A stretch of DNA of 19,863 nucleotides from Candidatus Iainarchaeum sp. GTDB taxonomy: Archaea > Iainarchaeota > Iainarchaeia > Iainarchaeales > GCA-2688035. The stretch lies in contig JAQTNI010000023.1 in assembly GCA_028713935.1 (NCBI GenBank), forward strand, positions 1 through 19,863, in the 5' to 3' direction. Below the pieces are notes generated by a model that searched no databases, had not been told where the DNA came from, and saw only the letters and a program-made list of their open reading frames with translations. The position numbers and the translations under genes are program-made. Below, piece by piece: positions 1-19,863 of the stretch; position 1 is the first letter of the stretch, and every line of letters begins with the position of its first letter.

Positions 1-180
1 AGCCTTGGATTTTTCAAAGTGCCTAAAAATTTTTTTTGCAAGCCCGATTTTTATTTTGTGCCTGAAAAAAAACCACCAGGCAGCAAACAAGGCACAAACA
101 ATAATAATTATGATAAGTGGAAAAACAAGCCAGTCAAAAAGCCCAGGCTGAGCATTTGGAATTGAAGCTCCAAAAGCCAT
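1..180 (-). CDS. Partial ORF: N-terminal part of a small membrane protein, runs off the window edge
   Basis: The minus-strand ATG at 178-180 opens a frame that stays open to position 1: MAFGASIPNAQPGLFDWLVFPLIIIIIVCALFAAWWFFFRHKIKIGLAKKIFRHFEKSKA. It has one clear hydrophobic helix. It is absent from the supplied track because it is truncated. Confidence 0.3.
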   Translation of the reverse strand, partial: MAFGASIPNAQPGLFDWLVFPLIIIIIVCALFAAWWFFFRHKIKIGLAKKIFRHFEKSKA

Positions 181-227
181 GAAGATTTCAAGCATTTTAA
201 GAAATAGGCAGCCTCAGAATAAAAAGG

Positions 228-410
228 TTACTTTTTTTTCCAGACATTGGAAAAAAGCCAGACAAGGCCTCCGGCAAAAATAATCACTGCAATCAGCACA
301 TCAAGCTGAGCCCTGTCAATGAAATAATCGTAAATATACATGAAACTAGCGACTACCAAAACCAAGGCAATGACAATTTCAATAGTCGCGCTTTTTGATT
401 CTTCAGCCAT
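228..410 (-). CDS. Small two-helix membrane protein (60 aa), function unknown
   Basis: Track ORF 228..440. The codon at 440 is TTG; the in-frame ATG at 408-410 gives MAEESKSATIEIVIALVLVVASF...IAVIIFAGGLVWLFSNVWKKK, with two hydrophobic segments and a basic C-terminus. Confidence 0.45.
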   Translation of the reverse strand: MAEESKSATIEIVIALVLVVASFMYIYDYFIDRAQLDVLIAVIIFAGGLVWLFSNVWKKK

Positions 411-496
411 GCAAATCAAATAATTAGTGAAAAAAAACAAATATAAAACTTACTTTTGAGAGTTAAACAGTTAATAATTGGTTTTTTATGCCTTGC

Positions 497-1171
497 TCAC
501 TTTAATTTTGAAAGGACTTTTGTGCTTTTCAGTTCTTTCAAGGCATCTTTTGCAATCCATTTTGCGCTTTTTGAATCAATTTTAAGGATTTCTCGTGCAG
601 TTTTTATTGCAGCCCTGTTCAGAACCTTGTTTCTTTTTCCAACCTGCCTCAAAGCCCAGTTCACTGCTTTTTTCACAAAATTCCTTTCATCAGTTGCTTC
701 CCGCTTAATAATCTGCAAAAATTGCAAAAAATTTTCATTGCCCGCTTTTTTGTCATGCACTGAAAGCGTCGCCATCAGGGCAAAACCAGCTCTCTTTACA
801 AATTCCTCTTTTCTCGCTGGCCATTCAACTGCCTTTTTATATGCAAATTCTGTTTTGTCAAAAACATGCATGCAGCACTGGTCACAAACATCCCAGGAAT
901 CAAAATCCTTTGCCCATTCCTCAAGCTGTTTTTCAGAAACCTCTGCAGGATTTTCAATGATGCACGCAAGTATTCTCGCCTCATGAATTCTCGATTCCCA
1001 AAGTTGCTGTGCAAGCAAATGGCTTTTTTTGTGTTCCTGGCCAATTTTCCAGAGCGCAGGAATCGGCACTCCCAAAGTATTTTTTGGATTTATTCCAAAA
1101 CGGGCCATTCCCTCAATATTATGCTGGTTTTTCATGGCTTTCAATTTCAAAAGAATTTCTTCCGCATCCAT
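497..1171 (-). CDS. DNA alkylation repair protein (AlkD/AlkC-like HEAT-repeat family, PF08713-like)
   Basis: 224 aa. The helical-repeat sequence has motifs typical of this family: ARFGINPKNTLGVPIPALWKI, LWESRIHEARILA, DSWDVCDQCC, FVKRAGFALMA, ERNFVKKAVNWALRQVGKRN. Confidence 0.75.
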   Translation of the reverse strand: MDAEEILLKLKAMKNQHNIEGMARFGINPKNTLGVPIPALWKIGQEHKKSHLLAQQLWESRIHEARILACIIENPAEVSEKQLEEWAKDFDSWDVCDQCCMHVFDKTEFAYKKAVEWPARKEEFVKRAGFALMATLSVHDKKAGNENFLQFLQIIKREATDERNFVKKAVNWALRQVGKRNKVLNRAAIKTAREILKIDSKSAKWIAKDALKELKSTKVLSKLK

Positions 1172-1267
1172 TTTTCCACTTCAAAAAACAAGCCCAATTC
1201 CTTAAAACCCTGCTTGCCAAAATTAATATAAACTCCTAACCCAATTATTAAATTATAAACAACACTT

Positions 1268-1438
1268 GGACTCGTAGCCTAGCCTGGATAGGGCACCTGC
1301 CTTCTAAGGCCTTTCTTTGCCAAGCAAAGAAAGCCCTGGGAAAGAAACAGTTTTGCTCCGCAAAACTGGGATTGTTTTCCAAGCAAAAAATGGCTGTAAG
1401 CGAGCAGGGGGTCGAGGGTTCAAATCCCTCCGGGTCCG
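1268..1438 (+). tRNA. tRNA-Arg (anticodon UCU) interrupted by a ~96-nt intron (about 1307..1402) at canonical position 37/38
   Basis: Hand-folded cloverleaf. The acceptor stem GGACUCG (1268-1274) pairs with CGGGUCC (1431-1437), including one G-U pair; the discriminator is G1438. D arm is GCCU/GGGC with loop AGCCUGGAUA. The anticodon stem CCUGC (1296-1300) pairs with GCAGG (1404-1408). The anticodon loop is CUUCUA|A with U33 and anticodon U1303-C1304-U1305. Variable loop GGGUC. T arm GAGGG-UUCAAAU-CCCUC. CCA is not encoded. The splice point is ambiguous by 1 nt (A1306/A1307). Confidence 0.85.
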
Positions 1439-1527
1439 ATTCGCTATTGCAACAGCAATAGCGACCCAGTTAGTTTCCCAAGGCTTTCGAAAGCGACAGC
1501 GCTTCGAAAGGCTTATCGGGTCCGCTA

Positions 1528-1535
1528 TTTATAAA
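1528..1535 (+). promoter_or_regulatory. Archaeal TATA-like box (TTTATAAA) about 26 nt upstream of the ATG at 1558; implies a leaderless transcript
   Basis: TTTATAAA at 1528-1535. The same box-to-ATG spacing recurs at 1925-1934/1956 and 3551-3560/3585. Confidence 0.45.
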
Positions 1536-1557
1536 CATTTTGCAGGCGGTTTTTTGT

Positions 1558-1896
1558 ATGAAGAAGGCATTATTTCTGTTGGTTGTTTTGGCGATTTTGC
1601 TCAGCGCAAGCTTTGTTTCTGCAGGCAGGTTTTCCACTGCAGTTAGATGGATTAGCCATAATGTAAGCGAAGCCCATATTACAGTTGAAAACAGGCATTA
1701 TTCTGCAAGCATTGACTATTATGGCAGGCAGCCAAGCTACAATTATTATGTAACAAGTTATGCGCCTTCTTACAGGAACACTTATTATGTGCCGCCACAA
1801 ACTTATTATGCCCCAAGCGCCTATTATCCGCGCAACTATTATTATGTTTACTCGGGATATGGCGGTTATTCCGGGCCAGTAGTGGCATACGATTAA
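1558..1896 (+). CDS. Small secreted protein with an extremely tyrosine-rich C-terminal half
   Basis: Track ORF starts at TTG 1540. ATG 1558 gives MKKALFLLVVLAILLSASFVSA, a classic signal peptide. The C-terminal ~66 aa contain 21 Tyr (SYNYYVTSYAPSYRNTYYVPPQTYYAPSAYYPRNYYYVYSGYGGYSG). Confidence 0.6.
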   Translation: MKKALFLLVVLAILLSASFVSAGRFSTAVRWISHNVSEAHITVENRHYSASIDYYGRQPSYNYYVTSYAPSYRNTYYVPPQTYYAPSAYYPRNYYYVYSGYGGYSGPVVAYD

Positions 1897-1924
1897 AATT
1901 TAATCAAATAAATTTTTGCTTAGC

Positions 1925-1934
1925 TTTTTAAATT
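1925..1934 (+). promoter_or_regulatory. TATA-like box (TTTTTAAATT) about 26 nt upstream of the ATG at 1956
   Basis: A/T box with the same spacing to the start codon as at 1528 and 3551. Confidence 0.4.
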
Positions 1935-1955
1935 GTAAACAACTATTTTTTTCTG

Positions 1956-3068
1956 ATGGTTTATAAAATTTTTTTGTTGCCGGCAGTTTTTTTGGCTTTT
2001 TTTATTTTTCTGGGTTGTATTTCTAATGCACCATCAGATCAGGAAAAAATAAAAATCGGCGTTATCATTCCGCTTACAGGCGATGCTGCAATGTGGGGCA
2101 AGAACGCAAAAAATGGAATTGAACTTGCATACGACAATCTTGACTCTGAAACAAAAAACAAAATCCAGTTGATTTTTGAGGATGACCAATGCAATGGCCA
2201 GGCAGGGGTTACTGCTGCAAACAAGCTCATAACCATTGACAAGGCAAAATTCATTGTCGGCACTGTTTGTTCTTCTGTGACTCTTTCAATTGCACCTATT
2301 ACCGAATCGAACAAGGCCCTGCTTTTTTCTTCGTGTTCTTCAAACCCAAAAATTACCAATGCAGGAGATTTTGTTTTCAGGAACTTTGTTTCTGACATTT
2401 ATGAAGGAAGCGTAATCGCGGAACATGCAAAATCAAGCTTTAGCTTGAATAAAATTGCGGTTATTTACCTTAACAATGATTATTGCACAGGCCTCAAGGA
2501 TGTTTTCAAAAAGAAATTTGAAAGCCTTGGGGGAACAATTATTACCATCGAATCATTTGAACAAAACAGCAAGGACTTCAGGACTCAATTGTCAAAAATC
2601 AAGGCTGCTGACCCTGACGGGATTTATGTTGATTCCAATCCAGAGGAACAACCCATTATTTTGAACCAGATTAAAGAGTTGGGAATTGAAAAAATAATTC
2701 TGGCAAACAGTGCTTCAACAGAAGGCAATGATGCTTTGTTCACTGTTTCAAAAGGCGCTTCAGAAGGCGTGATGTTTGTTTCCCTTGCCTGGAAAGATCC
2801 TGACTGGTTTGTTGAGCAATACAAAAATAAATATGCTGAAACACCAGGAATTTGTTCAGACACAACTTATGATGCATTAAACCTTGTTGTTGATGCAATA
2901 AAGCAATGCGGAAAAGATACTGCCTGTGTGAAAGACAAGTTATACGAGGTAAAAGATTACAATGGTGTTGCAGGAATAACAACTTTTGACCAATACGGGG
3001 ATATAGCCGAAAAACCCTATGTCCTGAAAACAATTAAAAACGGAAAATTTGTTGAATACAAAAAATAA
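1956..3068 (+). CDS. Branched-chain amino acid (LivJ/Peripla_BP_6-type) ABC-transporter substrate-binding lipoprotein; no permease or ATPase genes nearby
   Basis: 370 aa. Signal peptide with lipobox FLGC. Type-I periplasmic binding protein hallmarks: KIGVIIPLTGDAAMWGKNAKNGIELA, DDQCNGQAGVTAANKLI, KFIVGTVCSSVTLSIAPI. Confidence 0.85.
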   Translation: MVYKIFLLPAVFLAFFIFLGCISNAPSDQEKIKIGVIIPLTGDAAMWGKNAKNGIELAYDNLDSETKNKIQLIFEDDQCNGQAGVTAANKLITIDKAKFIVGTVCSSVTLSIAPITESNKALLFSSCSSNPKITNAGDFVFRNFVSDIYEGSVIAEHAKSSFSLNKIAVIYLNNDYCTGLKDVFKKKFESLGGTIITIESFEQNSKDFRTQLSKIKAADPDGIYVDSNPEEQPIILNQIKELGIEKIILANSASTEGNDALFTVSKGASEGVMFVSLAWKDPDWFVEQYKNKYAETPGICSDTTYDALNLVVDAIKQCGKDTACVKDKLYEVKDYNGVAGITTFDQYGDIAEKPYVLKTIKNGKFVEYKK

Positions 3069-3076
3069 TTTTTTTT

Positions 3077-3550
3077 TTGGTGTTTGCCTTGAAATTGAAA
3101 AAAGACTTTGTTGCAACAGCGTTGATTTTTGATGAAAACAAAAAAATGCTCTTGGTTGATCATAAAAGGCTGGGCTTGTGGCTTCCTCCTGGCGGGCATA
3201 TTGAGGAAGAAGAAAATCCTGAAGAAGCATTGCTGCGCGAAATAAAGGAAGAAACAGGCTTTGAAATAGAGATTTTGGGGGAACGCTTCAGGGAAACAGA
3301 AATCAATGGAATTTCAAAAGCATTATTTTTGCCTTTTCATTTGCAGGTTGAAAGCATTCCAAAGGATTCCCACAGGGATTTTTTGCATGAACATATTGAC
3401 CTGATTTATTTGTGCAGGATTGTTGGCGGGAAATTGGCGCACGAAAAAAGCGCCCATCATGCAATCAGATGGTTTTCCCTGGAAGAAATGAAAAAAGAGC
3501 CAAGGGTTTCAAAAGACACTTTGCTGCTTGCTGAAAAAGCCTTGAAATAG
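3077..3550 (+). CDS. Nudix hydrolase
   Basis: Perfect Nudix box GX5EX7REUXEEXGU: GHIEEEENPEEALLREIKEETGF. The start is TTG 3077 (or GTG 3080), 8 nt after the preceding stop. The first ATG (M24) would remove a core beta strand. Confidence 0.85.
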   Translation: MVFALKLKKDFVATALIFDENKKMLLVDHKRLGLWLPPGGHIEEEENPEEALLREIKEETGFEIEILGERFRETEINGISKALFLPFHLQVESIPKDSHRDFLHEHIDLIYLCRIVGGKLAHEKSAHHAIRWFSLEEMKKEPRVSKDTLLLAEKALK

Positions 3551-3560
3551 ATTTTTAAAT
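3551..3560 (+). promoter_or_regulatory. TATA-like box (ATTTTTAAAT) about 29 nt upstream of the argS ATG at 3585
   Basis: A/T box and spacing consistent with a leaderless argS mRNA. Confidence 0.4.
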
Positions 3561-3584
3561 CTGAATTGCCAATTATAACTTGTT

Positions 3585-5300
3585 ATGGATTTCAAAAAAA
3601 GCCTTGTTTCCGCGCTTTCCGCTGCGCTTGAAAAAAAAGTTTCTGATGAACAATTGTCTTCTTTTATTGAATCACCAAAAGATTCAAAAATTGGGGCTTT
3701 TGCATTGCCCTGTTTCAAGCTCGCGCCTGTCCTGAAAAAAGCCCCTGCGGAAATTGCTTTGGAGCTCCAAAAAAAATTTGTTCTGCCAAAAGGGATTGAA
3801 AAGGCAGTTGCTTCCGGGCCTTACCTGAACTTTTTTTTGAAAAAAGAGAATCTTGCAGTGCAGGTTTTGAAACAGGTTTTTCAGCAGAAAGAAAAATTTG
3901 GCTGCAGCAAAATTTCAAGGAAAAGAATAATGGTTGAATATTCTGCTCCAAATACTAACAAGCCATTGCATCTGGGGCATCTGAGGAATGATTCAATTGG
4001 AATGGCTGTTTCAAACTGCCTGATGGCAGTGGGAAACACTGTTATAAAAGCGAATTTGTACAACGACAGGGGAATTCATATCTGCAAGAGCATGGTTGCC
4101 TATAAAAAATTCGGGAAAGGTTCTTCTCCGGCCAAAGAAAAAATCAAGGGAGACCATTTTGTTGGAAAATTTTATGTCTTGTTTTCAAAAGAGGCAGGGC
4201 AAAATCCTGCATTGGAAGAAGAGGCCCAGGAATTGCTTAAAAAATGGGAATCAAAGGACAAGGAAACAATTGCATTGTGGAAAAAAATGAATTCCTGGAT
4301 TTTAAATGGATTCAGGCAGACATATAAAGAATTTGGAAGCAAATTTGACATTGAATTTTTTGAATCTGTTTTTTTTGACAAAGCAAAGCCAATTATTGAG
4401 GCAGGGATAAAAAAAGGGGTTTTTGAAAAAAATTCTGAAGGCGCCTTGGTTGCATTGCTTGAGCCTGAACTCCCGAACAAAGTGGTTTTGCGCTCTGACG
4501 GAACAAGCATTTATGCAACAAACGATCTGGCTTTGACAAAGCACAAGTTTGAGAAATTCAAGCTTGATGAGGCAATCTGGATTGTTGGGAATGAGCAGAA
4601 CCTTTATTTGCAGCAATTGTTCAAAATTTTTGAAAAGCTCGGTTTTTCCTGGGCAAAAAAATGCAGGCATCTTTCCTTTGGAATGGTTTTTTTGCCTGAA
4701 GGCAGAATGAAATCAAGAGAGGGAAAAGTTGTTGATGCAGATGATTTGATTAATGAAATGGCTTTTCTTGCCGCAGCTGAAATAAAAAAAAGGCATAAGG
4801 GCTTGAGCGAAAAAGAAGTTGCAAAGAGAAGCAAAAAAATTGCTTTGTCTGCAATAAAGTTTTTTCTTTTGAAAATCGATTCAGCAAAAGACATGAATTT
4901 TGACCCGGAAAAAAGCATTGCTTTTGAAGGCGAAACAGGTCCTTATGTGCAGTATACTTATGCAAGGGCAAAAAGCATTTTGCGCAAATCAAAAAAAACT
5001 GGTTTTGCAAAAGCAAATTTTGGCCTCCTGAAGGAGCAATCAGAATCAGAGCTTGTTTCCCTGCTAGCGGATTTTCCAGGGGTTGTGCAAAAAACAGCTT
5101 CCCATCTAAGCCCACACGTGTTATGCCAGTATTTAATCGGGCTTTCTGAAAAATTCAATTCTTTTTACCATGCAGTGCCAGTACTGCAGGCAGAAAACAA
5201 GAAGATTGCGGAAGCAAGGCTTGCGCTTGTAGCTGCAACTGCCCAAACACTGAAAAACGGTTTGGCATTGTTAAACATTGAAACTCTGGAAGAAATGTAA
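3585..5300 (+). CDS. argS: Arginyl-tRNA synthetase
   Basis: 571 aa. Class I HIGH motif (NTNKPLHLGHLRN). Typical ArgRS blocks: RSDGTSIYATNDLA, ETGPYVQYTYARAKSIL. Characteristic C-terminal ...LEEM. Confidence 0.95.
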   Translation: MDFKKSLVSALSAALEKKVSDEQLSSFIESPKDSKIGAFALPCFKLAPVLKKAPAEIALELQKKFVLPKGIEKAVASGPYLNFFLKKENLAVQVLKQVFQQKEKFGCSKISRKRIMVEYSAPNTNKPLHLGHLRNDSIGMAVSNCLMAVGNTVIKANLYNDRGIHICKSMVAYKKFGKGSSPAKEKIKGDHFVGKFYVLFSKEAGQNPALEEEAQELLKKWESKDKETIALWKKMNSWILNGFRQTYKEFGSKFDIEFFESVFFDKAKPIIEAGIKKGVFEKNSEGALVALLEPELPNKVVLRSDGTSIYATNDLALTKHKFEKFKLDEAIWIVGNEQNLYLQQLFKIFEKLGFSWAKKCRHLSFGMVFLPEGRMKSREGKVVDADDLINEMAFLAAAEIKKRHKGLSEKEVAKRSKKIALSAIKFFLLKIDSAKDMNFDPEKSIAFEGETGPYVQYTYARAKSILRKSKKTGFAKANFGLLKEQSESELVSLLADFPGVVQKTASHLSPHVLCQYLIGLSEKFNSFYHAVPVLQAENKKIAEARLALVAATAQTLKNGLALLNIETLEEM

Positions 5301-5304
5301 CAAT

Positions 5305-5547
5305 TTATTCCAATTCCACGCCATCATTCATGTTCTGGCCACGGGTCGCCGTGTTTTGAATCCTTCTTATTTCTGATTCCAATTTGGAAACTTTGCCTTT
5401 CCTGTCTTCAATCTGCGCCAAAAGCTCTTCTTCTTCCTCAGGATAAAGCAAGCCGCTTTTTTTCTTTTGCACAAGCCTTTTTTCAAGGTTTGCTATTTCA
5501 ACACCGAGCTTTTTTATTCCATATTCAATGTCTTTTATCTCATCCAT
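5305..5547 (-). CDS. 80-aa highly charged coiled-coil protein, last gene of the radical-SAM operon
   Basis: ATG 5547 is preceded by GGAGGAG at a 5-nt spacing. The upstream part of the track ORF overlaps the cupin gene. Sequence: MDEIKDIEYGIKKLGVEIANLEKRLVQKKKSG...KVSKLESEIRRIQNTATRGQNMNDGVELE. Confidence 0.5.
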   Translation of the reverse strand: MDEIKDIEYGIKKLGVEIANLEKRLVQKKKSGLLYPEEEEELLAQIEDRKGKVSKLESEIRRIQNTATRGQNMNDGVELE

Positions 5548-5566
5548 TATGACTCCTCCAAAAAAA

Positions 5567-5929
5567 TTATTCCAGCACTTCTTCATCCTCTTTTTTCCAT
5601 GCAGGCGAAACAATGCACAAAAAAACAAGGCTTTTTTTGCCGGTATTTTTTATTCTCTGTTTTGCATTTGCAGGAATAAAAACAGCCTGCCCTGATTTTA
5701 CGCTCTCAGCTTCTTCATCAATCTGCATCAGCCCTGTTCCCTGCAAAATAAAATAAAGCTCTGAGTTTTTCAGCCTGTGCCAGAAAGAGGTTTTCCCCGG
5801 CTTTAAAGCTGCTTCTCCAATGCAGTAGTTCAAATCAACATTGTCAAAAGCAGGATGCAAAATTGACCTGAAAATTGTTTTGTCGCCTGCAATGAATTTT
5901 TTGCTTTTTGCCAAATCTTTGATTAACAT
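5567..5929 (-). CDS. Cupin-fold protein (cupin_2-like) with degenerate metal-binding motifs
   Basis: ATG 5929 lies 25 nt after the upstream stop. Cupin motif 1 is GKTSFWHRLKNSELYFILQG (HXH reads HRL). Motif 2 is GQAVFIPANAKQRIKN (the His position is Gln). Confidence 0.7.
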   Translation of the reverse strand: MLIKDLAKSKKFIAGDKTIFRSILHPAFDNVDLNYCIGEAALKPGKTSFWHRLKNSELYFILQGTGLMQIDEEAESVKSGQAVFIPANAKQRIKNTGKKSLVFLCIVSPAWKKEDEEVLE

Positions 5930-5954
5930 GTAAATACTGATAGAATGAGTTTTT

Positions 5955-6974
5955 TTATTTGTTTTGATTTGGGATTTTTGGCCTGTAAGGACAGGTTCCA
6001 TTGCAGGTTTTTCTGTCGTGCATTGGAAATTTTTCAATTATCTTTTTTTGCAGTTTCCTAATTGAATTTTCCCTTATGTTGCCTATTATTGTTTCATTGG
6101 CATCACAGGGGCTTACGTTTCCATTGCCCCATATTTCAATAAATTCAACGCAGGGCATTGTTGCAAAATTATTGTAAATGGGATGTTCAAAACCATATTC
6201 CTTGTCAACTCTTTCCACTGTTTTTCTTAAAACCTTTTTTTCTTCTTCGTTTAACATTATTGCCCTGTCAAAAGAGTCTTTTCCGCTTCTTCCCGCAGGA
6301 AGAAAATCATTGAAAACAACCCAGAGATTATTTTCCCTGCAATAACGCAAAGTTTTTTCCACTTCGTGCATATTTTTTCTTGAAATAACCATTACAAAGC
6401 CAAGCCTTGTTGTGCCGTCTTTTTCCACTTTGTTAAAGCCTTCCTTAATCAGCAAATTTATGGCTTCATTCCTCTGTTCAAAATATTTTCCAGTTTTATC
6501 CCTTACTACCCAATTCTGGTATTCCGGATTGAATAGGCTGTCACATTTTGGGCAGATACTTGCGCCTGTTTTTTTGATTTTTCTTACAAAATCAATGTCG
6601 CGCATTTTTGTTGCGGCTTCAGTGAAAACTATTGGCTGAATTCCTTTTTTTGCAGTGTACCCAATTATTTCAAAAAAATCTTCATCAAGAGTTGGCTCGC
6701 CTTCCCCCAAAAAATCAATTGCCCTTGTATGCAATTCAGCAAGCTGGTCAATAATGCTTTTTATTTCTTCCAGTGTTAAATCTTTTTTCTGCTTGTCTGT
6801 AAAACAATGAAAACAATCCCGCGGGCAAGCGGAGGTCATAACCCTTAAGTCAACAACAGGCAATTTTTCAGGGTCATGATAATCTTGTTCAGGAATATTC
6901 CATCCTTTGATAACAGCGCCTATTCCAATAGGCACTTTTCCCAAGCCAAAATATGGCTGCTTCGAAAGTTTCAT
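5955..6974 (-). CDS. Radical SAM enzyme with C-terminal twitch/partial-SPASM domain (paralog B)
   Basis: 339 aa. CxxxCxxC cluster motif CPRDCFHC. SAM-binding GEGEPTL. C-terminal C-x14-C containing GNVSPC (GX4C), then IGNIRENS and CNGTC. Confidence 0.85.
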   Translation of the reverse strand: MKLSKQPYFGLGKVPIGIGAVIKGWNIPEQDYHDPEKLPVVDLRVMTSACPRDCFHCFTDKQKKDLTLEEIKSIIDQLAELHTRAIDFLGEGEPTLDEDFFEIIGYTAKKGIQPIVFTEAATKMRDIDFVRKIKKTGASICPKCDSLFNPEYQNWVVRDKTGKYFEQRNEAINLLIKEGFNKVEKDGTTRLGFVMVISRKNMHEVEKTLRYCRENNLWVVFNDFLPAGRSGKDSFDRAIMLNEEEKKVLRKTVERVDKEYGFEHPIYNNFATMPCVEFIEIWGNGNVSPCDANETIIGNIRENSIRKLQKKIIEKFPMHDRKTCNGTCPYRPKIPNQNK

Positions 6975-6991
6975 TTGCGCATCGCCTGTTT

Positions 6992-8140
6992 TTAGTTTTC
7001 AGGGGTTGTTAACCCGAATTTGCTGTTCATTTTTGCAATCATTTCTTTTTGGATTATTTGGTTTTCTGTTCTTGGAGGGCAAAAATAGGCCTCTTTAAAT
7101 TTTTTCTTTTCAGCATGGTTCTCCCAAATTTCTTCCAAGGGTTTATCTCTTACATTTCCAAGATTTTGGAATTTTCCAGGGCAGGCAAAAACCTGCCCCC
7201 TCACATTGATATACAACCCGTATCCAAGCTGAGTGCAGTTTAATCCGCCAATAAAAGGCGAAACTGCATTAAACGGAATGTCAAGAAGCCGGTTTTGCTC
7301 ATAAATTTTTTTATACAGTTCCAGCTTTTTTGCATAGGAAACATCGATAACTTGGTTTTCTTTTTGCCTTTGGAAATAGTTTCCGCACGGCATTGAAGTG
7401 ACCATGTCAGGATAGATATTCAGGTAATATTTCAGTTTGTCAATATCCAAAAGTTCCGGATAGGTTTGTTTTGTAACCTGGACCTCAAGCCCAAGCCTTG
7501 TGGGGCTTTCAGATGCAAAGCCTTTTTCAATCAATTTTTTCAGCGCAGTATTCCTTAATTTGGCATACCCGGGATAATTCACTATTTTGTCCATTACTTT
7601 TGGCTTGAAGCTGTCTCCCTTAATGAATACTCCGACATCTTTCCTGAAAAGGTAATCAATTATTTCCTCGGAAGTTTTTTGCTGGTATTTCTTTGCAAGG
7701 GAATCGTCTGCAAGAGCATGGCCATTTGTGAACAAAACAACTTTAATTTTTTTGTCCAGCAGGCAATTTAGTGCCTCAAAAAATCTTGGGTCTTCAAAGA
7801 ATTCCCCTGCCCCTATGAGTTTTACTGCCCCAACTCCTAATTTCTTTGCCTGGTCAACAAGATTTTTCCATTCATCAAGCGATAAAGGGCTTCCAATATC
7901 CCTGCTGTCCATGTTTCTATAGCAATACTGGCATCTCAGTGAGCAGGCAGTGCCGAATTCCAGGTCCAAAACAAGCAGCCTGCCATTTTTATTGGCTCTG
8001 GCTATTTCTTCTTCAGTGAAATGCCAGTGCTTAAAACCGTTGACAAATTTTTTTCCAAATGTTTTCCTTGAAGGAAATCCTTTTTCAATGAAAGGGAGAA
8101 ACAACTCCGCTATCTCTTTGTTTTCAAAAATTTTGTCCAT
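6992..8140 (-). CDS. Radical SAM enzyme with C-terminal twitch-like domain (paralog A)
   Basis: CSLRCQYC cluster motif. GAGEFF sits where GGEP is expected. C-terminal CTQLGYGLYINVRGQVFAC (C-x12-G-x4-C), then LGNVRDKPLEEIW. The track start at 8182 is TTG; ATG 8140 (MDKIFENKE) is preferred. Confidence 0.85.
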   Translation of the reverse strand: MDKIFENKEIAELFLPFIEKGFPSRKTFGKKFVNGFKHWHFTEEEIARANKNGRLLVLDLEFGTACSLRCQYCYRNMDSRDIGSPLSLDEWKNLVDQAKKLGVGAVKLIGAGEFFEDPRFFEALNCLLDKKIKVVLFTNGHALADDSLAKKYQQKTSEEIIDYLFRKDVGVFIKGDSFKPKVMDKIVNYPGYAKLRNTALKKLIEKGFASESPTRLGLEVQVTKQTYPELLDIDKLKYYLNIYPDMVTSMPCGNYFQRQKENQVIDVSYAKKLELYKKIYEQNRLLDIPFNAVSPFIGGLNCTQLGYGLYINVRGQVFACPGKFQNLGNVRDKPLEEIWENHAEKKKFKEAYFCPPRTENQIIQKEMIAKMNSKFGLTTPEN

Positions 8141-8281
8141 GCAAAGCCCCCGCTGGCGAAGAGAATTTGTGCAATCAGGCAAGCGTGTATATAACTTGCT
8201 TTTTCAGAAAATAAAAATAAAATATTCTATTTTTTAATCAAAATGATAATATTTTAATGTTTTTTATTGTTATGTTAAAAT

Positions 8282-9268
8282 ATGGTTGATTCCTTGGATT
8301 TGAAGGACAGAAGGCTTCTTTTGGAACTGGATACCGATTGCAGGCAGTCAAATGCCGAAATCGGAAGAAAAATCCGCTTGTCAAAAGAGGTCGTGAAATA
8401 CCGCATAGGCAAGCTTATTGAAAAAAAAATAATCAATTCTTTTTCGGCCCATGTTGACCTTACCAAGCTTGGCTACCGCATGTGCAAAATATACTTTCAG
8501 CTTCAAAAGTCAAAGTCCGAAGGGCAGATTGTTGAATATCTGCTTTCAAAAAAACAGGTTTTCTGGCTTGCTTCCTGTGAGGGCAACTGGAACATTATTT
8601 GCGGGGTTTTGCTTAAGGATGTTTTTTATTTTCACGAATTTATTGCCGATGTCCTGAATAAGTTCAGCGATGCAATCCTGAAAAAAGCCATTTCAATATC
8701 AATTTTTATTCCGGAATTTCCAAAGGCTTATCTTGTAGAAAGGCAAAACAGCCAGCTTAGGCACAATAGTTTTGGCGGCATTTGTGGAGACATTGTGCTT
8801 AGCGAAAACGAACTTTTGCTTTTAAGGGTGCTTTCAATGAATGCGAGGCTTAGCACTACTGAAATTGCGGAAAAAACAGGGCTTTCCCCGATGCAGGTTT
8901 CTTACGGAATAAAAAAGCTTAAGCGGGAAAAAATAATCCTTTCCTTCAGGCTGAACCTCAATTATGAAAAACTTGGTTTGCTCTATTTCAAGCAGTTTGT
9001 CACTTTTCGCGCCCCTACAAAAGAAAAAATTGGCAGCGCAATAGAATTCTGCAGAAAGCACCCAAATATTACTTATTCAATCTTCTGCATTGGAACCTGG
9101 GACCTTGAAATAGATTCGGAAGTAAAAAATTACTCCGAGTTTAATGCGCTTGCAAAAGAATTCAAGGAAAAATTTTCAGACATAATACTTAGCCACGAAT
9201 CAATCCAGATTTCAAAGGAATACAAAATGGATTTCATGCCGGAAAGCATAGGTCCTTATTCCAAATAA
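8282..9268 (+). CDS. Tandem (two-module) Lrp/AsnC-family transcriptional regulator
   Basis: 328 aa with two HTH_AsnC-like modules: DLKDRRLLLELDTDCRQSNAEIGRKIRLSKEVVKYRIGKLIEKKII and LSENELLLLRVLSMNARLSTTEIAEKTGLSPMQVSYGIKKLKREKII. Each is followed by a ~90-aa effector-like domain. It is divergent from the radical-SAM operon. Confidence 0.8.
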   Translation: MVDSLDLKDRRLLLELDTDCRQSNAEIGRKIRLSKEVVKYRIGKLIEKKIINSFSAHVDLTKLGYRMCKIYFQLQKSKSEGQIVEYLLSKKQVFWLASCEGNWNIICGVLLKDVFYFHEFIADVLNKFSDAILKKAISISIFIPEFPKAYLVERQNSQLRHNSFGGICGDIVLSENELLLLRVLSMNARLSTTEIAEKTGLSPMQVSYGIKKLKREKIILSFRLNLNYEKLGLLYFKQFVTFRAPTKEKIGSAIEFCRKHPNITYSIFCIGTWDLEIDSEVKNYSEFNALAKEFKEKFSDIILSHESIQISKEYKMDFMPESIGPYSK

Positions 9269-12200
9269 ATTGCCGGCTTCATTGGCTTTGCTTTTCCTGC
9301 CTTGTTTTCGGGATCAAATTTTTCCCTGTCATTCACTGCAAAAACCTTTGTTTCCAGCGAGGTTCTTGTTTTTATTGTTTCAATGTTTTCAAGCAATAAT
9401 TGTTTTTCCTGTGGAAGGGAATAAACAAAAACTTTTGTTGGCTGTTTGCCTTTTGATTTCACTATTTTTACTATGTTGTTAATGTCCTCAATAAGCTTGT
9501 CAAGCGCTTTTTCCTCTTCTTCAAATTTTGGGTTTATTTTTGCTTCATCCGCAACTGGCCATTCCGCAACTGCAATCATTTTTTTGTTTCCAAGTTTTTC
9601 CCAGAATTCCTCTGCAATGTGGGGGCAGAAAGGCGCAATTATTTTCAAAAAACTTTCAAGAGTGCCTCGGCTTTCCTCTTTGGAAAGGGCATCAAAAAGC
9701 TTTCTGATTCCGATTATTGCGACATTGTATTCAAATTTTTCTATGTTCAGGGAAATTTCTTTTATGCTTTTGTTTATTTTGCTTTCCATTTTTGCAGAGC
9801 TTTTGCCTGTTTTTGCTGTTTCAAAATAATCAACAATTTTTTTAATGAATTTTGAAGCGCTTTCCATGCCTTCAGAACTCCAGGAAAAATCCTTGTCAGG
9901 AGAGGCAATTGAAACAAGGTAAAAGCGTAAAGCATCAGCAGAGTATTTTTCAATCATTTCAATAGGATTGACAACATTGCCCCTTGATTTTGACATTACA
10001 AAGCCGTCTTCTCCGTGCAGCATTCCCTGGTTGAAAAGGTTCTGGAAAGGCTCGCCGAATTTTAAAAATCCGCAGTCACGCAGAGCCATTGCAAAAAATC
10101 TTGCATAAATCAAATGCATGCAGGCATGCTCCGCGCCTCCTATATACTGGTCGACCGGCATCCAATAATCAATTTTTTTTAAATCAAAAGGGGCTTTTTG
10201 ATTCTTGTTGTCGCAGTATCGCAGGAAATACCAGCTTGAATCAAAAAAAGTGTCCATTGTGTCTGTTTCTCTCTGCGCAGGACCCCTGCATTTTGGGCAT
10301 TTTGTTTCCACAAAAGCCTTGTTTGTTGCCAAGGGATTTCCAATTCCAAATTTTACTTTTTCCGGAAGCAGGATTGGCAATTGTTTTTCCGGAACAGGCA
10401 CAATTCCGCATTTTTCACAATAAACAATCGGAATAGGAGTTCCCCAGTATCTCTGCCTTGAAACAAGCCAGTCACGCAATTTGTATTGGACAGTTTTTTT
10501 TCCAATGCCTTTTTTCCCCAAATCAGAAGAAATTTTTTCAATTGCCTCTTTGTTGCCAAGCCCTGAAAATTCCTTGGAATTTACAAGAACACCTTCCCCA
10601 GTGAAAGCTTCTTTCAATTCAACTTCAGGATTTTCTTCTTTTGGCTGAATAACAATTTTGATTGGAATATTGTATTTTTTTGCAAATTCAAAGTCCCTCT
10701 GGTCATGGGCAGGAACAGCCATTACCATGCCAGAGCCATAATCTGCAAGAACAAAATTTCCCGCAAAAACAGGCACTTTTTCTCCTGTAAGGGGATTGAT
10801 TGCATTGCTTCCAGTAAAAGCGCCTTCTTTTTCAAGTTCAAAAGCATCTTTTTCGCTTGTGGACTTTATTTTTTTCAAAAAAGCCCCTATTTCCTGCTTT
10901 TGCCCCGGAGCAACCAATTCCATTAACCTTGGATGCTGGGCAGAAACAACCATGAAAGTAACTCCAAAAATAGTGTCAGGGCGCGTAGTAAAAATTGGCC
11001 AGTTTTCAAATATGCAATTCAAAACTTCTGGTTCAACATTGCCATTAAAATGAGTCTTACTGCCCTTAGAAAGAATATATTTTGCACCCAAATTTCTTGC
11101 AATTTCTTCAGGATGCCCAAATGGAACAATATGGTCTGCTTTGTCCTCAAGAATTATTATTTTGCCTGCCCTGCTTTTTATTTTTTCAAAATCAAACTTC
11201 CAATCACAATATTTTTCCAAAACAGGCCTTTTTTTGTTATCCTTGAATTCTGTTTTCAAAGGGGGTGCAATCATTACCAAGCAACTTATTTTTTCCTCCA
11301 GCTTTGGAAGCAGTTTCATTGCCAAAACTCCCCCAAGCGAGTGCGTGATTAGCACAGTGTTTTTATTGAACTTGTAATTTTTTAATACAAAATTTATTTG
11401 TTCCTCTATTTTTGGTTCATTGGTGTTTGGCAAATCAGGCGCAAAAGCAACAGTGCCGCCTCTTGCTTCTATTTGCTTTTTCAACCAATCCCAAAAAGCG
11501 CTTTTTGAATTGTCCTGGAAAGCATGCAAAAAAACAAATTCTTTTTCTTTAATGTCCCAAAAACTTGGAATTTCGAATGCGATTTCTGTTCCGAAGCTTT
11601 TTCCAATCCAGTTTTCCTGCATTGTTTTTATTCTTTCAGGCCAGTTGAGGCTTGGAATGTCTTTGAGAAGTTCTTCTGCATAGGCAGTTGTTTTGATGAA
11701 CCATTGTTCAAGGTTTTTTACTTCAACATCGGTATCTGTGTGGCGCCAGCATTTGCCGTTATGCACCTGTTCGTTTGCAAGCACTGTGTTGCATTTTGGG
11801 CACCAGTTGGAAGGAGCCAATTTTTTCTGGACAAGGCCTTTTTCAAAAAATTTTAAAAAAAAGAATTGGTTCCACTTGTAATACTCAGGTTCATAGGTAA
11901 TCAGCATCCTGTCCCAGTCATAGCTTAAACCGAGGCGTTTCTGCTGGAGAATAAAATTTTTAATTGCCTTTTCAGTGTATTTTTTGGGATGCTCTCCTGC
12001 CTGAATAGCCGCGTTTTCCGCTGGCAGGCCCATGCTGTCATAGCCCATTGGATAAAGAACGTTAAAATTGTTCATTCTCTTGAAGCGGGCATAAACATCG
12101 CCAATTGTGTAATTGAAAGCATGGCCCATATGAAGCCCGCTTCCTGAAGGATAGGGAAACATTTCCAAACAGTAAAATTTTGGCTTGTTTTTTGTTTCTT

Positions 12201-12294
12201 TTGCCTTAAAAATCTCTTCTTCTGCCCATTTTTTTTGAAATTTTGCCTCAATTTTTTGAAAATTAACAGACATTTTTTCACCAAGGGTTTTCAC
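9256..12294 (-). CDS. leuS: Leucyl-tRNA synthetase (bacterial-type domain order) carrying an inserted serine-hydrolase domain
   Basis: HMGH and VMSKS class I motifs. Zn finger CPKC...CWRH lies before CP1. CP1 editing motifs TTRPDTIFG and MAVPAHDQRDFEFA are present. The codon at 12294 is GTG. ATG 12273 (MSVNFQKIEAKFQKKW) is preceded by GGTGA and may be the true start. The 3' end overlaps the convergent Lrp gene by 13 nt. Confidence 0.95.
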   Translation of the reverse strand: MKTLGEKMSVNFQKIEAKFQKKWAEEEIFKAKETKNKPKFYCLEMFPYPSGSGLHMGHAFNYTIGDVYARFKRMNNFNVLYPMGYDSMGLPAENAAIQAGEHPKKYTEKAIKNFILQQKRLGLSYDWDRMLITYEPEYYKWNQFFFLKFFEKGLVQKKLAPSNWCPKCNTVLANEQVHNGKCWRHTDTDVEVKNLEQWFIKTTAYAEELLKDIPSLNWPERIKTMQENWIGKSFGTEIAFEIPSFWDIKEKEFVFLHAFQDNSKSAFWDWLKKQIEARGGTVAFAPDLPNTNEPKIEEQINFVLKNYKFNKNTVLITHSLGGVLAMKLLPKLEEKISCLVMIAPPLKTEFKDNKKRPVLEKYCDWKFDFEKIKSRAGKIIILEDKADHIVPFGHPEEIARNLGAKYILSKGSKTHFNGNVEPEVLNCIFENWPIFTTRPDTIFGVTFMVVSAQHPRLMELVAPGQKQEIGAFLKKIKSTSEKDAFELEKEGAFTGSNAINPLTGEKVPVFAGNFVLADYGSGMVMAVPAHDQRDFEFAKKYNIPIKIVIQPKEENPEVELKEAFTGEGVLVNSKEFSGLGNKEAIEKISSDLGKKGIGKKTVQYKLRDWLVSRQRYWGTPIPIVYCEKCGIVPVPEKQLPILLPEKVKFGIGNPLATNKAFVETKCPKCRGPAQRETDTMDTFFDSSWYFLRYCDNKNQKAPFDLKKIDYWMPVDQYIGGAEHACMHLIYARFFAMALRDCGFLKFGEPFQNLFNQGMLHGEDGFVMSKSRGNVVNPIEMIEKYSADALRFYLVSIASPDKDFSWSSEGMESASKFIKKIVDYFETAKTGKSSAKMESKINKSIKEISLNIEKFEYNVAIIGIRKLFDALSKEESRGTLESFLKIIAPFCPHIAEEFWEKLGNKKMIAVAEWPVADEAKINPKFEEEEKALDKLIEDINNIVKIVKSKGKQPTKVFVYSLPQEKQLLLENIETIKTRTSLETKVFAVNDREKFDPENKAGKAKPMKPAIYLE
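11002..11568 (-). other. Inserted alpha/beta serine-hydrolase domain (YdeN/RBBP9, PF06821-like) within LeuRS, aa ~243-431
   Basis: Lies between GKSFGTEIAFEI and WPIFTTRPDT. Motifs: FVFLHAF, FWDWLKKQIEARG, APDLPN, nucleophile elbow ITHSLGG (Ser319 codon 11338-11340), DKADHIVPF (Asp387), THFN (His415). Confidence 0.75.
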
Positions 12295-12409
12295 TGAATT
12301 TGTGCAATTACAATAATTAAAAAAGAAGCAGAATTAAAACCTATTGAATTTTTGGCAAAAAACCCAGCAATCAGTTTTATATATAACTTTTTACTATAAT
12401 CCATAAAAA

Positions 12410-12784
12410 ATGCAGGGAGGTGAAACATTGGCACATGAATCAATCGGAGCATACTCCTTCCTAATCGGAGTGATTATTGCAGTCATTGCAGGAATAGCAG
12501 GCAGTGCAATTGCAGTATATGCGGGAGCAATCGGCTTGATTCTCGTGATTTTGGGATTAATAGTTGGTTTCCTGAACATCACTGATAAAGAAACAATGCC
12601 CTTCCTTGTTGCAGCAGTTGCCTTGATGGTTGCCGGCTCAGCAAATCTGATGATAATCAATACAGTAATCCCAATGCTGGGAACAGTTCTTCAGGCAATA
12701 CTGGCAAACATTGTTGTCTTCATTGCACCAGCAGCAATCATTGTTGGCCTAAAGGCAATAATTGCAATGGCAAAAAACAAGTAA
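12410..12784 (+). CDS. Integral membrane protein (about 4 TM helices), function unknown
   Basis: Gly/Ala/Ile-rich hydrophobic segments throughout. A perfect GGAGGTGA (12415-12422) is followed 5 nt later by an in-frame TTG (12428), an alternative start. TTTTATATATAA lies ~25 nt upstream of 12410. Confidence 0.6.
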   Translation: MQGGETLAHESIGAYSFLIGVIIAVIAGIAGSAIAVYAGAIGLILVILGLIVGFLNITDKETMPFLVAAVALMVAGSANLMIINTVIPMLGTVLQAILANIVVFIAPAAIIVGLKAIIAMAKNK

Positions 12785-12794
12785 AACAAAAAAA

Positions 12795-12823
12795 TTTTTT
12801 AATTTAATTTTTTTTATTTTTTT
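12795..12823 (+). terminator. Cluster of oligo-T runs (T6, T8, T7) just after the stop codon; likely archaeal intrinsic terminator
   Basis: Three T-runs occur within 30 nt after the TAA at 12782-12784, in a convergent intergenic region. Confidence 0.4.
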
Positions 12824-12894
12824 AATGTTCAGCAGCACTTTAAAACCAAGCCAAATAATTAGGAAAAAAGCTAATCCACCTTAACCCAGAGGCA

Positions 12895-13437
12895 TTATTT
12901 GATTTTTATGCTGATTTTTTTTCCCACAACTGGCAGGAGCTGTTTGAATTCTATTTCAAGATTTTTGTTTATTTTAAGAGAATCAATCGGCTTGCTTGGC
13001 AATTTGCCGTTTACCTCATACAGGTAATAGCCCTTTTTTCCCTCGACTTCAGTAATAAATGCCCCTTCCTTTGTTTCCTCTATTTTCAGGCCAGAAATTT
13101 TTTTCAGTGCCTCAAGCATTTTTGTGCCCTTTGCAACCTCAATTACAAGGGATTTTTCAAAAAGCCCCAGGGCTTTTTTTATCCTGTTTGCTGCTTTTTC
13201 AGGCACTACAAGGAAATGGGTATTGCCGGCTTTCTGCCTTTCGACAAAGCCAGCCTGCTCGAGAATCCTCGCATGCCGCAAAGCGACAGGCACAGAAATA
13301 TTCAGCTCCTTTGCCAAGCCGGAAATATGCCTGCTTTGCATCAATAAAATCCTGAGCATTCGCATTCTGTTTTCATTGCCAAGCACTTTGAAAGCATCCA
13401 TTTTTTCACGTCCAATTGATATTATCATTTTTGACAA
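12895..13437 (-). CDS. ArsR-family winged-HTH regulator fused to a C-terminal DUF4430-like (transcobalamin beta-domain-like) domain
   Basis: N-terminus: FKVLGNENRMRMLRILLMQSRHISGLAKELNISVPVALRHARILEQAGFVERQKAGN. C-terminus: GTKMLEALKK...GAFITEVEGKKGYYLYEVNGKLPSKPIDSLKINKNLEIEF. Start is uncertain: TTG 13437, ATG 13428 or ATG 13401. Confidence 0.7.
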   Translation of the reverse strand: MSKMIISIGREKMDAFKVLGNENRMRMLRILLMQSRHISGLAKELNISVPVALRHARILEQAGFVERQKAGNTHFLVVPEKAANRIKKALGLFEKSLVIEVAKGTKMLEALKKISGLKIEETKEGAFITEVEGKKGYYLYEVNGKLPSKPIDSLKINKNLEIEFKQLLPVVGKKISIKIK

Positions 13438-13471
13438 TAACTATTATCTTTTTTGAAAAGTATTTAATAAG

Positions 13472-15040
13472 TTGCGCTCAGCTTGTTTTGGTGGTTGCTT
13501 GAAGCAGGCTTTGATTGTTCTTGTTTTTTTTATTTTAATTGGGTTTGCCGCTGCAAAGGATGTTACTGTTGTTTTCAATTTTCCAAGCGAAAATCACCCT
13601 GACATTGTGGAAGAAGTTTCGCTTCCTAATGATGCAAATGCTTTCAATGCTTTTATGGCAGTAGCATCGTCAAATTCTCTTGATTTGAACCTGGCGTATT
13701 ATGGGGAAACAATGGGCTGGTTTGTAAACGGAATTGACGGCTTAAACAACAATTGGCCTGATGCCTATTGGCATTTTTGGGTAAATGGCGCTGAAGCGCA
13801 GGTTGGAATAAGCAGCTTTGTTCCATTGAATAATAACACTATTGAACTTGGTTATGAAAGCATGCCTTTGAATCTGAATGAAACTGCTTTTGGAAGAGCA
13901 ATTGACTGGCTTGTTTCAAACCAGAAGCAGAGCGGGGAAATTGGAAACCATGCTGTCTGGGGAAACTCCTTTGCATTAATGGCTTTGTCTCTTGTTGAAG
14001 ACAAAAATATTTCAAAACAGAAAGCAATTGAATATTTGCTTTCAAATCAGTATCCAAATGCTGGTTTTGGATATCCGGGGTTTGGAGCCGATGCCGGGCA
14101 TAGCGCTGTTGCAACAATGGCACTGCTTTCAAACGGAAAAAGCATGGATAATTTTGATAAAAATGGCGTGACTACAATTGATTATATTATCACTAATCAG
14201 CAGAATGACGGGGGCTTTAGCAGCTGGGGAAGCAGTGATATTGACAGCACTTCCTGGGCAATGCTGGCTTTTGCACAATCCGGGACAGATATGCCTGTTA
14301 AAAACAATAATGCCCCTGTGGACTTTATTTTGAATACCCAGAATATTGATGGCGGATTCGGCTATAACAATGGGGATTCAAGCAAGGAAGATTATACTGC
14401 AGAGTCTCTTCTGGCATTGAAAGCAGCCGGAAAAGAAAAAAACTCCCAGGTTTCGAATGCAATTGGTTTTTTGAATTCAAAGAAAAATCCTGAAAATTGC
14501 CTTTCAAATTCATATACAACTGCCCTGGCAATTATTGCTTTTAATGCATGGGGCGAACCATATTCTGCTTTCCAGGATTGCCTTAGAACACAACAGCTTA
14601 CAGACGGCGGTTTTTCAAGAGACAATGCAAACGGCAGCAATTCTGTTGACACTGCAATGGCAGCAATTGCCCTGAAAGGGAAAACCCTGCCTTTAAGCAT
14701 TTCATCTGTAGACACAAACGGCCAGATTCCTGTTAATTCAATAATAAAGTTTTCTGTCAAAATAAAAAATACTGGGAAAATAAAGGCCAGCAATGTTTCA
14801 ATTGCTTTGGAAGGCCTGCCTCCAGACTGGATTGACACGGAAAGCAGCACAACTTACTTCAGCAGCATTCTGCCGGGAGAAACAAAAACCGCAGTTATTT
14901 TTGCAAGGGCAAAAACACAGGGCAACTTTTCAGTTTACGCTGAAGTTTCTGCACAGGAAACAATGCAAAGCGCAATAAGCAATTCACTGGCATTTGAAAC
15001 GGTTTCTGCTGTCCTGGAAGCAAGCATTTCAATGGAATAA
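13472..15040 (+). CDS. Secreted multidomain protein: N-terminal DUF4430 domain, alpha/alpha-toroid (prenyltransferase/squalene-cyclase-like repeats), C-terminal CARDB-like beta-sandwich
   Basis: Signal/anchor ALIVLVFFILIGFAAA. DUF4430 motif MGWFVNGIDG...YWHFWVNGAEAQVGISSF...IELGY. Repeated Q-x2-DGGF units (QQNDGGFSSWG, QNIDGGFGYN, QLTDGGFSRD). Tail KFSVKIKNTGKIKASNVSI...ILPGETKTAVIFARAKTQGNFSVYAEVS. Track start 13472 is TTG; TTG 13499 is an alternative. Confidence 0.75.
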   Translation: MRSACFGGCLKQALIVLVFFILIGFAAAKDVTVVFNFPSENHPDIVEEVSLPNDANAFNAFMAVASSNSLDLNLAYYGETMGWFVNGIDGLNNNWPDAYWHFWVNGAEAQVGISSFVPLNNNTIELGYESMPLNLNETAFGRAIDWLVSNQKQSGEIGNHAVWGNSFALMALSLVEDKNISKQKAIEYLLSNQYPNAGFGYPGFGADAGHSAVATMALLSNGKSMDNFDKNGVTTIDYIITNQQNDGGFSSWGSSDIDSTSWAMLAFAQSGTDMPVKNNNAPVDFILNTQNIDGGFGYNNGDSSKEDYTAESLLALKAAGKEKNSQVSNAIGFLNSKKNPENCLSNSYTTALAIIAFNAWGEPYSAFQDCLRTQQLTDGGFSRDNANGSNSVDTAMAAIALKGKTLPLSISSVDTNGQIPVNSIIKFSVKIKNTGKIKASNVSIALEGLPPDWIDTESSTTYFSSILPGETKTAVIFARAKTQGNFSVYAEVSAQETMQSAISNSLAFETVSAVLEASISME

Positions 15041-15050
15041 ACGTGGAAAA

Positions 15051-15569
15051 ATGCAGAGAAAAAGGATTTTTTTTTTGCTCGGCATAAGTGTTTTTGCGAT
15101 TGTATTGGGAATTGGTTTTTTTACCCTGGCAAACCCAAGCCTCACGGGATTTTTTGGATTGCCCAAAGGAACTGAATCTGCAATAGCAGGGCTTCCTTCC
15201 TTGGAAAACAATGAAAAAATTCCTGAAAAAACTGGCTTGGGAGCGGAATTATCAATAAGCGTGCTTAAAAAATCCCTGCTTTCCGCAAAGCTTTTTTTGC
15301 AAGGCAGAATTCCAAACTGCCCTGAAACAACAGACGCAAATGTTATTGTTGAAAACAGGGGAAATGAAAAAATAGAAGCTATAAAAATAAAGACAACTTC
15401 GCAGCTTCAAATAAGGGCTTGTTCAAACTGTACAGTGGATACAATCGGCATTGGAGAAACCAAAAAAATACAGTTAAAGCTCTGCAATGCTTCGGAAGAA
15501 ACCCCCTTAATCATTGTTTCATCAGCAAACACTGAGCAGATTGAAATCAGGGTTGACAAAAGCGGATAA
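15051..15569 (+). CDS. N-terminally membrane-anchored protein with a Cys-containing beta-sandwich (CARDB-like) ectodomain
   Basis: ATG 15051 lies 10 nt after the upstream stop. TM anchor RIFFLLGISVFAIVLGIGFFTLA. Ectodomain ANVIVENRGNEKIEAIKIKTTS...IGIGETKKIQLKLCNASEE resembles the C-terminal domain of the upstream gene. Confidence 0.55.
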   Translation: MQRKRIFFLLGISVFAIVLGIGFFTLANPSLTGFFGLPKGTESAIAGLPSLENNEKIPEKTGLGAELSISVLKKSLLSAKLFLQGRIPNCPETTDANVIVENRGNEKIEAIKIKTTSQLQIRACSNCTVDTIGIGETKKIQLKLCNASEETPLIIVSSANTEQIEIRVDKSG

Positions 15570-15690
15570 AAAAATCATTTTTCCAGAAGCCCTTTTTTCT
15601 TCAGCATTAAATAGGGGTAGCCTCTTTTGTCTGTTTTTGAAGCATCAATGTTGTTGTGGGCCATATACAATCATTTCACAAAAAGTGTTT

Positions 15691-16293
15691 TTATCTGCGT
15701 CTGCGCTTTCGCAAGGGCATTTTTGCTTTCTTTTTTATTGCGCGCTGTACTGCACAGGTTGCGGAAAATCTTTCATGGGCAAGTGCTTCTTTGAGAGTAA
15801 GGCCAACAAAATGGATTTCATCAATAGGAACGCCTAGTGCCCTTGCAATTCCAAGCGAGTGCATCCCACCAATAATTGCCATTGGCAAATTAGTTCGTTG
15901 AATCTGCTTAACCATTATTCTAGTGTCCTTAATTGAACTGAAACTAATAATATAGTTAATATGCATAAAGTATACCAGCGAGAGGCCAGCAAGAGACTGT
16001 TCTAAAAGCAAACGATTCAAATATTCACGGGAAAATTGAGAGCCCAAAGGCACAACTGCAATGCCTCTTGTTTCAGCATATTTTTTAAGTTGGCTAAAAA
16101 AGTCAGGCTCTGGGTTATATGAAATGCCTGGGCACTTTTTTTCAAGTCTTTTTTGCATCCACTTAATAAACTTTGGAGACTGGGGGCGTTCAATGCCAAT
16201 TTGCCTGATTCCCTTTTGGCGAGCTTCATCAATAATTGCCTTGCATTCTTCCAAATTATGCGGTTTATGTTCCACACCAATTATTTCTGTCAT
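15691..16293 (-). CDS. Hypothetical protein, possibly TraB/TIKI/ChaN-like fold, with a poly-basic C-terminal tail
   Basis: 200 aa, starting 6 nt downstream of the alaS stop. Paired GxxH-type motifs at both ends (IIGVEH near the N-terminus, AIIGGMHSLGIA near the C-terminus) as in the TraB/TIKI family. Tail KKKAKMPLRKRRRR. The assignment is tentative. Confidence 0.45.
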   Translation of the reverse strand: MTEIIGVEHKPHNLEECKAIIDEARQKGIRQIGIERPQSPKFIKWMQKRLEKKCPGISYNPEPDFFSQLKKYAETRGIAVVPLGSQFSREYLNRLLLEQSLAGLSLVYFMHINYIISFSSIKDTRIMVKQIQRTNLPMAIIGGMHSLGIARALGVPIDEIHFVGLTLKEALAHERFSATCAVQRAIKKKAKMPLRKRRRR

Positions 16294-16299
16294 AATTTT

Positions 16300-18075
16300 C
16301 TATTCCAATACTGCTTTTATTCTTCTCACGCCTGCGCTAACTGCTTCTTCTTTTGTAATCTTGAACCTGCCCAGTTCTGAAGTGTTTTTTACATGGGGGC
16401 CTGCACAGACTTCTTTTGAAAACCCGCTTATTGTGTAAACAGAAACTTTTTCTGGAACATATTTTGATTCAAAAAAAGCAAGTGCGCCTTCTTTTCGGGC
16501 CTGTTCAAGCGAAGTTTCTTTTCTTTCAACAGGAAGCTTTTTCTGGATCGCCTCGTTTACAAGGGATTCAACTTTTTTTAACTGTTCTTCTGTCAGCTTT
16601 TCCGGATATGAAAAATCAAAGCGCAGCCTTTCAGGAGTTATATTTGAGCCTTTTTGCTGGGCATGTTCTCCAAGAACTTTTCGCAGGGCTGCATGAAGAA
16701 GGTGTGTTGCGGTGTGAAGTTTTGTTGTTTCAATGCTGTTGTCCTGCAATCCGGACTTGAATTTTTGTTCCGAACCTTTTCTTGAAAGTTCCTGGTGTTT
16801 TTCAAATTCTTTTTCAAATTCTTTTTTGTCAATTGCAAGGCCTTTTTCTTTTGCAAGGTCAATTGTCATTTCAAGGGGAAATCCTTCTGACTGGTAAAGC
16901 AGAAAAGCGTCTTTTGCAGTTATTTTGCCATTGTTCTGCCTGAAAAGTTTTTCAAATTCTTTTATGCCATTGGCAAGAACCCTTGAAAAGCGCTCTTCTT
17001 CCTTGTCAAGCTCTGAATAAATGGCCTGCTCGTATTTTTTTAACTGGGGCCATTCTTCGGAATAAATTTTTACAAAGATTTTTGCTATTTTGCCGCAAAA
17101 TTTTTGTTCTATTCCAAGAAGCGAGCCCTGCCTTACTGCCCTTCTGATAAGCCTCCTGAGAATATATCCCTGTTCAACATTGCTTGGCACGATTCCTTTT
17201 CCTTCCGAAAGAAGAAAAGAGGCTGCGCGCAAATGGTCTGCAATAATCCTTTTTGAGGTTTCAAGACCTTTGTTTTTGGAAAGCTTTGCAATTTCATCCA
17301 TTGCTGGCTTGAACATTTCTGTTTCATAAACGCTTGTTTTTCCCTGCAACATTGTGATTGTCCTTTCAAGGCCCATTCCAGTGTCAACATTTTTTTGTTT
17401 GAGCAATTCAAATTTGCCTTCAGCTGTCTTGTTGTACTGCATGAAAACATCATTCCAGATTTCAAAGTATTTGCCACAGTGGCAGCCAGGCCCGCAATCA
17501 GGCCCGCACTTTTGTTTTCCAGTGTCATAAAACATTTCAGTGTCAGGGCCGCAGGGACCTGTTTTTCCAGCGGGGCCCCACCAATTATCCTCTTTGGAAT
17601 TGAAAAAAATCCTTTCTTTTGGAATTCCGCATTCCTGCCAGATTTTTGCGCTTTCCTCATCGCGGGGTGCATCCTTGTCTCCTGCAAAACAGGTTACAAA
17701 AATTTTGTTTTTGTCAAGGCAAAGCCATTTTTTTCCAGTGAGAAATTCGTGGCTCCATGAAATCGCTTCTTTTTTGAAATAATCCCCTAAAGACCAGTTG
17801 CCAAGCATGAAAAAAAATGTCAGGTGTGAAGCATTGCCAACTTCTTCAATGTCGCCAGTGCGCAGGCATTTCTGTATGCCAACAAGCCTTTTTCCAAGCG
17901 GGTGTGGCTGGCTTAAAAGGTAAGGCACGAGCGGGTGCATTCCTGCAGCAGTGAACAAAACAGTGGGGTCATTTTCAGGAATAAGGGAAGCACTGGGAAT
18001 AATTGCGTGCCCCTTGGTTTTGAAAAAATCAAGGTATTTTTCAACAAGCTTTTTTGCAGTCCAATTCCCAGCCAT
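16300..18075 (-). CDS. alaS: Alanyl-tRNA synthetase, bacterial-type catalytic and editing domains, lacking the C-Ala domain
   Basis: N-terminus FFKTKGHAIIPSASLIPENDPTVLFTAAGM. Editing-domain zinc motifs HTATHLLHAAL and CAGPHV. The protein ends at GVRRIKAVLE (591 aa from ATG 18075; the track start at 18096 is TTG). Confidence 0.93.
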   Translation of the reverse strand: MAGNWTAKKLVEKYLDFFKTKGHAIIPSASLIPENDPTVLFTAAGMHPLVPYLLSQPHPLGKRLVGIQKCLRTGDIEEVGNASHLTFFFMLGNWSLGDYFKKEAISWSHEFLTGKKWLCLDKNKIFVTCFAGDKDAPRDEESAKIWQECGIPKERIFFNSKEDNWWGPAGKTGPCGPDTEMFYDTGKQKCGPDCGPGCHCGKYFEIWNDVFMQYNKTAEGKFELLKQKNVDTGMGLERTITMLQGKTSVYETEMFKPAMDEIAKLSKNKGLETSKRIIADHLRAASFLLSEGKGIVPSNVEQGYILRRLIRRAVRQGSLLGIEQKFCGKIAKIFVKIYSEEWPQLKKYEQAIYSELDKEEERFSRVLANGIKEFEKLFRQNNGKITAKDAFLLYQSEGFPLEMTIDLAKEKGLAIDKKEFEKEFEKHQELSRKGSEQKFKSGLQDNSIETTKLHTATHLLHAALRKVLGEHAQQKGSNITPERLRFDFSYPEKLTEEQLKKVESLVNEAIQKKLPVERKETSLEQARKEGALAFFESKYVPEKVSVYTISGFSKEVCAGPHVKNTSELGRFKITKEEAVSAGVRRIKAVLE

Positions 18076-18145
18076 ATAAAAAACCAAAATTGCCAATTAA
18101 CCTAATTAGAAATAAAATTGGAACAATTAAAAAAATAGTATTAAA

Positions 18146-18423
18146 GACCAAGCAGGGGGTAGTAAGCCGGCTTCTGTTTCAACAATATCGCTTGATATTG
18201 TTTAGCTTGCATTCGCCTAAGCGGCTCTAAGGCCTTGCACTTCCCCGCCTTTGACAGCGGTTTTAACCCCAAGCCGTTTCATCCTTTTGCTTGCGCAAAA
18301 GGTATCGTTTCTGTTCTCGGGGACTTCCTTTCAGAAGTGAATTTTTACCTGAAGTGGCCGGACTTTCCTCAGCTGCCAAAACTTGCGCTTTGGCTACCGT
18401 CAGCAAGCCACCCTCTACTTGGC
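18146..18423 (-). ncRNA. rnpB: RNase P RNA (about 278 nt, type-A-like)
   Basis: On the minus strand, CR-I GAGGAAAGUCCGG (complement of 18359-18371) and CR-V ACAGAAGCCGGCUUAC (complement of 18161-18176) can form P4, including the bulged U. The termini pair as P1/P2 (GCCAAGUAGAGGGU with ACCCCCUGCUUGGU). Internal GNRA-capped hairpin CCUUUUGC-GCAA-GCAAAAGG. A TATA-like box lies ~25 nt upstream. Confidence 0.85.
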
Positions 18424-18444
18424 AAAAATAATTATGTTGCAATA

Positions 18445-18452
18445 AATATAAA
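18445..18452 (-). promoter_or_regulatory. TATA-like box (TTTATATT on the minus strand) about 25 nt upstream of the RNase P RNA 5' end
   Basis: The minus strand reads GGTATTTATATTTATT. Spacing to the predicted P1 5' end (18423) matches archaeal promoters. Confidence 0.45.
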
Positions 18453-18476
18453 TACCAATTTGTTGATTTTTAATGG

Positions 18477-18992
18477 TTGTTTGGAAGTGATTTTTTGGCA
18501 AGGGTAATTGAAGTAAAAACAGTGCATCATATTGGGCCTGAACGCAGAGCAAACCCCAATAGAAGAGCTGAATCGGCTGTCAGGCGGAAGAGGCTGAGTG
18601 GCCTTCAGGATGTTGAAAAAGCAAGCATTGGGAAATCAATTTTTGAAAATAGCCAAGCATTGGGCATTGAACATTACAATCCAAAGAAAGCCAATGAAAT
18701 TGTTAATTCCCTTAGGGCAATGAGCAGAGTGGATGTTGGGCGCAGTATTAGCAACAGTGATTGGGCTAAATGGGACCTGAATATTTTTCCTGAAGCGGCA
18801 CGGCAGGATAAAGCTTCAAGAAACCGCAAAAGCGCAACCGGGCCTGCAACAATAATGCCTTTTAAAAATCCTTCAGGAACAGCAAGAGGATTTCTTGTTT
18901 TCATTAATGGGCACACGTATATTACCAGTTCAAGGCGTTTTGCCGAGAGGCGCAATTCCAAAGGCAAAACAACAGTGGTTTTGAAGCAATGA
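18477..18992 (+). CDS. Hypothetical Arg-rich basic protein, no recognisable family; coding status uncertain
   Basis: 171-aa frame opening with TTG; the first ATG is at aa 82. Codon pattern looks protein-like. Composition is atypical for this window: Arg-rich rather than Lys-rich, and locally GC-rich at the 5' end. A 48-nt gap separates it from the downstream GIY-YIG gene on the same strand. Confidence 0.35.
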   Translation: MFGSDFLARVIEVKTVHHIGPERRANPNRRAESAVRRKRLSGLQDVEKASIGKSIFENSQALGIEHYNPKKANEIVNSLRAMSRVDVGRSISNSDWAKWDLNIFPEAARQDKASRNRKSATGPATIMPFKNPSGTARGFLVFINGHTYITSSRRFAERRNSKGKTTVVLKQ

Positions 18993-19039
18993 TTTTTTTC
19001 TGCAATTTGCATAATTTTAACAAATCCAGGAAATTTACA

Positions 19040-19303
19040 ATGACTTTTTTTGTTTATTTGTTGCGTTGTAAAGACTGTTCTTTTTATTGCGGCTGGACAA
19101 ATAACCTTGAAAAAAGAATCAATGCGCATAATGCGGGAACAGCAAGCAAATACACAAAAAGCAGGAGGCCAGTGCATCTTGTGTATGTTGAAAAAACAAA
19201 AAACTTGTCAAGCGCTTTGCGGCGGGAATTTCAAATAAAAAAATTAAGCCATAATCAAAAAGAAAACCTGGTTAACTCCAAGAAAAAATATTCTTCAAAT
19301 TAA
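19040..19303 (+). CDS. GIY-YIG nuclease-superfamily protein (UPF0213/YhbQ-like)
   Basis: MTFFVYLLRCKDCSFYCGWTNNLEKRINAHNAGTASKYTKSRRPVHLVYVEKTKNLSSALRREFQIKKLS matches the small stand-alone GIY-YIG family pattern. Start taken at ATG 19040. Confidence 0.8.
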   Translation: MTFFVYLLRCKDCSFYCGWTNNLEKRINAHNAGTASKYTKSRRPVHLVYVEKTKNLSSALRREFQIKKLSHNQKENLVNSKKKYSSN

Positions 19304-19384
19304 TTAATCAGAAAAAAAATTAAAGAGTGATGAATTCACGCATTGGAAGACTGCTTTTTGCAATTAATTACTCTTAGTAGTTTT

Positions 19385-19863
19385 TTGAACCCTCGGGTTT
19401 TTAGTATTGGAAGGCTGAACACGTCGCCGAAGCTTCGTGCTTACACCACCAACCTATCAAGCCAATGTTCTATTGGCACCCTCGCCCTTACAGCCATTTC
19501 CTTGCAGAAACGGTTTTCAGGGATGATTGTCTAGTCTAAGGGGTTGTTTCGAGCTTAGATGCTTTCAGCTCTTATCAACTACAGCGTGGCTACCCAGCGA
19601 TGCCTTGTCAGACAACTGGCACACTAGAGGCTGCAGTGCCACGTTCCTCTCGTACTCATGGCACTTTCCCCGCAGACAATCCGCACTTCTAACAGATAGT
19701 ATCCAAACTGGCTCGCACCGTTCTTAACCCAACTAGCGAAAGGCTTTAATAAGTTAACACCTTCACCCTTGGCTGCTTGTGCACAGCCAGGATGCCTTGA
19801 GACGACGGCGAGGTAGCAAACCGCGGGGTCGATGTGGACTCTCACCCGCGACGACACAGTTAC
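19385..19863 (-). rRNA. rrl: 23S rRNA, 3'-terminal ~480 nt (domains V/VI), continuing beyond the window edge
   Basis: On the minus strand: sarcin-ricin loop AGUACGAGAGGAAC (complement of 19633-19646), GCUGAAAGCAUCUAAGC, UUGAUAGG...GUGUAAGC, GGGUUAAGAAC and GCUACCUCG blocks in the order expected for 23S. The 3' end is estimated near 19385. No 5S gene follows. Confidence 0.9.

What the first reader, a model, noticed from the sequence alone, without database searches (positions are those of the whole stretch)
11002..11568. Complete serine-hydrolase domain inserted inside LeuRS, immediately upstream of the CP1 editing domain
In bacterial-type LeuRS the WIGxSxGxxIxF block is normally followed within a few tens of residues by the Thr-rich TTRPDT start of CP1. 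Here about 190 aa (aa ~243-431) lie between GKSFGTEIAFEI and WPIFTTRPDT. The insert reads as a whole YdeN/RBBP9-type (PF06821-like) alpha/beta hydrolase: FVFLHAF, FWDWLKKQIEARG, APDLPN, nucleophile elbow ITHSLGG (Ser319), DKADHIVPF (Asp387) and THFN (His415). All three catalytic residues are therefore present. The host enzyme is otherwise intact (HMGH, VMSKS, Zn finger, CP1 TTRPDT and AHDQRD), so this is neither gene decay nor an intein. An ester hydrolase placed beside the editing site of an enzyme that makes aminoacyl esters suggests an extra deacylation or proofreading module, or a moonlighting activity. I know of no described LeuRS with this architecture.
Basis: partly seen in the sequence, partly recalled or inferred. 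Interest (0 to 1): 0.85.

Follow-up and report, generated by a model that had tools for sequence, protein, structure and literature searches.

The report
Serine hydrolase nested inside LeuRS
A complete, apparently active small serine hydrolase sits inside the proofreading domain of an otherwise normal leucyl-tRNA synthetase; the same module recurs, nested or as the gene next door, in leucyl-tRNA synthetases of many tiny archaea and bacteria, which points to an undescribed helper activity of this enzyme.

Summary
Window 11002-11568 (-) encodes aa 243-431 of a 1012-aa bacterial-type LeuRS (9256-12294, -). This segment is a whole YdeN/RBBP9-type hydrolase (PF06821 35 bits against a cut-off of 22; PDB 1UXO E 4e-13; model TM 0.77-0.79) with Ser319/Asp387/His415.

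It replaces the tip of the first beta-hairpin of CP1, four residues before F-TTRPDT. The synthetic and CP1 editing motifs are intact.

It is not a chimera or a one-off:
- 59 of the 120 closest LeuRS carry it at the same site, in DPANN archaea and CPR bacteria.
- The triad is 96-99% conserved, and dN/dS is about 0.11, like the host.
- Presence is patchy. Syntenic leuS genes 84% identical differ by one clean 531-nt indel.
- The same hydrolase clade sits at two other LeuRS loops, in ValRS and AlaRS, and rarely in EngA, TsaD, UvrB and SecA.
- As a free gene it lies directly upstream of leuS in 7 of 9 cases, next to both archaeal-type and bacterial-type LeuRS. One operon also holds a YbaK-like editing gene and Ham1.

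Best reading: a LeuRS-linked, cassette-like aminoacyl hydrolase for quality control, not built into the CP1 pocket. No paper describing it was found.

The parts
9256..12294 (-). Bacterial-type leucyl-tRNA synthetase gene, 1012 aa from the GTG start. The true start is probably Met8 (ATG at 12273).
   Evidence: TIGR00396 889.9 bits against cut-off 548.4. AF2 model pLDDT 90.2, pTM 0.79; aa 1-7 have pLDDT below 50. Foldseek TM 0.71-0.80 (normalised by target length) to bacterial LeuRS structures.
11569..12294 (-). LeuRS aa 1-242: first half of the Rossmann fold with HMGH (12121-12132), the ZN1 knuckle CPKC...CWRH (11740-11802), WIGKS, and the first strand of the CP1 hairpin (GTEIAFEI).
   Evidence: Aligns to T. 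thermophilus LeuRS 5-236. HxGH is invariant in 121 of 121 homologues.
11002..11568 (-). Nested YdeN/RBBP9-type (PF06821) serine hydrolase domain, aa 243-431. It lies between profile positions 21 and 22 of the LeuRS editing-domain model PF13603.
   Evidence: PF06821 35.2 bits against gathering score 22. 1UXO E 3.6e-13. Model TM 0.77-0.79 to 1UXO and 7OEX. dN/dS 0.11 against the orthologue in L006.
11338..11340 (-). Ser319 codon, the nucleophile in the elbow T-H-S-L-G.
   Evidence: Aligns to RBBP9 Ser75. Ser in 99% of 68 nested or free-standing relatives.
11134..11136 (-). Asp387 codon, the triad acid.
   Evidence: Aligns to RBBP9 Asp138. Asp in 96% of 68 relatives.
11050..11052 (-). His415 codon, the triad base.
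   Evidence: His in 99% of 68 relatives. Equivalence to RBBP9 His165 is inferred, because the PDB fragments used ended at residue 157.
10435..11001 (-). Remainder of the CP1 editing domain (aa 432 to about 620), with the Thr-rich peptide TTRPDT (10972-10989) and AHDQRD (10693-10710).
   Evidence: PF13603 202 bits. T436, T437, R438, D440, T441, H530, D531, R533 and D534 are invariant in 60 of 60 insert-bearing and 61 of 61 insert-less LeuRS.
10576..10659 (-). CP1 variable loop (aa 546-573). It is empty here. In relatives it hosts NUDIX, unknown modules of about 110 aa, or the hydrolase itself ('site 3').
   Evidence: pLDDT is about 65 for aa 551-560.
10387..10422 (-). YCEKCG|IVPVPE (aa 625-636). 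It is uninterrupted here. In CPR-type LeuRS the same hydrolase is inserted after this CxxC knuckle ('site 2').
   Evidence: P0141, P0171, P0146, P0163 and P0164.
9985..9999 (-). VMSKS, the KMSKS-type loop of the synthetic site.
   Evidence: The M-S-K-S residues are invariant or nearly invariant in both groups: M and K in 121 of 121, the first S in 120 of 121 (one Ala among insert-less proteins).

Best explanation
SHOWN.
- The 189-aa segment is an autonomous, folded YdeN/RBBP9-family serine hydrolase with a conserved Ser-Asp-His triad.
- It is nested at the tip of the first beta-hairpin of the CP1 editing domain of a complete LeuRS. The synthetic and CP1 editing sites of that LeuRS are unchanged.
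- The module is under purifying selection as strong as its host.
- It belongs to a hydrolase clade of DPANN archaea and CPR bacteria that is overwhelmingly tied to LeuRS. It is nested at three different LeuRS loops, or encoded as a separate gene abutting the 5' end of leuS of either the archaeal or the bacterial type.
- It behaves as a cassette that is gained or lost between closely related orthologues.

INFERRED.
- By analogy with RBBP9, which forms an aminoacyl-enzyme on Ser75, needs a free alpha-amine, and cleaves aminoacyl amides and the L-valyl ester of a nucleoside analogue, Ser319 attacks the carbonyl of an alpha-aminoacyl ester or anhydride.
- The module serves as an accessory quality-control or house-cleaning hydrolase for products of LeuRS: mischarged or unwanted aminoacyl-tRNA(Leu) 3' ends, released non-cognate aminoacyl-adenylates, or aminoacylated nucleotides.
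- It acts as a tethered but geometrically independent third hydrolytic site. It is not an extension of the CP1 pocket.
- NUDIX and Ham1 pyrophosphatase modules occupy the same LeuRS loops or operons in relatives, and one operon holds a YbaK-like deacylase. These appear to be parts of the same accessory tool-kit.
For: Fold and family.

Catalytic residues: triad conserved in 96-99% of 68 sequences whose mean pairwise identity is about 41%. dN/dS is 0.11 for the insert and 0.14 for the core.

Host intact: CP1 and synthetic motifs are invariant with or without the insert. The AF2 full-length model has pLDDT 90.

Recurrence: 59 of the 120 nearest LeuRS carry the insert. Twelve of 15 GTDB loci are nested and the other three lie directly upstream of leuS. 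In the census of 1.84 billion representatives, 50 of the best 150 hits are nested in bacterial-type LeuRS, at sites 1, 2 and 3.

Free-standing relatives: 7 of 9 examined lie 0-81 nt upstream of leuS on the same strand. P0001, P0137 and probably P0005 (its 957-aa class I synthetase was not typed) are with archaeal-type LeuRS. P0003, P0004, P0140 and P0142 are with bacterial-type LeuRS.

Operon in L025: hydrolase, hydrolase, YbaK-like PF04073, Ham1, LeuRS.

Chemistry of the family: RBBP9 is an aminopeptidase that needs a free alpha-amine (PMC8866121). It is also a valacyclovir-activating enzyme (Shenoy et al. 2020, cited in PMC7730578).
Against: - No activity data exist.
- The RBBP9 alpha-amine anchor Glu108 is not conserved: it aligns to Lys355, and the nearby Asp352 is only 71% conserved.
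- The same clade is also nested in non-aaRS hosts: EngA, TsaD, UvrB and SecA. It is also fused to NUDIX, Ham1 or peptidase S51 with no aaRS present. It can therefore work without LeuRS.
- Its presence flips between LeuRS genes with 89% identical cores, so it is dispensable.
- The YbaK-like neighbour was seen in one operon only. Its 120 closest homologues are all free-standing.
- The census profile was built from LeuRS-linked sequences, which biases the host counts.
Confidence: 0.45

Rival explanations
1. Hitch-hiking house-cleaning enzyme. The hydrolase, like NUDIX and Ham1, is an autonomous small enzyme. In streamlined DPANN and CPR genomes it is carried in permissive surface loops, or in the operon, of constitutively expressed essential genes. 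It has no mechanistic link to aminoacylation, and LeuRS is merely the commonest vehicle.
For: The clade is nested in EngA, TsaD, UvrB, SecA and AlaRS, and is fused to NUDIX, Ham1 or S51. Hydrolases from those hosts nest within the diversity of LeuRS-borne ones, for example UvrB P0217 is closest to LeuRS P0058 and P0060. The domain sits at three different LeuRS loops. A clean 531-nt indel separates syntenic orthologues. Core identity and insert identity are uncorrelated (Spearman 0.016). The same hairpin hosts a Ham1-like domain and even an IS200-like Y1_Tnp domain.
Against: Free-standing copies have no structural reason to sit next to leuS, yet 7 of 9 do, next to two different LeuRS types. Counted by independent events, aaRS and above all LeuRS are far over-represented among hosts. 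One operon adds a bona fide aminoacyl-tRNA editing domain.
Confidence: 0.2
2. One reading: a cis-proofreading extension of CP1. The triad faces the CP1 pocket or the path of the tRNA 3' end and widens the range of mischarged tRNA(Leu) species that are cleared.
For: The C-terminus of the domain is four residues from F435 and T436-T437 of the Thr-rich editing peptide. Site 1 is by far the commonest position. LeuRS, ValRS and AlaRS, all editing synthetases, are the aaRS hosts.
Against: The domain also occurs after the CxxC knuckle (site 2), in the distal CP1 loop (site 3) and as a separate protein. CP1 residues show no compensating change. The only column strongly associated with the insert is E241 at the junction itself. 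The fold matches none of the known editing folds.
Confidence: 0.1
3. Amino-acid supply. An RBBP9-like aminopeptidase releases N-terminal Leu (or Val, Ala) from imported peptides beside the synthetase that consumes it. This would be useful to auxotrophic episymbionts.
For: RBBP9 is an aminopeptidase for hydrophobic and aromatic residues (PMC8866121). There is a fusion to peptidase S51 (P0268) and a tandem hydrolase (P0132). The aaRS hosts are LeuRS, ValRS and AlaRS.
Against: Free amino acids diffuse, so fusion gives little benefit. The association with the nucleotide pyrophosphatases NUDIX and Ham1, and with a YbaK-like deacylase, fits quality control better. There are non-aaRS hosts.
Confidence: 0.1
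4. Self-protection. The hydrolase, with NUDIX or Ham1, destroys aminoacyl-nucleotide 'Trojan-horse' inhibitors aimed at LeuRS, in the way MccF cleaves processed microcin C (comparison from my own knowledge).
For: Patchy, cassette-like gain and loss, with transfer across DPANN and CPR, is typical of conflict genes. Family members cleave aminoacyl-nucleoside esters.
Against: There is no direct evidence and no toxin or defence genes in the neighbourhood. Purifying selection is as strong as on the host, with no sign of an arms race.
Confidence: 0.05
5. Artefact or decay: an assembly chimera, a disrupted pseudogene, or an intein.
For: None beyond the oddity of the architecture. The exact protein is not in the public collection.
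Against: A single uninterrupted frame of 1012 codons. The same architecture occurs in a 77-78% identical orthologue from an independent MAG (L006) and in dozens of others. dN/dS is 0.11. The AF2 model is confident across both junctions. The junction residues are Pro243 and Asn431-Trp432, and neither the terminal residue nor the +1 residue is conserved as intein chemistry needs. There are no flanking repeats.
Confidence: 0.01

Closest known systems
YdeN (B. subtilis, PDB 1UXO) and the Pfam family PF06821 Ser_hydrolase
   Same: Same fold and size, about 190 aa of minimal alpha/beta hydrolase. Same order of H-x, (G/T)HSxG, D and H motifs. Best sequence match (E 3.6e-13) and best structural match (TM 0.77).
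   Different: YdeN is a free-standing protein of unknown substrate. Here the domain is nested inside another enzyme's inserted domain. It belongs to a DPANN/CPR subclade (at least about 48% identical to each other) that is tied to leuS. More distant family members such as P0007 are not.
Human RBBP9 (PDB 2QS9, 7OEX)
   Same: Same fold (TM 0.79). Ser319 and Asp387 align to Ser75 and Asp138. RBBP9 acts on alpha-aminoacyl donors with a free amine, namely amides and the valyl ester valacyclovir. This is the chemistry proposed here.
   Different: 18% identity. The alpha-amine anchor Glu108 and Ser76 are not conserved; they correspond to Lys355 and Leu320. RBBP9 has no link to tRNA synthetases.
Bacterial ProRS INS editing domain and its free-standing YbaK/ProXp relatives (from established knowledge of aaRS editing)
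   Same: Same evolutionary logic: a small hydrolase that is nested in a synthetase in some lineages and a separate protein in others. A YbaK-like gene shares an operon with the free hydrolase and LeuRS in L025.
   Different: Unrelated fold and no catalytic triad. INS has a fixed position and a proven deacylase activity. The hydrolase here occupies several positions and several hosts, and its activity is unknown.
LeuRS CP1 editing domain (PF13603)
   Same: Also a hydrolytic module inserted into the LeuRS Rossmann fold, acting on aminoacyl esters.
   Different: CP1 is universal in LeuRS, uses the Thr-rich peptide and a conserved Asp, and has a different fold. A 2026 survey found PF13603 to be 'insertion-exclusive', with zero host events in 213 cases (PMC13114784). 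Here CP1 is itself the host, which gives three levels of nesting.
IleRS with an extra N-acetyltransferase domain (NCBIfam NF040702 ileS_w_GNAT)
   Same: Another class Ia synthetase that carries an unrelated small-molecule enzyme domain (model listed).
   Different: A different enzyme class and a different host. The window protein does not match that model as a member (113.5 bits against a cut-off of 1999).

Membership tests
PF06821 Ser_hydrolase (YdeN/RBBP9 family) | Profile HMM score above the curated gathering score | tested here: met
   35.2 bits for the segment and 31.0 bits in the full protein, against gathering score 22.
PF06821 Ser_hydrolase (YdeN/RBBP9 family) | Minimal alpha/beta-hydrolase fold superposable on solved family members | tested here: met
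   AF2 model pLDDT 86. Foldseek top hits are 1UXO (TM 0.77) and 7OEX/2QS9/9FCR (TM 0.76-0.79). The next hits fall to TM of about 0.6.
PF06821 Ser_hydrolase (YdeN/RBBP9 family) | Nucleophile elbow Ser and acid Asp at the family positions | tested here: met
   Ser319 aligns to RBBP9 Ser75 and Asp387 to RBBP9 Asp138. They are 99% and 96% conserved in 68 relatives. The elbow reads T-H-S-L-G (small-x-Ser-x-small).
PF06821 Ser_hydrolase (YdeN/RBBP9 family) | Catalytic His equivalent to RBBP9 His165 | tested here: inconclusive
   His415 is 99% conserved and lies in the expected C-terminal loop. The RBBP9 and YdeN fragments available for alignment stopped at residue 157, so the equivalence is inferred.
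PF06821 Ser_hydrolase (YdeN/RBBP9 family) | Serine-dependent hydrolytic activity | not testable with these tools
   Needs fluorophosphonate labelling or esterase and aminopeptidase assays with S319A.
Bacterial-type leucyl-tRNA synthetase (TIGR00396) | Equivalog HMM above cut-off | tested here: met
   889.9 bits against 548.4. The archaeal model TIGR00395 gives only 227.6 bits against 648.5.
Bacterial-type leucyl-tRNA synthetase (TIGR00396) | Class I signature motifs HxGH and KMSKS | tested here: met
   HMGH 55-58 and VMSKS 766-770.
Bacterial-type leucyl-tRNA synthetase (TIGR00396) | CP1 editing domain placed after ZN1, with the Thr-rich peptide and the conserved HDxRD Asp | tested here: met
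   PF13603 202 bits. TTRPDT at 436-441 and AHDQRD at 529-534, invariant across 121 homologues.
Bacterial-type leucyl-tRNA synthetase (TIGR00396) | Leucylation of tRNA(Leu) | not testable with these tools
   Inferred from intact motifs and from fold TM of 0.71-0.80 to solved LeuRS structures.
Known aminoacyl-tRNA editing domains (CP1, INS/YbaK, N2/AlaX, DTD, PheRS B3/B4) | Homology of the inserted segment to one of the established editing folds | tested here: not met
   Pfam, NCBIfam, PDB sequence and fold searches return only alpha/beta hydrolases. If it edits, it is a new class of editing fold.
Known aminoacyl-tRNA editing domains (CP1, INS/YbaK, N2/AlaX, DTD, PheRS B3/B4) | Deacylation of mischarged tRNA | not testable with these tools
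   Requires biochemical assay.
Inteins | Hint-domain homology and splice-junction residues (Cys/Ser at position 1, terminal His-Asn, Cys/Ser/Thr at +1) | tested here: not met
   No Hint hit. The junctions are Pro243 and Asn431|Trp432. In homologues the last residue is mostly K, and N or S in others, and the +1 residue is always Trp.

The most novel reading that the evidence does not exclude
The hydrolase defines a previously unrecognised class of aminoacyl-tRNA or aminoacyl-adenylate proofreading enzyme, with an alpha/beta-hydrolase fold and a Ser-Asp-His triad. It exists free-standing in leuS operons or nested in class I synthetases. It spreads among DPANN archaea and CPR bacteria as an in-frame domain cassette, together with NUDIX and Ham1 modules. 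Surface loops of LeuRS act as a hot spot for such insertions, including an IS200-like Y1 transposase domain. If true, this would be both a new editing fold and a new mode of modular gain and loss inside an essential gene.
Probability: 0.3. Interest if true: 0.88.

Novelty: new variant of a known kind. Interest (0 to 1): 0.72.

Why it matters
Aminoacyl-tRNA synthetases are the textbook case of enzymes that add hydrolytic 'sieves' to protect the genetic code. All known sieves belong to a handful of folds.

A catalytically intact serine hydrolase tied to LeuRS would add a new player to translational quality control. The tie appears in three ways: nesting at three sites, operon linkage with two LeuRS types, and co-occurrence with NUDIX, Ham1 and YbaK-like modules. 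The organisms involved are DPANN archaea and CPR bacteria, whose minimal genomes are otherwise short of such factors.

It is directly testable with recombinant protein and an S319A mutant.

Independently of function, two observations show that essential genes in these lineages acquire and shed whole enzyme domains in frame. One is the clean 531-nt presence/absence polymorphism between syntenic leuS genes that are 84% identical. The other is the reuse of the same loops by several unrelated domains. Together they also contradict the published generalisation that the LeuRS editing domain never acts as an insertion host.

Tried and rejected
1. The insert-only word-indexed search returned only eight free-standing hydrolases and missed all nested ones. 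This was a sensitivity limit, not biology. The full-length search and the exhaustive profile search corrected it.
2. Assembly chimera, pseudogene and intein were rejected.
3. Mobile-element scars: there are no meaningful direct or inverted repeats around the junctions, only AT-rich chance matches. The GC content of the insert is only slightly lower than that of its flanks.
4. A first MAFFT alignment suggested a subgroup with Ser-Asn-His. A local-pair alignment that included RBBP9 and YdeN showed Asp at 96%, so this was an alignment artefact.
5. I looked for the RBBP9 alpha-amine anchor (Glu108, Ser76, Tyr99). It is not conserved, so substrate recognition cannot be transferred residue by residue.
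6. A column-by-column scan for LeuRS residues that co-vary with insert presence found only the junction residue E241 to stand out. There was no change in the synthetic or editing pockets.
7. Are the NUDIX genes next to ArgRS (window), next to AlaRS (L021) and next to the hydrolase (L001) orthologues of the LeuRS-nested NUDIX? Similarity is only at the level of the Nudix box, so orthology is not supported.
8. Is the YbaK-like domain also nested in LeuRS? Its 120 closest homologues are all free-standing proteins of about 161 aa.
9. The geometry of Ser319 relative to CP1 and the tRNA path could not be tested, because model coordinates are not exposed.
10. There are no tRNA genes in the window.
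Full report
1. What is in the sequence.

The minus-strand ORF 9256-12294 encodes 1012 aa. It is a bacterial-type leucyl-tRNA synthetase: TIGR00396 scores 889.9 bits against a cut-off of 548.4, and PF00133, PF13603, PF09334 and PF08264 are all present.

Against T. thermophilus LeuRS, residues 11-242 align to Tt 5-236 and residues 433-776 to Tt 244-594. About 190 residues (aa 243-431, window 11002-11568) therefore replace the seven-residue tip of the first beta-hairpin of CP1. The insert ends four residues before F435-T436-T437-R-P-D-T441, which equals Tt/Ec T247, T248 and T252.

The segment scores above threshold on PF06821 (35.2 bits against 22). It matches YdeN 1UXO at E 3.6e-13 and RBBP9 at about 1e-5. 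A model of it (pLDDT 86) superposes best on 1UXO and on RBBP9 (TM 0.77-0.79), and all other alpha/beta hydrolases fall well behind.

The full-length model is confident (pLDDT 90.2, pTM 0.79). Strands 232-243 and 429-436 form the hairpin arms around the inserted domain. The body matches solved bacterial LeuRS structures, with TM 0.71-0.80 on the target.

In Pfam terms the hydrolase lies between positions 21 and 22 of the CP1 model. That gives three levels of nesting: Rossmann fold, then CP1, then hydrolase.

2. Is it real, functional and more than a one-off?

The exact protein is not in the public collection, but relatives are plentiful.
- Of the 120 closest LeuRS, 59 carry a PF06821 domain at exactly this site and 61 do not.
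- The sources' own names and the GTDB titles place them in Woese-, Pace-, Nano- and Iainarchaeota. A few come from CPR bacteria: Uhrbacteria, Parcubacteria and 'Patescibacteria'.
- The nearest orthologue, in an Iainarchaeum MAG (L006), is 76% identical in the insert and 79% in the core.

In an alignment of 60 nested and 8 free-standing domains with the RBBP9 and YdeN fragments, Ser319 aligns to RBBP9 Ser75 and is 99% conserved. Asp387 aligns to RBBP9 Asp138 and is 96% conserved. His415 is 99% conserved. Overall identity in this set averages about 41%.

Between the window and L006, dN/dS is 0.11 for the insert and 0.14 for the rest. dS is near saturation, so these values are approximate.

The CP1 editing residues (TTRxDT, HDxRD) and HxGH are invariant in both insert-bearing and insert-less enzymes. 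The MSKS residues are invariant apart from one Ala in one insert-less protein.

Chimera, decay and intein are therefore excluded. The host is a working synthetase with its normal editing site, and the insert is a selected, apparently catalytic enzyme.

3. Distribution changes the interpretation.

a) Patchiness. LeuRS cores that are 81-89% identical differ in whether they carry the insert. P0011 (with the insert) and P0098 (without) sit in syntenic loci: SpoIIM, a 151-aa gene, AlaRS, an OB-fold gene and TctA. Their genes are 84% identical at the nucleotide level and differ by a single clean 531-nt in-frame indel, in which the loop 'NGKN' is exchanged for the domain. Core and insert identities are uncorrelated (Spearman 0.016).

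b) Other positions and hosts. An exhaustive profile search of 1.84 billion representatives gave 1840 hits. Classification of the best 150, with the query-set member P0005 set aside:
- 50 are nested in bacterial-type LeuRS. Most are at this site. Others lie after the CxxC knuckle (window aa 625-630, 'site 2', CPR-type LeuRS) or in the CP1 variable loop ('site 3').
- 6 are in ValRS.
- Single representatives are in AlaRS, EngA, TsaD, UvrB and a SecA fragment.
- Two-domain fusions occur with NUDIX, Ham1 and peptidase S51, and one tandem hydrolase was found.

Hydrolases from the unusual hosts nest among the LeuRS-borne ones.

c) Other modules in the same loops. In relatives the CP1 loop (window aa about 551) carries NUDIX or unknown modules of about 110 aa. 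The site-1 hairpin can carry a Ham1-like domain, or an IS200-like Y1_Tnp domain.

d) Free-standing copies. Nine close free-standing relatives were examined, and seven lie 0-81 nt upstream of leuS on the same strand.
- Three are with archaeal-type LeuRS (TIGR00395): P0001, P0137 and probably P0005, whose 957-aa class I synthetase was not typed.
- Four are with bacterial-type LeuRS: P0003, P0004, P0140 and P0142.
- The other two, P0131 and P0144, are on contigs of 3.2 kb and 1.8 kb.
- A distant family member, P0007 (33% identical), is not linked to leuS.

In a Pacearchaeota contig (L025) the operon reads hydrolase, hydrolase, YbaK-like PF04073, Ham1-like, archaeal-type LeuRS, with abutting genes.

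4. How it most likely works.

Shown:
- It is a folded PF06821 hydrolase with a conserved triad.
- It is tethered to LeuRS, or co-transcribed with it.
- It is accessory and cassette-like.
- LeuRS's own sites are untouched.

From the literature: the one characterised relative, RBBP9, forms an aminoacyl-enzyme on its serine and requires a free alpha-amine. It cleaves aminoacyl amides (PMC8866121) and the valyl ester valacyclovir (Shenoy et al. 2020, cited in PMC7730578).

Inferred: Ser319 attacks an alpha-aminoacyl ester or anhydride made by or around LeuRS. Candidates are a mischarged or unwanted aminoacyl-tRNA(Leu) 3' end, a released non-cognate aminoacyl-AMP, or aminoacylated nucleotides. The module would then be a tethered but geometrically independent quality-control site. 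NUDIX, Ham1 and a YbaK-like deacylase would be fellow members of a LeuRS-associated clean-up kit.

The linkage with two non-orthologous LeuRS types, and the over-representation of LeuRS among independent fusion events, argue for a real functional tie. The multiple sites and the separate-gene form argue against a need for precise placement beside the CP1 pocket. I give this reading about 0.45.

Rivals:
- Pure hitch-hiking of an unrelated house-cleaning enzyme, 0.2.
- Strict cis-extension of CP1, 0.1.
- Aminopeptidase for amino-acid supply, 0.1.
- Protection from aminoacyl-nucleotide toxins, 0.05.
- Artefact, below 0.01.

5. Comparison with what is known.

By fold and motifs the domain is a member of PF06821, although its activity is untested. 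The host is a member of bacterial-type LeuRS.

The domain is not a member of any established editing-domain fold. If it edits, it does so as a new class.

The closest analogy in logic is bacterial ProRS INS and the free YbaK/ProXp proteins, which are nested in some lineages and free in others.

No solved LeuRS has anything at this hairpin. Five targeted full-text searches found no description of a hydrolase, NUDIX or Ham1 domain inside LeuRS. A 2026 survey states that the LeuRS editing domain is never an insertion host (PMC13114784). The proteins themselves are in public databases with generic names.

6. Verdict.

Novelty: a new variant of a known kind, namely a synthetase with an accessory hydrolytic module. 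It has an unexpected evolutionary behaviour, as an in-frame cassette at several sites and in several hosts.

Limits. There are no activity data. Host counts are biased by a LeuRS-derived query profile. The neighbour-joining tree and identity analyses are rough. dS is near saturation. The YbaK-like linkage was seen in one operon only.

Noticed in passing
window 3077-3550 (+) and 3585-5300 (+): A NUDIX hydrolase gene (PF00293, 70 bits) sits 35 nt upstream of the arginyl-tRNA synthetase gene on the same strand. NUDIX genes also flank AlaRS in L021 (9310-9711) and the hydrolase-leuS pair in L001 (5425-5865). They share only Nudix-box-level similarity with the NUDIX domains nested in LeuRS of relatives.
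   Followed up: partly
P0010, P0029, P0045, P0057, P0075, P0081-83, P0093, P0099, P0123, P0146, P0163 (relatives); window equivalent aa 546-573 = 10576-10659: Many related LeuRS carry a second nested domain in the CP1 variable loop after AHDQRD. It is either a NUDIX domain with an intact Nudix box or one of two unknown modules of about 110 aa (P0016/35/40/103 and P0022/28/34/41). The window's loop is empty.
   Followed up: partly
P0164 (Candidatus Parcubacteria LeuRS), aa 269-374; P0255 aa 255-326; P0166: The same CP1 hairpin (site 1) holds, in frame, an IS200-like Y1 transposase domain (PF01797, 52.8 bits) in one CPR LeuRS. It holds a Ham1-like pyrophosphatase domain in P0255 (PF01725, 27.5 bits) and, by sequence motif only, apparently in P0166, where no Pfam Ham1 match was reported. 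The hairpin is thus a hot spot for in-frame domain insertion.
   Followed up: partly
P0133 (EngA), P0167 (AlaRS), P0169 (TsaD), P0217 (UvrB), P0147 (SecA fragment), P0187 and five others (ValRS): The same hydrolase clade is nested in several other essential proteins. The UvrB and TsaD forms were each assembled on 5 contigs. The UvrB-borne domain is closest to LeuRS-borne ones (P0058, P0060).
   Followed up: partly
L021 5001-7985 versus L022 5001-7457: Orthologous, syntenic leuS genes that are 84% identical in DNA differ by one clean 531-nt in-frame indel that corresponds exactly to the hydrolase domain. No mechanism for such precise gain or loss is evident.
   Followed up: yes
L025 4001-8549 (Candidatus Pacearchaeota contig JAHZTO010004402.1): A tight operon: two PF06821 hydrolases, a YbaK-like aminoacyl-tRNA editing protein (PF04073, 87.7 bits), a Ham1-like protein and an archaeal-type LeuRS.
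   Followed up: partly
window 9256-10175 (LeuRS aa 707-1012): The C-terminal part of this bacterial-type LeuRS matches the archaeal LeuRS profile NF008957 (aa 707-994), and the last 90 aa or so do not match the bacterial C-terminal domain. This resembles the 'bacterial LeuRS with archaeal tRNA-binding domain' described for haloarchaea (PMC4005665).
   Followed up: no
window 12273-12294: The GTG start of the longest ORF is probably too far upstream. Homologues begin near Met8 (ATG at 12273), and aa 1-7 have pLDDT below 50.
   Followed up: partly
window 16300-18096 (-): The alanyl-tRNA synthetase is the short 598-aa form (NF002436 PRK01584, 894 bits). It lacks the long C-terminal region of canonical AlaRS. 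LeuRS and AlaRS are also neighbours in L021 and L022.
   Followed up: no
window 5955-8182 (-) and 8282-9268 (+): Two tandem radical-SAM/SPASM genes, preceded by a cupin gene, lie next to a double AsnC-type HTH regulator immediately downstream of leuS. This may be a peptide-maturation cluster and appears unrelated to the finding.
   Followed up: no
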